64,000 nt of DNA from Candidatus Aenigmatarchaeota archaeon (GCA_038998335.1 JAVZHQ010000001.1:738038-802037), one strand, 5' to 3'; shown: positions 1 to 64,000, counted from the stretch's first letter. Translations and numbers: made by a program. The notes: generated by a model from the sequence alone, not told the origin.

Positions 1-23
1 ACAACCTGTGATAATTATTCTTT

Positions 24-1112
24 TCATCTTTTACCCTCAAAAAATTCTTTTATAGAATCAACTATAAATTGTAAATCTTTTTTTGTCAAAGCTGGATGAA
101 CAGGTAAGGATAAAACTTTATTGCTAAGTTGTTCTGCTACAGGTAGAAAATCTTTGTAGCCTAATTGTTGATATAATGGTTGTTTATGTATCGGCAAAGG
201 ATAATAAACCACAGTTTGAATTCCTTTTTTATCTAAAAAATCCTTCAATTTGTTTCTTTTATTCGTTTTAATTGTATATTGGTGATAAACATGTTTTACA
301 TTCTTTGCGACAAAAGGCACTTCCAATCCTTCAACAAATTTAAGTTTTTTCGTTAAAAATTTAGCATTCTTAATCCTTTTGCTATTCAAACTTTCAAGTT
401 TCTTAAATTGAATAAGACCAATTGCCGCAGCTATCTCGGTCATCCTGTAATTATAACCAAGACAATCAACAAAATATCTTTGATACTCTCCATGATTTCT
501 TATTTTCCTACATCTCTCGGCTATTTTTTCATCGTTTGTAGTAATCATTCCACCTTCCCCTGTTGTAATGTTTTTGGTTGGGTAAAAGCTAAATATGCCA
601 CAAACACCAAAGGAACCAACTTTTTTTCCTTTGAATTCTGCACCAATAGCTTGGGCTGCATCTTCTATCAAAAGTAAATTGTGACTTTCGCAAATTTCAA
701 GTAAACTTTCTATGTCAGCTGGCTGGCCAAACAAATGAACTGGTAGTATAGCTTTAGTTTTTTCGGTTATTTTTTCTTCAATTTTTGTTGGGTCTATATT
801 AAATGTCCTTTCATCTACATCCACAAAAACTGGTTTTGCTCCACAATATAAAATTGAGTTCGCCGTAGCAATAAAAGTGAAAGGTGTTGTTATTACCTCA
901 TCGCCTGGTCTAATTCCAATTGCAATCAAGGCCGTATGTAAGGCAGTTGTTCCGGAAGATGTAGCTATTGCATAGTTTACTCCAGTATATTCAGCTATCC
1001 TTTCTTCAAATGTCTTTACATTTTGTCCTTGAGCAAGCATCCCAGACTTTAAGACTTTTTCTACGGCTATAACTTCTTCTTTACCGATGGATGGTGAAGC
1101 TATGTTAATCAT
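24..1112 (-). CDS. DegT/DnrJ/EryC1/StrS family PLP-dependent sugar aminotransferase
   Basis: SSGTTALH, EDAAQAIG and FSFYPTKNITTGEGG (PLP lysine) motifs; 362 aa. Confidence 0.95.
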   Translation of the reverse strand: MINIASPSIGKEEVIAVEKVLKSGMLAQGQNVKTFEERIAEYTGVNYAIATSSGTTALHTALIAIGIRPGDEVITTPFTFIATANSILYCGAKPVFVDVDERTFNIDPTKIEEKITEKTKAILPVHLFGQPADIESLLEICESHNLLLIEDAAQAIGAEFKGKKVGSFGVCGIFSFYPTKNITTGEGGMITTNDEKIAERCRKIRNHGEYQRYFVDCLGYNYRMTEIAAAIGLIQFKKLESLNSKRIKNAKFLTKKLKFVEGLEVPFVAKNVKHVYHQYTIKTNKRNKLKDFLDKKGIQTVVYYPLPIHKQPLYQQLGYKDFLPVAEQLSNKVLSLPVHPALTKKDLQFIVDSIKEFFEGKR

Positions 1113-1160
1113 TCTCTCTATTTTATTTTCTAAATAAATAAAACTATAAAAATTAAAGAT

Positions 1161-1889
1161 ATGATAAAATTTATGGAAAATACACTTAAAATTTTAATAG
1201 GTTCCCCAATTTCAAAAAAGAGTGTATATGCTCTAAATAAGTTTATAAGGAACCAACTCAAAATCTATAAAAAAACAAAACATAAATGCTTAACTGTTTT
1301 TGCCTCAGAAGATATTAAAAAATTACCTGTAAAAAACAAAAATTTTGTTTTAATCAATTTTAAACCAATAATCAAAGGAAAAGATAGAGTGTGGAAAATA
1401 GTTGGCGCTAGAAACGCTATTAGAGAATATTTTTTAAGCAAAGACTTTGACTATCTTGTTTTTTTGGACAGTGACATGACTTTCGAACCGGAAATAATCA
1501 ATAAACTTGTAGAAAAAGCAAAAGAAGGTTATGATGTGGTATACAATATTTACAGATTGAAAAATGGACAGGTTGCCTATTCTGGTTTTGGTGGTACTTT
1601 AATAAAAAGATGGGTAATGGAAAAAGTTAAGTTTAGATGTTATGAAGATGTAAAAATAGTTGTTGATGAAATAAACTGTTTTAAAAAAGATTTGTTCAAA
1701 ATAAAAGCTAAAATTTGGAGAGGTTTAATAGTAAAAAGTATTCATCATGATAAAAATAAAGAATGGATAATGAACAAAGAATTAACAACGAAGGAAAAAA
1801 TATTTAATTGGGTTAGTGATAAACTTCTTTCAATTTTACCAGAAACTTTTTTTGTAAGACTTGTTAAATTTAGTAGGGGATTTTTATAA
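1161..1889 (+). CDS. GT-A fold (family 2-like) glycosyltransferase
   Basis: GARNAIRE...YLVFLDSD (DxD) and GFGGTLIKR motifs; lies in glycosylation cluster. Confidence 0.75.
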   Translation: MIKFMENTLKILIGSPISKKSVYALNKFIRNQLKIYKKTKHKCLTVFASEDIKKLPVKNKNFVLINFKPIIKGKDRVWKIVGARNAIREYFLSKDFDYLVFLDSDMTFEPEIINKLVEKAKEGYDVVYNIYRLKNGQVAYSGFGGTLIKRWVMEKVKFRCYEDVKIVVDEINCFKKDLFKIKAKIWRGLIVKSIHHDKNKEWIMNKELTTKEKIFNWVSDKLLSILPETFFVRLVKFSRGFL

Positions 1890-1984
1890 AAATCAAAGTT
1901 GATTACAATTAAGTAAGTATACAAGTCTGGATATCGGATAAACATAGAGCCTACCACATACTTAAGATTTTTACAATGTTTTTT

Positions 1985-2150
1985 AAAAAAAGGAAATGCC
2001 TTGAAAATACCTTATAAAGATAATTTTTTGATAAGGTAATTTGTATAGATGTTATTGAGCACATAGAAGATGATGAAAAAGTACCGAAAGAAATTAAAAA
2101 AGTTTTTGAAAAAGGGGAGAATAGTATTTTGTCCTGGCACTTTAAACCCA
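1985..2150 (+). pseudogene. Fragment of a class I SAM-dependent methyltransferase
   Basis: Manual translation KKGNALKIPYKDNF, then a frameshift in a T run, then DKVICIDVIEHIEDDEKVPKEIKKVF; no start or N-terminal GxG motif. Confidence 0.65.
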
Positions 2151-2348
2151 ACAATAGGACATTTTCATTCTTATAATTTTCATCAATAGATTTGAAATTA
2201 AAAATTAATAACTTATAGAAGTATTTTAGATAAGATATTAATCCCCTAAGAAAACCAGCAAATGCTTTCCATCAAGACATTCCCTAATTCGCATTCTTCG
2301 TTAAACTCACTATTATTTTTAATCGTCTTTATTCCTATAAAATATTTA

Positions 2349-3911
2349 ATGAAAAGAATAAAACCAAGCATTACTAAAATTTTCTTGATATTTTTAATAA
2401 TTTTTTATTCAACTTTTTGGTTTTACTTAGCTGAAAAAACAAGTATAGAGTTTGACGAAACAACTCATTCTTTGCTTGCGATATTTTATAAAGATTTAAT
2501 AAAGTATTCAATTTCACACTTAAATTTTAAGGAAATTTATGACTACGCCTATTCTTACTTAGTTTATTATCCAAAACTTTCAGTTTACTACCCTCCGTTA
2601 ATTCATTTAACCATAGCTTTTGTTTTTAGTTTTTTCAACCCAAGCTTTTTACTTGCCAGGTGTGTAATAATATTTTTTTCGGTGCTTTTCATTCTTTTGA
2701 TCTTTAAATTTTCAAAATTTATTCTAAAAAATGAAAAAACCGCTTTACTAACCGCTATTTTATTCTGTAGTAGTCCAATGACTATTTATTTATCAAGAGG
2801 TGTTTATCTGGATTTACCATTAGCATTTTTCTTTACACTTGCTATTTTTCTTTATTTAGTTGCTTTAGAAACAAACAAGAAAAAATATTACTTTTTTGCT
2901 TCACTAATTTCCACACTGGGTTTCTTAGTAAAATGGTTTTTTATCCTTGCACTTCCTATAATCTTCTTTTATACACTTCTTGAGCATAAAAGGAAATTAA
3001 AATTCCTTTTAATTTCCTTCATTTTATTTAGTTTTTTAATATCACCTTACGTTTTTTTACTCCTTAAGATGGATCTTATATCATTTCAATATAAATCAGC
3101 AATACCCCTAGGCACTGGTGGGATGCCGGGAGTTACAGATTTTTTTAACTGGGTATTTTATCCTTATGTAATCAACAAACACTATTTTGTTTTTCCCTTA
3201 TCTCTCATACTACTATTTTCTGTTTACAAATATTGGAGAAATAAAAAACCGTATTGGAAACTTATGCTGGTATGGATTGTATTCTTATATTTATTTTTAT
3301 CTCTTTTCCCAAACAAAGACTCGAAATATTTTTTCATAGCAATAGCGCCTTTTTGTATAATTACTGCTGACTTTTTAAGTGAGCACATTAAAAAAATTCT
3401 GAGTTTTATTCTAATTGGAACTTTACTTATTATAAACTCTTTAGTTTCTTTTAACATAATTCCATTTCACAAATTAGAGTCTTTGTACGGCAAACCTTCT
3501 TACGCACTTCAATTTTATAAAACTTACGGAAAAGAAATTTCTGATTTTATTATCTCAAATCCTTACCCAACTTACTTTGCTTCTGAAACAAGTAGAGCCT
3601 TACCTTCGGAAACTATGTTCTACCTTGCAAGTCAAGGAAAGTTTATAAAAATTTTAAGGCCTTGCGCTGGTGATTTTGACATTAACAAAACTTTATATGA
3701 AACTGGAGTTAAATGGGTTATTTATGACACAAAAGACAAAAATAACTCTTACATACTTAAGTTAAAAGAAAAAAACCTAGTAACTTTAGAAAGGAATATA
3801 GATGAAATAGAAATATATAGATATAACTTCTTTAACCCAAACCTCAAGGAAAATTGTAATATAGTTTGTTTAATCGAAGAGAAAGTTTGCGAAAAAGTTA
3901 AATTAAGTTAG
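2349..3911 (+). CDS. GT-C fold membrane glycosyltransferase (ArnT/PMT-like)
   Basis: Many TM segments, FDE after TM1, YYPPL motif; ATG at 2349 preferred to ORF start 2262. Confidence 0.8.
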   Translation: MKRIKPSITKIFLIFLIIFYSTFWFYLAEKTSIEFDETTHSLLAIFYKDLIKYSISHLNFKEIYDYAYSYLVYYPKLSVYYPPLIHLTIAFVFSFFNPSFLLARCVIIFFSVLFILLIFKFSKFILKNEKTALLTAILFCSSPMTIYLSRGVYLDLPLAFFFTLAIFLYLVALETNKKKYYFFASLISTLGFLVKWFFILALPIIFFYTLLEHKRKLKFLLISFILFSFLISPYVFLLLKMDLISFQYKSAIPLGTGGMPGVTDFFNWVFYPYVINKHYFVFPLSLILLFSVYKYWRNKKPYWKLMLVWIVFLYLFLSLFPNKDSKYFFIAIAPFCIITADFLSEHIKKILSFILIGTLLIINSLVSFNIIPFHKLESLYGKPSYALQFYKTYGKEISDFIISNPYPTYFASETSRALPSETMFYLASQGKFIKILRPCAGDFDINKTLYETGVKWVIYDTKDKNNSYILKLKEKNLVTLERNIDEIEIYRYNFFNPNLKENCNIVCLIEEKVCEKVKLS

Positions 3912-3960
3912 ACATACCTTAAAATGGACATAATTATAAAAATCAAGAAATTAAGGAAAC

Positions 3961-4944
3961 TTATTTTAAGCTTTTCATCATTTTCTTAACAATATCAAAA
4001 CCATAAACCTGAGGAATAATTATTGCACCAATAGAATTTTCGCATAAGTGAACAAAAAATCTATAAATCAAAACTGCTGAAGTTGCTTGAGGTACAGGAA
4101 AACCTAAAAAAGACAAAAGCAAAACCATGATTGCTTCTATAGACCCTAAACCACCAGGAATTAAAGTTAAAACTCCAAGCAAAATTGATAGTAAAGGCAA
4201 AGCAAAAAAGGAAAATGGTAAATCAATTCCAACTGCCTTTGCTGAAAGTAAAAATATTATTCCCTCAACAACCCAAATTAAAAATGTTAAGAAAAAAATT
4301 TGAAAAAGAAACTTAGATTTTTTAAGTTGAGCAAAACCAATAGAAAAATTTTTTGCCATTTCCTCTATTTTCTTGCTAAACTTTTTTATTACTAGTAATC
4401 TTGAAATCAACTTAAAAAATTTCAAGGTTAGTTTTTTGCTGTTAAGAATTAGCAAAACTGAAAGAGAGATTAGAAAGAAAATCAGCATACCGACAAATGC
4501 AAAGAAAGTGATGTAAGAAGGTAAGAAGCTTATGACAGCCTGGAGAGTTAATAAGGAGAATAGAATGTAAACAAAAACGTCCAAAGCTCTTTCTGTTAAA
4601 ACCAAAGGAACTGTTTTAGAAAAGGAATAACCAAACTTTACTTTTAAAAAATAACCTCTTATCGGCTCTAAAGCTTTGAAAGGAACCAAGTTTCCTAAAA
4701 ACATAGCAGAGTTAAAACTATAAAAAGCGTGAGGAAAAGGAACTTTCATCTTTACAGATTTTAAGAAAATTTGCCATCTTAACGATTTCAGAAAAACAGA
4801 AAAAAGAAACGTTAGAAAAGCGAGAAGAATAAAAATTGGGTTTGAGGCCAAAACTGTTCTGAGAACTTCTTCTATTCCGGAAAAATAAAGGATTAGAAGA
4901 AGTAAAATAACTCCGGCAGAAATACTTAGTAATTTTAAATTCAT
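3961..4944 (-). CDS. Flippase-like UPF0104 / lysylphosphatidylglycerol synthase TM-domain protein
   Basis: LRWQ, ERALD, PGGLGSIE and LIYR motifs; multi-TM. Confidence 0.85.
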   Translation of the reverse strand: MNLKLLSISAGVILLLLILYFSGIEEVLRTVLASNPIFILLAFLTFLFSVFLKSLRWQIFLKSVKMKVPFPHAFYSFNSAMFLGNLVPFKALEPIRGYFLKVKFGYSFSKTVPLVLTERALDVFVYILFSLLTLQAVISFLPSYITFFAFVGMLIFFLISLSVLLILNSKKLTLKFFKLISRLLVIKKFSKKIEEMAKNFSIGFAQLKKSKFLFQIFFLTFLIWVVEGIIFLLSAKAVGIDLPFSFFALPLLSILLGVLTLIPGGLGSIEAIMVLLLSFLGFPVPQATSAVLIYRFFVHLCENSIGAIIIPQVYGFDIVKKMMKSLK

Positions 4945-5025
4945 AAAAGATATATTACTTCATCAAGATTTAAAAGTGAAACACGAAAGTTATAATTTTT
5001 AGAAGGAGGTCTTCCAGGTTTAGCT

Positions 5026-5094
5026 AAAAAGAAGATCAACATACCAAAAAAAAGCCAAAAAAGTGATGTAAGAAAGTAAAAATCTTATAATGGC
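5026..5094 (-). pseudogene. Degenerate copy of an internal segment of the adjacent flippase-like gene
   Basis: gaagatcaacatacc...aaagtgatgtaagaaagtaaaaatcttat aligns with 4472-4540 (gaaaatcagcatacc...aaagtgatgtaagaaggtaagaagcttat). Confidence 0.6.
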
Positions 5095-5150
5095 ATAGGG
5101 GAAGAGGTTGAAATAAAAATCTTAGGATAGAGCTTTTCAAGCTTTGTTAG

Positions 5151-6236
5151 GTGAAAAAGTTGAAGTCTAAAGTTGTTTTTGTTAAAGTAAAATATGAGGA
5201 AAATGGTGTGCAAAACGCTGTAAAAAAAGCTATGAAACTAGCAAACTGGAAAAGATATGTTAAAGGAAAGAAAATTTTTGTTAAGATAAACGGGATTTCT
5301 GACCAATTAGTTCCTGGTCAGTGTACTTCGCCTTGGGTTATTGATGGTGTACTTTCTGAACTAAGGAAAATTTTCCCTAAAACAAAAATTTACATGGGTG
5401 ATGCAAACTTAGCTGCTGCTGAACAATTAAACAGAGCTGCAAAACTTTGGGGGTTCTATGAGCTTGCAGAAAAGTACAATGCAGAATTTGTAAATCTTTC
5501 AGAACAACCTTTAGTTAAAACTGATTTTAAGGGAAAAGTTTTAAGAGAAATGGAAGTGCCAAAAATTCTTTTGGATGTTGATTGTATAGTCAATTTACCA
5601 GTAGCCAAAACTCATTGTCTAACCACAATTACATGCTGTCTTAAAAACCATTGGGGTTTGCTCCCTCGCTTCCGCCATCAGTATCATCTAGTTGCAAATC
5701 AAGCAATTCCTGATGTTAACAATTTCTTCAGAAAGACAACTTTTAATGTTGTCGACGCTACTATATGCATGGAAGGTAATGCTCCAAGAACAGGAATTCC
5801 TTTGATAAGAGACGCTATTTTTGCAGGCCATGATAGAGTTGCTATAGATTCTGCTGTTGCAACTTTCTTTGGTTTTAACCCCAAAAAAATTGAACATATA
5901 GTAAACGCAGAAAAAATAGGACTTGGAAATATAGATTTTGAGATTGTTGGTGACAAAAAGGAATTCAAGCCAAAAAAAGTTAAACCTCCTGAACCAAACA
6001 AGCAACCAATATTTCTACTCGAAATGAATCTGAGAAAAGTCCCTATACTGAACTTCTTAATTTTCAGAACAAAGATATTTGATTTCTTTGCTTGGGGTGC
6101 TACCCAGTATAATACAGTTTGGTGGTACAACTTCCATGGAAAAAAATATGCAAAAGAAATAATCTACAATACATGGTACGGAAATGAATTTAAAGACTTA
6201 TGGGAAAGGACTGGAGGAAAGGGAAAAATTAAATGA
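5151..6236 (+). CDS. DUF362 domain protein
   Basis: VNLPVAKTH, CCLKN, DATICMEGNAP and DRVAIDS motifs. Confidence 0.85.
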   Translation: MKKLKSKVVFVKVKYEENGVQNAVKKAMKLANWKRYVKGKKIFVKINGISDQLVPGQCTSPWVIDGVLSELRKIFPKTKIYMGDANLAAAEQLNRAAKLWGFYELAEKYNAEFVNLSEQPLVKTDFKGKVLREMEVPKILLDVDCIVNLPVAKTHCLTTITCCLKNHWGLLPRFRHQYHLVANQAIPDVNNFFRKTTFNVVDATICMEGNAPRTGIPLIRDAIFAGHDRVAIDSAVATFFGFNPKKIEHIVNAEKIGLGNIDFEIVGDKKEFKPKKVKPPEPNKQPIFLLEMNLRKVPILNFLIFRTKIFDFFAWGATQYNTVWWYNFHGKKYAKEIIYNTWYGNEFKDLWERTGGKGKIK

Positions 6237-6271
6237 AAGCCATAACGCTTATAAAAAAGATAAAATTTTTC

Positions 6272-6937
6272 TTATCTTAACCCAAGCTTTAACTCAAGAA
6301 TAAACCTCAAAGTTCTGAACCCTTCTCTAAAAGTTCCTTTTGATTTACCCAACTTCCTTTGTTCAAAAATTATAGGCACTTCTGTTGTCTTGAAACCAAA
6401 CTTTTTCGCTTTATACAAAATTTCAGTGTTTATTTTAAACCCTCTTGGGTTAAGCTTAATTTTCTCAAAAACTTCTCTTCTGATTGCAGCAAAGCCAGAC
6501 ATGTTATCTTTTATTTTAAGCCCAAGAATCAGCGAAGCAAATAAACAATAAACTCTGCTTATAAAAATCCTGTAAAGTTTATCTTCTGTCTTTCCTCCTT
6601 TCACGTATTTCGAACCAATAACTATATCGTATTCTTTAGCTTTTTCTATAAGCTTTGGTAAATCCTCAGGCCTATGACTTCCGTCTCCGTCCATGGTAAC
6701 TATTATCTCGCCTTTAGCTAATTTTAACCCTTCCAGAATTGCATTTCCTAAGCCGTTGCTTTTTTGTTTAATAACTCTTGCTCCTTTTAATTTCGGCGTA
6801 ACCTTACTTTTATCCACGATTATTATCTCAAAATCAAAACCAGAAAGAGTTTTATAAATTCTATTGACAAGCTCTTGAATATAAGGCTCCTCTTTTGTTG
6901 GTATAATGATCGATACCTTTTTCAAATTTCTTTGCAT
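6272..6937 (-). CDS. Polyprenol/dolichol-phosphate mannose synthase-like GT2
   Basis: SIIIPT, GLGNAI, MDGDGSH, IGSKY, DNMSGF motifs. Confidence 0.9.
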   Translation of the reverse strand: MQRNLKKVSIIIPTKEEPYIQELVNRIYKTLSGFDFEIIIVDKSKVTPKLKGARVIKQKSNGLGNAILEGLKLAKGEIIVTMDGDGSHRPEDLPKLIEKAKEYDIVIGSKYVKGGKTEDKLYRIFISRVYCLFASLILGLKIKDNMSGFAAIRREVFEKIKLNPRGFKINTEILYKAKKFGFKTTEVPIIFEQRKLGKSKGTFREGFRTLRFILELKLGLR

Positions 6938-6977
6938 AAATAACTTATAAACAGATAAAAATCTAAAGTTGATTAGT

Positions 6978-8576
6978 ATGATAAAAAACATAAGGTTTTT
7001 AGTGCTCTTAGCTTTTCTTATAATTTCTGTTTACTTTTTGCTTGCTCCTTTACTTTTTATACCTAAAGGAGTTGTTGTAGTTTCTTTAGACGAGAACAAC
7101 AAATGCGAAGGAATAAGGGAAGGAAGTATAATAACCGAAATGCGTGGCACTGCAATTTCAAGCGAAGAAGATTTTGAAAACTATTTGAAAAATGTTAAGC
7201 AAGGGGAATACGTAAGCATGGTAATAAACAACTTGCCAGGAGGATGCATAGCTTTAAATGATAGTTATCTTGGAATAACAGTGAAAAATTTTGAAAGAAA
7301 GGGTTTAAAGTTTGGAATCGATTTAGCTGGAGGAAAAGCTTCATTTTTTTCTTCAACCCAAGACTTAAAAAAAGTAAAGGAAATTCTTGAAAAAAGGATT
7401 GAAGTTTTCAAGTTTCCTGATGCTAGCGTTTCTGTTTCTGATAAAACAATAAGAATAGTAAGTTTAAGAGATGAGAAGCTTGAGCCTTTGTTGATAAGAG
7501 GAAAATTTGAAGCAAGGATTTCAGAAGAAGTTAAACTAAAAAACAACACAGGAAAATTGCCTTTGGGTAAAGAAGATTATACCATAACTCTTGAAAATGA
7601 AAAAATAAAAATAAACGAAAGTTTTTACGGAGAAAACGAAAGTTTTGTTTTGCAAGGAATAGAATTTAAAATAATAAACATAACAAACTCAAGTGTTTTA
7701 CTAGAAGCTTTAATTTTTACAAAAAAAGATATTAAACAAATTTCTTACAGTTTTGTTAAGTATGAACCTTTAGCTAAACGCTACGAATTTAACATTCCGG
7801 TTGAAATTTCTGAAGAAGCCTCGGAGAGATTTTCAAAAATTATAGATAGAATGCCAACAACTACTGAATCTGGTTCAATAGTTTTAAGTGGAAGGTTGTT
7901 GTACTATCTTGATAATAAAGAAATGAGCAATCTTGCTATACCCTTTTCTCTTGTTGGAAGAAAAATAAGCTCAATCTCTATTTTTGGTTTAAGGGAAAGT
8001 GAGGAAGCAGCAATTCTAGATAAAAACAGAATTGAAGCTTCCTTAAAAACAGAGGATTTGGAACCTCTTAAACCGATTAAAACAGAAAATTTGGAAGCAA
8101 CTTATCCTATGCTTACAACTTACTTCTTTGCTGCTTTGATAACTATTGAAATTTTGTTTTCTTTGTTTGTTTTTCTAAGGTACAGAAAAAAAGAACTTTT
8201 GTTCTACTCGTTAACTCTTTCTTTAATCCAGGCTTTTTTAATCTTTGGTATTAACGCAATTGCTCAAAACCTAGTTCCAAATAGTTGGTTAATAAACTCA
8301 AACACTCTTCTTGGAATTTTAACAATAACAATTTTCACATTGTTCCAATTTGTTCTTGTTCTTGAAAAAAGAGTTAAAAAAAGAGAGTTAAGCTTAAGTT
8401 TTAAACTTAAAAAATTAATTGGTCTTTCAAACTTTTTGAACATTTTAATAGTAATTTCTTCCTTTGTACTCCTTTTTGTTTTTAAAACTTTTGGCTTAAG
8501 TTTACTAACAGGCTTTGTTTTTGGTTTCTTGTTTTTAATTCCTCTTTTTGAGGAAAGGGTAAGAAAATTCACTTGA
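6978..8576 (+). CDS. SecD-like membrane protein (divergent) with N-terminal PDZ-like region
   Basis: GLKFGIDLAGG and ILEKRI motifs, large external domain, C-terminal TM bundle. Confidence 0.65.
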   Translation: MIKNIRFLVLLAFLIISVYFLLAPLLFIPKGVVVVSLDENNKCEGIREGSIITEMRGTAISSEEDFENYLKNVKQGEYVSMVINNLPGGCIALNDSYLGITVKNFERKGLKFGIDLAGGKASFFSSTQDLKKVKEILEKRIEVFKFPDASVSVSDKTIRIVSLRDEKLEPLLIRGKFEARISEEVKLKNNTGKLPLGKEDYTITLENEKIKINESFYGENESFVLQGIEFKIINITNSSVLLEALIFTKKDIKQISYSFVKYEPLAKRYEFNIPVEISEEASERFSKIIDRMPTTTESGSIVLSGRLLYYLDNKEMSNLAIPFSLVGRKISSISIFGLRESEEAAILDKNRIEASLKTEDLEPLKPIKTENLEATYPMLTTYFFAALITIEILFSLFVFLRYRKKELLFYSLTLSLIQAFLIFGINAIAQNLVPNSWLINSNTLLGILTITIFTLFQFVLVLEKRVKKRELSLSFKLKKLIGLSNFLNILIVISSFVLLFVFKTFGLSLLTGFVFGFLFLIPLFEERVRKFT

Positions 8577-9099
8577 AAATTTTTTCTAGAATTTTTGATG
8601 AAGTTTTTTCTGTTAAAACCCTTGGAAAAATTAAACCTATAAGCGAGCCAACTATAACATCCGAAGGATAATGCACACCAGAATAAATAGAAGAAAGAGG
8701 GATTAACACTAACAAATAAAAAGCAGAAAGTTTTTTAAGCCAACTTGGAAAACTTTCAGGGATGAAAAAGAAAGAAAGGTAAGCTATAAAAGCATGGGAA
8801 GAGGGAAAAGAGGGGTCTGCTTTTTTAAACACAACGTTTATTTCTTGACTAGCATCATAAGGTCTTTCTCTTCCAACTAAATACTTAAGTGAAACCACAA
8901 AAATATAACCAATAACAGCAACAACAAAAAGATGAAAAAGCTTTTTGTGTTTTTTTGTTCTAAACAAGTCAAAAGCAACGTAAATCAAGTAAACATAAAC
9001 CGAGTAGATTATAAAAATTGCAAGATAAACTAGATAAACAGAAAAAAAGTTTGAGTTTAAGAATTTAACTATTTCTAAGTCTAGCTCGTTTAAATTCAT
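8569..9099 (-). CDS. PAP2 family membrane phosphatase
   Basis: K..RERP, SFPSSH and GVHYPSDV motifs. Confidence 0.9.
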   Translation of the reverse strand: MNLNELDLEIVKFLNSNFFSVYLVYLAIFIIYSVYVYLIYVAFDLFRTKKHKKLFHLFVVAVIGYIFVVSLKYLVGRERPYDASQEINVVFKKADPSFPSSHAFIAYLSFFFIPESFPSWLKKLSAFYLLVLIPLSSIYSGVHYPSDVIVGSLIGLIFPRVLTEKTSSKILEKIFK

Positions 9100-11783
9100 A
9101 GCTTAACATACCTCCCTCTTGCTTCGCCAAAATAAAATAGAACTTCTCCCCCACAAACAGAACATTTTCCTATCAAAGGAACTCTTCTAAAAGTCTTATT
9201 GCATTTGTTACAGACAAAGCCTTCAAAATCATTTAAAACTTCCTCTTGTTTTTTGTGGTTAAAAGCTTCAGAAATAGATAAAAGCCTTCCAAAACTTATT
9301 AGCTCAGATTTCTTTATTCCTAAAGCATCGAAAACTCTTTCTAAAGGTGGTAAAACTTGACTTTCAATGTAATATCTTGAATCAATCTTTAAGTTATGAG
9401 CTTTTACATATTCTGGATCCTCTGCTCTTTCTGAAAGCATTTGTGTACCTTGAACTATAACGTAACCTATTCTGTCGCCAATCCCAGGAGCTCCTGCTGG
9501 CGACCTTTTTCTTAACTTTTTAACAAGCTCAATATGGGGCTGAATTCCTTTGTATTCTTTTAAAGATTTTGTGATTCCTCTTGTTATAACCAATTCTTCA
9601 ATAGGAATCTCATTCCTGTTTAACTTCCCTAAAACTTCTCTAACATATTTTAAAGCTTTTTTGGGGTTTTGCTCTTTTAGAATTATATCTATAACCTTGT
9701 ACAAGGTTTTGGAAACTAAATCACACCAATCTCTTCTAACAGTTTCTATTCCTTTCATCACTATCTTATCTTTCCATTCACCATTAGATTTTTCAAAGTT
9801 CCAGCCTGCATACCTTTTTTTGGTTAAAACGAGCAATGTTTTGAATATTCCTTCGATTTTCATTTTAACTATGCCTTCATGCTCTTTATTTATAAAATCA
9901 GAAAGCTCTTCCCCAAGTTTCAAAGCCTCTTCTAGATCAAGAGTTGGGAGCTTAACCATTATAGAATCTGTGTCACCATAAACAACTTCATAGCCCTTTT
10001 TGGTTTCAACTATTTTTTTCGTTTTTTCTATTAGAAATCTCCCGCAACTTGTTATTGCATTAGCAATTTCCAAAACATAAAGCCTTGCTCTTACATAACC
10101 AGTATAACCATAAAAAGCGTTTGCCATTATTTTCAAAGCATACTGTTTTGAATCCAAAACCTTTTTTTCATTTTCGTTCTTAGCTTTTTCCATCTCTTTT
10201 TTAACCTTATCTCTTTCTTCTATTAAAAATTTTAAAATTTTTGGAATTATTCCTTCTCTTACTTCCCTTTTAACAAACAAAGCTCCAGAAGGTGTTTTTA
10301 TAGTTTCTCCCTCACTCTCTTTGATAACTAAGGTTGTCGGGCAAATGTTAAAGGAGATGAAGATTGAAGGATACATGGAACGAAAATCTAAGTAAGCAAC
10401 GCAATTTGTGTGTAAGCCAACTTTTGGTTCAAGAACCAAAGCTCCTTTCAAACCTTTTGCTTCCCTTTCTTCCATTCTTTTAAAAACCTCTTCAGAAGAA
10501 GGTTTTGTTGGAATCACAAAACCTCTTTTGTTGAACTCTCTTAACAATAAATTTTCTACTCTTGCGCTTTCTCTACTATCCAAAACATCTTGTAAAAGTA
10601 AGCCAGAAACTTTTGAAAGTTCAATGAACTTACTCAGCATATCCTTTTCGAGTAAAAGTTTAAGTGTAAGCTCTGCATCCTTTCTTGCATAGTTTATTAG
10701 CTCATGTTTCTGCTCCTCTGAACCATTCCAGTATTTTGAAATCTCACTATGGGTTATGTCTATTTTCTCCTCTTTTAACAATTCCTTAGCAACATCTCCT
10801 AAGCCGTATCTCTTAAGCCTCAACAAACCCTTTTCAACAGCCTCCTTAACAAGTTCATAAACATCAACTACAATTCTTCCAAAAGAGGAATGTCTGTACC
10901 TTATTCCAACTTTTTTGGAGTTCGTGGATTTTTGCTGACATCTTCCCAAAAGCCTTGGAATTTTATTCACTCTTAATCTTTCGAGAATGTAAGGTAAATC
11001 AAAATTATTTATGTTATAACCAACTATTATATCTGGATCAAAATTTTTCACTATCTCGATAAACTCTTGCAACATTTCACTTTCATTAGAAAAAACGAGG
11101 ACATCCTTTTCAAACCTTTTTATTGGTTTAGAAACAAGAACCAAAGTGTTATTATTCTCGTAAGCTGGGAAAAAAGAAAGACTTATTATTATTATTGGGT
11201 CTTTAACTGGATTTGGGATACCTTCTTTACCTGGAGCAACTTCTATATCCAAACTCAAGTACTTGAAACTAACGTTTGTTTTCTCTTCTACTTCTTCAAA
11301 TTTACTCGCGTTTATTATTTTGTCTGCCTTTACAAGAATTGTGTTCGCGCTTTCACCTTCTACTTTTATCCAACCCATTCCAGAAATGTTAAAGTCTGCC
11401 ATAAAACGATATTTAAAGAGAATGTCTGCTTCAAAAATTTTTTCAATAAAATTTTTTTTGTTTAACTCTTCCCTAATCTCTGGAACTTTTGAAGGGTCGT
11501 TAACAGTTACTCTCAGCATTTTTGTTTTGTTTTTGGTAAAACCTATGGGCAAGAATTTTTCCTCTTCCCTTATTTCTACTAGTAAAGAAGAAAATGTTTT
11601 TTTCATGAACTCAACAAATTCTTCTTCACAATTTTTCTTTGGTAAGACATAAAAATACGGTAAAAACTTATCATAAAATGCGCAGACAGTTTTACCTTCT
11701 TTTGTCTTACCAAAAACTCTTAAGACTGGTTTATTGTTCAAAGGAATATAATCACAATCAAGAACCTGAAAAGTCACTTCCAT
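9096..11783 (-). CDS. polB: Family B DNA polymerase with C-terminal C4 Zn finger
   Basis: Exo I DIE, Exo II YNINNFD, Exo III YARKD; DFRSMYPS, KIMANAFYGY, YGDTDS, KKRY; tail CNKC...CSVC. Confidence 0.97.
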   Translation of the reverse strand: MEVTFQVLDCDYIPLNNKPVLRVFGKTKEGKTVCAFYDKFLPYFYVLPKKNCEEEFVEFMKKTFSSLLVEIREEEKFLPIGFTKNKTKMLRVTVNDPSKVPEIREELNKKNFIEKIFEADILFKYRFMADFNISGMGWIKVEGESANTILVKADKIINASKFEEVEEKTNVSFKYLSLDIEVAPGKEGIPNPVKDPIIIISLSFFPAYENNNTLVLVSKPIKRFEKDVLVFSNESEMLQEFIEIVKNFDPDIIVGYNINNFDLPYILERLRVNKIPRLLGRCQQKSTNSKKVGIRYRHSSFGRIVVDVYELVKEAVEKGLLRLKRYGLGDVAKELLKEEKIDITHSEISKYWNGSEEQKHELINYARKDAELTLKLLLEKDMLSKFIELSKVSGLLLQDVLDSRESARVENLLLREFNKRGFVIPTKPSSEEVFKRMEEREAKGLKGALVLEPKVGLHTNCVAYLDFRSMYPSIFISFNICPTTLVIKESEGETIKTPSGALFVKREVREGIIPKILKFLIEERDKVKKEMEKAKNENEKKVLDSKQYALKIMANAFYGYTGYVRARLYVLEIANAITSCGRFLIEKTKKIVETKKGYEVVYGDTDSIMVKLPTLDLEEALKLGEELSDFINKEHEGIVKMKIEGIFKTLLVLTKKRYAGWNFEKSNGEWKDKIVMKGIETVRRDWCDLVSKTLYKVIDIILKEQNPKKALKYVREVLGKLNRNEIPIEELVITRGITKSLKEYKGIQPHIELVKKLRKRSPAGAPGIGDRIGYVIVQGTQMLSERAEDPEYVKAHNLKIDSRYYIESQVLPPLERVFDALGIKKSELISFGRLLSISEAFNHKKQEEVLNDFEGFVCNKCNKTFRRVPLIGKCSVCGGEVLFYFGEARGRYVKL

Positions 11784-11792
11784 ATTTCTTAA

Positions 11793-12971
11793 TTATACAA
11801 AATCTATTTTAATAGTTTCTCTTGTTTTCAAGTTTACCAACCAAAAAGTAGGTTCAGTTAAAAAACTTCCGGTTGTTAAAATTGTAGTTCCTTTATAATT
11901 TAATATTGAAGGAATATGAAAATGACCGGAAGCAACAATATCTGGAATTAAATCTATAAGGAATGGGTTGTTTACATAAATTTCTTTACTTGAAGTTGGA
12001 ATTTGTCTTTTTCTTAAAAAGTTCAACAAAATTTTGTTCGGTTGGATATTTGTGAAAGAAAAAGGGAAGTTAAAGTTTGGGTGAAGAAGTAAGAAATTCA
12101 GAGATTTTTCAATTTTAAGTGAAGTTGGATTTAAAAATGAGTTTTTATTTTCTGGGTCGATTTCACCTTTCAACCAAGTGTAAGAATAATTTTTTGGTAA
12201 ATTATTAAACAATTTTTCGATATCTTCAAGTTTTGAAGATATATCGCCAAGAATAAAAACATAAAGTTTTTTGTAGTAGGAGTTGTTAACCCAATCTAAA
12301 AATTTCTCATAACTTTTTTTATTAAAATTTTTTTCATCCATATGAAAATCCGAAACAAAAAGGCAAAAAATTTCTTCTGTTGTTTTGTTTATCTCTTTTT
12401 TTAAAGGAATGTCTGGTAAAACGATTTTTTTAACAAAAATTCTTTCCCCTTCTTTCTCACAAACTAAACCTAGAATTTCATCTTCTAAAATAAACTTAAA
12501 ATCTTCCTCTAAATTTTCAAAATAAACAGCTTGCTCGCCTGTAAAATCTTCAACAACCAAACTTTTTTCTTCTTCATTTTTTTCTTTAACCATAACTATC
12601 AAAGAAAACTTCCTTGTTCTCTGTGAAATCTTGTTTATAGAAATCAAGTTTACTAGATCAAAATGTTTGGTTAAGAGTTTTCTTATTTCCTCATATTTTA
12701 AGGAAAGAAAGTTCGTATAATCTGAAACGCTTAAAATTTTTTCTTCCTTCTTAGGAGTTTTCAAGATATCGATTTGATAAAAAATTTTACTTTCTATTTC
12801 TTTTAAAATTTCGGTTGTTATTATCAAAGGGTAGTTTGGTAATTTTTTTAGTTCTTCTAAGTAGTATTTTATGTTTTTTCTTTCAAGTAAATACTCTAAA
12901 GCTTCAGGATGTAGTTGAAAACCATTTTTTAAAAACTCTTTTATTATTTCTTGTCTTTCCATAGAATCCAT
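11793..12971 (-). CDS. PolD small subunit (DP1) / polymerase B-subunit-like protein with degenerate phosphoesterase motifs
   Basis: N-terminal helical domain (FLKNGFQLHPEAL), OB-fold-like VMVKEK...VEDFTGE, PDIP linker, SDFH, GD and GHFH motifs, C-terminal VNLKT. Confidence 0.8.
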   Translation of the reverse strand: MDSMERQEIIKEFLKNGFQLHPEALEYLLERKNIKYYLEELKKLPNYPLIITTEILKEIESKIFYQIDILKTPKKEEKILSVSDYTNFLSLKYEEIRKLLTKHFDLVNLISINKISQRTRKFSLIVMVKEKNEEEKSLVVEDFTGEQAVYFENLEEDFKFILEDEILGLVCEKEGERIFVKKIVLPDIPLKKEINKTTEEIFCLFVSDFHMDEKNFNKKSYEKFLDWVNNSYYKKLYVFILGDISSKLEDIEKLFNNLPKNYSYTWLKGEIDPENKNSFLNPTSLKIEKSLNFLLLHPNFNFPFSFTNIQPNKILLNFLRKRQIPTSSKEIYVNNPFLIDLIPDIVASGHFHIPSILNYKGTTILTTGSFLTEPTFWLVNLKTRETIKIDFV

Positions 12972-12978
12972 AGAATTA

Positions 12979-13236
12979 TTATCTTTTTAATATATAAACT
13001 GTAAGACCTTTCTTACCTTCTTTTTTAGAGTGAGGAGTAGGAATGGATTCTACTTTACCAACTTCAACTAACTCCTCTAAATATTTAGAAATAGTATTCC
13101 AGCTTACTTCCTTTCCAATTCTTTTGCTAACCATGTTACGAATTGCGTTTATTGAGATTGGAGTATTTATTTCTCTCAAAACTTCTATTATAAGGTTTTG
13201 AACTTCAAACCTTTTACTAGGTCTGCCTCTTTTCAT
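12979..13236 (-). CDS. Small winged-helix DNA-binding protein
   Basis: RGRPS N-terminus, VSWNTISKYLEELVEVGKV recognition helix and wing. Confidence 0.7.
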   Translation of the reverse strand: MKRGRPSKRFEVQNLIIEVLREINTPISINAIRNMVSKRIGKEVSWNTISKYLEELVEVGKVESIPTPHSKKEGKKGLTVYILKR

Positions 13237-13322
13237 CTTTTCCCTTAAAGATTTTTTATAAATTTTCTAAATTAAGTATGAATAAGTAGTATAAAAAAGT
13301 TTAATTTTTAGAGTGAGGTTAT

Positions 13323-13395
13323 TTCATAAAAATTTTCTGAAAGTTCATAATTATTGTTTGAAAGTTCATAAAAATTTTCTGAAAGTTCATAAAAA
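13323..13395. repeat. Tandem 21-bp repeat array (three full units and one partial)
   Basis: TTCATA at 13323, 13344, 13365 and 13386; units 1 and 3 are identical (TTCATAAAAATTTTCTGAAAG). Confidence 0.9.
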
Positions 13396-13472
13396 ATATT
13401 AGTTATATTTTTTGGTTTTATTTTTAAACAAACAAAAACACTTACAGTTTATTCAAACTTTTTTCTAAAAAT

Positions 13473-13856
13473 TTATAAAAATTTCATCAAACCATTTATC
13501 ATGAAAAATTTAATTATAATTGCTCGAACAAAATTTTCCTTTCCTTTTAGTGGTTCATAACTTGTTGGGTTAGAATGTTTTACCTTAATTAACAAGTTCA
13601 TCTTAACTAGTTTATTCAATCTTTTTCTCAACGCTTCTATACCTATCTTAAAATGATGAGTATTTTTCAGTTCACTATAAAGAAGTGGAAAACAATAAGG
13701 TTGGGTATCGTTTGGAAATTCTTTTCCAGTCATATAAAATTTTCTTAGAATTTGGATGTCAACAAAATCTAAACGTTCGATGAAATTCAGAATTTCATCT
13801 TTTATTTCTGTATTTTTTTCCAAAGAAATGTTTATAAACGAATCCACACTATTCAT
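13473..13856 (-). CDS. Hypothetical protein, probable winged helix
   Basis: DFVDIQILRKFY...EALRKRLNKLVKMNLLIK pattern. Confidence 0.6.
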   Translation of the reverse strand: MNSVDSFINISLEKNTEIKDEILNFIERLDFVDIQILRKFYMTGKEFPNDTQPYCFPLLYSELKNTHHFKIGIEALRKRLNKLVKMNLLIKVKHSNPTSYEPLKGKENFVRAIIIKFFMINGLMKFL

Positions 13857-13942
13857 TTTTACCCCATTTTTCTCTTATACTAAAACAAAATTGTGTTAAT
13901 TTTTTTCTCTTTAATAATAAATACATTTCGGTAATTCAGAAT

Positions 13943-14620
13943 TCATATCAAACTAATTATTTTCACGTCAACTTTTCCGTTAATAACATCAATTATTCCA
14001 CAATAACCCTCAGGAAATCTCCCAGGATTAATTATTTTTGTGGTTTCAATCTCATCCAAACCTCTTGCTTCATGTACATGTGAGCAAATAGCAACCTTAG
14101 GTTTATAATTTTCTATAAATTTTCTAACAGCTTCTGATCCTATGTGCGCTCCTGTATAAGCAATATCAACTTTTGAATTGAAAGGAGGAACATGGGTTAC
14201 TTGAACTTTTACTTCACAATTCTTTACTTTTTCATAACCTTTTTTTAAACCTTCTTCAATTTCATTTTCACTAGGTTCTAAAGGCGTGTGAAAAGGAGTT
14301 CTTGCCCCACCAAAACCATAGAAACCAATATTTTCTATTATTTTTCCTTCTCCATGTAGGTTTATCCCTTTTTCTTTAAACAATTCTATCAAATCTCTAT
14401 CAAAATTTCCTGGGATTGCTAGCATAGGCTTCTTAAAAGTCTTAAACTCTTCAATAATAAGCTCGCCAATATCTCTGGCTTCAAAACCCTTTGGAAGATT
14501 GTAGTCTGTAAAATCTCCAAGCAAAACTATAACATCAAAATTTATAAAAGAAATTTTATCAGTATAAGTGATTATGTTTTCTACATCGTTATGTATGTCG
14601 CTAACTGCTAAAATCCTCAT
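13943..14620 (-). CDS. Calcineurin-like metallophosphoesterase
   Basis: SDIH, GDFTD, PGNFD, HVPP and SHVHE motifs. Confidence 0.9.
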   Translation of the reverse strand: MRILAVSDIHNDVENIITYTDKISFINFDVIVLLGDFTDYNLPKGFEARDIGELIIEEFKTFKKPMLAIPGNFDRDLIELFKEKGINLHGEGKIIENIGFYGFGGARTPFHTPLEPSENEIEEGLKKGYEKVKNCEVKVQVTHVPPFNSKVDIAYTGAHIGSEAVRKFIENYKPKVAICSHVHEARGLDEIETTKIINPGRFPEGYCGIIDVINGKVDVKIISLI

Positions 14621-14655
14621 CAAACTCAATATATTAAATCTTTTATAAAAATAAA

Positions 14656-14988
14656 TTGATGGTAGTTAGCAAAAGAAAAGGCTACAGGGTTGAAAGAAAA
14701 ATAAGAAAAATTTTTGAAAGTTATGGTTGGAAAGTAGTTAGAGCAGGAGGAAGTCTTGGAGAAGCAGACCTTATTTGCATAAAAAATAAAAAATGTATTT
14801 TACTTCAAATCAAGTCAACAAACAAAGGTGTTTTATACTATTATGGTTATTCTTCTGATAAGTTTGAGGGGTTTCCATTTTATTTAATAGTTGACTTTGG
14901 TTACGGAAAAATAAAAATAACAAAACCAAAAGAAAAGATTACTTTGGAAGATGGGAAAGATTTAGAAACTTTTTTAAAAAAATATTAA
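14656..14988 (+). CDS. hjc: Holliday junction resolvase Hjc-like
   Basis: KGYRVER, VVRAGGS, DLI, QIKST motifs. Confidence 0.8.
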   Translation: MMVVSKRKGYRVERKIRKIFESYGWKVVRAGGSLGEADLICIKNKKCILLQIKSTNKGVLYYYGYSSDKFEGFPFYLIVDFGYGKIKITKPKEKITLEDGKDLETFLKKY

Positions 14989-15023
14989 AATAGAGTAAGC
15001 TATAATATTAAAGGGAAGATTTT

Positions 15024-15572
15024 ATGCCTGTGTTAGTTAAGGACATAATGAGCAAGCCTGCAGTGACAATAGAAGAGAATAAATCAGCAAGGGTTGCAGG
15101 CGAGCTAATGAAAAAAAAGAGGAAAGGAGCCTTAGTAGTCGTGAAAAACGGAAAACCTGTAGGTATTGTAACAGATAGCGATTTAATAAGGAAGGTTGTA
15201 GCAAAAAACCTGAAGCCTTCTGAAGTTAAAGTTAAAGATATAATGTCTAAGCCTTTGGTAACAATTAGCCCAGAGGAGAATATAATCGAAGCAAGCAGGA
15301 AAATGAAAAGAAGCAACATAAAAAGGTTGCCAGTAGTGGAAAATGGAAAAGTTGTTGGTGTGCTTTCCTTAACAGACATAGCAAAAACTTCTCCTGAAAT
15401 GCTTGATTTGCTTGAATATAGGTTAAGAATGAGGGAAGAACCTTTTGGTATAAAAGAAAAATTTACTTCAGGGATTTGTGAAAATTGTGGGAATTATAGT
15501 GAGCATTTAACCGAAGTTAACGATCAATGGATTTGTGAAGATTGTAAGGATGAGCTGGAAAGCGAATATTAA
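15024..15572 (+). CDS. CBS-pair protein with C-terminal Zn ribbon
   Basis: Two CBS repeats, then CENC...CEDC. Confidence 0.92.
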   Translation: MPVLVKDIMSKPAVTIEENKSARVAGELMKKKRKGALVVVKNGKPVGIVTDSDLIRKVVAKNLKPSEVKVKDIMSKPLVTISPEENIIEASRKMKRSNIKRLPVVENGKVVGVLSLTDIAKTSPEMLDLLEYRLRMREEPFGIKEKFTSGICENCGNYSEHLTEVNDQWICEDCKDELESEY

Positions 15573-15581
15573 AATGGTATT

Positions 15582-16052
15582 ATGCTTACTGATCAAATTA
15601 GAGAAATTCAAAAAGAAGTTCTGAATTTTAAAGAAGTACCGATAATAGTCGAAGGAAAAAAAGATGAAGAAGCTATAAGAAAGCTTGGCTTTCAAAAAAT
15701 TGTAAAAATTTCTGGAAAACCCTTGGAGAAAGTTTTTGAAGAAGTTAGCAATTACAAATCTGTGATTATTCTTTCAGATTTCGATGAGGAGGGTAAAAAA
15801 ATTTTTGCAAAATTGAGGGAATTACTCTCTTCGCATAGAATAAAAGTTCACACCTTTTTAAGGAACAAGATTAAATCAACCCTCAAAATCAAAAAAATTG
15901 AGGAAATCAACTCTTTAATAAAATTTATGGAGGATGATTACTATGGCAAAACTTGCTCAATCTACGATAAAATATTTAATAGAAGTAGAGTTTTCCTGCG
16001 ACGGGATGGTGGAAAAACCAGACGTAATAGGGGCAATATTCGGGCAAACTGA
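15582..16052 (+). CDS. Small TOPRIM domain protein
   Basis: IIVEGKKD and DFDEEG motifs. Confidence 0.85.
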   Translation: MLTDQIREIQKEVLNFKEVPIIVEGKKDEEAIRKLGFQKIVKISGKPLEKVFEEVSNYKSVIILSDFDEEGKKIFAKLRELLSSHRIKVHTFLRNKIKSTLKIKKIEEINSLIKFMEDDYYGKTCSIYDKIFNRSRVFLRRDGGKTRRNRGNIRAN

Positions 16053-16806
16053 AGGTTTGCTTGGTCAAGATTTGGATTTAAGGGAATTGCAAAGAAGTGG
16101 AAGAATAGGAAGAATTGACGTTGAACTTAACGTGACTGAAGAAGGAAAAACTATTGGTAAGTTCTTCGTTCCTTCAAGTCTTGATTCATCAGAAACAGCT
16201 TTACTAGCAGCTTCTTTTGAGACTATAGAAAGAATTGGGCCATGCAACGCAAAGGTTAAAGTTAAAACAGTAAAGGATGTGAGAAATGCTAAAAGAGATT
16301 ATGTTCTTAAAAGGGCGAATGAACTTTTAGAAAAACTTTTGAGCGAAGAGATTCCTTCAACTTCAAAGATTACTGAACTAATAAGGGAAAACGTGAGAGC
16401 TGCACAGATAACAGAATTTCAAGGCTTGCCAGCAGGCCCTGATGTTCAAAATTCAGACGAAATAATAATAGTCGAGGGAAGAGCAGATGTTGTTAACCTC
16501 TTGAAAAATGGGATTAAGAATGTTATCGCAATTGGAGGAGCAACGATACCTAAAACAATAATAGATTTGACAAAAGAAAAAGTGACAACTTTGTTTGTAG
16601 ACGGTGATAGAGGAGGAGAACTAATAATCAAAGAGCTTCTTAACCTCGGTGAAATTGATTATATAGCAAGGGCACCAGAAGGTAAGGAAGTGGAAGAACT
16701 AACAAAAAAAGAAATTTTTAAAGCTTTGAGAGAAAGGGTTTCTATCGAGCAGTATAAACCAGAAGTCAAAACTAAAGAGTTAACTGAATTTACCAAACAA
16801 TTATAA
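15943..16806 (+). CDS. dnaG: Archaeal DnaG primase-like protein (short form)
   Basis: DVIGAIFGQTEGLLG, VEGRADV, DGDRGG motifs; GGAGG before ATG 15943. Confidence 0.93.
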   Translation: MAKLAQSTIKYLIEVEFSCDGMVEKPDVIGAIFGQTEGLLGQDLDLRELQRSGRIGRIDVELNVTEEGKTIGKFFVPSSLDSSETALLAASFETIERIGPCNAKVKVKTVKDVRNAKRDYVLKRANELLEKLLSEEIPSTSKITELIRENVRAAQITEFQGLPAGPDVQNSDEIIIVEGRADVVNLLKNGIKNVIAIGGATIPKTIIDLTKEKVTTLFVDGDRGGELIIKELLNLGEIDYIARAPEGKEVEELTKKEIFKALRERVSIEQYKPEVKTKELTEFTKQL

Positions 16807-16851
16807 AAGCGTTACTTAAATTTAATAAATCAAAATAATTTTAGAAGAGAT

Positions 16852-17142
16852 ATGACCAAAGAAAATGAAAATGGGTACAAAGTTTTAATCTCAACCCTGA
16901 TAAAATGTGAAGAAAAAATAGTAGGTAAAGTTGCTATTACTATAGCAAAAGAAATTGAAGGTTTAGAAATTGACAACAAGGGTAATGTGGTAAAAGTTGT
17001 TAATGGTGAAGAGGCATTTGATGCCCTTTACCAAGAGTATAAAAAATATGGTTTTGGACTTGTTACAGCTATAATAAAACCACACATAAAAGAAGTTTTG
17101 AAAAAATATCCAAACCTTAAAATCCCTGAAGAATTAAGGTAA
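16852..17142 (+). CDS. Hypothetical protein
   Basis: 96-aa ORF with host-like composition filling the gap. Confidence 0.65.
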   Translation: MTKENENGYKVLISTLIKCEEKIVGKVAITIAKEIEGLEIDNKGNVVKVVNGEEAFDALYQEYKKYGFGLVTAIIKPHIKEVLKKYPNLKIPEELR

Positions 17143-17190
17143 AAGTTAACTTTTAAGGTTGCTGAGTTTAATAATATTTAAGGAGTAGTT

Positions 17191-18075
17191 ATGCAAACGA
17201 AAGAAAAAGTTTTACTCATCTTAGGTTTACTTAACTTTTTGGTTTTTGTTCAAGGTTTGGCTTTAAAAATTCCTGATTACATTCGAAGTTTACCTTTTAG
17301 AATTCCTGAACAAAGGCCAGAGTTAATTTCAGCTATGGAAATGTTCACACCTTTTGAAGTCTCAATTCAACTTTTAGTATTTTTCTTTTTCTTCATTACA
17401 CCAGGTTTTATATTTACTCTAGCTTTTTTCAAAGAGCTGACAAAATTGGAGAAAATTTTTCTATCTTTTACAATTTCCACACTTATTTTCGGGATTTTTG
17501 ATAATATTGGAGCTGGTATGCTAGGTCCTATGAATTATTATTCTATTTGTAGTACTACTTCTCTAATTTTTATAGTAGCTTTTTCTGTTTTAGGGCTCAT
17601 TTTCTTGTATGTTAAAAAAATTGGTTTGGGAGGTAAGCTATTTAAACTAATTTTTATAGTCACTTCAATTCTTTTCTTTTTATTACCTCTTTTAACCCTC
17701 AAAAACATTGAGTTTGGAACTTTGTTAAAGTTTGAAAAAACAATACCTTGGTGGTTTAACCCACCCTGCATTTGTTCTGAAGTTAACTTTTTGGTTGGGG
17801 TTGGCAGTTTATTAATTGTTCTCTTTTTGTTGAATTTTGTGGTTAAACTTAAAAGGGAACTTATCTTAATACCACTTTTACTTCTTTTGGGTTTTGTCTT
17901 CTTTTCTTCATCTAAGTTTTTAGACACTTACCATGGGATGCTTTCTTTTAGTTCACCAACCTTCTTAGTTTGGGTAGAAGATTTGGCTAATAAATCTGAG
18001 TTGTTAATGTTAATAAGTCTTTTAATCTTGCTTTTATTGAACCTGGAAATGTTGAGAGTGGTGAGAAAAATATGA
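17191..18075 (+). CDS. Multi-pass membrane protein (DUF1616-like segment)
   Basis: Many hydrophobic segments; PGF..TLAFF...LEKIFLS pattern; GGAG RBS. Confidence 0.65.
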   Translation: MQTKEKVLLILGLLNFLVFVQGLALKIPDYIRSLPFRIPEQRPELISAMEMFTPFEVSIQLLVFFFFFITPGFIFTLAFFKELTKLEKIFLSFTISTLIFGIFDNIGAGMLGPMNYYSICSTTSLIFIVAFSVLGLIFLYVKKIGLGGKLFKLIFIVTSILFFLLPLLTLKNIEFGTLLKFEKTIPWWFNPPCICSEVNFLVGVGSLLIVLFLLNFVVKLKRELILIPLLLLLGFVFFSSSKFLDTYHGMLSFSSPTFLVWVEDLANKSELLMLISLLILLLLNLEMLRVVRKI

Positions 18076-18353
18076 TGGTAACGATAATAAACTTAGTTTT
18101 GGCGTTTCTTTTATCGATAGTTTCGTTTGTAAATCTTCTTATAGTAAAGAAGAAAACAAAAGAAATTCCACAAACTTGGAATTATTTGGCAATAGGTTTC
18201 TTCTTTTTATTTCTTTCTCAAATAGCTATTTTTTTCAGAACGCTTTACCAACAACCTGCTTATTTCTTACAATTTTATAGCGAAGCCATCGCAATAGTTG
18301 GTGTATTCTTTGTATTGAGAGGGATTTTGATTTACCTTGGGAAATCAAGGTAG
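18072..18353 (+). CDS. Small three-TM membrane protein
   Basis: Three hydrophobic helices; ATGA overlap with upstream gene. Confidence 0.65.
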   Translation: MMVTIINLVLAFLLSIVSFVNLLIVKKKTKEIPQTWNYLAIGFFFLFLSQIAIFFRTLYQQPAYFLQFYSEAIAIVGVFFVLRGILIYLGKSR

Positions 18354-18899
18354 TGCTTCTTTTACAAAGCTACTCTCATGAATAATGGAATAAGTAGGGC
18401 CAGCTCTGTTTAATTCGCTTTTTATCAGTTGTATTCTATCTATTTTCATAGCCCCAACCCTTAGATTACTCATTTCTTTAATTTTTTTAATTACAAGCTC
18501 TCTTTCTTCGATTGTCTTTACTCGGCATAAGGTGATATGAGGTGGTTTAGAATCTCCACCTATGTTTTTTACTACCATTTTTCTTAGACTTTCTATTTTT
18601 TCGTTCTCGTCTTTTACATCAAGAGCTATAACTCTCAAAAACCTCTCGTTTGGAATTAGTTTTATTCCCTCAACAAAAACTTCAAATGGTTTGAAAGTTG
18701 AAGATAGCGTATCAAGAATCTTTTTTATCTTTTCCACTTCATTTTCTTTTATCTCTCCAAGAAAACTCAGACAAATATGAAGGTTATGTTCTTCAACAAA
18801 CTTACACCTTATAGGCAACTTTTTTATTTCTTCCATAATCTTTTTTATGTTTTGGCGTAATTTTTCTGGAACCAATATGCCAACGAAGCATCTAACCAT
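18345..18899 (-). CDS. thpR: RNA 2',3'-cyclic phosphodiesterase (2H phosphoesterase)
   Basis: RCFVGI start, HICL and PHITL motifs, SEL...GPTY end. Confidence 0.9.
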   Translation of the reverse strand: MVRCFVGILVPEKLRQNIKKIMEEIKKLPIRCKFVEEHNLHICLSFLGEIKENEVEKIKKILDTLSSTFKPFEVFVEGIKLIPNERFLRVIALDVKDENEKIESLRKMVVKNIGGDSKPPHITLCRVKTIEERELVIKKIKEMSNLRVGAMKIDRIQLIKSELNRAGPTYSIIHESSFVKEALP

Positions 18900-18964
18900 A
18901 ATTTTTATCTATTGTGAAAGAATAAAAATAATAATTACCAATAATTTTATAGGTGGTTTTAAAA

Positions 18965-19231
18965 ATGGCAGAAGAAACAAGAATAAGGGCTGCTGATATT
19001 ATTGGCAAGAATGTGGTAAGTGAAGAGACAGGAAGAAAGTTTGGAGTTGTGGCTAATGTTGACTTTGTCACAGAAAGTGGGGAATTGCTTAACCTAGTTG
19101 TTGACGAACCAACAAAGTATCTTTTAGACATGAACCTTAAAACTGACGAAAAAGGAAGAGTTTTAATTCCTTTCAGCGCAGTAAAGTCAGTAGGAGATTT
19201 TGTCATAGTATCAGAAAGTGAACTAGTTTAA
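18965..19231 (+). CDS. PRC-barrel domain protein
   Basis: IIGKNVV...GRKFGVV...IPFSAVKSVGDFVIV. Confidence 0.88.
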   Translation: MAEETRIRAADIIGKNVVSEETGRKFGVVANVDFVTESGELLNLVVDEPTKYLLDMNLKTDEKGRVLIPFSAVKSVGDFVIVSESELV

Positions 19232-20217
19232 ACCCAAGTAACTTCAACCTCATCTATTCTCCATTTTGGCTTAATTCTATCTTTAAAAGTAGGTTTCCAT
19301 CCAGATTTATAAGCTAGTAAGCCTACCCAGCCAATCATAACCCCGTTATCCCCAGAGTATTTTTCTGGGACAACATAAAGCTTTGCTCCTCTTTCTTCGC
19401 ACATTACCTTCATCATTTCTTGCAATCTTTTGTTTGCTGCAACTCCACCAACTAGTAAAACTTCTTCTTTCCCTGTATGGGCTAAAGCTCTTTCTGTTAC
19501 TTCTGTTAGCATCGCAAAACAAGTCTCTTGAAGGGAATAGGCTAAATCTTCTTTCGATATCCCTTTTCTTAACAACTTAAGAGCTGCTGTTGCTATACCA
19601 GAAAAAGAAACATCCATTCCTTTAACAATGTAAGGCAATTCAACATAATGCTTTCCTTCTTTTGCTATTTTTTCTATTTCTGCTCCACCAGGCATGGGTA
19701 GCTTCATTTCCCTTGCAACAATATCTAAGCAATTTCCTAAGGGAATGTCTTGAGTTTCACCAAATATTCTGTATTTTCCTTCAACAAAAGCGATTATTTG
19801 TGTGTTGCCTCCAGAAAGATAGACAAAAATAGGGTCTTTTGTTTTAGTTGTTAGTTTACCTATCTCTAAATGCGCGCAACAATGGTTTACAGGTATTAAA
19901 GGTTTTTTACATTCTTTTGAAATTTTAACAGCAAAGTTTGCAGTAAAAGTTAAAGGAGGAGGAAGCCCTGGGCCTGCGGAATAGCTTACCAAATTTATTT
20001 TTTCCAAACTTAAACCAGAAATTTTCAATGCTTTTTCTAGAAGTTTCGCAGCAACTTTTTCGTGATGCTCTTTTGCTTCATTTGGAACTATACCTTTTCC
20101 AATCTTTGGTATGTAAGTATCTCTTTCATCAGCCAAAATATTTCCTTTTTCATCTATTATACCAACACCAAAAGTGTGGGCTGTTCCTTCGAAACCAAGG
20201 GAGATTTTCTCGAACAT
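19228..20217 (-). CDS. kae1: t6A37 threonylcarbamoyltransferase Kae1
   Basis: GFEGTAHT, VNHCCAH, SGGNT, GGVAAN, DNGVMI motifs. Confidence 0.96.
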   Translation of the reverse strand: MFEKISLGFEGTAHTFGVGIIDEKGNILADERDTYIPKIGKGIVPNEAKEHHEKVAAKLLEKALKISGLSLEKINLVSYSAGPGLPPPLTFTANFAVKISKECKKPLIPVNHCCAHLEIGKLTTKTKDPIFVYLSGGNTQIIAFVEGKYRIFGETQDIPLGNCLDIVAREMKLPMPGGAEIEKIAKEGKHYVELPYIVKGMDVSFSGIATAALKLLRKGISKEDLAYSLQETCFAMLTEVTERALAHTGKEEVLLVGGVAANKRLQEMMKVMCEERGAKLYVVPEKYSGDNGVMIGWVGLLAYKSGWKPTFKDRIKPKWRIDEVEVTWV

Positions 20218-20296
20218 AATCAACAATTAACTTTTTTTAAATTGTTTTTATTAAAACTTAAAAAGAGTTTGTGTAACTTAAGATTAAAGTGTGTTT

Positions 20297-22456
20297 ATGA
20301 AAGACGAAGAAATTATAAAAAAAGTCTTGGAAGTTTCAAAGTTTGAAAAGCTTAATCCTGTGCAAGAGGAAGCTATAAAGAAAGGTTTGCTTAAGGGAAA
20401 AAATTTAGTAATATTTGCACCTACTGCAAGCGGAAAAACACTTTGTGCAGAACTTGCAGCTATTAAAACAATACTTGAAAAAAGGGAAAAAGTTGTTTAT
20501 ATGGTTCCTTTGGTTGCCTTAGCAAACGAAAAGTATAAGGATTTTAAAGAAAAGTATTCTAAGCTTGGAATAAAAGTTGCTCTATCTGTTGGAGACTTAG
20601 ACAGTTCTGACCCATGGCTTAAGAATTATGATTTAATTGTTGTTTCAAACGAAAAAATGGATAGTTTAATAAGGCATGGAGCTGATTGGATTGCAGAAGT
20701 TGGGTTAATAGTTGTTGATGAAATCCATCTCTTACAGCAAGCTGACAGAGGGCCAACTTTAGAAGTAGTTCTAACTCTTCTAAGAAAACTTATTCCAAAC
20801 GCACAGATTATCGCTTTATCTGCCACGATAAAAAATGCAGAAGAATTAGCTGAATGGTTAAGCGCAGAAACCGTTATTTCTGAGTGGAGACCTGTAAAGC
20901 TTTATAAAGGGGTAAGCTTTCCCTATAGGATAAAGTTTTTGGAAAAAAGTGGTTATGAGTTAGACTCTAGCTTACCTTTGGAAGCTTCAATCATAAAAAA
21001 CACCTTAGAATCAAGGAAACAGGCTTTGTTTTTTGTTTCTACTAGAAAAAGTGCAGAAAGCTTGGCAGAAAAGTTAGGAAAAGTTGTGAGTCAATACCTA
21101 GGAAGAAAAGAGAAAGAAGATTTAGAGGATTTGGCAAGCCAAGTTGAAAGTGTGCTAGAGATTCCAACGCAGCAATGTAAAAAATTGGCAAGATGTATTG
21201 GGCAAGGAGTTGCCTTTCATCATGCCGGCCTTCTCTTCCAGCAAAAATCTTTGGTAGAGGAGAATTTTAGAAAAGGTTTGATTAAGGTTATAGTTGCAAC
21301 TCCAACCTTAGCTTATGGTGTCAATTTACCTAGCTGGCGTGTAATAATGAGGGATTTAAAGAGGTATCAACCAGGAATAGGTGCTGTTTTTGTTTCAGTT
21401 TTAGATGTTCAACAAATGCTTGGAAGGGCTGGAAGACCACAATACGATGATTTTGGTGAAGGCATAATTTTGTCAAAAAGTGAAGAAGAGGCAGAAGAAA
21501 TTATAGAATATTACATTTATGGTGAAGCAGAAGAAATTCAGTCGAAGCTTGCAGCAGAACCAGCTTTGAGGATGCACACTTTAGCTTTAATAGCAAACGA
21601 ATTTTGCAAAACAGAAAAATCTTTGATAGAATTTTTTTCAGAGACTTTTTTTGCTTATCAGTATGGGGAAGTTTCAATGATAAAGGAAAAAATTTTAGAA
21701 ATTTTGAAATTACTCGAGGAATGGAAGTTTATCGAGAGAAAAAAAGAAAAACTTAGTGCTACAACAATAGGAAGGAGGGTTTCTGAACTTTACATCGACC
21801 CTTTAACCGCAAACTATTTTATCCAATCTCTTAAAAAAGCAACAAAAAAAGAAGTTCAACCTTTCAGCTTTTTACAAGTTATTTGCAATACTCTGGAAAT
21901 GAAACCTTTGCTAAACATAAGAACTGGCGAATTTTCAGAATTAAACGAAAAAATTGCTGAAAGGGAAAGTTTGTTTTTACAAAAAATACCAGAAGAATGG
22001 GATTTGGAGTTTGATGATTTTTTAAGAAGTGTTAAAACAGCTTTAATGTTTGAAGCTTGGATAAACGAAGCAAGCGAGGAAGAAATTTTAACAAAATTTA
22101 AAGTTGCACCAGGAGAATTTTACGGAAGAAGAGAAATAGCAGATTGGTTAATTTATTCTTTGCAGGAGCTTGCCCTTCTTCTAGGTTACAAAAAATTGCT
22201 TTTGCCCATAAGAAAGCTTAGGATTAGACTTGAGTACGGGGTAAAAGAAGAGCTTTTACCTTTGGTAAGACTTAAAGGAATAGGAAGGATAAGAGCAAGG
22301 AAATTGTTTAATTCTGGAATCAAAACTATTTCTGACTTGAAAAAAATTCCTTTGGAAAGTTTGGCTAGGCTTGTTGGAGAAAAAACAGCGTATAAGATTA
22401 AAGAACAGTTAGGGGAGATTAAGAAAAAAGAGGAAAGGCAAATTACTTTAAGATAA
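20297..22456 (+). CDS. hel308: Ski2-like DNA helicase Hel308
   Basis: [28 protein letters not shown] and C-terminal HhH. Confidence 0.95.
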
Positions 22457-22494
22457 CTTTAAGAGTTTGTAACGCAACAAAATTTTGTGAGAAC

Positions 22495-23079
22495 ATGAAA
22501 AAAACAATCGAAAATCTTGCAAAGGCTTTTGTTGGTGAAAGCCAAGCAAGGAATCGTTACACTTTTTATTCAAAAGTTGCAAAGAAAGAAGGTTTTGAGC
22601 AGATAGCTGAGATTTTCTTAATTACAGCAGAAAACGAAAGAGAACATGCGAGCTGGCTTTTCAAGTTGATTAATGAGCTAAAGAAAAAATCAAAAGAGAA
22701 AATAGAAGAAATAAAAGTTGAAGCAAGTGTACCAACAACTCTTGGAAGCACAGCAGAAAATTTGAAAGCAGCGATAGCAGGAGAGAATTACGAGTACACG
22801 AAAATGTATCCTGAGTTTGCCGAAATTGCTGAAAAGGAAGGTCTAAAAGAAATTGCTAAAAGGTTGAGAGCAATAGCTATAGCAGAGAAACATCATGAAG
22901 AGAGATACAAAAAAATACTCGCAGAAGTGGAAAAAGGAACGGTTTTTAAGAAAGAAAAAGAAGTTTGGTGGGTTTGCAGAGAGTGCGGCTATGTACATTT
23001 CGGAAAAGAGCCTCCAGAAAGATGTCCTTCTTGCGACCATGAAAGAAGCTTTTATCAGTTAAAGTGTGAAGAGTATTAG
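22495..23079 (+). CDS. rbr: Rubrerythrin
   Basis: [17 protein letters not shown] and CRECG...CPSC. Confidence 0.96.
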
Positions 23080-23087
23080 GGAAGAAA

Positions 23088-23462
23088 ATGACAAAACGAA
23101 AGCAAATTTATAGGTGCAATGTTTGCGGTAATATAGTTGAAGTTCTAGACGCAGGAGTTGGTCAATTAGTTTGTTGTGGTCAACCGATGGAATTGCTGGA
23201 GGAAAAAACAGAAGATGTTGGGAAGGAAAAGCACGTTCCAGTAATAGAAAAAACAGAAAAGGGAATAAAAGTGAAAGTTGGCTCAGTACCACATCCTATG
23301 GAAGATTCTCATTACATAGAATGGATAGAGTTAATTGTAGGCGGGAAATATTGCAGAAAATTCTTAAGACCAGGAGAAAAGCCAGAAGCAGAATTTGAAG
23401 TAAAAGCAGAAAAGGTTGAGGCAAGGGAATACTGCAACATTCATGGCCTTTGGAAAGCCTGA
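23088..23462 (+). CDS. dfx: Desulfoferrodoxin (2Fe superoxide reductase)
   Basis: CNVCGN...CCGQPM, EKHVP, HPM, CNIHGLW. Confidence 0.96.
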
Positions 23463-23574
23463 ATTATTTATACAACAAGATAGAAGATTAAGTAGAGAAA
23501 AATTTAAATATTCTTTAGTTTCTTTTTTAAATACCAGATGACCTTTTCTTTTTTTTGGGATTTAAGAAAGAAAG

Positions 23575-24333
23575 GTGGAAAGTATAAGCGAGAACTACTA
23601 TATAGTTGAAGGAAACTATCAGTTTATGACCGAAGAGGATGTAAGAAATGGAAATTACAAACTCAAAAAACTAAAAATTGGACCTTTTTTCATAGTTACA
23701 GAAGAAGGTTACAAAGGTTTAACAAAAGTAGGAAAAATACCAAGAGTTGTATCTAGGTTTACAAAAAATTTGTACAAAGAACTTAACCTTTCTAGTAGCT
23801 ATAATTCTATCGAAGAAATAATTAAAGAGATAGGGAAAAACAATGTCTCACAAAAAAATGTTGAAGAAAGAAACAAACTTCTTTACAAGTTAATTCTTGA
23901 GAGTAACTTACAAACATGGAGAAAGGCTTTTGGAATTTTTCCTATCTTATACAAATCAGAAGATTCTTACCAAATTTTTTCATTTTTAACAAGCGTGCTT
24001 GAGAAAAAAGGCTTGTTTGAAACCTTCTCTTTAATAGCAGATGAGGAGAGTTTTCCGCATGATAAACTCGATTTTCAGCGCAAACAACATGCTTATCTTC
24101 TAAACGAGAAGTATAGGTTTATTAACTTAAGTAAAGATGAAAAAGGAAGAACTGTTTGGGTTCCTAATAGGTTTGATTCTTTCTTTTCCTTTAACAGAAA
24201 TCTGAAGAGAATTCTTGAAATTGAAAAAGCACCGGCAGAAATTTTAAAAATTGTGGAAATGTGGGAAAAAATCCTATTTGAAGAGAAAAGGAAAATAGAA
24301 GAGTTTGAATTGAGGTTTGCACTTAAAACTTAA
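23575..24333 (+). CDS. Hypothetical protein
   Basis: 252-aa ORF, no recognised motif. Confidence 0.6.
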   Translation: MESISENYYIVEGNYQFMTEEDVRNGNYKLKKLKIGPFFIVTEEGYKGLTKVGKIPRVVSRFTKNLYKELNLSSSYNSIEEIIKEIGKNNVSQKNVEERNKLLYKLILESNLQTWRKAFGIFPILYKSEDSYQIFSFLTSVLEKKGLFETFSLIADEESFPHDKLDFQRKQHAYLLNEKYRFINLSKDEKGRTVWVPNRFDSFFSFNRNLKRILEIEKAPAEILKIVEMWEKILFEEKRKIEEFELRFALKT

Positions 24334-25103
24334 AACATCTTTGCAAATTTCCCAGTTTTTCTTGAGTAATCAAACCCAAATTTATAGGTTAAAATACTTA
24401 TGAAAAAATAAATAAGACCAACAACAACAGAAAAAACCATTTCTTGAAAGTATGGTTTGCTTAACAAAAGATTCCTTAAACTTTCAAAAAGATTACCATA
24501 AGGCATTATTCTTGCTAAAACTTGCGCTTGATAAGGCAAAATTTTTAGCGGTGATAGAGGGAAAGAAAGAAGTATAAAAAACTGAAGGCTTGCCCAAGCA
24601 AGCCATGCGTAATCTCTTCCTAAAATAAAGTATAAACCTGCTATTAGGATTGCTAGTGTAACCGAAAGAAACACTGTTAAAACAATAAAAGGTATTATCT
24701 CCAAACTTATTTGTGCCAGGTTAAAGAAGAATAGATTAGTTACCAAAAGCATGAAAAATAGGTTTAAGGAAGAAATTAACAAACTAAAAATTATTCTTCC
24801 AAGCAAGTATTCCCACTTTCCAACTCCTGTTATAAATATATGGTGAGCCTCACTATGCCAAGCATCTTCATTAATACTCAAGTTTATCGTTGATTGAACC
24901 ACATAAGCATAACTCCAGAAGACGTTTATAACCAAAACAATCTTTCCTGCTTCACTCGCAAATTCTCCTGTCCAAATAGCAAAAAGACCCCAGATTATTA
25001 TTGAAGTTATGGGGAAATAGAAAAGCTCAAGCCATCTCCATCTAGATTTGATGAAAATTAAATAGTCTCTATAAACTAGTGCCTTTAACCTTGAAAATTT
25101 CAT
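24330..25103 (-). CDS. ABC-2 type transporter permease
   Basis: About six TMs, P...LP...P motif, coupled to the ATPase. Confidence 0.88.
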   Translation of the reverse strand: MKFSRLKALVYRDYLIFIKSRWRWLELFYFPITSIIIWGLFAIWTGEFASEAGKIVLVINVFWSYAYVVQSTINLSINEDAWHSEAHHIFITGVGKWEYLLGRIIFSLLISSLNLFFMLLVTNLFFFNLAQISLEIIPFIVLTVFLSVTLAILIAGLYFILGRDYAWLAWASLQFFILLSFPLSPLKILPYQAQVLARIMPYGNLFESLRNLLLSKPYFQEMVFSVVVGLIYFFISILTYKFGFDYSRKTGKFAKMF

Positions 25104-25801
25104 CCTCCCAACCTCAACCAATAATTTTCTAAGGTTTTGTACTTTTTCAAAAGTTTACTTTTTTCTTCAACTTCCAAGATTTTTCCATCTTTTATAAAAG
25201 CTATTTTATTTGCTAATCTTTCAACCTCAACCATATCATGACTTGCAAAAAATATTGTAGTTCCATTCCTGTTTAACTCTTTTAAAAATGTGTGAATTTC
25301 TCTTTTGGTTTTTGGGTCAAGACCAAATGTAGGTTCATCTAGAATTAAAACCTTAGGTTTATTTAGTAAAGCCTTTGCTAGAGCAACTTTTGATAGTTCT
25401 CCTGTCGAAAGTTCCCACCCTTCACTTTCCCTTAAATAAGAAATTCTAAAATCTTTCAAAATTTTTTCGACTCTTCTTTGTTCAACCCCATAAAGTTTTG
25501 CGTAACAATTAAGAAAGTCTTTAACCTTAAGATGGGATGATGGTTTTTCGGCAGGTACATAGTTAACAATTTGAAGAATCTCTTTATCCTTGAATGGGTT
25601 TTTGCCAAGGATTTTTATTTCCCCCTTATCAGGAATGATAATTGTTAAGAGAATGTTAATGAGAGTGGTTTTCCCAGAACCATTCGGCCCAAGAAGCGCA
25701 AAGAATTCTCCTTCCTCTACTTCAAGATTAATGTTTTTGAGAGAGAAACTTTCTTCTCCCTTAAAGGTTTTGTACAAATCTCTTATTTCTAGAGCTTTCA
25801 T
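25100..25801 (-). CDS. ABC transporter ATP-binding protein
   Basis: GPNGSGKT, LSTGE, LDEPT, SH. Confidence 0.95.
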   Translation of the reverse strand: MKALEIRDLYKTFKGEESFSLKNINLEVEEGEFFALLGPNGSGKTTLINILLTIIIPDKGEIKILGKNPFKDKEILQIVNYVPAEKPSSHLKVKDFLNCYAKLYGVEQRRVEKILKDFRISYLRESEGWELSTGELSKVALAKALLNKPKVLILDEPTFGLDPKTKREIHTFLKELNRNGTTIFFASHDMVEVERLANKIAFIKDGKILEVEEKSKLLKKYKTLENYWLRLGG

Positions 25802-25843
25802 ACTTTTTAAATTGTTAACTAATAAATTAGAAGATTTTTTTGA

Positions 25844-25930
25844 TGGGGTTGCTGGGATTTGAACCCAGGTTACGAGCGCCCGAGGCTTCCACTAATTTTC
25901 GTGTCCTAGACCAAGCTAGACGACAACCCC
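25844..25930 (-). tRNA. tRNA-Pro(CGG) with 12-nt intron in the anticodon stem (about position 29/30)
   Basis: GGGGTTG/CAACCCC acceptor, TTCAAAT T-loop; removing 25887-25898 restores CGAGC-CT CGG GC-GCTCG. Confidence 0.9.
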
Positions 25931-26839
25931 AGACAAAAGATTCTTCCACCTTAATCTTGCATATTTTGCCACCATACCTCCTTTTAATTTTTCGATAGTC
26001 AGCAGTACAGAAGGGAAAACATGGCAACCGCATTTTTCACATAAAACATTTTCTCCTAATACACATGGCTTCTTTATTTTGCCATATGCGTCTATTGATA
26101 AAGTGCACCAGTTTGGGCATCTTTTTGTCCAACCCGAATTTCTCATCATTTCCAATTCTTCCGTAGTATTGGCGATAAAATCGTAATATTTTTCTTTAAG
26201 TTTTATTAACAAATCAATATCTCTATTTCTTTGTTGATAATCAACCCAAAGGGGGTCGTTATTCGAAAAAGGCGTGTACCAATTAAAAGCTATTGCTCTT
26301 AAACCCAAGTCCATTGCACTTTCAACTATTTCTGTGATGTAGTTATGATTTATTGAGTTGAGAGTCGAAGTTCCAACGATACAATCAGTCGGGGAAGATT
26401 TTATGTTTTTTTTCATTTTATCATAAACACCTTTCCCTCTCAATTTATCATGGATCTTTTTGTTTCCATCCAAACTAACAATATATAAAACATCAAAATC
26501 TGGGAGTTCTTGAGTACCATTTGTAACTATCCAAGTAACCCAAAATTTTTTAACAGCTATTTCACACTTTTCTATAGATTTATTATTTAGCAACGGTTCA
26601 CCATCTGTCAAAGTGCACTGGACTATTCCTTTCTTCAAAAGTAAATCAACCAAACTACTAAATTGATCTATCGATAATTCTTTCTCTCTTTTAAGGCGAT
26701 TTATTCTTTCGTAACATCCAGGACATTTCAAGTTGCATTGTGCGGTTGGAGCTAAAGAGCATGCAAACGGTTTTCTATCTTTTAGATATTTGACTTTAAA
26801 AAATCTATAGTATGCATACAATTCTTTAAATCCAAACAT
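25916..26839 (-). CDS. Radical SAM protein
   Basis: CNLKCPGC, DGEP, VTNG, SLDG and C-terminal Cys cluster; stop lies inside the tRNA-Pro gene. Confidence 0.9.
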   Translation of the reverse strand: MFGFKELYAYYRFFKVKYLKDRKPFACSLAPTAQCNLKCPGCYERINRLKREKELSIDQFSSLVDLLLKKGIVQCTLTDGEPLLNNKSIEKCEIAVKKFWVTWIVTNGTQELPDFDVLYIVSLDGNKKIHDKLRGKGVYDKMKKNIKSSPTDCIVGTSTLNSINHNYITEIVESAMDLGLRAIAFNWYTPFSNNDPLWVDYQQRNRDIDLLIKLKEKYYDFIANTTEELEMMRNSGWTKRCPNWCTLSIDAYGKIKKPCVLGENVLCEKCGCHVFPSVLLTIEKLKGGMVAKYARLRWKNLLSGVVV

Positions 26840-26907
26840 GATTAAGTTTTATTTCTAAAGTTATTTAATTTTTGTTTCTGATTTTTAATTTTTCAATTAA
26901 ATCTTAT

Positions 26908-26929
26908 GGCTGTTTGAATTTAAACAGCC
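26908..26929. promoter_or_regulatory. Inverted repeat upstream of radical SAM gene
   Basis: GGCTGTTT-GAATTT-AAACAGCC. Confidence 0.4.
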
Positions 26930-27018
26930 TAACTATTGGTGGGGAAAATGTTGTACAACCAACTGGAGATAAACCTTAAAAAGTATAAAGCTGCATGGAA
27001 GGAGAAATTTTTGTAACA

Positions 27019-27609
27019 TTATTTTACTTCAATCGTTATCTTAATTTCAGTTCCAAGGGTTTTTAATTTTTCTACAAGCTCTCTTTTCAAATCACAGGCA
27101 GCTTTATTAGAAAGTATAGCTAAAGTTCTGTTATCAATAAAGTCAGACTTTCTAACCACAATATCTTCTACATGGCTTAGCTTTAAGGCAGGTGAACCGT
27201 AGGCTATTACCTTATCTTCTATTCCTCCAGCCGAAATTGTTATCTCTACTTTTTTCCCTTCTTTTAAGGCTTCCTTTATTTCTTTGCTTAAATCTTTGCA
27301 TGATTTATTTGCCTTTACCCCAATTATACAATCAGCATCTTTTTTTATTTCTCCAGATTTTGTGATTTCAAAAGTTGTTTTATGCATGGCAGAAATGTTT
27401 GGATGACCATAAGCTATTATTTCTTCCTTTACAGGCTTAATTTCCATCAAAAGTTTCCAACCTCTTTCTGTTGGTATGTAAGCTCCTGTTTCTGTGTAAA
27501 AAACCATACCTTTTGCTTCCAAGGCTTCAAAAGTTGCTCTAATCATTTCAGGAGTTATTGCTGGCAATTCAGGCTCAATTTCTCTCATTTCTTTTGTTTC
27601 TTTTTTCAT
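27019..27609 (-). CDS. DUF371 protein with N-terminal wHTH-like extension
   Basis: GHPNISAMHKTTFEITK, DCIIGV, RKSDF; N-terminal ALEAKGMV...TERG. Confidence 0.85.
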   Translation of the reverse strand: MKKETKEMREIEPELPAITPEMIRATFEALEAKGMVFYTETGAYIPTERGWKLLMEIKPVKEEIIAYGHPNISAMHKTTFEITKSGEIKKDADCIIGVKANKSCKDLSKEIKEALKEGKKVEITISAGGIEDKVIAYGSPALKLSHVEDIVVRKSDFIDNRTLAILSNKAACDLKRELVEKLKTLGTEIKITIEVK

Positions 27610-28349
27610 TTTTCTTTCCTCCCAAAAGTTAACCAACCAGTATGCATTATACCAACAGTTTTCGGTCTTGTATACTTTTCAACTTGCCATTCCCTTACTA
27701 TATTTTCAACAGTTTTTATATTACAAAAACCTTTCTCTTTCATTTTTTTTGTTACAGAGGAAACCTGCTCTATATAAGGAGAGTAAACAACCAGCCAACC
27801 CCCTGGTTTTAAAGCCTTGAAAGCATGCTCTATAACTTTTTCAGCATCTTTTAGATCTAAAGTTATTAAGTCAACGTTTTTTTCATCAATACCTTTTGTT
27901 ATATCCTTTTCTTTTAGCTTAATGTTTTTTAATCCTGAAAGCTTGATATTTTTCTTTGCAATTTTTGCAAATTTTTTATTACTTTCATAAGTAACAACTT
28001 TTCCAGGAGAAAGATAACTTGCAAGAAATATAGCTAAAAAACCAGAACCTGTACCTGCATCTACAACCAAACTTCCTGGTTTAATTCCTGTGTAAGCAAG
28101 AATTAAGGCAGCATCTTTTGGCATAATTATTTGTGGTAATCTTTCAAGTTTTTCGAGCAAATCTACTATTGTTGGGTTAACTATTACAAATTCTTTATTC
28201 AAGTGAGTTTTGATTTTTTCACCAAAACTTTTTTTAAAAAGTTCTTCTAAGTTGAAGATTCCATCTTTTGTGTGAAATTTTCCTTTTTTCACTTTTACCA
28301 AGTAAGAGCTTTCTTTTGAAAGAAGTAAAACCGGCTGATTTTTCTTCAT
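27606..28349 (-). CDS. trmI: tRNA (adenine-N1)-methyltransferase TrmI
   Basis: PQIIMPKD, DAGTGSG, LDL, HTGWLTF. Confidence 0.93.
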   Translation of the reverse strand: MKKNQPVLLLSKESSYLVKVKKGKFHTKDGIFNLEELFKKSFGEKIKTHLNKEFVIVNPTIVDLLEKLERLPQIIMPKDAALILAYTGIKPGSLVVDAGTGSGFLAIFLASYLSPGKVVTYESNKKFAKIAKKNIKLSGLKNIKLKEKDITKGIDEKNVDLITLDLKDAEKVIEHAFKALKPGGWLVVYSPYIEQVSSVTKKMKEKGFCNIKTVENIVREWQVEKYTRPKTVGIMHTGWLTFGRKEK

Positions 28350-28445
28350 GGTTACTCACCTATTTTTTAATTTTCTCATTTTAAGTCAAACAATTAAAAA
28401 GTATATATTTTAAATATTTTTTCATTTGATAAAGTATAAAATGGT

Positions 28446-28916
28446 GTGCATATGAGAATGAAAGAAGTGAAGGCATTTATTAAATCTCTATACAAGAGAA
28501 ATGACGAAGATTTTACTAGGGCAATTTTTGGTGGGCTTTCTTATTACGAAGTACTGAATAACATAACAGGTGATACTTTTAAATCATTTGATTGTGTCGA
28601 AAGACTTTTACCCAAAATAAATTCAAGTTTAGAAAATAAGGGGTATGTAATGAAAAAAATTAGTACTAATCCGCTCACTTATGATCCTGTGGAAAGTCCT
28701 GATTTTGTAGTTAAAAGTAAGGGTTTAAGAGGATTCTTTCAATATGTTAACGGGCTTTTAAGTGTTCTTGCATATCCTGCTGAAATTAAAGTTAGAGGGG
28801 TGGATAAAAGTATATACATTCAAGAAAAGCACAAGACAATTTTACCTGAGATGGAAATTCTTGCTAAAGAACTGGAAGAGAAAATAGGGAAAAAAGTTGA
28901 AATTTCAGTTATTTAA
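28446..28916 (+). CDS. Hypothetical protein
   Basis: 156-aa ORF, no recognised motif. Confidence 0.6.
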   Translation: MHMRMKEVKAFIKSLYKRNDEDFTRAIFGGLSYYEVLNNITGDTFKSFDCVERLLPKINSSLENKGYVMKKISTNPLTYDPVESPDFVVKSKGLRGFFQYVNGLLSVLAYPAEIKVRGVDKSIYIQEKHKTILPEMEILAKELEEKIGKKVEISVI

Positions 28917-28927
28917 TCCCCTACTAT

Positions 28928-29839
28928 TCACATGCTCCTCAGAATTCTTATGCGCTCTTCTATTGGTGGGTGGGTTGCGTATAACTTATCCAAAGGGCTT
29001 TTATTAGGGTCTACAAAAAATAAGTGACTAACTGCTTCACTAACTTTCATCTTCCCTTGATTTATTTTCATGATTTTCTCTAAAGCAGAAGCTAGACCTT
29101 CAGGATATCTCGTTAACTCTACTGCGCTCGCATCAGCAAGAAATTCCCTTCTTCTTGAGATTGCAAATTGAACAAGCCTAACAGCAATAGGAGCTATTAA
29201 AGCAAGAATTGCTCCTATTACAATAAGTAAAAGAATGCTTCCCCCACCTTTTCCACTTCTTCTATCCCTACTGTATAAACTATAACGAAGAGATCTTAGT
29301 AGCATGTAACTTAAAATAGCAACCAACCCAACCATAACAGCAACTATTGTCATAAACCTTATGTCATAGTTTTTGATGTGAGAAATTTCATGTGCGATTA
29401 CTCCTTCTATCTCATCTCTTTTTAAATTTTTAAGTAAACCTGTTGTTACTGCTATCGAAGCATTCTCAGGGTTTCTTCCTGTAGCAAAAGCGTTTATTTC
29501 CTCGCTTTCTATAATGTAAATTTTTGGTTTTGGTATGCCTGCAGCTATGCTCAAACCTTCAACAGTATTCACAAGATGAACATAATTTTTATCATTTTCA
29601 TCTATAGGCTTTGCGTTTGTTGCGGCAAGAACAACTTTATCCCCATACATGTAGGTTCCATAAGTATAAAGGGAAACAAAGAATAACGCAAAAACAAGAA
29701 AAAACAAGGAAAGTTCTGGTAGAAAAATCTCACCTATAATGTAGATTAAGGCGGTAAGGAAAGCAAAAACAATAAGAGCTAAAAGAAGAGAATTTCTTCT
29801 ATTTTTAGCTATCTGATCATAAAAGCTTATTCTTTCCAT
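28928..29839 (-). CDS. htpX: HtpX-like M48 zinc protease
   Basis: NAFATG, HEISH, SRRREFLAD, THPP. Confidence 0.93.
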   Translation of the reverse strand: MERISFYDQIAKNRRNSLLLALIVFAFLTALIYIIGEIFLPELSLFFLVFALFFVSLYTYGTYMYGDKVVLAATNAKPIDENDKNYVHLVNTVEGLSIAAGIPKPKIYIIESEEINAFATGRNPENASIAVTTGLLKNLKRDEIEGVIAHEISHIKNYDIRFMTIVAVMVGLVAILSYMLLRSLRYSLYSRDRRSGKGGGSILLLIVIGAILALIAPIAVRLVQFAISRRREFLADASAVELTRYPEGLASALEKIMKINQGKMKVSEAVSHLFFVDPNKSPLDKLYATHPPIEERIRILRSM

Positions 29840-30396
29840 CAGAATTCCACTTTAACTGGTTTTCTTTCTTCTTCTGTAATTTCAAAGTATTCTTTTGGCT
29901 TATCTTTTCCCATAATTTTTGCGAACCAAATGCCAGGAATTGTTGAAATTGTATTGTTAAACCTTAAAACAGAATCATTATAAAACTGTCTTGCATAAGC
30001 TATTTTATTCTCTATTCCTTCTAGTTGCTCCTGTAAAAGCTTAAAGTTTTCACTTGCCTTAAGCTTTGGATAATTTTCAGCTATGGCAAAGATTGTTTTT
30101 AAAGCTTTTGTTAGTTCACCTTCTGCTTTTACTCTTTCTTTTATGGTTGTTGCACCAAGCATTTTTTCTCTTGCTTCTGTAACCATCTTTATTGCTTCTT
30201 TTTCATGCTTCATATAACCTTTTACTGTCTCGACTAAGTTTGGTACCAAGTCCGCTCTTTTCTTAAGTTGAACATCTATTTGGCTCCATGCGTTATCTAT
30301 TCTGTTGGAAAGAACTATTATCTTGTTTATGTAATAAACACAAATTCCAGCTACTATAAGCACCAAAATTGCTACTGCTATTATAATTTCTATCAT
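29839..30396 (-). CDS. lemA: LemA family protein
   Basis: WSQIDVQLKKRADLVPNLV, ENYPKLKA, ARQFYND. Confidence 0.95.
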   Translation of the reverse strand: MIEIIIAVAILVLIVAGICVYYINKIIVLSNRIDNAWSQIDVQLKKRADLVPNLVETVKGYMKHEKEAIKMVTEAREKMLGATTIKERVKAEGELTKALKTIFAIAENYPKLKASENFKLLQEQLEGIENKIAYARQFYNDSVLRFNNTISTIPGIWFAKIMGKDKPKEYFEITEEERKPVKVEF

Positions 30397-30400
30397 CTTT

Positions 30401-30643
30401 TCACCTTTTGATAAAATAAAATAAGATTATTGCTAATATAAAGATTAAAGAGATTCCTAAGAGAAAGTAAAAAACTTCTTTTGAAGTTGTTAAAGCTAAA
30501 GGAAAAGGACCAATCCAAAATATAAAACCACCCTCTACTTTTGTTTGTTTAGTTTCCAATAATATTAAGAGAGCTCCAATAAAAACTAAAAAAATTCCTA
30601 AGGAGATCAAAAGAAAACCTAAAGGAATTGACCGAAATTCCAT
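30401..30643 (-). CDS. DUF131-like small membrane protein
   Basis: Two TMs flanking GGFIFWIGPFP. Confidence 0.8.
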   Translation of the reverse strand: MEFRSIPLGFLLISLGIFLVFIGALLILLETKQTKVEGGFIFWIGPFPLALTTSKEVFYFLLGISLIFILAIILFYFIKR

Positions 30644-30698
30644 TATTTATCTTTATGCTGTGCAAAGCTTATTAAACTAACAATCAATAAGAAAAAGT

Positions 30699-31772
30699 AT
30701 GAGAGCTTATATAGTTACAACTTTTATAGGAGTTTTTGGTTTAGACGAAAGTAATAATATACTTTCCTTCATTCCTTTTCCTAGGAATTTCGAAAAAATT
30801 GCAGAAAAAATTGTAGCTTGTGAGTCCGAAGTTATTGAAGAAGAGAAAAAAGTTCAAAATGAGCTTTCAAAAAAAGGTTTTACTGAGTTTGTTTTTTCTT
30901 TTAAGAAAGCTGGTGTTAAAACTGTAGAGACTGGAAATAAGGCAGAAGCTTTTATCAAGCAAAACCTCAAAAAATTGGCAGTAGAAAAAGGTTTTGTTAA
31001 AAATGAAATAGAATTTAACCAGTTTTTATCAAAAGTAGGCTCAGAAATCACAAAGTTAAGGATCAAAAAAGCTTTAAGTAAAGATAAGCTTGTTGTACAA
31101 GTTAACGGTGCTATAGAAGAATTAGATAAAACTATAAACATTTTTGTTGAAAGGATAAGGGAGTGGTATTCTTTGCATTTTCCTGAGATGGACAGAATTG
31201 TTAGTAGTCATGAAAGATACTTAAAAATAATTAAAGAGTTTGGCCAAAGAGAAAAGATAAGCGATAAAGAGTTGGCTCAGTTCAAAAATAAAAGTATTGG
31301 GATGGAATTTTCTCAAGACGATATAAAATCTGTTCAAGATTTTGCAGAAGTTGTGATTCGGCTTTATGAAGTAAGAGAAAGGCTAGCAAAGTACCTTGAA
31401 AGACTTTTAAAAGAAGTTGCGCCAAACTTTTCAGAATTAGCAACTCCTGTTCTGGCAGCGAAATTTATTTCCAAAGCAGGAAGTTTGGAAAAGCTTGCTA
31501 AGATGCCTTCTTCAACTATTCAACTCCTGGGTGCAGAAAAATCTCTTTTCAGGTTTTTGCATGGAAAGGGAAAAAGCCCAAAGTACGGTTTGCTTTTTCA
31601 ACATCCCTATGTTCAAAAAGCTCCGGCAAAATTGAAAGGAAAGGTTGCAAGACATTTGGCAGCAAAGCTAAGTATGGCTGTTAAAATCGATTTCTACTCA
31701 AAAGAGTATAAAGCAGATAAGCTAAAGAAAGAGTTGGAAGAAGAACTAAAGAAAATTTCATCCAAGGGTTGA
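30699..31772 (+). CDS. nop5: Box C/D RNP protein Nop5 (Nop56/58)
   Basis: REWYSLHFPE, PSSTIQLLGAEK, PKYG. Confidence 0.93.
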   Translation: MRAYIVTTFIGVFGLDESNNILSFIPFPRNFEKIAEKIVACESEVIEEEKKVQNELSKKGFTEFVFSFKKAGVKTVETGNKAEAFIKQNLKKLAVEKGFVKNEIEFNQFLSKVGSEITKLRIKKALSKDKLVVQVNGAIEELDKTINIFVERIREWYSLHFPEMDRIVSSHERYLKIIKEFGQREKISDKELAQFKNKSIGMEFSQDDIKSVQDFAEVVIRLYEVRERLAKYLERLLKEVAPNFSELATPVLAAKFISKAGSLEKLAKMPSSTIQLLGAEKSLFRFLHGKGKSPKYGLLFQHPYVQKAPAKLKGKVARHLAAKLSMAVKIDFYSKEYKADKLKKELEEELKKISSKG

Positions 31773-31776
31773 AAGA

Positions 31777-32445
31777 ATGGAGGCCAAACCTTACAAGTTT
31801 GAAGGAGTTTACCTGGTAGATAATAGGATTTGCACTCTTAACCTTACGCCTGGTAAAAATGTTTACGGAGAGAAACTGTTAAAAATAAAAGAAAAAGAGT
31901 ATAGGGAATGGATTCCTTCACGTTCAAAATTATGCGCTGCGGTTAAAAAAGGTATAAAGTACTTTCCTTTCAAAAAAGGAAGCAAGGTACTTTACTTAGG
32001 AGCAGGTACAGGCACAACAATAAGCCATGTAAGCGACATAGTAGGAAAAGAAGGAATAATCTATGCAGTAGAAATTTCTGAAAGACCCTTAAGAGATTTG
32101 ATAAGGTTGGCAGAAATCAGACAGAACATAGTGCCGATACTAGCAGACGCAAGGCTAACTGAAACTTATGAAAATTTTGTAGTAGAAAAAGTAGACGTAA
32201 TTTATGAGGATGTTGCAGACCCTGACCAAATTAAGATACTTGTGAAGAATTCGGAGAAATTCTTGAAACAGGGAGGAATCGCTGAAATAGCTATAAAATC
32301 ACAAAGCATTAGTTCGACAAAACCACCAAGAGAAGTCTATAGAGAGTGCTTACAAGAATTGGGCAAACACTTTGAAATTCTGGATAAAGTTGAGCTCGAC
32401 CCTTATGAAAAGTTCCATCTTTTTGTTGTCTTAAGGAAGCCTTGA
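31777..32445 (+). CDS. flpA: Fibrillarin-like 2'-O-methyltransferase
   Basis: VYGE, RSKL, VLYLGAGTGTTISHVSD. Confidence 0.95.
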   Translation: MEAKPYKFEGVYLVDNRICTLNLTPGKNVYGEKLLKIKEKEYREWIPSRSKLCAAVKKGIKYFPFKKGSKVLYLGAGTGTTISHVSDIVGKEGIIYAVEISERPLRDLIRLAEIRQNIVPILADARLTETYENFVVEKVDVIYEDVADPDQIKILVKNSEKFLKQGGIAEIAIKSQSISSTKPPREVYRECLQELGKHFEILDKVELDPYEKFHLFVVLRKP

Positions 32446-32556
32446 AGCTGGCTTAAGAAAACCACCCATTCTATTGTTAGCAACCCAGTTAACTCTCCAC
32501 TTAAGCATTTTTCTATCTTCCACAAGTTCAATTTCTAATCTTTTAATTACTTCCAT
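32431..32556 (-). CDS. Putative 41-aa small protein (absent from ORF track)
   Basis: MEVIKRLEIELVEDRKMLKWRVNWVANNRMGGFLKPASRLP; ATG 3 nt after the upstream stop. Confidence 0.4.
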   Translation of the reverse strand: MEVIKRLEIELVEDRKMLKWRVNWVANNRMGGFLKPASRLP

Positions 32557-32559
32557 TTT

Positions 32560-32760
32560 TTATCCCAATCTTGGAATAAAGGTTTTAGAGTATGAATCGG
32601 CCCTAAACTCAAGTAAATTTGTTTGGTTTTTTAATTTGAAAACAGTAGACTCAAGAAAACTTCTTCCACAAGTTTTACAAAATATTCTTCTCTCTCCAAA
32701 TCCATCAATAAACCTTAAAACTCTTCTTGAGTTACAAAGTAAGCACCTCATTTTTCTCAC
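32560..32760 (-). CDS. Small Zn-ribbon protein
   Basis: CLLC...CKTCGRSF. Confidence 0.65.
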   Translation of the reverse strand: MRKMRCLLCNSRRVLRFIDGFGERRIFCKTCGRSFLESTVFKLKNQTNLLEFRADSYSKTFIPRLG

Positions 32761-32867
32761 TTTTTAAAATTTAGTTTTAATTTATACATGGCTTTTGGAA
32801 CCTCACTTCCGATGATTCTAGAAAAAAAGCAAAAATTTGGTTTATTTTTTAAATTAAAAGCAAAAAA

Positions 32868-33920
32868 TTACTTTTTTCCAAAAAATCTTCCCAATTCTTC
32901 TATTAATCTCTTTTCAAAAATTTCCCTATTTTTTGTTTTTATACTTGCTCCAGCTGCGTGAGGATGTCCACCCCCACCGTTTAAACCTTTTGCGCATTTT
33001 TCCATTATTTTTCCTAGGTCTATTTCCTTACTCCCTCTATACCTTGCATGCACAGCATATTTTTTCCCAACTTTTCTTAAAACAACAAGAACTCTTTCAG
33101 GAAACCTACCAGAAAATTTTGTTGAAATAAGAGAAGTGATTTCTCTGTGTTTTGTTTTGATTTCTGAAATCAGAAGGTTTACCTCTTTATATTCCCTTAA
33201 ATTATCCCAAAAAATTTTTTCACATTTTTTTATCTTTTCTAGGTAGTTTTTAAGAGCTTTTCTCACAAATTTGTTTTCTTTGAATTCTTTTAGTGAATTG
33301 GATTTTTCTAACAAGCTAAAAGTTCTTTCAAAACCAATTTCACTTATTATTCCTACAAGTTTTTCTACTTCTTTCCAAACTTTCGTTTTTGGTATATCTT
33401 CTTTTTTCCTTATTTTCAACTCTTTGAGCAAATCTTTACAATCGTCAAGACCAAAATCACTTATAGTGCCTATAACAGCTAACCATTTCTCGTTTTTTAG
33501 GTCGAGAATTTTTGATAAAAACTTATAAGTTACATAAGATGCTGGTTGATAAATTTTTGGGGTTCTTAATCTTGGGTTAATGTAAACTATTTTTCTTGTG
33601 TTAAGGTTTTCCCTAGGAGGATGATGGTCTATAATCAACATATCCTTTCTAAGCTTGACTAATTCTCTTTTCATGTAAGAGATGTCTATGTCTAAGCAGA
33701 TTATCTTATCAAAAAACCTTACTTTTTTTGCAATTTTTTCAATTTCTTCGTTGGAAGATGCATATTTTTTGTCAATTCCTAAGCCAAGCTTCTTTAAACT
33801 TCTAACAAAAATTAAAGCAGAAGTTAAACCATCTAAGTCTTTATGATAAACAAGAAGAATTTTATCAGTAGGTTTAATCTTCTTGAGAAACAAAAAACCT
33901 TTTTTAAACAACTCTTCCAT
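32868..33920 (-). CDS. DHH family phosphoesterase (RecJ-like, DHHA1)
   Basis: HKDLDG, LD, IDHH, GGGHPHAAG. Confidence 0.92.
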   Translation of the reverse strand: MEELFKKGFLFLKKIKPTDKILLVYHKDLDGLTSALIFVRSLKKLGLGIDKKYASSNEEIEKIAKKVRFFDKIICLDIDISYMKRELVKLRKDMLIIDHHPPRENLNTRKIVYINPRLRTPKIYQPASYVTYKFLSKILDLKNEKWLAVIGTISDFGLDDCKDLLKELKIRKKEDIPKTKVWKEVEKLVGIISEIGFERTFSLLEKSNSLKEFKENKFVRKALKNYLEKIKKCEKIFWDNLREYKEVNLLISEIKTKHREITSLISTKFSGRFPERVLVVLRKVGKKYAVHARYRGSKEIDLGKIMEKCAKGLNGGGGHPHAAGASIKTKNREIFEKRLIEELGRFFGKK

Positions 33921-33921
33921 A

Positions 33922-34554
33922 TTATTCTTTTTTTTCTTCTGTTAATTTCTTTATAGTTTCTTCATCTAAAAGAATTAACTGTAAAGGTTGAGAAGGTTGA
34001 GAAGCTGCCTGTAGGTGAAATTCAATCAAAGAAAGTAAAGTGTCGCAGTAGTGAAATATAAGAGCTTCGAAGTTTCTTGGCGGCGTTGGTCCTGTTTCAC
34101 CAAAATGTGAAGCTACTATATGAATAACTTCTTCAGGAAAACCTTGATGGTAGAGTTCAGCAACTGCTAGCATGCTATGGTCTAATAAAATTCCTGTATG
34201 CTCTAGACCCCTTTCAGTTTTTCTATACTCAAATATTTTCATCAAGTCATGTAAAATTGCAGCAGCTAAAAGGTTGTCTCTATTTATAGAAATCCCGTAG
34301 TTTTTTTCAACTGTTTCAGCAACACTAAGACAAAGTTCTGCTAAAGCAATAGAATGGGTTAAGACATCTCTTTCTACTGTTATTTTTCCTGTACCTGTAC
34401 CTACAGTAAAAGTGCACCTAGCCTCTTCTATTTTCATTTTTGGGTATTTTTTGAAATCTTTATTACTAAGCCTAGGATTTTTAACAAATTCTACTACTTT
34501 TCTCCTTAGTTCTTCGTTCTTAATTTTTTCAGCTAGTTCTAACAATTTTTGCAT
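33922..34554 (-). CDS. HD domain phosphohydrolase
   Basis: H...LHD...H...SH...D pattern. Confidence 0.88.
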   Translation of the reverse strand: MQKLLELAEKIKNEELRRKVVEFVKNPRLSNKDFKKYPKMKIEEARCTFTVGTGTGKITVERDVLTHSIALAELCLSVAETVEKNYGISINRDNLLAAAILHDLMKIFEYRKTERGLEHTGILLDHSMLAVAELYHQGFPEEVIHIVASHFGETGPTPPRNFEALIFHYCDTLLSLIEFHLQAASQPSQPLQLILLDEETIKKLTEEKKE

Positions 34555-34562
34555 TTTTTCAC

Positions 34563-34850
34563 TTACCCAAATAATGCACTCAATCCTGCTACTGCTTCCT
34601 CAGCTTTTTTCTCTTCCTCTTTCTCTTCCTCAGCTTTCTCTTTTTTCTCTTCTGTAGCCGGAGCAGCTACAAAGCTTGGAGCTTGTTTTAATATTTCATC
34701 TATGTTTACTCCTTCCAAGCTTGCTACCAAAGCTTTTATTTTGTTTTCATCAGGAGTTAACCCTAAGGCTTGGAATATTTTCTTTATATTTTCTTCTGTT
34801 ATTGGAAGCTTGGCTGAGTGAAGCAGTAGTGCGCTATACACAACTTCCAT
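34563..34850 (-). CDS. rpl12: 50S ribosomal protein P1 (L12)
   Basis: VYSALLLH start, acidic tail, GLSALFG. Confidence 0.97.
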
Positions 34851-35608
34851 TATTTAGCACCTCCAAATTTTTCCAAAGCCAAAGCATTTTGATAAGCTTT
34901 AATCAACAAATATTGAATGTTTTCTTTTGTAGGATAATTAATGTTTATAGAAAGATTTAAAGCTTGTTCAAAAGCTTCCTTTAACTTTTTTGGATAAACA
35001 TTAACTAACTCTAAAATTTCTTTGTTATATATTTTTCCCTTTTCATAGATTGAAACTAAGTTTAATCCAATTCTTATCGGTTGTACTTTTAATTTTCTTA
35101 AGACATTTGCTAAATCTTTTGATATTACACTACCTTTTTTAGCAACAACAACATCCTTTTTAACAACAATCTTTCCTTCCTCAACACCTACCGGAATACC
35201 AGCTTTTGAGAGTTCACTTATTGCAGGACCTGGAAGTAAAGAAGTTGGCCCTGCGCTTATTTTTATATCCTCACTTGCTATATCACCCTCCTTAGCAAAG
35301 GTTGGGAAGCTAAGCTTACTAATTAGAGAATAAATTTTGAAAGCTTCTTCGTTTGAAAGTAAGATTGCAGGCTGATTGGGAATGATTTTTTCAAGTTCTT
35401 CAAAATTCTGGAGGTTTAAATCTTTTAAAGCATTAAGCAAAAGAGATTTTTTTAAAACTTTGATAATTCCTCTTCCTCTTATTTCTTTTCTAATTTCTTG
35501 AAACTGTTTGCTCGGAAGTTTGAATATATCTATTAACCCAAGAATTCTATACTTTCTTATCATTTCCTTTAGTTCTTCCTTTTTTGCAATTTTTTCTTCT
35601 TTCACCAT
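34850..35608 (-). CDS. rpl10: 50S ribosomal protein uL10 (P0), short
   Basis: QEIRK, AKEGDIA...AGPT...PGP; position between L1 and P1. Confidence 0.95.
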
Positions 35609-35610
35609 TT

Positions 35611-36228
35611 TTACACCTCAATTTTTATAGGCTTGCTCATCGTAAGCTTGAGCAAAACTTCACCTATATTTTGTTTACCTTTTGGTAATTTTGCCTTTAA
35701 AGCTTCTAAAACAGCTTCTATATTTTCTGCAATCTGTTCATCTTTCATGTTTTCTTTCCCAACTATACACTGAATTACTGGCGAATCCTTTATTCTTATT
35801 CTAACAGATTTTTTATAGTTTTCAACAAGCTTCTCTACATTTCCAACTATTATCTTTGGCATCTTTCCTCTTGGTCCAAGGAATTGACCAAAATACTTAC
35901 CAACTAAAGGCATAAGCTTAGGTTCAGCTAAGAAAAAATCAGTATTTTTGGCAAGCTTTCTTGCCTCTCTTTTATTCTTTGCAATTTTTTCTATGTCTGA
36001 GCTTGTTAGAACTTCAGCATTAACATCCTTTATCGTGTCAGAGAAGATAACAACTCTTGCTTCCTTCCCTCTACCATGAGGCAAAACTATATCTTCAGTT
36101 ATTTTGTTTTCAGGTTTTTTAGGGTCAAACTCTTTAAGGTTAATTATCAAGTCGAAACTTTGCTCAAAGTTTCTCTTCTTAGATTTTTCCCTTAACTCTT
36201 TAATTTTGCTTAATATTTTTTCTTTCAT
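35611..36228 (-). CDS. rpl1: 50S ribosomal protein uL1
   Basis: RNFEQSFDL, LPHGRG, LGPRGKMP, KLTMS. Confidence 0.97.
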   Translation of the reverse strand: MKEKILSKIKELREKSKKRNFEQSFDLIINLKEFDPKKPENKITEDIVLPHGRGKEARVVIFSDTIKDVNAEVLTSSDIEKIAKNKREARKLAKNTDFFLAEPKLMPLVGKYFGQFLGPRGKMPKIIVGNVEKLVENYKKSVRIRIKDSPVIQCIVGKENMKDEQIAENIEAVLEALKAKLPKGKQNIGEVLLKLTMSKPIKIEV

Positions 36229-36295
36229 TCAAACCTCCTGCCTAAGCAGTGACTAACGGTATATTTAGATATACACACAAAGCTTATAAAACTAA

Positions 36296-36754
36296 CTATT
36301 TTTTTTCCAAATTTTCAATCGCTAAAAGTATATTTTCTATTTCCCTTTTTAAGTAAAGATCTTGAATGTTTTCCATTCCTTTAACTAAAAAATGTTTTGC
36401 CTTGTAAATTAGGTAAGGATTTCTGTTTTTTATTCTCAAAGATTTAAGAAATTGGTCAAGATAAAGACTTGCATACTTAAGTTCAGTAAAAAGAAAGGCT
36501 TCATGGAAGTTTTTTTGTCCGTCTAACAATTCCTTAGTTTTTTCAAGAAAAATTAAGTTCAAGTTCCTGTAAGCTTCTTCATTTAAACTTTTGTAAAGCT
36601 CATCTAAATCTTTTGAAATTTTTAAGATCTCACTTTCCAGGTTCCTTTTTTCAATTTTTCTCTTTTTTAAAACACGAGAAAGAAATAACCATGTAACAAT
36701 ACCTAAAACTGAACTACTCAAACCAACAACAAAAAAGCCTGTAATTTCCATCAA
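36296..36754 (-). CDS. Hypothetical membrane-anchored protein
   Basis: N-terminal TM followed by a helical domain. Confidence 0.65.
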   Translation of the reverse strand: MMEITGFFVVGLSSSVLGIVTWLFLSRVLKKRKIEKRNLESEILKISKDLDELYKSLNEEAYRNLNLIFLEKTKELLDGQKNFHEAFLFTELKYASLYLDQFLKSLRIKNRNPYLIYKAKHFLVKGMENIQDLYLKREIENILLAIENLEKK

Positions 36755-36776
36755 TAATAAATTGGTTTTATAGAAT

Positions 36777-37274
36777 TTATTTTAAAAGATGGTCCCATTT
36801 TCCTTCATCGATTTCTTTTATTATTTCTTTTGGTCTCTTCCCTTCTACTGTAACAGCCATGCTGTTAGCTGTACCAATAACTTGTTTTACTGTATTTTTT
36901 AAATCCTTGGAGAGCATGCTTCCCATTTTTATTTTAGCTATTTTTATACATTGCTCCATGGTTAAATTTCCAACGCTTGTTTTTCCACCAGCTTTTTCTT
37001 CTTCAGTTATCTTTGCTTTATCTATTCCTAACTCTTTTTTAATTAAACTTGAAGTCGGTGGTAAACCAATTGAAATTTCATACTCTTTTGTCTCTTTATC
37101 TATGGTTATTTTCACAGGAACTTGCATTCCTTCATACTCTTTTGTTTTCTCGTTTATCTTCTTGAAAACTTCTCCTATATTAATCTTATAAACGCTAAGT
37201 TTTGGAGCAGTTGTCGGTCCAGGAGAAGCTTTTCCTCCCTCTACCATTATTTCAATAGTTTCTTTTTCTCCCAT
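36777..37274 (-). CDS. rpl11: 50S ribosomal protein uL11
   Basis: GGKASPGP, VPVKI, PPTSSLIKK. Confidence 0.96.
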   Translation of the reverse strand: MGEKETIEIMVEGGKASPGPTTAPKLSVYKINIGEVFKKINEKTKEYEGMQVPVKITIDKETKEYEISIGLPPTSSLIKKELGIDKAKITEEEKAGGKTSVGNLTMEQCIKIAKIKMGSMLSKDLKNTVKQVIGTANSMAVTVEGKRPKEIIKEIDEGKWDHLLK

Positions 37275-37279
37275 GTTAA

Positions 37280-37720
37280 TCATTTACCTGCTTTTTCTAT
37301 CATTTTAACAAACTCAACACTAACTGTTACTGGTATTGGCACAGCAACTTCTAGCAATTCTATCGTTACTTCTCTTTTTGTTTTATCATATCTTGTAACC
37401 TTTCCCTTTTCCCCTTTGAAAGGACCACCAATAATTTCAACTATATCTCCTTGATTGAGCTCGATTTCTACTGTTCTTGGTTCCAAAAACTTTTGAATTT
37501 CTTTAATTTCGACCGGAGCCTTAATTAATCCTCTAACATGTGGAATTGCTTGAACAGCTTTTTCTATATCTTTTATGTCCCCTTCAACAAAAACATAGCC
37601 TTTTATTTCTTCTGGATGGACTAAAGATTGAATGTTAAGGTTTTGAGTCCTAGCTTTTGAGGCTATAGCTTCCATTACAATATTTTCCCTTCCGACAACA
37701 GTTTTAACAGTGTATATCAT
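37280..37720 (-). CDS. spt5: Transcription elongation factor Spt5
   Basis: KGYVFVE (NGN) and GDIVEIIGGPFKGE (KOW). Confidence 0.96.
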   Translation of the reverse strand: MIYTVKTVVGRENIVMEAIASKARTQNLNIQSLVHPEEIKGYVFVEGDIKDIEKAVQAIPHVRGLIKAPVEIKEIQKFLEPRTVEIELNQGDIVEIIGGPFKGEKGKVTRYDKTKREVTIELLEVAVPIPVTVSVEFVKMIEKAGK

Positions 37721-37729
37721 TGCTATCAC

Positions 37730-37903
37730 TTAAAACGGAAACATCAAGGCTATCAAATATAAAATAAATCCTATAAAACCTATAAGAGTTATTCCTATAG
37801 CACAAATTCTTATAGTTGTTATAACTTCTTCACGCTCTGGCTTTTTACTCGCACTCAATACTCTTTTATAATTTTGAATAGTTTCTTTTATGTTAAGCCT
37901 CAT
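37730..37903 (-). CDS. secE: Protein translocase SecE/Sec61 gamma (absent from ORF track)
   Basis: MRLNIKETIQNYKRVLSASKKPEREE...GITLIGFIGFIL; conserved ftsZ-secE-spt5 order. Confidence 0.92.
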   Translation of the reverse strand: MRLNIKETIQNYKRVLSASKKPEREEVITTIRICAIGITLIGFIGFILYLIALMFPF

Positions 37904-37912
37904 GTGCATCTT

Positions 37913-39004
37913 CTAAATGAACTCTACTCCAAGTATTTTTTCTATATCCTTTCTTTCTTCTTCACTCCATGGCTTTTCTGGACCAAATATTTGAGGTGAC
38001 TTAACTCCTGTTATTATTAGCAAAGCCCTTACTGTATCTCCTAACTCTTTTGCTATTTGTGCTCCCCAAATTATTTTTGCGTCTGGCGATAACCTTGAGG
38101 AAACTGCCTCACAAACTTGTTGTGCTTCCCTTATAGTTATGTCTGGCCCACCCATAACGTTTATCAAAGCCCCTTTTGCACCATTTATATCAACTGTTAT
38201 TAAGGGATTGTTCAAAGCCTTTTCTACAGCTTCCAAAGCTCTGTTTTCTGTGTCACTTTCACCCATACCAATCATTGCTAACCCACCTTGAGACATTACT
38301 GCCCTTACATCTGCAAAATCTAGATTAACTAGACCAGGCTTAGTAACAAGCTCAGTTATCCCTTTTACTGCGTTTACTAAAATTTCGTCGGCAACTTTAA
38401 AAGCTGTAGCTATGCTAACATCCGGAACTATTTCTAAAAGTTTGTCGTTTGGAATTACTATTAGGGTATCGACCACACTTTCCAAATTCCTAAGTCCTTC
38501 TCTTGCGTTAGCCATTCTTACTTTTCCCTCCATGCTAAAAGGTAAAGTTACTACTGCTACAGTTAAAGCTCCCATTTTTTTGGCTATATCTGCAATTACT
38601 GGCAAACTTCCTGTTCCTGTACCTCCTCCTAAACCGCAAGTCAAAAATACCATGTCTGCTCCTCTCAAAGCTTTCTTCAAGTCTTCTTTACTTTCTTTTG
38701 CTGCTTCCATTCCTATTCTAGGGTCTGCCCCTGCTCCTAAACCACCTGTTAGTTCTTTTCCTATCAAAACTTTAACATCAGCGTCTGTGTAAAGTAAGTC
38801 TTGAGCGTCAGTGTTTACAGCTATTGTTTCTGCTCCAACTATACCAACTTGCATTAATCTTGTTATTGTGTTGTTCCCTGCACCTCCTGCCCCAACTACT
38901 TTTATCTTAGTCTTTCTTTTTTCTAACAAGTCTCTTATTTCTTCGTCGTAAGGAGTAACTTTTGAAGGTGCACCAGGCTTTTCTATTATTTGCTTTACAC
39001 CCAT
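37913..39004 (-). CDS. ftsZ: Cell division protein FtsZ
   Basis: GAGGAGNN, GLGGGTGTG, NLDFADV. Confidence 0.98.
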   Translation of the reverse strand: MGVKQIIEKPGAPSKVTPYDEEIRDLLEKRKTKIKVVGAGGAGNNTITRLMQVGIVGAETIAVNTDAQDLLYTDADVKVLIGKELTGGLGAGADPRIGMEAAKESKEDLKKALRGADMVFLTCGLGGGTGTGSLPVIADIAKKMGALTVAVVTLPFSMEGKVRMANAREGLRNLESVVDTLIVIPNDKLLEIVPDVSIATAFKVADEILVNAVKGITELVTKPGLVNLDFADVRAVMSQGGLAMIGMGESDTENRALEAVEKALNNPLITVDINGAKGALINVMGGPDITIREAQQVCEAVSSRLSPDAKIIWGAQIAKELGDTVRALLIITGVKSPQIFGPEKPWSEEERKDIEKILGVEFI

Positions 39005-39046
39005 ACAATCACTGATTAATTATTCTATGAAATTAAGAATTTATTC

Positions 39047-39706
39047 TTATTTGAAAACATCTACGAACCTCACTTCCTCTAGCTTTACCCACTCTTTTAT
39101 AGTGTTTGCTATTCTTTCTTTTACCTCTCTTGTTAAGTTAAAGATTTTTTTAAACTCTATTTCTACGCTTTTTTCCTTTAAGTTCACTTCAAAATCTTCT
39201 TTTTCTATTCCAGTAAAGTAAAAAACTATTGATTCAACTTTTTCTTTTGTATCTTTAATTTCTCCAACTATTTCTATTTCATACTCTAAGGTTTTTCCTG
39301 CAAGGGGATGATTAAAATCAACTTTTACTCTTCCACCAGAAATGCTGACTATTCTTCCCCTAAAGCCAGCTATGTTTACTATTTCACCAACTTTCGGTTC
39401 TATTTTCTGTTCTTTAAAACTTGATAAAGGAATTGTTTGTACTAAAGCAGGGTTTCTTTCACCAAAAGCTTCTTCTGGTTTAATTTCTACTTTTCTCTTT
39501 TCTCCAACTTTCATTTCTTTTATAGCTTTATTCAAACCAGCTAAAATGAATTTGGCATCGACTATTATTGGGATTGGTTTGTACTTTATTTCTGGGTTAT
39601 AAATTCCCTCTTTCTTTGCCAAATCTTCTTTTGTTAAGTCGAATATTTCCCCTGTATCTTTAACTCTTCCTACATAATCTACGTAGACAAAATCTCCAGT
39701 GTTCAT
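39047..39706 (-). CDS. slyD: FKBP-type peptidyl-prolyl isomerase (SlyD-like)
   Basis: PEEAFGER, VDFNHPLAGKTL. Confidence 0.93.
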   Translation of the reverse strand: MNTGDFVYVDYVGRVKDTGEIFDLTKEDLAKKEGIYNPEIKYKPIPIIVDAKFILAGLNKAIKEMKVGEKRKVEIKPEEAFGERNPALVQTIPLSSFKEQKIEPKVGEIVNIAGFRGRIVSISGGRVKVDFNHPLAGKTLEYEIEIVGEIKDTKEKVESIVFYFTGIEKEDFEVNLKEKSVEIEFKKIFNLTREVKERIANTIKEWVKLEEVRFVDVFK

Positions 39707-39855
39707 TTTTTCACCTTCCCTTTACACAAAATACAAAACCTTTGGCCAGGAACTACACACAAGGGACAAACTTTTGCTTTGCAAACAGGGCAAGTGTAGA
39801 GTCCTGGCGAATACTTATTGCAAGCTTGGCAATAACCTCCTATTGCTATTTTCAT
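39703..39855 (-). CDS. 50-aa protein with four CxxC pairs (absent from ORF track)
   Basis: MKIAIGGYCQACNKYSPGLYTCPVCKAKVCPLCVVPGQRFCILCKGKVKK; AGGTG upstream; stop overlaps slyD start. Confidence 0.75.
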   Translation of the reverse strand: MKIAIGGYCQACNKYSPGLYTCPVCKAKVCPLCVVPGQRFCILCKGKVKK

Positions 39856-39898
39856 CACCTATAACATACAATAAGAGTTATATACTTAAGAATGTTGG

Positions 39899-40579
39899 TT
39901 ACTTAGCTACTAGTTCAGCTTTTTTAATCTCAAAAGTCCCAGAGTAATTTTTATAATTTATTTCAAAATTTTTGATCTCAATTCTTTTCTTGAAAAAAGG
40001 AGCATCTACAACACTTGTTTCTATTTCTCCTCCCTCACCAGCAGGGTTTATCTTATATTTTTCCATTAGTTCTTTCAGTTTTTTTATCATTTGAATGTCA
40101 ATTTCTTTTCCAAGAAAGCTTTCATCAAGAGGGAAGGCGAAGACTCCAGTAATTATTACTTTGAAATTGCTTTCAACAATTTCTTCCAAGAGTTTTACTT
40201 GATCTTCACCCCACAAAGGGTTTATGCACTTTAAATCAAGCTCTTTACAAACTTTTTCTATTCTGCTTTTTTGATAATTCGAAGCAATAGCTCCTGTTGC
40301 TACCCCTTCAATTTTAAACTTTTCCTTTGCTTTTATCAAGACTTTTTTCAAATCTTCCAACTCTTTTTCTTTTTCTCCTTTTGTTGTTTTTTGAATCAAA
40401 GGCAGGCCTATAGCTTTTGCTTGAAGTTTTGTGAGTTTAATATTTGGAACATGAAACATGTAGCTTTCCTTATTTTTTGAAATTAGAGTAATTAGACAAA
40501 CTACATCATGCTTTCCTAAAACTCTTTTTAAAGCTAAGCACGAATCCTTGCCGCCTGTGAATAAAATTCCAACTCTCAT
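39899..40579 (-). CDS. dph6: Diphthine--ammonia ligase family (Dph6) PP-loop ATPase
   Basis: TGGKDS, SYMFH, GEGGEIET. Confidence 0.9.
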   Translation of the reverse strand: MRVGILFTGGKDSCLALKRVLGKHDVVCLITLISKNKESYMFHVPNIKLTKLQAKAIGLPLIQKTTKGEKEKELEDLKKVLIKAKEKFKIEGVATGAIASNYQKSRIEKVCKELDLKCINPLWGEDQVKLLEEIVESNFKVIITGVFAFPLDESFLGKEIDIQMIKKLKELMEKYKINPAGEGGEIETSVVDAPFFKKRIEIKNFEINYKNYSGTFEIKKAELVAK

Positions 40580-40666
40580 GATATCTCTTTCGAACTTTTT
40601 AATATTAAAAAGTAAATAAAAGCTCTTTACTTAACCTTTAAATAAGTTTAGAGCTTAAGGTTAATT

Positions 40667-41233
40667 ATGCCAAAGAGGAAGCCTGAAACGGCTGCAAAAA
40701 TGACTACATCAAAAATCATCGCTCTCTCTGCAGTAACATCAGCAATAACTGGCTTGGGCTTTCTTCTGACAGCGCCAATACCTTTAATTCCAGGTGCAAT
40801 ACACTGGCGAGTTCTGGCTTTCTTGCCTTGCGTGTTTGGTATCCTCTTCGGAGCTAAGATTGGTTTTATCTCGGGCGCACTAGGAAATACTCTTTGGGCA
40901 TTACTAGGAGGCTACTTTAACCTAGCAACTCCAATCTTTGATTTGATAGGGGTTGGTCTAACTGGCTATATACCAGGAAAGTTTGTCAAACCTGAGGAGT
41001 GTAGAAAGACAAAAGGTTTAGGAAAAGCAGCTTTTGTTTCTTTGATTGCAGGAATTGTAATGGTACCTATAGTTGCAATTGGTTTTGAGTTAGTAGGAGT
41101 AGCACCTTTCGGTCCTGCTGTCTACATGCTGGCTTTAAGTGATTTGCCACCTATTCTAATAGGCACACCTATAGTTTTGGCGGCAGTAGTTCCAGCTTTA
41201 CAAGCAAGAGGTTTACTTAAAGAGCGATGGTAA
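40667..41233 (+). CDS. ECF transporter S component
   Basis: 188-aa hydrophobic protein, FG...GF..GALG pattern, first gene of ECF operon. Confidence 0.8.
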   Translation: MPKRKPETAAKMTTSKIIALSAVTSAITGLGFLLTAPIPLIPGAIHWRVLAFLPCVFGILFGAKIGFISGALGNTLWALLGGYFNLATPIFDLIGVGLTGYIPGKFVKPEECRKTKGLGKAAFVSLIAGIVMVPIVAIGFELVGVAPFGPAVYMLALSDLPPILIGTPIVLAAVVPALQARGLLKERW

Positions 41234-41243
41234 ATTTTAAGAG

Positions 41244-42101
41244 ATGGTGGAAGAAATGGAGAAAATTTTAGTGAAAAATCTAAACTTTAAATATGATAAT
41301 TCTGGTTTTTGTTTAAAAAATATTAACTTAAGGATAAAAGAAGGCGAGTTTGTTTTGCTCACAGGTCCTAGTGCTTCTGGAAAATCAACTTTAGCCTATT
41401 GTTTAAGCGGCATAATACCTCATTGTATAAAGAACGGGAAGATGAAGGGAAATGTTTGGGTTAACGGAAAAAACACGAAAGAGGAAAAACTTAGTGAATT
41501 AGCAAGAAAAGTGGGAATGGTATTTCAAAACCCAGAGTCGCAAATTTTTGGTATGACTGTCGAAGAAGATATAGCTTTTGGTTTAGAAAATTTAAATTTC
41601 CCAAGAGAAGAGATAAGAAAAAGAATAAATAAAATTTTGAAATTCTTAGAACTGAAAAAATTTAAAGATAAACCACCTGAGTGCCTTTCTGGTGGGCAAA
41701 AGCAAAGGCTTGTTATCGGTTCTGTATTAGTCATGGAACCAGAAGTACTGATCTTAGACGAACCTGTTTCAAACTTAGATCCTGAAGGAACACGCATGGT
41801 TTTTTCCACGCTTATTTCTTTAAAACAACAGAAAAAAACAATAATCTTGATAGAAAGGAAAATTGAAGGAATACTTCCTTTCGTTGATAGAATAATAGCT
41901 TTAAAAGAAGGAAAAATTGTTTCCGATTCAAGTCCTAGAAAATTTTTCCAGAATGTAAAGCTAGTAAATAGCTTAGGTATACAACCGCCTCAAGTAGTTC
42001 GTCTCTTTTACAAGCTTAAGGAGAGAGGCTTTAAGCTAGGCCGTTTGCCCTTGACAGTAGAAGAACTTGTAGATGGTATTCATGCTAGCTGTAAGAGTTA
42101 A
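41244..42101 (+). CDS. ecfA: ECF transporter ATPase
   Basis: GPSASGKS, FQNPE, LSGGQKQR, LDEP. Confidence 0.93.
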   Translation: MVEEMEKILVKNLNFKYDNSGFCLKNINLRIKEGEFVLLTGPSASGKSTLAYCLSGIIPHCIKNGKMKGNVWVNGKNTKEEKLSELARKVGMVFQNPESQIFGMTVEEDIAFGLENLNFPREEIRKRINKILKFLELKKFKDKPPECLSGGQKQRLVIGSVLVMEPEVLILDEPVSNLDPEGTRMVFSTLISLKQQKKTIILIERKIEGILPFVDRIIALKEGKIVSDSSPRKFFQNVKLVNSLGIQPPQVVRLFYKLKERGFKLGRLPLTVEELVDGIHASCKS

Positions 42102-42873
42102 GAATCTATGGTTTAGTTATGGAGAAGAATGGGTAATAAAAGGAGTAAACTTAAAAATCAAACAAGGAGAGTTGGTTTCAATAATAGGACCAAACGGCTG
42201 TGGTAAAACAACTCTTGTAAAACATTTTAATGGTTTGCTTAAACCAACAAAAGGAAAAGTTTTTGTGAAAGGGATAGATACAACTCAAGCAACTACGGCA
42301 GAGCTTGCAAGAATCGTTGGTTATGTATTTCAGAACCCGAACAATCAAATTTTTTTAAACACAATATTTGATGAAGTAGCTTTTGGACCAAGGAATCTAG
42401 GTCTGCAAGATGTAGAAGAATTGGTTTTTTGGAGTTTGAAAAAATTAGGTTTGTTTAAAGACACAAATAAGCCTCCTTTTTTGCTTAGTATGGGGGAAAA
42501 GGAAAGACTAGCGATAGCATCTTTGCTAGCCATGAAACCAGAAATCTTAATTCTTGATGAACCAACAACAGGACAAGATAGCAATACTTGTTTAAAAATA
42601 GTTGAATTGATGAAAGAGCTTAAGGAAGAAGGAAAAACTATAATTCTTATATCGCATGACATGGAGATTGTAGCAGAGCATTCTGACAAAGTTATTGCTA
42701 TGAAAAAGGGAAAAATAGTCAAAGAAGGAAAACCGGAAAAAATATTTTCAAACTTTAAACTTCTTGAAGAGCTTTCACTTTATCCACCTCAGTTGTTCAG
42801 AGTTGGAAAAATGTTAGGGCTTAGAAAAATTCCTAGGTCGATAGAAGAGTTTGCAAGAGAGTTGAGAATATGA
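42082..42873 (+). CDS. ecfA: ECF transporter ATPase (second)
   Basis: GPNGCGKT, FQNP, LSMGE, DEPTTGQD. Confidence 0.93.
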   Translation: MLAVRVKNLWFSYGEEWVIKGVNLKIKQGELVSIIGPNGCGKTTLVKHFNGLLKPTKGKVFVKGIDTTQATTAELARIVGYVFQNPNNQIFLNTIFDEVAFGPRNLGLQDVEELVFWSLKKLGLFKDTNKPPFLLSMGEKERLAIASLLAMKPEILILDEPTTGQDSNTCLKIVELMKELKEEGKTIILISHDMEIVAEHSDKVIAMKKGKIVKEGKPEKIFSNFKLLEELSLYPPQLFRVGKMLGLRKIPRSIEEFARELRI

Positions 42874-43670
42874 GGTTTGTAAGTTATATAAAGAAAAATT
42901 CTCTTTTTCATAAGCTAGACCCAAGAGCAAAACTATTTCTTTGTTTGGTTTTAATTTTGTTAAGTTTTCTTTTTAATCATCCCTTATTCTTGTTTTCTCT
43001 TTTTTTGGTTGTTGTATGTTTGAGTTCTTTGGCTAAAATCCAAAAAGAGTTTTTGTTTAGAATAAAACTTCTCACGCCACTTGTTATAATGGCTTTTTTC
43101 TTGTGGGCTTTTTTCTACAGATGGAGTTTATTTAAGCATTCAACCGGCGAAGTTATTTTTGAAATAGGTCCACTTCAATTAGATTACACAGGTTTAATGT
43201 ATGGCTTAGCCATGCCCTTCAGAATCATGGTAATGATAGGCGTTCCTCTCCTTTTTCTTATGACAACTACTCTCAACGAGTTAGTCTTATCTTTAGTAAA
43301 GTTAAGATTTCCCTATAAGTTTGCGTTTACTTTTGGTCTTTCTGCAAGACTAATTCCAACTCTTGGTAACGAATTCTTAACTCTAAAAGAGGCTCAAGCT
43401 TCTAGAGGTCTGGAGTTAGACAAAGGAAATTTGTTCAAGAGAATTAAATCATACATACCAGTTCTTATTCCGTTGACTTTAAAAGCTTTAGAATTTTCTG
43501 ACCAAATGAGCATGGCCATGGAAACGAAAGCTTTTGGAGCAAGCAAGGAAAGAGTATTTTATAGAGAGATAAAGATGAAAAAAGTAGATTACTTGATCAT
43601 TGCAATTTCTTTACTTTCTCTTTTTGCAGGAGTTTTGATGAGGTTTATGAGAATAGGTGTAATAGAGTGA
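42870..43670 (+). CDS. ecfT: ECF transporter T component
   Basis: LDPRAK, AQASRG, AMETKAF. Confidence 0.93.
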   Translation: MRFVSYIKKNSLFHKLDPRAKLFLCLVLILLSFLFNHPLFLFSLFLVVVCLSSLAKIQKEFLFRIKLLTPLVIMAFFLWAFFYRWSLFKHSTGEVIFEIGPLQLDYTGLMYGLAMPFRIMVMIGVPLLFLMTTTLNELVLSLVKLRFPYKFAFTFGLSARLIPTLGNEFLTLKEAQASRGLELDKGNLFKRIKSYIPVLIPLTLKALEFSDQMSMAMETKAFGASKERVFYREIKMKKVDYLIIAISLLSLFAGVLMRFMRIGVIE

Positions 43671-44296
43671 GCTTTGAAGAAAGAGTGAAAATTTATAAAA
43701 ATCAAAACTCTTACAAAATTAAAATTTGTGGTTTAGAAAGAGAACTACCTATCCGTCAAGTAGAAAAAGGTTTATGGGTAGCTTCAAATCACAGGTTAGT
43801 TCTTGGTAGAGATTTAGCTTTCACAAAAACTGTTGGGAAAGAGTTAGCTTTCAGAATTAAACCTTATGAGCCAGAATGTTTGCTTACAGCTGAATCCAAA
43901 TCTTTACCTTTAGTTTATGAAGTTGCTAGGAAGCTTGAAGTCGAAATGTGTGTTTGTAGGAAAGAAGAAAAAGCTTACATGGGGGAGAAGTACCTCGAAA
44001 TAAATATAAAATCTATAACAACTGGAAAGCCACAAAGATTAATTTTAGAGGACGATGAGGCAAAAAGGTTAAAAAATAAAAGAGTTTGTTTAATTGACGA
44101 TGTTGTTTCAACTTACGGAACGATGCAAGGTCTAGAAAAAATCGCTTTAAAAGCAGAAGGTAAAGTTGTTTGTAAAGCTTGTGTATGGTTGGAAGGTCCT
44201 TGGTATCGTGGCGAAGATTTAATTTACTTAGGAATTTTACCGATCTTTGTTTTAGAAGAAGAATACAAAAGAATGAAAAAATTGTATTGTAGTTAA
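43667..44296 (+). CDS. Type I phosphoribosyltransferase (adenine/purine PRT-like)
   Basis: TAESKS, RK, SITT and PRPP loop LIDDVVSTYGT. Confidence 0.88.
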   Translation: MSFEERVKIYKNQNSYKIKICGLERELPIRQVEKGLWVASNHRLVLGRDLAFTKTVGKELAFRIKPYEPECLLTAESKSLPLVYEVARKLEVEMCVCRKEEKAYMGEKYLEINIKSITTGKPQRLILEDDEAKRLKNKRVCLIDDVVSTYGTMQGLEKIALKAEGKVVCKACVWLEGPWYRGEDLIYLGILPIFVLEEEYKRMKKLYCS

Positions 44297-44401
44297 GCTG
44301 TTTGAGCATTCCTTTGAAAATTCTGACTTATAATTTTTATAACCTCTTATATTTTAATGTAAGATTAAGTTTTATCCTAATATATATTGGTGAGTTGGAA
44401 A

Positions 44402-45400
44402 ATGAGAATTGAGGATAAGCTTTATGGTAGTTTAAGGGTAGACGATCCATTAATACCCGAGCTTTTAAATTCAAAACCTCTTCAAAGACTTAAAAGAATA
44501 ACTCAAGCTGGTTATGTTATTTTTCTCGATTCTACTCATCCTTACGCAAAATTCAAAGTTACAAGGTATGAACATTCGATAGGTGTCTATGCTTTATTAA
44601 AGAAAATTGGTGCCTCAAAGTTAGAGCAAGTAGCTGGTTTATTACATGATATTTCTGTTCCAGTTTTCGCTCATTGTATCGATTTTCTTTATGGTAAGGA
44701 ATTGGAACAGGATTTTCATGAAAGTTTTCATGAAAAAATCCTGCTAAGTTCGGAAATTCCTTCCATTCTAAAGAAATATAAAATGAGCCCTGAGGAAATT
44801 TTAGAGAGAAGATTTACTTTATTAGATAACGAACTACCCGATATTTGTGCAGATCGCATAGACTATTCTCTAAGAGATGCTGTTTGTTGCTTAGGTTTAA
44901 AAAAAAGTACAGCTAGAAGCATAGTTGATTCACTTACAATTAATAAGGGTGAAATAATCTTCTCAAATTTAGAAGCTGCTAAGCAATTTGGCGAAGTTTT
45001 CTTAGAAATGGGAGAGCTTTATTGCAATCCCCTTCAAGCAACGCTTTTTAAACTAGTTTCAGAAATAGTAAGATTAGGTTTAGAGGCTAACATTCTTAAA
45101 GAAGAAGACTTGTTTTTGGAGGAGCCGGTAGTATACAATAAACTTGTTAAGGCAAACGATAGGAGAATTAACAACTTACTTAAAGTTATTTCAAACCTAA
45201 AGGTGGTAGAAGACCCGAAAGATTATGACTTCTACTTAAAATCAAAAGTGAGATATGTAGACCCGAAGGTCTTATTTGGAAAAGGAACCAAAAGGGTTTC
45301 TGAGCTTGATGATAAATTCAAGCAGAAAATAAGAGATTTTATTAACGTAAAGAGTAAGGGGTTTTACGTTAAGATTTGCACGAGTAAAGAGGCTTTCTAA
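44402..45400 (+). CDS. HD domain phosphohydrolase (dNTPase-like)
   Basis: QRLKRITQ, TRYEHSIG, LLHD, ADRIDY. Confidence 0.88.
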   Translation: MRIEDKLYGSLRVDDPLIPELLNSKPLQRLKRITQAGYVIFLDSTHPYAKFKVTRYEHSIGVYALLKKIGASKLEQVAGLLHDISVPVFAHCIDFLYGKELEQDFHESFHEKILLSSEIPSILKKYKMSPEEILERRFTLLDNELPDICADRIDYSLRDAVCCLGLKKSTARSIVDSLTINKGEIIFSNLEAAKQFGEVFLEMGELYCNPLQATLFKLVSEIVRLGLEANILKEEDLFLEEPVVYNKLVKANDRRINNLLKVISNLKVVEDPKDYDFYLKSKVRYVDPKVLFGKGTKRVSELDDKFKQKIRDFINVKSKGFYVKICTSKEAF

Positions 45401-45434
45401 GATTTATTGCCAAACTATTTAAAAGCCTTCCTTA

Positions 45435-46162
45435 TTATATTCTAATTTCTTTTTTCAACCAATCTATTTTTTTCTTTTTGTGTTTCCAAAACAAATCTGT
45501 AAAAATGTAGTGAAAAGCCAAACTCTTCCATTTCCCGTATCTTTTTTCAAATAAATCAATTATTTTTTTGTACAGGAACTAACTTCTTACTAAATAAAAT
45601 TTTGGAAAGAATTTTCTGTCCCCACAATCTTCCTTTTAAATCAAACGTATCATATCTTTTCAAATACTCGCTTAAAATTATTTGAGTGGTCCTGCACCAT
45701 ATAGTTTCATTAGCTTTTCTTTAGCTTCTTCTGTTGTCATTTTTCTCAGTTCAAATTCATTTATCTTCCCCTTTGGCAAAACTATCAGAAATTCTTTCAA
45801 TCTTTTCAATGGCAATTTAAGGAACTTATCCGACTTGAATTTATTACAAAATTCAGAAATATCTTCATCTAGACCATACCTCCAATTGAGCTCTTTAATA
45901 ATACTTTCCAAATCATCTTTTACTAGTTTTTCTTGTGAGTAGATAGATAGTTTAATTTTCGGTTTGCTTATAGTTCCTTTATTTTTCATTTTATGCCTAG
46001 AAGTCCTTTAAAGTTCATGGGTTGCCAATAAACTCCTTCCTGTCATTCAAAATCTGGAACGGGAAAATGATGTGGCACGTATACCGTACCGTCAAAATTA
46101 AATGGTGGTTTAGGAAAAATAGTAGTTACAAATTTCAAGTTCAAATCAATTGTTCTAACCAT
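45435..46162 (-). pseudogene. Disrupted HhH-type DNA glycosylase-like gene
   Basis: MVRTIDL...PFNFDGTV..PHHFP, in-frame TGA at 46043-46045, frameshifts, LMKLYGAGP HhH-like motif, C-terminal YGKWKSLAFHYIF. Confidence 0.7.
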
Positions 46163-46261
46163 ACTTTTACTTTAAACTTGTAAAAATTAAGTAATTACTC
46201 TTTTTTAAATCAAGGTCAATTTAAAGTGAAAAATTTAACTCTATCTTTTTTAAAAAATTTT

Positions 46262-46906
46262 ATGAAAAGAATCAATACTTTGATTTTTGACGTAAGTGGA
46301 GTTTTGATCGACGATCTTTACGCGGTATGGCTTGCTGATAAAGATGCTCTTTCTTTTTATGGTTATAACTACTTACCGATCGAAGAGTTTAAACAAAAGT
46401 TTAAGTTGCCAATTGCTGAATATTATAGATCGATTGGAATACCTAAGGAAGCTATAGAGAAAGTAGATAGAAAATGGTATGAGTTTTATTCACATTATCA
46501 GCATTTAGTAAGAGTTTTTCCCGAAGTTAAAGATGTGTTATCTCAGCTTAAAACCAAAGGCCTAAGATTAGGTATTTCTTCAAACACGCCGAATAAATTC
46601 TTAAAAAAACATTTACACAGATTTAAAATGTTACTCTATTTTGATGCAATTGTAGGGAGAGAGGATTGCGACGAAGAAAAACCATCTCCAAAACCAATTT
46701 TAGTAGCGCTATCAAAGTTAAATGCAAATCCAAAAACTTCAGCTTATGTTGGAGATATGGAAGAAGATATGATTGCTGGAAAAAAAGCTGGTGTATACAC
46801 TATAGCTGTAGATAGAAAAGAAGCATATCAACCAATTTGGAAATTGAAATTGCATAACCCAGATTACATTATTACCAACCTAAATGACCTGTTGAATATT
46901 ATTTAA
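46262..46906 (+). CDS. HAD family hydrolase (phosphoglycolate phosphatase-like)
   Basis: FDVSGVL, SS, KPSP, VGDMEED. Confidence 0.9.
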   Translation: MKRINTLIFDVSGVLIDDLYAVWLADKDALSFYGYNYLPIEEFKQKFKLPIAEYYRSIGIPKEAIEKVDRKWYEFYSHYQHLVRVFPEVKDVLSQLKTKGLRLGISSNTPNKFLKKHLHRFKMLLYFDAIVGREDCDEEKPSPKPILVALSKLNANPKTSAYVGDMEEDMIAGKKAGVYTIAVDRKEAYQPIWKLKLHNPDYIITNLNDLLNII

Positions 46907-47150
46907 ATTATTCTTTTATTTTGGGTTTGAAGCAATCTTTGAGATTTTTCATTATCAAATTTTCAACTTCTTGTCCTTTCAACTGTTAGACAAAAATTTA
47001 TTATGAAATTTTCTTATCTTAAAAGTAATCCGTAAGCAAAATTAGTTCAGAGATTTTGAAATCTTTCACAATAGTTATGAATATCCACTTTCATATTCTG
47101 CACTCAGCTTTCCAATTTCTTTAAGACTGGTGCACTCCGTTAGAAGAACG

Positions 47151-47270
47151 TGCAGGGGCTGGGATTTGAACCCAGGAAGGCACTAAGCCACAGGATTTCC
47201 TATCATCTTGAAATCTAAACTTAAGGCAAGCTTAAGTCCTGCGCCTTTGACCAGACTTGGCTACCCCTGC
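47151..47270 (-). tRNA. tRNA-Leu(TAA) with 34-nt intron at 37/38
   Basis: GCAGGGG/CCCCTGC acceptor, CAGGA-CT TAA G|intron 47197-47230|A-TCCTG, long variable arm. Confidence 0.92.
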
Positions 47271-47317
47271 CTACTTTAAAATATAGTTTGAAATAAAAAG
47301 TTTTTTACTTTTTAGTA

Positions 47318-47333
47318 TGTTAGACGTCTAACA
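47318..47333. repeat. 16-bp perfect palindrome TGTTAGACGTCTAACA (copy 1)
   Basis: Intergenic; recurs at 58406 and 60198. Confidence 0.85.
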
Positions 47334-47413
47334 AAAGCAAAATCAATTACAGGTTTTAAATTTAAATACCATCAAGATTGTTGTATAAAAATGTAAGACT
47401 TTAAGAGTAAACT

Positions 47414-48211
47414 TTACTTGATTTTCTTTAATTCTTTTCCAAATTCCTTTATCTTTTTACTTAAAGCTTCTATCGCTTCAAAAACTATTTCCTCAGCAGT
47501 TAAGCCAGAGGTTGTTTCCACGTTAAAGACAAAAGTATCTTCCAAAGCCTCAACTTTTATTGCTTCTTCAGGACAAACTTCAAGACATTGCAAACATAAA
47601 TTACAAGATTTTTCATCAGTTACTATTATCTTCCCATTCTCAACTTTTAAAATTTTTCTTACACATTTTGCTACACATTTAGCACATTTTTCCCCTTTAC
47701 ATTTTCTTGTGTCTATAGAAATAGCAGGCATATTCTTATAACTAGCTACAGAGGCTTGCCATTTTGCATGCTCTTTTCCAAAACCAAGCTGAGCTGTTGC
47801 TTCAAATTCCAATTCTTCATTTTCAAAAAGTTCAATTATGGGAATATTGTCAAAAACAGGATAAACATCTTTATTCTTTGATTTTAAATCACCAGAATAA
47901 ACCATGCAAGGACCTTTCTTCTTAAGAACAAACTTTACTTGACATCTGCTACATCCTTTCCCTTCACACTTGCATTCACTTGGTAGTTCATAGATATTAC
48001 TTTCAAACTTCAAAGGAATTTGTCCAAGTCTGTTCGCTATTATTTCGTCTTGTAAAGATGAACTATTCTTAAGAAAATCAACGAACTCTATAGCCATTGT
48101 TGGTATTTCCATCATCATAACTCTTCTCAAAGAATTTGCAAAGCCTGGAGTTATACCGCTTATAACAAAACTAATCTCAGGCTCACTTTTCTTTAAAATT
48201 TTTACTTCCAT
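47414..48211 (-). CDS. rpoD: RNA polymerase subunit D (Rpo3) with ferredoxin-like insert
   Basis: ANSLRR, RLGQIPL, GKEHAKW, CxxCxxCxxxCP. Confidence 0.96.
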   Translation of the reverse strand: MEVKILKKSEPEISFVISGITPGFANSLRRVMMMEIPTMAIEFVDFLKNSSSLQDEIIANRLGQIPLKFESNIYELPSECKCEGKGCSRCQVKFVLKKKGPCMVYSGDLKSKNKDVYPVFDNIPIIELFENEELEFEATAQLGFGKEHAKWQASVASYKNMPAISIDTRKCKGEKCAKCVAKCVRKILKVENGKIIVTDEKSCNLCLQCLEVCPEEAIKVEALEDTFVFNVETTSGLTAEEIVFEAIEALSKKIKEFGKELKKIK

Positions 48212-48260
48212 CAAACCACTATAACTCTACTTTTTTCTTTCCAACTATTTAATTTTTCGC

Positions 48261-48662
48261 TTAAACCCTTCTTCCCCTTCTTCCACCTTTTGCACGCATT
48301 CTTCCATGGATTATAGGAGTCACATCTTCTATCATTCCAATTTTTAAACCAGCTCTTGCCAAAGCTCTTATAGCAGGTTGGGCTCCTGGTCCTGGAGACT
48401 TGCTTTTTGTCCCTCCGGCTGCTCTTACTCTTATATGCACACCAGTAATTCCTTTAGCTAAAGCTTCTTCTGCAGCTTTTTTTGCTGCAAGCATCGCAGG
48501 AAAAGGCATTCCTTCCTCTCTGTCTTTGTCTGTCATCATACCACCAGAATACCTTGCTATGGTTTCTGAACCAGTAATATCAGTAATATGAACTATTGTG
48601 TTGTTAGTTGTGCTATAAATATGAGCTATTCCCCATCTTTCCTTTTTTTCTTTTTCTTCCAT
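48261..48662 (-). CDS. rps11: 30S ribosomal protein uS11
   Basis: [22 protein letters not shown]. Confidence 0.98.
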
Positions 48663-49117
48663 CACTTCACCTTTACTTCTATCTTCTCTTCTTCCCCCCT
48701 TCTAACAATATAACTTGGATAAAGAACTTTTCTTCCGTTTACAAACACATGTCCATGAACTATTAATTGTCTAGCATGTTTAATGGTATTTGCTAAACCT
48801 TTTCTAAAAATAACAGTTTGAAGTCTTCTCTCTAAAATGTTCTCAACAGTTAAGCTCAAAACATCATCTAAACTTGCCTTTTCATCTAACAAACCAAGTG
48901 AGTTCAACTTTTTAATCAATTCCTTTTCTTTTTCCTTATCTTTTTTTGCAGCCAAATCCCTTGCTATTCTTCTGTATTTTCTTAATATAGCTTCTGCTCT
49001 CCATAATTCTTTTTTCCTTTTTAAGCCATAATCCTTCATCATCTTCTTTTCCTTTTCAATTCTTTCTTTATCCCAAGGTCTTCTTGGAACTTCATACTTC
49101 TTTCTCTGCCTTTTCAT
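48662..49117 (-). CDS. rps4: 30S ribosomal protein uS4
   Basis: [24 protein letters not shown]. Confidence 0.97.
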
Positions 49118-49121
49118 TTAA

Positions 49122-49685
49122 TCACTTCTTTTCTTCCTTTTTTTCTGTTGCAATTCTAACAGCTTTTCTTATAACACCAACAACCCTTCCCTTTCTGAAA
49201 GAGCTTCTTGTTCTTTGTCCTCTCACTGGCAAGCCAAGCATATGTCTTATTCCCTTATAAGTCTTCAAGTCAATCATTCTCTGAATATCAAATTTCCTCT
49301 GGATTTCAACATCAGCCCCTGACAAGTGTATATCTTTGCCTGTTTCTCTGTTCTTTCTTCTGTTCAATAAATAAGGCGGAATTCCATAACTTAAAGGATC
49401 TTTTATTATTTTTTCTATTTTTTGAACTTCTTCTTCACTCAAATTTCCAAGTTTTGTTCTTTGGTCAATTCCAGCAACTTCACAAACTGCTTTACTAAAA
49501 GTAAAACTAACTCCTTTTATTCCTTTTAAAGCATACATCAAAGGTTTTTCTCCATCCAAATCTGTGTTTAAAATTCTAACAATTTTTCTAACTTTAACTT
49601 CCTTAGGTTTTTTAACCTCTTCCTTAGGCTTTTCTCTTTCCTTAGGCTTTTCTTCTTCTTTACCTTTTACCTTTGTTACTCCCAT
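49122..49685 (-). CDS. rps13: 30S ribosomal protein uS13
   Basis: IKGV, YKGIRH..GLPVRGQRT. Confidence 0.97.
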   Translation of the reverse strand: MGVTKVKGKEEEKPKEREKPKEEVKKPKEVKVRKIVRILNTDLDGEKPLMYALKGIKGVSFTFSKAVCEVAGIDQRTKLGNLSEEEVQKIEKIIKDPLSYGIPPYLLNRRKNRETGKDIHLSGADVEIQRKFDIQRMIDLKTYKGIRHMLGLPVRGQRTRSSFRKGRVVGVIRKAVRIATEKKEEKK

Positions 49686-49737
49686 TTTCTCTTGCCTATA
49701 ATCTTTACACGCGTTTTTAAAACTTATAAATTTAAAA

Positions 49738-49809
49738 TGGACCGGCCGGGATTTGAACCCAGAACCTCCACCATGCCAAGGTGGCGATCTACCGTTGATC
49801 TACCGGCCC
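49738..49809 (-). tRNA. tRNA-Ala(GGC)
   Basis: GGGCCGG/CCGGTCC acceptor with G3:U70; CCACC-TT GGC AT-GGTGG. Confidence 0.96.
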
Positions 49810-49810
49810 A

Positions 49811-50818
49811 TTAGCTAATTCTTCTTAAATTTTCTATATTATCACAACTTTTTTTAACATGACATCCTAAGCATGCTCTTCTTTCTAAGTTCTGCATTTT
49901 TCCCTTTTCTGGTATTGTTTTGCTTTTGCAAACCATTTCTATTTCATTTTTATATTTTAAAAACTTTTTTTTCATATTTTCGTCTATGTTTATTTTCACG
50001 AGCGCTTTTGATTCAAAGAATATCAAATAACTTTTATTAATTTTTTTTCTAAAAAATTCTTCAAGTAGTATTGCCTCACCAACACTTTGTAGCAAATGCT
50101 CTTCTTTTATCCCTTTGCTACTAAGCTTGCCCAACTTTATATCAATAGGAACGATTTCATTTTCCTTTATTCCAATAATGTCTGGCGTGCCAGTTAAACC
50201 GATTTTTAAAGAGCAAAGTGTTTTTTCTGTGAACAAATACTTAAAATTCTCTTCATCCAAAAGATCGTAAAACCTTATAATAAAATCTTTCAAAGCTCCT
50301 TTTGTTAGGTTTGTTTTCTCTTCATACTTTTTTAAAGCACTTTCAACACTATAATCAATAACATTTTCTATAGGCCTTTTCATTATATTTTTGATAAAGA
50401 TGTTTAGAGCTAGATGAATTACTTCTCCATCCCAAGTCTTACCTTTTTCTTCTTTAAATTCTTTAGCTAAAACAATTTTTTCTAAAAAAAGTCTTCTTGG
50501 ACATTGATAGAATTTGCTTACTTCTAATGGTGTAACAAAAAGTTTTTTGTTTTTACTAGATAAGAACCTTATTTTTTTTGCAATTTCTTCAACATCTTTA
50601 ATTTCTTCCCTCACTTTTATTTTTCCTTCCTTACCTTCAATTGCTTTTTTCTTTTCAAGTTCTTGTAACATTATAAAAAGCAAGTCAGATGAACCAATGT
50701 TCTTAGCAATCATTTTGATTAAAATATCCTCAAGCTTAACTTCTTCGTTTAAGTAAAAGTTCAAAATTTGTGCGATTGTATAAATATCTTTATCCTTAAA
50801 CTCAATTCCAACCTTCAT
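49811..50818 (-). CDS. Solo Cas4-like PD-(D/E)XK nuclease with N-terminal extension
   Basis: YQCPRR, G...H, GTPDII, PIDIK, C-terminal CxxC-x5-C (Fe-S staple pattern). Confidence 0.82.
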   Translation of the reverse strand: MKVGIEFKDKDIYTIAQILNFYLNEEVKLEDILIKMIAKNIGSSDLLFIMLQELEKKKAIEGKEGKIKVREEIKDVEEIAKKIRFLSSKNKKLFVTPLEVSKFYQCPRRLFLEKIVLAKEFKEEKGKTWDGEVIHLALNIFIKNIMKRPIENVIDYSVESALKKYEEKTNLTKGALKDFIIRFYDLLDEENFKYLFTEKTLCSLKIGLTGTPDIIGIKENEIVPIDIKLGKLSSKGIKEEHLLQSVGEAILLEEFFRKKINKSYLIFFESKALVKINIDENMKKKFLKYKNEIEMVCKSKTIPEKGKMQNLERRACLGCHVKKSCDNIENLRRIS

Positions 50819-50831
50819 TTAACTCACAGAA

Positions 50832-50990
50832 TTATTTTTTAGAAACCCACTTCAACTTTTTTGGGTCTCTCCCTAAGAGATAATTTTTTTCACACTTTGA
50901 ACCGCAAAAATAAAGAATTTCTCCACTATTTCTTACAAACATTTTTCCTTTATTTATCTTGAAATTTCTACTACAGAAACTGCATTTCAT
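50832..50990 (-). CDS. rpl24e: 50S ribosomal protein eL24 (absent from ORF track)
   Basis: MKCSFC...GKMFVRNSG...FCGSKCEKN...RDPKKLKW. Confidence 0.95.
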
Positions 50991-50994
50991 AAAA

Positions 50995-51204
50995 TTACCT
51001 TTCTTCCATCTTTGCGGCAGTTTCCATCTCTGTTTCTCTAAGCATCAGTATATCTCCAATTCTTATCGGCCCTATAACATTTCTTGTTAAAACTTTTCCT
51101 TTATCAGGACCTTCTAAAACTTTACATCTTACTTGAGTAACGCCTCTAACTCCAGTCCTTCCTAATATCTGTAAAACTTCTGCAGGGTAAGCATCTTTTG
51201 CCAT
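50995..51204 (-). CDS. rps28e: 30S ribosomal protein eS28
   Basis: [22 protein letters not shown]. Confidence 0.97.
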
Positions 51205-51206
51205 TT

Positions 51207-51575
51207 TTATCCTTTAATTTCTGAAATTCTTTCTACAATTTCTTTTAAGCTTTCTTTTGCTTCTCCAGGTTCAACTATACAAACAGATGCAGCAGCAACA
51301 TCTATTCCAGCAGCCCTTCCAAGTTCTTGCTTGCTAGGAACGTATACATAAGGAATTCCTTTTTCTTCACATAAACTAGGAAGATGCATTACAATTTCTT
51401 CTGGCTCAACATCTTCTGCTATTACAACTAACTTCGCTAAACCTTTTTCTACAGCTTTTGTGGTTTCGTTTGTTCCTTTTTTAACTCTTCCTGTGTTTTT
51501 TGCAACCTCAATAGTTTGCAATACCTTATCACTTAAGTCTTTTGGCACGTTAAATTTAACATAGGCTTTCGGCAT
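51207..51575 (-). CDS. rpl7ae: 50S ribosomal protein L7Ae
   Basis: [22 protein letters not shown]. Confidence 0.98.
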
Positions 51576-51689
51576 ACCACCACCTCATGCCACTATCAAA
51601 TTCTATACATATTACAAGGTTTATATACTTTTTGTATTCTAATTAATAACTTTTCCAAAAGAATAAATATGAAAGCATTTTTTTAATGG

Positions 51690-53354
51690 TTATTTATGAG
51701 CAAAAAATAAAACAATCTTATCTTCACTTACCTCATCAACCCTAGCAAAACCTATCCTTTGAAGCTGAACTATTTCATCATTTTTAACCTTTTTAATTTC
51801 AGGTTCTGCTATCCCTTTTTTAATCTTGCCATCTGGCATGACCAATTCAACATTAAAATTTGGTTCAGAAACCCATTGTATTTTTTGGGTTTCCATCCTT
51901 ATTTTTTCACTAATAAACTCTGCGTTTTTCTTCAGCTTAATAGAAAAAAGATTTATTAGTCCGACTTCCTTATTTCTAAATTTTTTCAAATCCTCTTTTT
52001 CAACAAATATTTCATCAGTTTTTACAGGTAAAGTTCTATAACCTCTTTCAGGAAAATCGGGATGTAATGGGATTTTAACTTCCTTTATCAAAGGAGCGTT
52101 TCTCACAGAAATTTTTTCAGGTTCTAAAACTACAAAGTATCTGTTCGCTTCTGCATCGATAATCTTTCTATTTTCAGCATACAGAATTTCTGCAGGTACG
52201 GTAACGTCTGCTAAGCTTAAACCCATGTTAACTATAAACTTTCTTATAGCTTCTGGTTTTATTCCCCTTCTTCTCAAGGATTGCAAACTCCATGTTCTTG
52301 GATCATCCCAACCAAAGAATTCACCCCTTTCTATAGCTTTTCTCGCTTGAGTTTTGCTTAACTTCATTTCCTTTATGCTTAGTAAGCCATAATGAATGAA
52401 AACAGGTTTTTTAAGTCCAAGCTTGTTCCATATGAATTCTTCTACCATATCTTCGATTACCAAGTCCTTTCCTCTGAGAATATGGGTAATTCCTAATAAC
52501 TGATCGTCAACAGCCCAACTAAACTCAAGAAGAGGCCAAACTTTATACTTCTCACCAACTCTTGGATGTTTTCTTTCTACTATTCTAAAAAGAACTCTAT
52601 CCCTGAAAGCAGGGTTAGGATGTTTCATATCAGTTTTCAACCTTAAAACTGCCTCACCTTCGCGATATTTTCCACTTAACATTTTTTTCCATTTTTCCAA
52701 GTTTTCTTCTTCACTTTGGTTTCTATGCAGGCATTCTTTCCCTAAGCTCCTGTTTTTTCTTAAAGTTTCTGCGTCGCATTCACAAACATAAGCCAAACCT
52801 TTTTTTATCAACTCTTCTGCATGTTTATAAAATATTTCTAATCTATCCGACTTGTAAATGGTTTCGTCCCATTTCACACCAAGCCATTTTAAACCATCAA
52901 TAATCATATCGTAAGCTTCTGGTAGAACAAACTTTTCTTCTGAACCAATGGTATCATCTATAACCAAGAGCAACTTTCCCTCATATTTTTTCACGTATTC
53001 GTCATTAAGTATAACCATTCTTGCATTTCCTATGTGTAAAGGACCAGAAGGATAAGGAGCGAGCCTCATGACCACTTTGCCAACTTCAGCATTAGGTAAT
53101 GGAGGTAGTTCCTTTTTCTCTACCTTCGGTTTTTCTATTTCAACTCCAAGTTCTTCCAGCTTCTTTTTTTGTTCTTCCAAGCTTAAAGAATTCACTTCCT
53201 TTACAATTTTTCTTATTTTTTCAACTAATTCTTTCCTTTTATCTTTTAATTCTGGTTTTTCCGCTAGAATCTTTCCAAGCACAGCATCGACTTTAGCCTT
53301 TCCTCCATATTTTACTGCGTTTATTAAACAATGCTTCAGTATCTCATTTTCCAT
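51690..53354 (-). CDS. gltX: Glutamate--tRNA ligase (archaeal type)
   Basis: APYPSGPLHIGN, THILRGKD, LSK, GWDDPR. Confidence 0.97.
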   Translation of the reverse strand: MENEILKHCLINAVKYGGKAKVDAVLGKILAEKPELKDKRKELVEKIRKIVKEVNSLSLEEQKKKLEELGVEIEKPKVEKKELPPLPNAEVGKVVMRLAPYPSGPLHIGNARMVILNDEYVKKYEGKLLLVIDDTIGSEEKFVLPEAYDMIIDGLKWLGVKWDETIYKSDRLEIFYKHAEELIKKGLAYVCECDAETLRKNRSLGKECLHRNQSEEENLEKWKKMLSGKYREGEAVLRLKTDMKHPNPAFRDRVLFRIVERKHPRVGEKYKVWPLLEFSWAVDDQLLGITHILRGKDLVIEDMVEEFIWNKLGLKKPVFIHYGLLSIKEMKLSKTQARKAIERGEFFGWDDPRTWSLQSLRRRGIKPEAIRKFIVNMGLSLADVTVPAEILYAENRKIIDAEANRYFVVLEPEKISVRNAPLIKEVKIPLHPDFPERGYRTLPVKTDEIFVEKEDLKKFRNKEVGLINLFSIKLKKNAEFISEKIRMETQKIQWVSEPNFNVELVMPDGKIKKGIAEPEIKKVKNDEIVQLQRIGFARVDEVSEDKIVLFFAHK

Positions 53355-53428
53355 AACTATAAGAAATAAAAATAAAAAGAAAAAGTTAACTGAGACTCAG
53401 TTTATTGATTTAGCTTTTTGCGACGCTT

Positions 53429-54019
53429 CTATAGAGAAATGTTACAAATCCTTAAGGTTTTTCGCTCTTCGTTTCTTACTTCTTCCCTATCTCTTAATGT
53501 CAAGCCTTTCCATTCTCCTCTTACTGGTCTTGTTTCCATTCTTGTTTCATTTCTAACTTCCTTGTGAACCTTTCCCAACCCAGGGTTTTGTAGAGGTATA
53601 GAGTTAAATTTATAGCAACAAGGTTTCTTAAAAGTTATCAAGTAATTTTTAAAATCACCAGAAATGCTTGAGCCACAAGCAAACTTTTGGGTCAATAATG
53701 TGAGAACACTTCCGTCATCGCTTTTGTAAAAAAAGATTTTTGTACCTTCTGGCTTTGTGATGTTTCCGATTTCTTCCATTTTAAAGACATCGTTGCCTAT
53801 TACTAGATAAATATTTTTTTCATTTCCGTATTCCATGACCAGAAAGGCAGCTTGTTTAGTTTCGTTTGTTGTTTTATCAAAAGCTACCCCTTCTAGCACT
53901 TCAGTTTTTGTAAAATTAGGTTGAGAAAAGCTTAACCGAGTTTCAGAAGCTTTTGCAACTGCTAAGACTCCTATTACGCTTATTATAGACAACCCTAAGA
54001 CCAACATTTTTTTATTCAT
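53429..54019 (-). CDS. Hypothetical secreted protein
   Basis: Signal-peptide-like start MNKKMLVLGLSIISVIGVLAVA. Confidence 0.65.
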   Translation of the reverse strand: MNKKMLVLGLSIISVIGVLAVAKASETRLSFSQPNFTKTEVLEGVAFDKTTNETKQAAFLVMEYGNEKNIYLVIGNDVFKMEEIGNITKPEGTKIFFYKSDDGSVLTLLTQKFACGSSISGDFKNYLITFKKPCCYKFNSIPLQNPGLGKVHKEVRNETRMETRPVRGEWKGLTLRDREEVRNEERKTLRICNISL

Positions 54020-54131
54020 CTTTTCACCTTTCAAAAATTTTAAAATGAAACCTTATTAAATCAAAAGATTTTTTTGGGTCTTCACCCTAAATCTTTTTTA
54101 AACTTAAAAACATTTTGAATAAAAGATAATT

Positions 54132-54893
54132 ATGGAAGAAGAAGTGAAAATTTCAAGAGAGTTTTTAAAAACAATAAGTGTAGATACTAGGGTGGACATT
54201 CTAAAAGCTTTAGAAGAAAGGCCGATGACAGCTTCAGAACTTTCCAGATTTCTGAACAAGCATGTAACAACAATTTCAGAGCATCTAGAAATTTTAAAGA
54301 AGTCAAACTTGGTAGAAAGGGTAGAAAGACCTGGAAGAAAATGGGTCTATTATAGATTGACAAGGGAAGGTAAAAGGATTCTTCACCCATCATCTTACCG
54401 TTGGGTAATGGTTTTGTCGGTATCTTTTATAGCAATTTTAGTAGGACTTTTTATCTGGAATGTAGAAGCTTATCCTGGTGATTTTCTTTATCCTGTTAAG
54501 CGTGCAAGAGAAAGCTTAGAACTTTTCTTTACATTAAGCGAATCGGAAAGGGTTGACAAATATATCAACCTAGCAGAGGAAAGACTTAAAGAAGCAAAAG
54601 TATTGATAGAAAGAGGGAGGGAAGACTTAGCCAAAGAGATTGTAAGTGAGTATACAAAACAAATAGAAAGAGTGGGAAAAGAAGTTAAAGAGAAAGCAAC
54701 TTTCTCTAACTTAGAAACTCTTAGTGAATCAACCTCAAAAACAATCTTCATGCTTCAAAATCTTAAGGTAAAAGCACCAAAATTAAGTGAAGAGATAAAC
54801 TTAGCTTTAAACGTTTCCTTAGAAACTCACAGAGGAGCTGTTAGGCAACTAGGAAAAATTACTGGAAGAGCTTATTCTTCTGCAATCCCTTAA
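54132..54893 (+). CDS. ArsR-like wHTH + TM + DUF5667-like external domain
   Basis: TRVDIL...TASELS...HLEIL, TM helix, PGDFLYPVKR..E. Confidence 0.8.
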   Translation: MEEEVKISREFLKTISVDTRVDILKALEERPMTASELSRFLNKHVTTISEHLEILKKSNLVERVERPGRKWVYYRLTREGKRILHPSSYRWVMVLSVSFIAILVGLFIWNVEAYPGDFLYPVKRARESLELFFTLSESERVDKYINLAEERLKEAKVLIERGREDLAKEIVSEYTKQIERVGKEVKEKATFSNLETLSESTSKTIFMLQNLKVKAPKLSEEINLALNVSLETHRGAVRQLGKITGRAYSSAIP

Positions 54894-55729
54894 GCATTTA
54901 TTATTGAGGCGTAACCAACTACAGAGCCAAACTCTTCTGTGATGTTACCAGAAGTAGCATACTTAAGAAGTTTCATTTTTTTGACTTTCATTTCTTTTGC
55001 TACGACAATTGCTATTGCTATTGGGCCAAAACCACATACGCTTGCGTTTTTTTCATTTACTTTCTCAAAAAATTCCTTTTCATCAAGTTTTATTATCGAT
55101 TTAATTAAGCCTAAGTCAGTTTTTTCTGCTATTTCTTGGGGAACATAGTGTGAAAAATCTGAACTAGCTATTAAGCATAATTTTTCTTTCTCTTTTTTCA
55201 TTAAGTTAGCTATGGCTTTTCCAATTATTCTACAGCTTTCTAAAAGAGTGTCGTCAGCAAACTCGTTTAAAACACAAACGGGAATAAACTTAAAATCATT
55301 TCCAAACCTGAATTGCAAGAAAGGAAGCTGAACTTCGATAGAATGCTCATACTGATGTGCTAAAACATCTTGTTCTAAAATTTCACATTCTTTAAAAAGT
55401 TTTTCTGCCATGTTTTCATGGATACTTACTCCTCCCAAAGGTGTTTTCCAGATACCAGATTTCATTAGAGCAAACTTCGATCCCATTCCTGAATGGTTTG
55501 GCCCAATAATTATAAAGTTCGCTTTATCAAGCCTTGAATAAACCCAAGCAGCAACAGGTCCAGAATAAGCATAGCCTGCGTGCGGTACTATAGCTGTTAT
55601 CACTTTTTGCTTTTTTATACTTTTTGGTCCCAATTTATGATTGAAACAGTAGTTTATTTCTTTCTTTAGAGATTCAGGGTTAATGCTATAAAAACTTCCT
55701 GCTACTACGGGCTCTCTTAAGATCAACAT
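54890..55729 (-). CDS. MEMO1 / AmmeMemoRadiSam protein B
   Basis: VAGSFY, PHAGY.YSG, EHSIEVQLPF, SSDFSHY, CG.GP. Confidence 0.95.
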   Translation of the reverse strand: MLILREPVVAGSFYSINPESLKKEINYCFNHKLGPKSIKKQKVITAIVPHAGYAYSGPVAAWVYSRLDKANFIIIGPNHSGMGSKFALMKSGIWKTPLGGVSIHENMAEKLFKECEILEQDVLAHQYEHSIEVQLPFLQFRFGNDFKFIPVCVLNEFADDTLLESCRIIGKAIANLMKKEKEKLCLIASSDFSHYVPQEIAEKTDLGLIKSIIKLDEKEFFEKVNEKNASVCGFGPIAIAIVVAKEMKVKKMKLLKYATSGNITEEFGSVVGYASIINA

Positions 55730-55983
55730 CGGTATTCACTTTTAAAAATTATCTTTTAAGCTAATATGTTTTTTGTCTTGTTTCTTTTTATTTATATTTT
55801 TCCAAATATATTTTTTTATATTTAAATATTCTGGAAACTATATAATTTGAAACATTTTTTAAAAATATTTTTTCTGCACGAATATTTTTTTAAACAACTT
55901 TCAAATAATATACTTCAAAATAGCTATATAACTAACTATAAATATATCTTTTTCACTAAATTATAATTGGAGTGTGAGAAGCT

Positions 55984-56280
55984 TTGGTCAAAGAAAAGTC
56001 TGCCTCAAGACTCTTCTTGAGACAAAAACCTGTTAAACTTCTTGTGAGTTTAAGTTCAGGGCCAAAGTATGCCACAATTCTATCAAAAGAAATAGATTGT
56101 ACCTATTCTCACACAGTAAAATTGCTCGATCAATTCAAATCTTTTGGTTTGGTTGAGTTTGAAAAGAAGGGAAGAATAAAAACAGTTACTCTTACTGCCC
56201 TAGGCGAGGATCTAGCTAGTGCTGTAGAGAATGTTTTAGCAAAACTTTCCAAACTTAAAGAAAAAACACAAGAGAAGTAG
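55984..56280 (+). CDS. MarR-like winged-helix regulator
   Basis: LSKEIDCTYSH...GLVEFEKKGR...LT..G. Confidence 0.85.
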   Translation: MVKEKSASRLFLRQKPVKLLVSLSSGPKYATILSKEIDCTYSHTVKLLDQFKSFGLVEFEKKGRIKTVTLTALGEDLASAVENVLAKLSKLKEKTQEK

Positions 56281-56281
56281 T

Positions 56282-56809
56282 ATGTCTGAGATACTAGTTC
56301 TTGTGGACGAGCTTGATAATATAATAGGTTTTGATACAAAGGAAAATTGTCATTTGGGTGAAGGGAAGTTGCACAGAGGTTTTGTGGTATTTCTTTTTGA
56401 CGAAGAAAATAGAATTCTTGTACAAAAAAGAAGTGAACAAAAAACTTTGTACAACGGCTTTTGGGACGCTTCTGTTGCAAGCCATCCTCTTAAAAAGGAA
56501 GATAGAATAGAAACTTATGAAGAAGCAGCAAGAAGAAGGTTAGGTGAAGAGTTAGGAATTTATAAAGATGTTTTGCTTGAAAGGATTTTAGATTATGTTT
56601 ATTATGCACCTTTTGGAAAATATTCAGAAAGAGAGTTTTGTGTCTTATTGAAGGGAGAATATGAAGGTGAAGTTAATCCAAATCCGAATGAGATAGCAGC
56701 TTACAGATATTTATGTATCAGAGATTTAAGAAAAGAGATAAAGAAAAATCCTTATGCTTATACTCCTTGGTTTAAAATCGCTTTTGAAAAGTTTCTTAAA
56801 ACTTTTTAG
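56282..56809 (+). CDS. idi: Type 1 isopentenyl-diphosphate isomerase (NUDIX fold)
   Basis: VDE.D, H...LHR, ASHP, RRL.EELG, ERE, TPWF. Confidence 0.85.
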   Translation: MSEILVLVDELDNIIGFDTKENCHLGEGKLHRGFVVFLFDEENRILVQKRSEQKTLYNGFWDASVASHPLKKEDRIETYEEAARRRLGEELGIYKDVLLERILDYVYYAPFGKYSEREFCVLLKGEYEGEVNPNPNEIAAYRYLCIRDLRKEIKKNPYAYTPWFKIAFEKFLKTF

Positions 56810-56831
56810 AAAAAAAAGCTAATAATTATAA

Positions 56832-57110
56832 GTGGGAGTAAAAGAGTTTTTTAAACCAACTTGGAAGAAAATAATAATTTTTGCTGTTATATTTACTTTT
56901 ACTTCGATTACAGGAATTCTTTACGAAAGTGTTTCTTTACAAAAAGGTTCGATTGTGCTTGTAGGTTCACCTTTACCTTACCTTGTTAGCTGCAATAAAG
57001 CAAAAACAGTTTGCCCAGAATTGTCAGTTGCTTTCAATATATTTGCCCTTCTTGGGGATGTAATTTTATGGTATATAGCTGCTTGTGCTGTTTGCTTACT
57101 CTTAAGGTAA
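56832..57110 (+). CDS. Small membrane protein
   Basis: FFKPTWKK start, two TMs. Confidence 0.65.
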   Translation: MGVKEFFKPTWKKIIIFAVIFTFTSITGILYESVSLQKGSIVLVGSPLPYLVSCNKAKTVCPELSVAFNIFALLGDVILWYIAACAVCLLLR

Positions 57111-57197
57111 ACTTTTAAGGGTATCTATTTCTAAACGTTTTTAAACAAAAAGTTTTTGGACTTTAAAAATATTATACGAACTTTCTATATTTTATTT

Positions 57198-58010
57198 ATG
57201 GAAGAACTAAAAAAACTCGAAACTGAACTTAAGATAAGAGGCTTTTCAGATAAAACAGTAAAGGCTTACTTGTTCTGGAACAAAAAATTTTTGGAACAAG
57301 TTAAGAAAAAACCAGAGGAAGTTGGAGAAGATGATGTGAAAAGTTTCATAGCACAAAAAATCTCAGAAAATGTTTCGCCTAAATCAATAGTTTTGATTAA
57401 AGCTGCACTTAAATTTTTTTACCATGAAGTTTTAGGCAAGAAAGTAGTCAATTTCAAAACACCAAAAATCTCAAAAAGTTTGCCGATAGTTCTAACAAAA
57501 GAAGAGGTAAAGAAGCTTATAAACTCTGTAGAAAACAAAAAACATCAACTTATAATTAAACTTCTTTATTCTTCCGGTTTAAGGTTGAGCGAGCTAGTTA
57601 ATCTTAAAGTTGGAGATTTGGAATTGGACGAAAATATTGGCTGGGTAAGAGGAGGAAAAGGAAAAAAAGATAGGTTATTTATCATTTCAAAAAAGCTTTG
57701 TGAAGAACTTAAAAGTTTGGTTGAAGGAAGAAATGAAGAAGAATTTCTCTTTCCTGGAAGGAAAGGAAGGATGTCTGAAAGGAATATCCAAAAAATAATT
57801 AAAATTGCAGCAAAAAAAGCAGGAATAGATAAGCCTGTCCATCCTCACACTTTGCGTCACAGCTTTGCAACTCACTTGCTAGAAGCAGGAGAAAACATAA
57901 GAAAAATTCAAGAACTTTTGGGTCATTCTAATTTATCTACAACTCAAATTTATACTCATGTTTCAACAGAAGAATTAAAAAAAGTGAAAAATCCTCTTGA
58001 TGAGTTATAG
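57198..58010 (+). CDS. xerA: XerA-like tyrosine recombinase
   Basis: SGLRLSE, GKG.K.R, HTLRHSFATH, LLGH, TTQIY. Confidence 0.92.
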   Translation: MEELKKLETELKIRGFSDKTVKAYLFWNKKFLEQVKKKPEEVGEDDVKSFIAQKISENVSPKSIVLIKAALKFFYHEVLGKKVVNFKTPKISKSLPIVLTKEEVKKLINSVENKKHQLIIKLLYSSGLRLSELVNLKVGDLELDENIGWVRGGKGKKDRLFIISKKLCEELKSLVEGRNEEEFLFPGRKGRMSERNIQKIIKIAAKKAGIDKPVHPHTLRHSFATHLLEAGENIRKIQELLGHSNLSTTQIYTHVSTEELKKVKNPLDEL

Positions 58011-58018
58011 GTTTAATT

Positions 58019-58360
58019 TTATTTTGAATGTTTTTCAGCTATATCTCCAGCAATTGGTAGTTTATATTTTTCTCCTTGATAACTCTTGATTATCAAAATT
58101 ATCCAGAGAGCAAATGTAAGAAGGCCGATTAGTGTTGAAATAACCCAACCCGCAACTGGTATTAGATTAAAGAAAATAGCGACAACTGTTAAACCTAAGA
58201 ATGTTATTATGGATTGCAACGCATGAAATTTTACAAACTTACTCTTGTTTTCTAGGATAAGAAATATTAGACCTGTTATCCACCCTAGAACATAGCAAAG
58301 TGCGCCTTCTACATTTTCTTCTAAACCCAAGCTGGTTTTCTCTTTTTTTGTTTTCTTCAT
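58019..58360 (-). CDS. DUF4870-like membrane protein
   Basis: GALCY, FVKFHALQS, YKLP..G. Confidence 0.85.
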   Translation of the reverse strand: MKKTKKEKTSLGLEENVEGALCYVLGWITGLIFLILENKSKFVKFHALQSIITFLGLTVVAIFFNLIPVAGWVISTLIGLLTFALWIILIIKSYQGEKYKLPIAGDIAEKHSK

Positions 58361-58405
58361 AAATTTTATTTGATTGTTAACTTTATAAGCTTAGAATTTT
58401 TTCTT

Positions 58406-58421
58406 TGTTAGACGTCTAACA
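58406..58421. repeat. Palindrome TGTTAGACGTCTAACA (copy 2)
   Basis: Identical to 47318-47333; between divergent genes. Confidence 0.85.
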
Positions 58422-58458
58422 TTTAGGAAATTTTTAACAGTAAAGTAATCTTATTATT

Positions 58459-58821
58459 ATGCTCCAGTTTGAAATTTTAATTTATACAACTTTTGCAACA
58501 AGCTGGATATTTTTAGGTATAACTTCAGTTTTAATAGTTTTTCATCTTTACAAAATTTTGAAAGAACATGAAGATATTTCCATGGTTTCTTTTCTCTTAA
58601 ATCCAAGAGAAACCTTTACTGACATAAAAATTGCTTATTTTGCTTGTTTGTCTGTATTTTTAGGTTTCTTGTTCGCTATCCCATCTTCTCACACTTACCT
58701 TACTCAAAATTACCTTTATTACTTTTTCATCCTGTTTCCTCTTTTTGGTTCGACTATATTTGCTTTTTTAATGTTTTTAATAGCTTTAAGGTGGTTAAGG
58801 AGGTTTAAAAGGTATGCTTGA
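58459..58821 (+). CDS. Three-TM membrane protein
   Basis: Hydrophobic helices. Confidence 0.6.
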   Translation: MLQFEILIYTTFATSWIFLGITSVLIVFHLYKILKEHEDISMVSFLLNPRETFTDIKIAYFACLSVFLGFLFAIPSSHTYLTQNYLYYFFILFPLFGSTIFAFLMFLIALRWLRRFKRYA

Positions 58822-59140
58822 ATTTTTTTATACTGTTGCTTGGTATGCGATAACTTCTTTAACTACAGTACTCTCTTCCATTCTTTTTTATTATTCATCG
58901 CAATTATACAGAAACTTTAAGAGAAGCAAGAATTTTGCACTTCTCATGTTTTTTACAAAACCAAAAATCCCAGAAGCCTTCAAAAAACTATGTTTTTTTA
59001 TGTTTTTATTTTTGGTTTTAATGGTTTTTGCCATATTTTTCCTTCCTTATTCTTTATTGTTAGCTTGGATAGGTGCTGACATAGTTTTACTAGGTTTTAT
59101 CTCTTTTTTTAAAACTCTAGCAGAAAATACAAAAGAGTGA
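58814..59140 (+). CDS. Three-TM membrane protein
   Basis: Hydrophobic helices; overlaps upstream gene. Confidence 0.6.
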   Translation: MLEFFYTVAWYAITSLTTVLSSILFYYSSQLYRNFKRSKNFALLMFFTKPKIPEAFKKLCFFMFLFLVLMVFAIFFLPYSLLLAWIGADIVLLGFISFFKTLAENTKE

Positions 59141-60154
59141 TTAAACAAATTCTAAAGCTCTTTTAACAAAAAGTTTAGATTTAAGCAAGAATAAAAGAAT
59201 GTCATGACTAACTTTTTCTAACGTTCTATTAGTCTTGAGGAAATTAGTGACCAAATCATGTTTCTTTTTAATTTTTAAAATTTCTTCTATAAGTCTTGGT
59301 TTGTAATTCTTGTTAACTATAATTTTTCCTACATCCTCACCAGAAACCATAGCAGAATATATTCCTCCCCCGGTAAGACTTGAAGCAAAACCAGCAGCAT
59401 CTCCAATCAAAAATCTATTACCAAATTTATATCCACAATATTCGTAACTTATGGGCGCAACTTCAAAATTCGCGTCTTTTATATTTATTTCTCTTTGTTT
59501 GCACCAATTGTCCAAGTTCTCCTTCAATTTTTTTGTAGGAATCGAACTCGGGTCACAACCTGCTCCAACTGATGTAATGTTTTTATGCGGCGCAACCCAG
59601 CTATACCAAATACCAAAAGATTCTGCATCATAATGAATTTCAACATCTTTAAACTTTTCTTTCACCCAATACTGAAGTCCAATTCCAAATTTTGTTTTCA
59701 GGCCTAAACTTTTTCTTACGATGGAATTGCTTCCGTCAGCGCCAACCAAATAGTCAAAGTATATTTTTTCCTTGTTAGAAATTACATAATCTTTGCCGAC
59801 TTCTGAAACATTGTAACCAAAAAGAACTTCATACCCAAGTTTTTTTATTTCTCTATACATACATTCACTTAATTTTTTCCTGTTTATGGTTGCAACAAAT
59901 GGTGTTTCTAGCTCAACCTCGATTTTTTTATAAGGTGTAGTAAAAACTACCTTTCTGAACTTTCTTTCAAAAACTTCTTCTGGCAATTTTATGTAATTTG
60001 TTCTTTTATTAAAAACCCATAAGCCAGTACAAATTTTTCTTTCAATTTTTTCAGATTTTTCAAGAACTAAGAAATCTTCGTCGTTTTCAGCTAAAATTTT
60101 TGCGCATCTTAATCCTGCTGGGCCAGCACCAACAATAACAGTTTTATATTTCAT
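59141..60154 (-). CDS. Geranylgeranyl reductase-like FAD oxidoreductase
   Basis: GAGPAG, GADG, YSWVAP, GDAAG...GGGI. Confidence 0.88.
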   Translation of the reverse strand: MKYKTVIVGAGPAGLRCAKILAENDEDFLVLEKSEKIERKICTGLWVFNKRTNYIKLPEEVFERKFRKVVFTTPYKKIEVELETPFVATINRKKLSECMYREIKKLGYEVLFGYNVSEVGKDYVISNKEKIYFDYLVGADGSNSIVRKSLGLKTKFGIGLQYWVKEKFKDVEIHYDAESFGIWYSWVAPHKNITSVGAGCDPSSIPTKKLKENLDNWCKQREINIKDANFEVAPISYEYCGYKFGNRFLIGDAAGFASSLTGGGIYSAMVSGEDVGKIIVNKNYKPRLIEEILKIKKKHDLVTNFLKTNRTLEKVSHDILLFLLKSKLFVKRALEFV

Positions 60155-60197
60155 AAGATATTTATTTTCTTTAAATTTTAAAAGAAATTTGTTTTAA

Positions 60198-60211
60198 GTT
60201 AGACGTCTAAC
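60198..60211. repeat. Palindrome GTTAGACGTCTAAC (copy 3)
   Basis: 14-bp core of the same palindrome, upstream of the oxidoreductase. Confidence 0.85.
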
Positions 60212-60363
60212 ATTCAAGAAAATTTTAATCCTGCGCATAATCCTTTAAATTTTGCGTCTTAATCTCGCTACATCGATGATAACAGCTTTATGTTTCATAA
60301 TTGTAATCCAACAATTTTGACTCTCCTAATTGATTTTACTTCAAAATTTCTTTTCTATCATCC

Positions 60364-61530
60364 TTAGTTAAAGTAAAAATTGAATTTTGGTTTGTAAATT
60401 TCTAAAATAATTGAAACATTAGAAAATTCTTTTATTCTTTTTCTTGTTTCAAAATAAACTCTTTCAGCTTTCATAAATTCAGCAGCACACCATGTTAAAG
60501 GTTTAGGGCAATATTTTGGTAAAGAACCGTCAAAATCAATCTGCTCAGGGAAATAGTAAACGTTTGGTATTTTTCTCATGTAGTTAATCCATTTTTTTGC
60601 TCCTTTTAAAGCTTTAAGAGCAATCTCATATGCTTTTACTTCAAAAGCATTTCTTGCTAGGTAACAATAAGCTTGAGTTATTAAAGCGCAACCCATAGGC
60701 CAAGGTCTTCCGCTTCCCTTTCCACTTATCGTTTCACCATTCCAAAAATCATCCTTATACCTTAAAGGAATTTTCACACCTTTTACTTTAACGCAAAGTT
60801 CTTCTTCAACTTTTTCTAGAGTAGATAAAATTCTTTCCAAATTTTCTTTTTTCTTTAAAAATTCTAACTCGCTTTCAAAAAGTATGTTTAAGCCAAGGAC
60901 AACTTCTAAATCAACGATTCTTTCTGAAGGACTTTTGACAAAACTTTTTATTTTTTTGTCGTAAAAACTTTCTAAACTTTCAATTAGTTCATCCAGAATT
61001 TTCTTGTCTTCTTTGTTTTCCCCAAAAATCTTTTCAGCACATTTTATACCCCATATAAGTGCAGAAGTTGTGTAAAAGAAGTAACCTTTTTTCTGTTCCC
61101 AAACATCCACGCTAGGTTTCTTACTTTTTATCTGTTCTAACAAAGCTTTATAAGACTCTTTTAATTTTTTTAAGTCAACTTTTAATCCTTTAATTATTGA
61201 AACAACTACAAACCTTAAAGCATCCTGATCTAATTGCCTATTAGAATCGCCGTTGCACCAAGCATTAGGGTCTGGCTTGCCATCAACTTCATACCTTTGA
61301 TAGAATAAACCATTATCAGTTGGTAAGTTTAAAACAAACTCTGCTATTTTTCTTGCAGTTTTTCTGTCAAAGTTTTCAAGCTCCAAAGCAACAAAGAAAG
61401 CATCTCTTGGCCAAACATGAAAGTATTCTTTGTGCTCAAACCCAGGTCCTTCTAAAGCAGCAACTAAGCTATGGTTTTTTCCTATGTTTTTTGTTATCGT
61501 TTCCAAGGCTATTTTGATTATTTCTGTCAT
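60364..61530 (-). CDS. Glycoside hydrolase family 15 (glucoamylase-like)
   Basis: WPRD, DVWE, PEQ, PLTW. Confidence 0.82.
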   Translation of the reverse strand: MTEIIKIALETITKNIGKNHSLVAALEGPGFEHKEYFHVWPRDAFFVALELENFDRKTARKIAEFVLNLPTDNGLFYQRYEVDGKPDPNAWCNGDSNRQLDQDALRFVVVSIIKGLKVDLKKLKESYKALLEQIKSKKPSVDVWEQKKGYFFYTTSALIWGIKCAEKIFGENKEDKKILDELIESLESFYDKKIKSFVKSPSERIVDLEVVLGLNILFESELEFLKKKENLERILSTLEKVEEELCVKVKGVKIPLRYKDDFWNGETISGKGSGRPWPMGCALITQAYCYLARNAFEVKAYEIALKALKGAKKWINYMRKIPNVYYFPEQIDFDGSLPKYCPKPLTWCAAEFMKAERVYFETRKRIKEFSNVSIILEIYKPKFNFYFN

Positions 61531-61596
61531 TTTATTACTGTTTGATAGTTACTATTATTTAAAAATTTCTATGTTTCACTACAGAATAGTGAAAAA

Positions 61597-62079
61597 TTAT
61601 TTTAAAAGCAATACACTACTATTCTTTTTAGAAAGCTCATAAAGGAGTTTTTTTGTTCCTTTTTCTAGAGAAGAAAGTCTACTCTTAAGGCTGTAGATGG
61701 TATCTTTACTTGAGTAAAACTCAAATACTGGATCCTTAAAAACTATTTCCATATAATTTCTACAATCTTTAAGTGCGTTTGCATAGTTCTGTAATACTTT
61801 CTTTAGCTCTTCCGGGATTCTTTCTTCTTCAATTTTTTTAGTATCTTCCTTAAGCATAGAAAGAACTTCCTCGCAGGTGTAGCAAAACTCTTCAAAAGAC
61901 TTTAAAATCATTTCAACCTTTCCCTTTTCCTCCACTTTACTTTCTTCTCGAGATACGATTCCTCTTGAGGCTGCAAGAGTTTGTTCTCTTAACTGTTGAT
62001 AAAAAGAATGAATATTAGTTTTTGCGTCGTTTAACCTATCAAAAACTCCTATATAGTTCATTTTTCTTCTTTCTTCCAT
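61597..62079 (-). CDS. Hypothetical helical protein
   Basis: 160-aa ORF. Confidence 0.6.
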   Translation of the reverse strand: MEERRKMNYIGVFDRLNDAKTNIHSFYQQLREQTLAASRGIVSREESKVEEKGKVEMILKSFEEFCYTCEEVLSMLKEDTKKIEEERIPEELKKVLQNYANALKDCRNYMEIVFKDPVFEFYSSKDTIYSLKSRLSSLEKGTKKLLYELSKKNSSVLLLK

Positions 62080-62142
62080 GTATAAAAATAGAAAAGTAAA
62101 GTTTAAATATTACTTTTTCTATTATTATTTATTAGTGGTGAC

Positions 62143-62589
62143 ATGGGAGGTTTAGGAGTTCCGCCTGAAAAAACAGCTGAAAGAATTAATGAAATACTCT
62201 CTAGAAGAAAGTCTTTACCAGCTTATATCCAAAAGATTCAGGAAGAAGATGTTTTTGCTACTTTAGCCTTGGCTGGAGGAGAAGCTTACATAGAAGATAT
62301 AAAATGGACTCTTGAAAGTTTGTTCGGGTATAAAATAGAAAAAATAGAGGATTTAGAGGACTTTTTGAAAGGATACAGAGGTATGGGATTGAATTCAGAA
62401 TGGGATGAAAAGAGAGAGAAAGATTATTGGAAGCTCGATAAAACATTCTTCAAGAAACATCAAAAAGAAATAGAGGAAAGAATGAGAAAAGCCTTGGGCT
62501 ATCAAAAGTCTGGGCTAGAAGCGCTTTTTAGCGAAGAGGAAGAAGGAAAAGAAATAGACCTTTGGGGCAATTATAAAGGTAAAGTATGA
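62143..62589 (+). CDS. Hypothetical protein
   Basis: 148-aa ORF with GGTG RBS. Confidence 0.65.
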   Translation: MGGLGVPPEKTAERINEILSRRKSLPAYIQKIQEEDVFATLALAGGEAYIEDIKWTLESLFGYKIEKIEDLEDFLKGYRGMGLNSEWDEKREKDYWKLDKTFFKKHQKEIEERMRKALGYQKSGLEALFSEEEEGKEIDLWGNYKGKV

Positions 62590-62697
62590 TAGAAAATCCA
62601 AAAATTAAATCAATGGCCCTACAAAATCCAGGTTGGAAGCAATTTTGACAAGAAAGTAAGTATATATATTTTATAAAAAATAGCAATTTGTTATAAG

Positions 62698-63069
62698 ATG
62701 AAGAAAGTATATTGTCACTACTGTAAGCAAGAGATTAAACCAAAAAGTAAATACAAATTGATGACAAGAGTGAATAAATCTGAAATTTACAAATCCTTTC
62801 CCTGGGGTTGTTATCCATTCCATCTCGAGTGTTATGAAGAAAATAAAAGCTTTTTGGGCAGAAGCTTTGAAGATTTTAGTGAAAAGGAGTTCATTCCACC
62901 AATACTTTCTATTATCATACCAACCTTAATTATTCACTTAATCTTTGCTGCTTATCAATATTACAAACTTTCCGTTTTACTTTCATTTAACTTAATAATT
63001 GCTTTTTTTATTGTTATTGAGCTTGTACCAATTTGTAAAGCTAGAAAAATTAAAAAACTTTTAGACTAA
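62698..63069 (+). CDS. Hypothetical membrane protein with N-terminal CxxC...HxxC
   Basis: CHYC...HLEC followed by two TMs. Confidence 0.6.
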   Translation: MKKVYCHYCKQEIKPKSKYKLMTRVNKSEIYKSFPWGCYPFHLECYEENKSFLGRSFEDFSEKEFIPPILSIIIPTLIIHLIFAAYQYYKLSVLLSFNLIIAFFIVIELVPICKARKIKKLLD

Positions 63070-63240
63070 TACGAGATACAACAAATTGCAATTTCCTCTT
63101 ACGATTTTCAAAATTACGATTTTCAAAATTTCTGTATCTCCGACAAAATTTCCCATTTTCAATCTTTGAAACAGGATCCAATATTCTACAATTACAGAAT
63201 CCAACAATTCATTACCACTAATAAATTTTAAGGAGTAAGA

Positions 63241-63268
63241 AGTAGACATAATGCTTCTTATACGAACT
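63241..63268. other. dif-like Xer recombination site (11-6-11)
   Basis: AGTAGACATAA TGCTTC TTATACGAACT; imperfect inverted arms with ATAA/TTAT inner ends. Confidence 0.65.
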
Positions 63269-63322
63269 TTTGAGCCTGAAAAGGTAATTTTGGCTTTATT
63301 TTTGAGGAAAGTGCGCCAACTA

Positions 63323-63559
63323 TTAGGCTAGACTGTGCAGTTGACTCATTCTTTTTCGTCTCCTGACACCAATAACAATTGCCAAAATACCACCGATTAA
63401 AAAGGTCCACATTACTTTTCCTAATTGAGAATCAAACATTATTTCTATACCGTTAATTATCACGGCTGCAAAAAATAAAAGTAAAAGCATAATACCAGCT
63501 ATAAAGACTAAAAAAGTGTTTATAGAAACGATGTCCATGATAAATATTACAAACTTCAA
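63323..63559 (-). CDS. Small two-TM membrane protein
   Basis: Two hydrophobic helices, basic C-terminus; start may be 63538. Confidence 0.55.
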   Translation of the reverse strand: MKFVIFIMDIVSINTFLVFIAGIMLLLLFFAAVIINGIEIMFDSQLGKVMWTFLIGGILAIVIGVRRRKRMSQLHSLA

Positions 63560-64000
63560 ATATTTATAATAACTTGCGATATTTTTTAAATGCGCCGTAT
63601 ATTTTAAATAGACTGTGCAATTTGTGAATTTTATGAAAAATAGAGAGAATTTATGCCATTTTCTTTAGTTAAAAAGCAAATTTAAACTTTTTAAAATCAA
63701 ATAAAGAGATTTAAAATCAAATTTGATTAAAGAAAGTGGAAATTACTTGTTTTTTTGAAAAAATAAAATGCGCCAATAAACTAAAAATAATTGAGCTTTT
63801 TTATTCCTAGAGAAAAAGTGAGACTTAAAGTATATACTAAAAAATATTTGTTTCAGAAAATATTATTTAGTATATCTAATAAAATTAATGTTTTTATTTA
63901 AATATTTTATAAAAAATATAATTTTTTATATTTTTTATAATTATTATTTTAACTCTATGATAGAAAGTGAGAATTCATAGAAGAAGGAAGCAACCCCCCC

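Follow-up and report, generated by a model that had tools for sequence, protein, structure and literature searches.

Organization of the locus

The window, by which the whole 64-kb stretch of DNA analysed is meant, contains the genes of a winged-helix protein, a homolog of the archaeal PolD small subunit DP1 and a family-B DNA polymerase (PolB), which follow one another in this order on one strand, with a repeat array upstream of the first (Table 1). The winged-helix gene lies 7 nt upstream of the DP1-like gene, and the start of PolB lies 9 nt behind the stop of the DP1-like gene on the same strand; the latter spacing, given in an earlier note on this DNA, agrees with the two ORFs. The locus is intein-free and is located on a single contig. 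The host genome has a size of 1.0 Mb in 9 contigs and is 90.4% complete. The closest named record to the DP1-like protein is a metagenome-assembled genome, Candidatus Aenigmatarchaeota archaeon (87% identity), and the host belongs to the Aenigmatarchaeota.

Table 1. Features of the polymerase locus, in window coordinates
Feature	Coordinates	Strand	Extent	Basis or assignment
PolB	9096..11783	(-)	895 aa	Pfam match and alignment of 36 orthologs; paralog with affinity to Pol delta
Zn-ribbon tail of PolB	9099..9218	(-)	PolB residues 856-895	Putatively derived from DP2 Zn-III; predicted DP1-docking module
DP1/B-subunit homolog	11793..12971	(-)	392 aa	NF003118, PDB profile search and motif comparison
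Winged-helix protein	12979..13236	(-)	85 aa	Pfam, alignment and fold prediction; first gene of the cluster
Repeat array	13338..13392	(-)	three exact TTATGAACTTTCA copies	Candidate operator array

Catalytic subunit and C-terminal tail

PolB matches the Pfam families DNA_pol_B (E 3.3e-121) and DNA_pol_B_exo1 (E 4.8e-37). The exonuclease residues D179/E181, D262 and Y365/D369 are invariant in an alignment of 36 PolB orthologs, as are the polymerase residues D466/Y471, K551/N555/G559 and D604-T605-D606 and, likewise, K655-K656-Y658. The earlier note had described a delta-like polymerase with intact polymerase and 3'-5' exonuclease motifs, and both parts of this description are supported: the motifs YGYTG, KKRYAG and KGIETVRRD were all found, and in the PDB the catalytic subunit of human Pol delta ranks first (6s1m_A, 1.7e-121), with a Thermococcales PolB lower in the list (1tgo_A, 9.3e-111). 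Two PolBs are encoded in the genome, and only the one in the window carries the C-terminal tail. For the tail-less second PolB the order in the PDB is reversed, with the Thermococcales type ahead of Pol delta (1.4e-165 vs 4.1e-49).

The tail has the layout C858-x2-C861...R866-R867-x-P869-L-x-G872-x-C874-x2-C877-G-G, followed by terminal beta strands. The Cys4 motif is present as had been claimed, but not at the very end of the protein: with a C-terminus that includes ...FVCNKCNKTFRRVPLIGKCSVCGGEVLFYFGEARGRYVKL, PolB continues for 16 residues beyond the motif. Residues 856-883 match positions 1042-1069 of 1125 in the NCBIfam DP2 model NF003103 (E 1.2e-5) and also match the DP2 model NF011302 (E 5.3e-5), and on visual comparison the tail aligns with Zn-III in four canonical DP2s from the same phylum (family f11). 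Judged by these comparisons, the resemblance to the Zn module of DP2, which had been proposed earlier, is more than chance. The four cysteines (C858, C861, C874 and C877) are invariant in 36/36 PolBs, and R867, P869, G872 and G879 are kept in at least 90% of them. The best-conserved part of the tail other than the cysteines is the RRxP loop, the DP1-docking element of PolD.

Small subunit

The DP1-like protein is composed of an N-terminal helical domain, an OB fold and a degenerate phosphodiesterase (PDE) domain. It matches the NCBIfam DP1 small-subunit model NF003118 with an E-value of 1.3e-42 and is divergent, since its score of 146 bits is far under the cut-off of 445 bits. In the PDB, a profile of 28 DP1-like sequences matched archaeal DP1 chains and nothing else (six distinct chains at E <= 0.01; best 6knb_A, 1.8e-33). 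These matches uphold the earlier identification of the PolB neighbor as a DP1/B-subunit homolog. The cut-off score and all five PDE motifs were taken to define a canonical DP1, and the window protein has neither; by sequence it is a homolog, not an equivalog, of canonical DP1 as modeled by NF003118.

Three canonical DP1s from family f11 served as reference for the PDE motifs. Their motifs I-V read SDLHIGS, GDLVDG, GNHD, YHG and SGHLH, those of the window protein SDFHMDE, LGDISS, KGEID, LHP and SGHFH. Motifs I (DxH), II (GD), IV (H) and V (GHxH) are still recognisable in the window protein and its genus, which would suit a still active Mre11-like nuclease that serves as a second proofreader or in flap or primer processing, perhaps bound to PolB as well. 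This reading is nevertheless unlikely. In motif III, GEID takes the place of GNHD, so that both Asn and His are replaced. Compared with canonical DP1, the protein also lacks about 19 residues of the stretch from motif II to motif III, as well as other segments. None of the catalytic positions is invariant among the 28 family members, in contrast to D142 and G145 of the OB fold. Other families of the Aenigmatarchaeota that keep the operon have lost most PDE motifs and retained the OB docking patch. The DP1 group concerned, 'Aenigma_GB_GCA_002789635-like', is also rated as inactivated in the main text of PMC7544198. As the catalytic positions vary freely inside the family, and most of them are gone from other operon-keeping families, the sequences point to relaxed selection on catalysis. 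The decay is graded, from the window genus with four of five motifs to other families with almost none, and since four of five motifs survive in the window genus, residual metal binding or nuclease activity may persist there.

Genome content and gene linkage

A family search of the host genome detected no DP2, the PolB tail being the sole match, and no second DP1 homolog besides the window gene. A separate canonical DP1 and DP2, which the earlier note had named as a point to check, thus did not turn up; as the genome is only about 90% complete, DP2 is to be regarded as not found rather than as proven absent. In a survey of 201 Aenigmatarchaeota genomes, near-full-length DP2 was confined to family f11 (8/8), where the DP1 ORFs are long (460-523 aa) and have all five PDE motifs. 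Two further DP2 fragments were located on contigs of 1.9 and 3.1 kb. In 70 of the 201 genomes there was a short Zn-III-like match alone, with which ORFs some 900 aa long terminate.

The order DP1-like gene, then PolB, is conserved across the phylum, which bears out the proposed pairing. Among the matches listed, 59 genomes had both a tail match and a DP1-like match, and in 51 of these the tail was found 2.56-4.16 kb downstream of the DP1-like match on the same strand; the exceptions comprise four genomes in which both genes share a contig but are arranged otherwise, and four with the genes on different contigs. In 20/20 further regions of family f1 the DP1-like gene is situated 1-54 nt upstream of PolB; the Cys4 tail is present in 19 of them, and the remaining one is stopped by the contig end.

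The DP1-like protein could instead pair with a canonical DP2 missing from the incomplete assembly, with its adjacency to PolB reflecting mere co-regulation of replication genes. Besides the 90.4% completeness of the genome, this reading can draw on a 240-aa C-terminal DP2 fragment on a 1,946-nt contig in a genome of the same genus (G168), and on a fragment with DP2 and DP1 on a contig of 3,058 nt in another of the same family (G090). Both fragments, however, come from very short contigs and share no more than 37-42% identity with the DP2s of family f11, and G090 has a PolB-linked DP1-like gene elsewhere too. DP2 was not found in the host genome or in 39 of the 41 other f1 genomes, many of which are 90-96% complete; it occurs systematically only in f11, with its long five-motif DP1s, and the main texts of PMC7544198 and PMC12680538 describe the lineage as devoid of DP2. 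A missing canonical DP2 is accordingly given scarcely any probability.

Predicted complex

For PolD it is reported that the loop of Zn-III, with R1131 and R1132, sits in the DP1 groove that separates the OB and PDE domains, and that DP1 has nanomolar affinity for a Zn-III peptide of 20 aa (PMC6355029). The heterodimer of PolB and the DP1-like protein via the tail, as put forward earlier, is supported by complex prediction: each of three runs gave an ipSAE of 0.77, and the best of 3 controls gave 0.00. In the calibration, with alignments that differ from those used here, 58/80 solved complexes and 2/110 mismatched pairs reached this mark. The score may partly be model memory, as similar DP1-DP2 structures have been solved. 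The partner had a pLDDT of 66-69, and at least 97% of contacts were common to the runs. The predicted interface comprises PolB residues 866-872, 875, 881-883 and 891-895, and the near-invariant R867/P869/G872 loop meets an E-D-x-T-G patch at residues 141-146 of the DP1-like protein, in which D142 and G145 are invariant and E141 and T144 are kept in at least 90% of sequences. By this prediction, some 40 aa of Zn-III appear to form a minimal tail that is enough for docking. The helical bundle, a further contact to DP1 in PolD and in the eukaryotic polymerases, is lacking from the tail, which speaks against the complex.

The lack of the DP2 helical bundle would also fit a Cys4 tail that serves, without binding to the DP1-like protein, as a zinc ribbon for contact with DNA, primase or PCNA or for stability; PolD Zn-III is also near the nascent duplex (PMC6355029), and a primase-DP2CTD interaction in Heimdallarchaea is reported in the main text of PMC12680538. 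Such a tail is very unlikely here, given that the best-conserved non-cysteine part is the loop by which PolD docks, that the prediction, well separated from its controls, places this loop in a conserved OB patch, and that the gene order is kept in most genomes with both matches. According to the main text of PMC12680538, moreover, tailed PolB binds in the yeast two-hybrid assay and canonical PolBs do not.

Docking of the tail would thus proceed as in PolD, with the RRxPLxG loop and the terminal strands held in the OB/PDE groove of the DP1-like protein, and would give a eukaryote-like heterodimer of catalytic subunit and B subunit. Synthesis and proofreading would both be supplied by PolB, and the DP1-like protein would act as a structural B subunit. 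Its retained N-terminal domain probably tethers the polymerase to GINS and a CMG-type helicase; in Thermococcus, DP1N binds Gins51C (PMC9023282), and one GINS gene is present in the host genome.

Upstream gene and repeat array

The 85-aa protein matches the Pfam TBPIP/Hop2 winged-helix family (25.5 bits vs a cut-off of 22.8 bits), and its N-terminal M-x-R-G-R motif is invariant in an alignment of 21 sequences. The predicted fold is a winged helix-turn-helix (wHTH; pLDDT 86) with PadR, Fur and Hop2 as nearest structures; no Pol32/p66 was seen among the best 50 PDB matches. Strong matches to the protein are found 9-97 nt upstream of a DP1-like match in 46 of 55 cases. The wHTH, DP1-like and PolB genes may be co-transcribed in that order.

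The intergenic region upstream of the winged-helix gene is 236 nt long and encloses the repeat array. The TTATGAACTTTCA repeats have the core palindrome TGAA-NN-TTCA and a period of 21 bp, with a partial fourth copy downstream. Exact copies occur only in this array within the 64-kb window. The 1.0-Mb genome has no other phased pair, and the reversed-pattern control gave 0. Of seven relatives examined, five have a similar array in the corresponding position. The winged-helix protein could be an autoregulator that binds the 21-bp-phased TGAA-NN-TTCA array and sets replicase dosage; another possibility is an accessory subunit that binds DNA and stands in functionally for the third subunits of eukaryotic polymerases. 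That the replicase locus is a three-gene unit in the taxonomic order of the host, with the winged-helix protein as its dedicated third component, is a tentative and rather doubtful proposal.

Comparison with known replicases

The locus is in all likelihood a replicative polymerase locus of the Aenigmatarchaeota (DPANN) that follows the published 'B6-aenigma1' arrangement. In the main text of Kazlauskas et al. (2020, NAR; PMC7544198), B6-aenigma1 PolBs of Aenigmarchaeota are described with one DP2-zfIII-like motif, an inactivated DP1 and no DP2. The core of the window PolB may belong to phylogenetic group B6, sister to the Delta-like clade; the first rank of Pol delta in the PDB and the opposite ranking of the paralog are indirect support. 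That system has in common with the window the phylum, the single Zn-III-like C-terminal metal motif, DP2 not found, the degenerate DP1 nuclease site and the affinity to Pol delta; nothing essential differs. For the phylum, rather than this strain, the main text of PMC12680538 (2025, Nat Ecol Evol) reports by AlphaFold3 and yeast two-hybrid assay that DP1 binds PolB-DP2CTD, and characterizes the aenigmatarchaeal CTD as degenerate and structurally different.

The baldrarchaeial PolB3-DP2CTD with DP1, as presented in the same main text, likewise combines a PolB with a DP2-derived CTD, a DP1 without DP2 and binding in the yeast two-hybrid assay. Its CTD is full length and DP2/eukaryote-like, whereas the window PolB has only the Zn-III ribbon and the strands that follow. 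Archaeal PolD (PDB 6hms, 6t8h, 8ppt) shares the homologous small subunit, the Zn-III RRxP docking element and the predicted OB/PDE docking site; it differs in its two-barrel DP2, in proofreading by DP1 and in the helical bundle, in place of which the window has family-B catalysis, proofreading in PolB and no bundle. Pol delta (POLD1/Pol3 with POLD2/Pol31), and also Pol alpha and Pol epsilon, have a family-B subunit with a Cys-rich C-terminus and an inactivated B subunit of DP1 type. Pol delta contains two metal motifs (CysA, CysB) and a helical CTD, the window PolB one Cys4 motif and no helical CTD. No Pol32/p66-type third subunit is recognisable at the window locus, and by sequence the PDB matches of the small subunit are confined to DP1 chains of archaea, with no eukaryotic B subunit among them.

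The PolB-DP1 architecture is already known from the 2020 and 2025 publications. As the point has been published and partly tested experimentally, the window is another clean example, not a discovery. The operonic pairing of DP1 and PolB is not mentioned in the main texts of PMC7544198 and PMC12680538; 'operon' in the main text of the latter refers to RFC only. The winged-helix gene and the repeat array are likewise absent from both main texts. Added here are the linkage quantified over 201 genomes, the winged-helix gene and array in one taxonomic order of the phylum, and the graded loss of DP1 motifs, some of which the supplements of these papers may already hold. These additions, among them the linkage as an operon conserved over most of the phylum and the minimal tail, are incremental.

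The architecture bears on the origin of the eukaryotic replicative polymerases: a living archaeal lineage shows a step in which a family-B polymerase takes the DP2 docking module and its DP1 partner loses the nuclease. The winged-helix gene and the locus-specific array, added in one taxonomic order, offer a handle on the regulation of such a replicase.

Gene organization

The earlier note had placed a PolB and a DP1 homolog side by side on one strand, 9 nt apart. Minus-strand open reading frames were found at the stated positions and with this spacing, and the polymerase motifs that it quoted are present in the PolB, in which Pfam also recognizes an exonuclease domain (4.8e-37).

Features of the PolB/DP1-like locus, and the second PolB of the genome
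Feature	Position	Strand	Basis or remark
PAP2-family phosphatase, 176 aa	8569-9099	-	ORF; start codon overlaps the PolB stop codon
PolB, 895 aa	9096-11783	-	ORF; Pfam DNA_pol_B 3.3e-121
DP1-like protein, 392 aa	11793-12971	-	ORF; stop 9 nt ahead of the PolB start
Winged-helix ORF, 85 aa	12979-13236	-	Pfam TBPIP/Hop2 winged helix, 25.5 vs 22.8-bit threshold
Repeat array, three exact 13-mer copies, core TGAA-NN-TTCA, 21-bp period	13338-13392		Upstream of the winged-helix gene
127-aa ORF	13473-13856	-	No Pfam family above threshold; faint winged-helix matches
Stand-alone calcineurin-like metallophosphoesterase, 228 aa	13943-14629	-	Pfam Metallophos 2.8e-18
Second PolB, 830 aa, intact motifs	G000:C2:130826-132061 (contig C2 of the window's genome; fetched locus L006, 319-2811)		PolB search of the genome

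The polymerase and its C-terminal tail

The sequence FVCNKCNKTFRRVPLIGKCSVCGG lies near the C-terminus of the PolB and is followed by 16 further residues to the end. The PolD-type character claimed for this tail is borne out by two NCBIfam models of DP2, the large subunit of PolD, which match residues 856-883 with E-values of 1.2e-5 and 5.3e-5 (model positions 1042-1069 of 1125). In an alignment of 36 PolBs the four tail cysteines are invariant, and R867, P869, G872 and G879 are kept in at least 90% of the sequences, as are the catalytic residues. The tails and four canonical DP2s from the phylum's family f11 have in common the pattern F-x-C-x-x-C-x-x-x-[FY]-R-R-x-P-L-x-G-x-C-x-x-C-x-G and the strand that follows. 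The helices flanking the zinc module (Zn-III) in these DP2s (n=4) are absent from the PolB tails. In PolD the loop of Zn-III that bears R1131 and R1132 enters an electronegative OB/PDE groove of DP1, and work cited in the same paper, as far as consulted, describes nanomolar DP1 binding by a 20-aa Zn-III peptide (Raia et al. 2019, PMC6355029). Because the loop docks and so short a peptide binds, a tail consisting of Zn-III only is, by analogy, plausible as a minimal docking module.

In PDB ranking the tailed PolB places human Pol delta first (6s1m_A, 1.7e-121), ahead of the best Thermococcales PolB (9.3e-111). The only other PolB found in the genome lies on a different contig, has no Cys-rich tail and shares 35% identity with the tailed PolB; its ranking is reversed, with Thermococcales PolBs at 1.4e-165 and Pol delta at just 4.1e-49. 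Between the thumb and the zinc tail (residues ~826-845, nt ~9249-9308) a motif G-x-G-[RK]-Q-x-x-[LI]-x-x-x-x is found in most orthologs and may resemble the PCNA-binding box at the C-terminus of euryarchaeal PolBs; the Gln of this motif is substituted in the window PolB (GRLLSISEAF). LAGLIDADG inteins split the orthologous PolBs of two relatives (fetched loci L060, G105:C2, 1752-5924, and L061, JAWBVB010000008.1, 6179-8570). One intein-bearing precursor is 1,390 aa long and matches Intein_splicing and LAGLIDADG_3, and the break in the PolB of the closest named relative comes after residue ~468. The window PolB carries no intein.

The DP1-like protein

The neighboring protein matches five models of DP1, the small subunit of PolD, the best being NF003118 of NCBIfam (E 1.3e-42; 146 bits, against a cut-off of 445 bits), and its PDB profile matches are archaeal DP1 chains only (six distinct sequences, best 1.8e-33). 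The assignment as a DP1 homolog stands, with the model score under its cut-off. Pfam alone would not have identified it, giving only weak metallophosphoesterase (Metallophos) signals below cut-off. Among named public records the nearest is a MAG assigned to Candidatus Aenigmatarchaeota, 87% identical in this protein.

The phosphodiesterase motifs have decayed in part, motif III being lost. Canonical f11 DP1s (n=3) read SDLHIGS, GDLVDG, GNHD, YHG and SGHLH, and the window protein reads SDFHMDE, LGDISS, KGEID, LHP and SGHFH; relative to canonical f11 DP1, some 19 residues are also missing from the stretch that links motif II to motif III, as are other segments. PGE/NxD variants without His occur in the DP1-like proteins of related families, and in several families motif loss is near total with the operon retained. 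Within f1, the window's own family, none of the catalytic positions is invariant; invariance is seen instead at D142 and G145 of the OB domain and in an NYKG block near the C-terminus.

Complex prediction

The heterodimer proposed in the earlier note was modeled from the DP1-like protein with an alignment of 28 rows, a PolB fragment (residues 806-895) with one of 36 rows, and zinc. Three runs all gave the predicted complex a score of 0.77, and none of three controls exceeded 0.00; the score is a likeness and not proof of binding by the window's copy. Among the calibration cases, 80 solved complexes and 110 mismatched pairs, 58 of the former and 2 of the latter reached this mark; the use of our own alignments and a riding zinc departs from those conditions. 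Contact agreement between runs was at least 97%, with a partner pLDDT of 66-69. The confident interface joins PolB 866-872, 875, 881-883 and 891-895 to DP1-like residues 75-93, 127-129, 141-146, 163-164 and 329-330. The conserved tail loop thus faces the conserved patch of the OB domain, and the PDE domain is touched slightly. Since DP1-DP2 complexes have already been solved, the result may partly reflect structures that the model has learned.

DP2 in the genome and the phylum

The window's assembly comprises 1.009 Mb in nine contigs and is 90.4% complete. A search of it for a separate canonical DP1 and DP2 returned no DP2-family match besides the PolB tail and no DP1 besides the DP1-like gene at the locus. 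Across the phylum survey of 201 genomes, the window's own included, the DP2 model matched in 78. Near-full-length DP2 was found in eight genomes, all of family f11 (8/8). In 70 genomes the match is confined to 27-67 residues (model positions around 1021-1107) and falls at the end of ORFs of about 870-960 aa (a few longer). Two DP2 fragments lie on short contigs (G168:C78:2-721 on 1,946 nt and G090:C64:8-1867 on 3,058 nt; fetched loci L082 and L083). They are 37-42% identical to f11 DP2s, their GC content resembles that of their bins and is not distinctive, and they could be mis-binned or relict. Both genomes belong to f1, a family otherwise without DP2.

Linkage across the phylum

DP1-like matches (E <= 1e-5) were obtained in 159 of 201 genomes; for the high-quality genomes the count was 72 of 92. 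Linkage was counted with one DP1-like match per genome (146 genomes among 150 listed matches), secondary matches and 21 further ones being left out. Among the matches listed, 59 genomes have both the DP1-like gene and the tail; in 51 of these the tail lies 2,564-4,162 nt downstream on the same strand, in four the arrangement on one contig differs (one reversed order, three opposite strands), and in four the two are on separate contigs. The DP1-like gene stands 1-54 nt upstream of PolB in all 20 further f1 regions taken, 12 of them from genomes whose tail the DP2 model had missed. The Cys4 tail is visible in 19 of the 20, the remaining region ending at a contig edge; the misses are therefore threshold effects. 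The pair also occurs at 17 loci of other families, and the linkage is conserved.

Winged-helix gene, repeat array and flanking genes

The 85-aa winged-helix ORF stops 7 nt ahead of the DP1-like start. Its predicted fold is a confident winged helix (pLDDT 86.4), whose best 50 Foldseek matches comprise PadR, LmrR, Zur, Fur and MarR regulators and Hop2, and no replisome protein. As Pfam likewise gives just a generic TBPIP/Hop2 winged helix, homology to a Pol32/p66N-like or Orc1/Cdc6-WH-like replisome part was rejected. The gene is directly upstream of the DP1-like gene at 21 of 21 f1 loci and at one f3 locus; within one order of the phylum it is the first gene of the DP1-PolB cluster. Matches (E <= 1e-3) occur in 64 of 201 genomes, distributed by family as f1 39/41, f3 9/9, f5 1/1, f6 1/1, f2 1/12 (weak), f11 0/8 and f15 0/16; at E <= 1e-10, 46 of 55 sit 9-97 nt upstream of a DP1-like match.

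The phased repeat pair has no other occurrence in the genome (reversed control 0). Comparable arrays occupy the same position in five of seven relatives examined, one of the two without an array having just 132 nt available. The simplest reading of the repeats is a candidate operator array specific to this locus, which may serve the winged-helix protein. A replication origin was judged less likely, the orc1/cdc6 gene being on another contig and the repeats direct, not inverted around an unwinding element. Read as an operator, the array and the winged-helix protein may form an autoregulatory pair; alternatively, the protein may be an accessory DNA-binding component. A sigma-70 promoter and terminator scan, whose model does not cover archaeal promoters, gave no signal above expectation, with 17 sites (20 expected) and 2 terminators (2.5 expected).

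The PAP2-family gene, a lipid-phosphatase gene attached to a replicase operon, has strong counterparts (E 5e-34 to 6e-84) after PolB at nine of 21 f1 loci and weak matches at three loci of other families. Upstream of the cluster the 127-aa ORF is conserved and syntenic in 19 f1 loci. The 228-aa metallophosphoesterase gene, two genes upstream and syntenic in f1, apparently encodes an intact PDE enzyme near a DP1 with a decayed PDE site; a functional link between the two is speculation.

Relation to published work and proposed function

According to Kazlauskas et al. (2020, PMC7544198), in the part consulted, some B6 PolBs, mostly of Aenigmarchaeota, end in a domain that has a single metal-binding motif ('B6-aenigma1'), nearest to a DP2 zinc motif; most sequenced Aenigmarchaeota are without DP2, their DP1 is inactivated, and the B6-aenigma1 PolB presumably took the place of DP2. 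A 2025 study (PMC12680538) reports, likewise in the part consulted, that DP1 binds PolB-DP2CTD and not canonical PolBs in Aenigmatarchaeota and a Baldrarchaeial lineage, by AlphaFold3 and yeast two-hybrid, and calls the aenigmatarchaeal CTD shorter and 'degenerate'. As these papers describe it, the PolB-DP1 finding is real, the interpretation in the earlier note is right, and both were already known. In the consulted main texts of PMC7544198 and PMC12680538, DP1/PolB gene adjacency is not mentioned, and 'operon' in the latter concerns RFC only. A literature search found no other paper on the gene pairing.

A tail-mediated PolB/DP1-like heterodimer is supported by the prediction and by the published assays on members of the phylum. 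In it the PolB would carry out synthesis and proofreading and the DP1-like protein would act as a structural B subunit, whose N-terminal domain (about residues 1-60; the DP1 model matches from its position 2) may join the polymerase to GINS. In Thermococcus kodakarensis DP1N binds Gins51C and in yeast Dpb2N binds Psf1C (PMC9023282, as consulted); the window's genome has one Sld5-family GINS gene (C1:345558-345848; 183-aa ORF). Beyond what the consulted main texts state, the locus contributes the operon statistics, the graded decay of DP1, and the winged-helix gene together with the repeats upstream of it.
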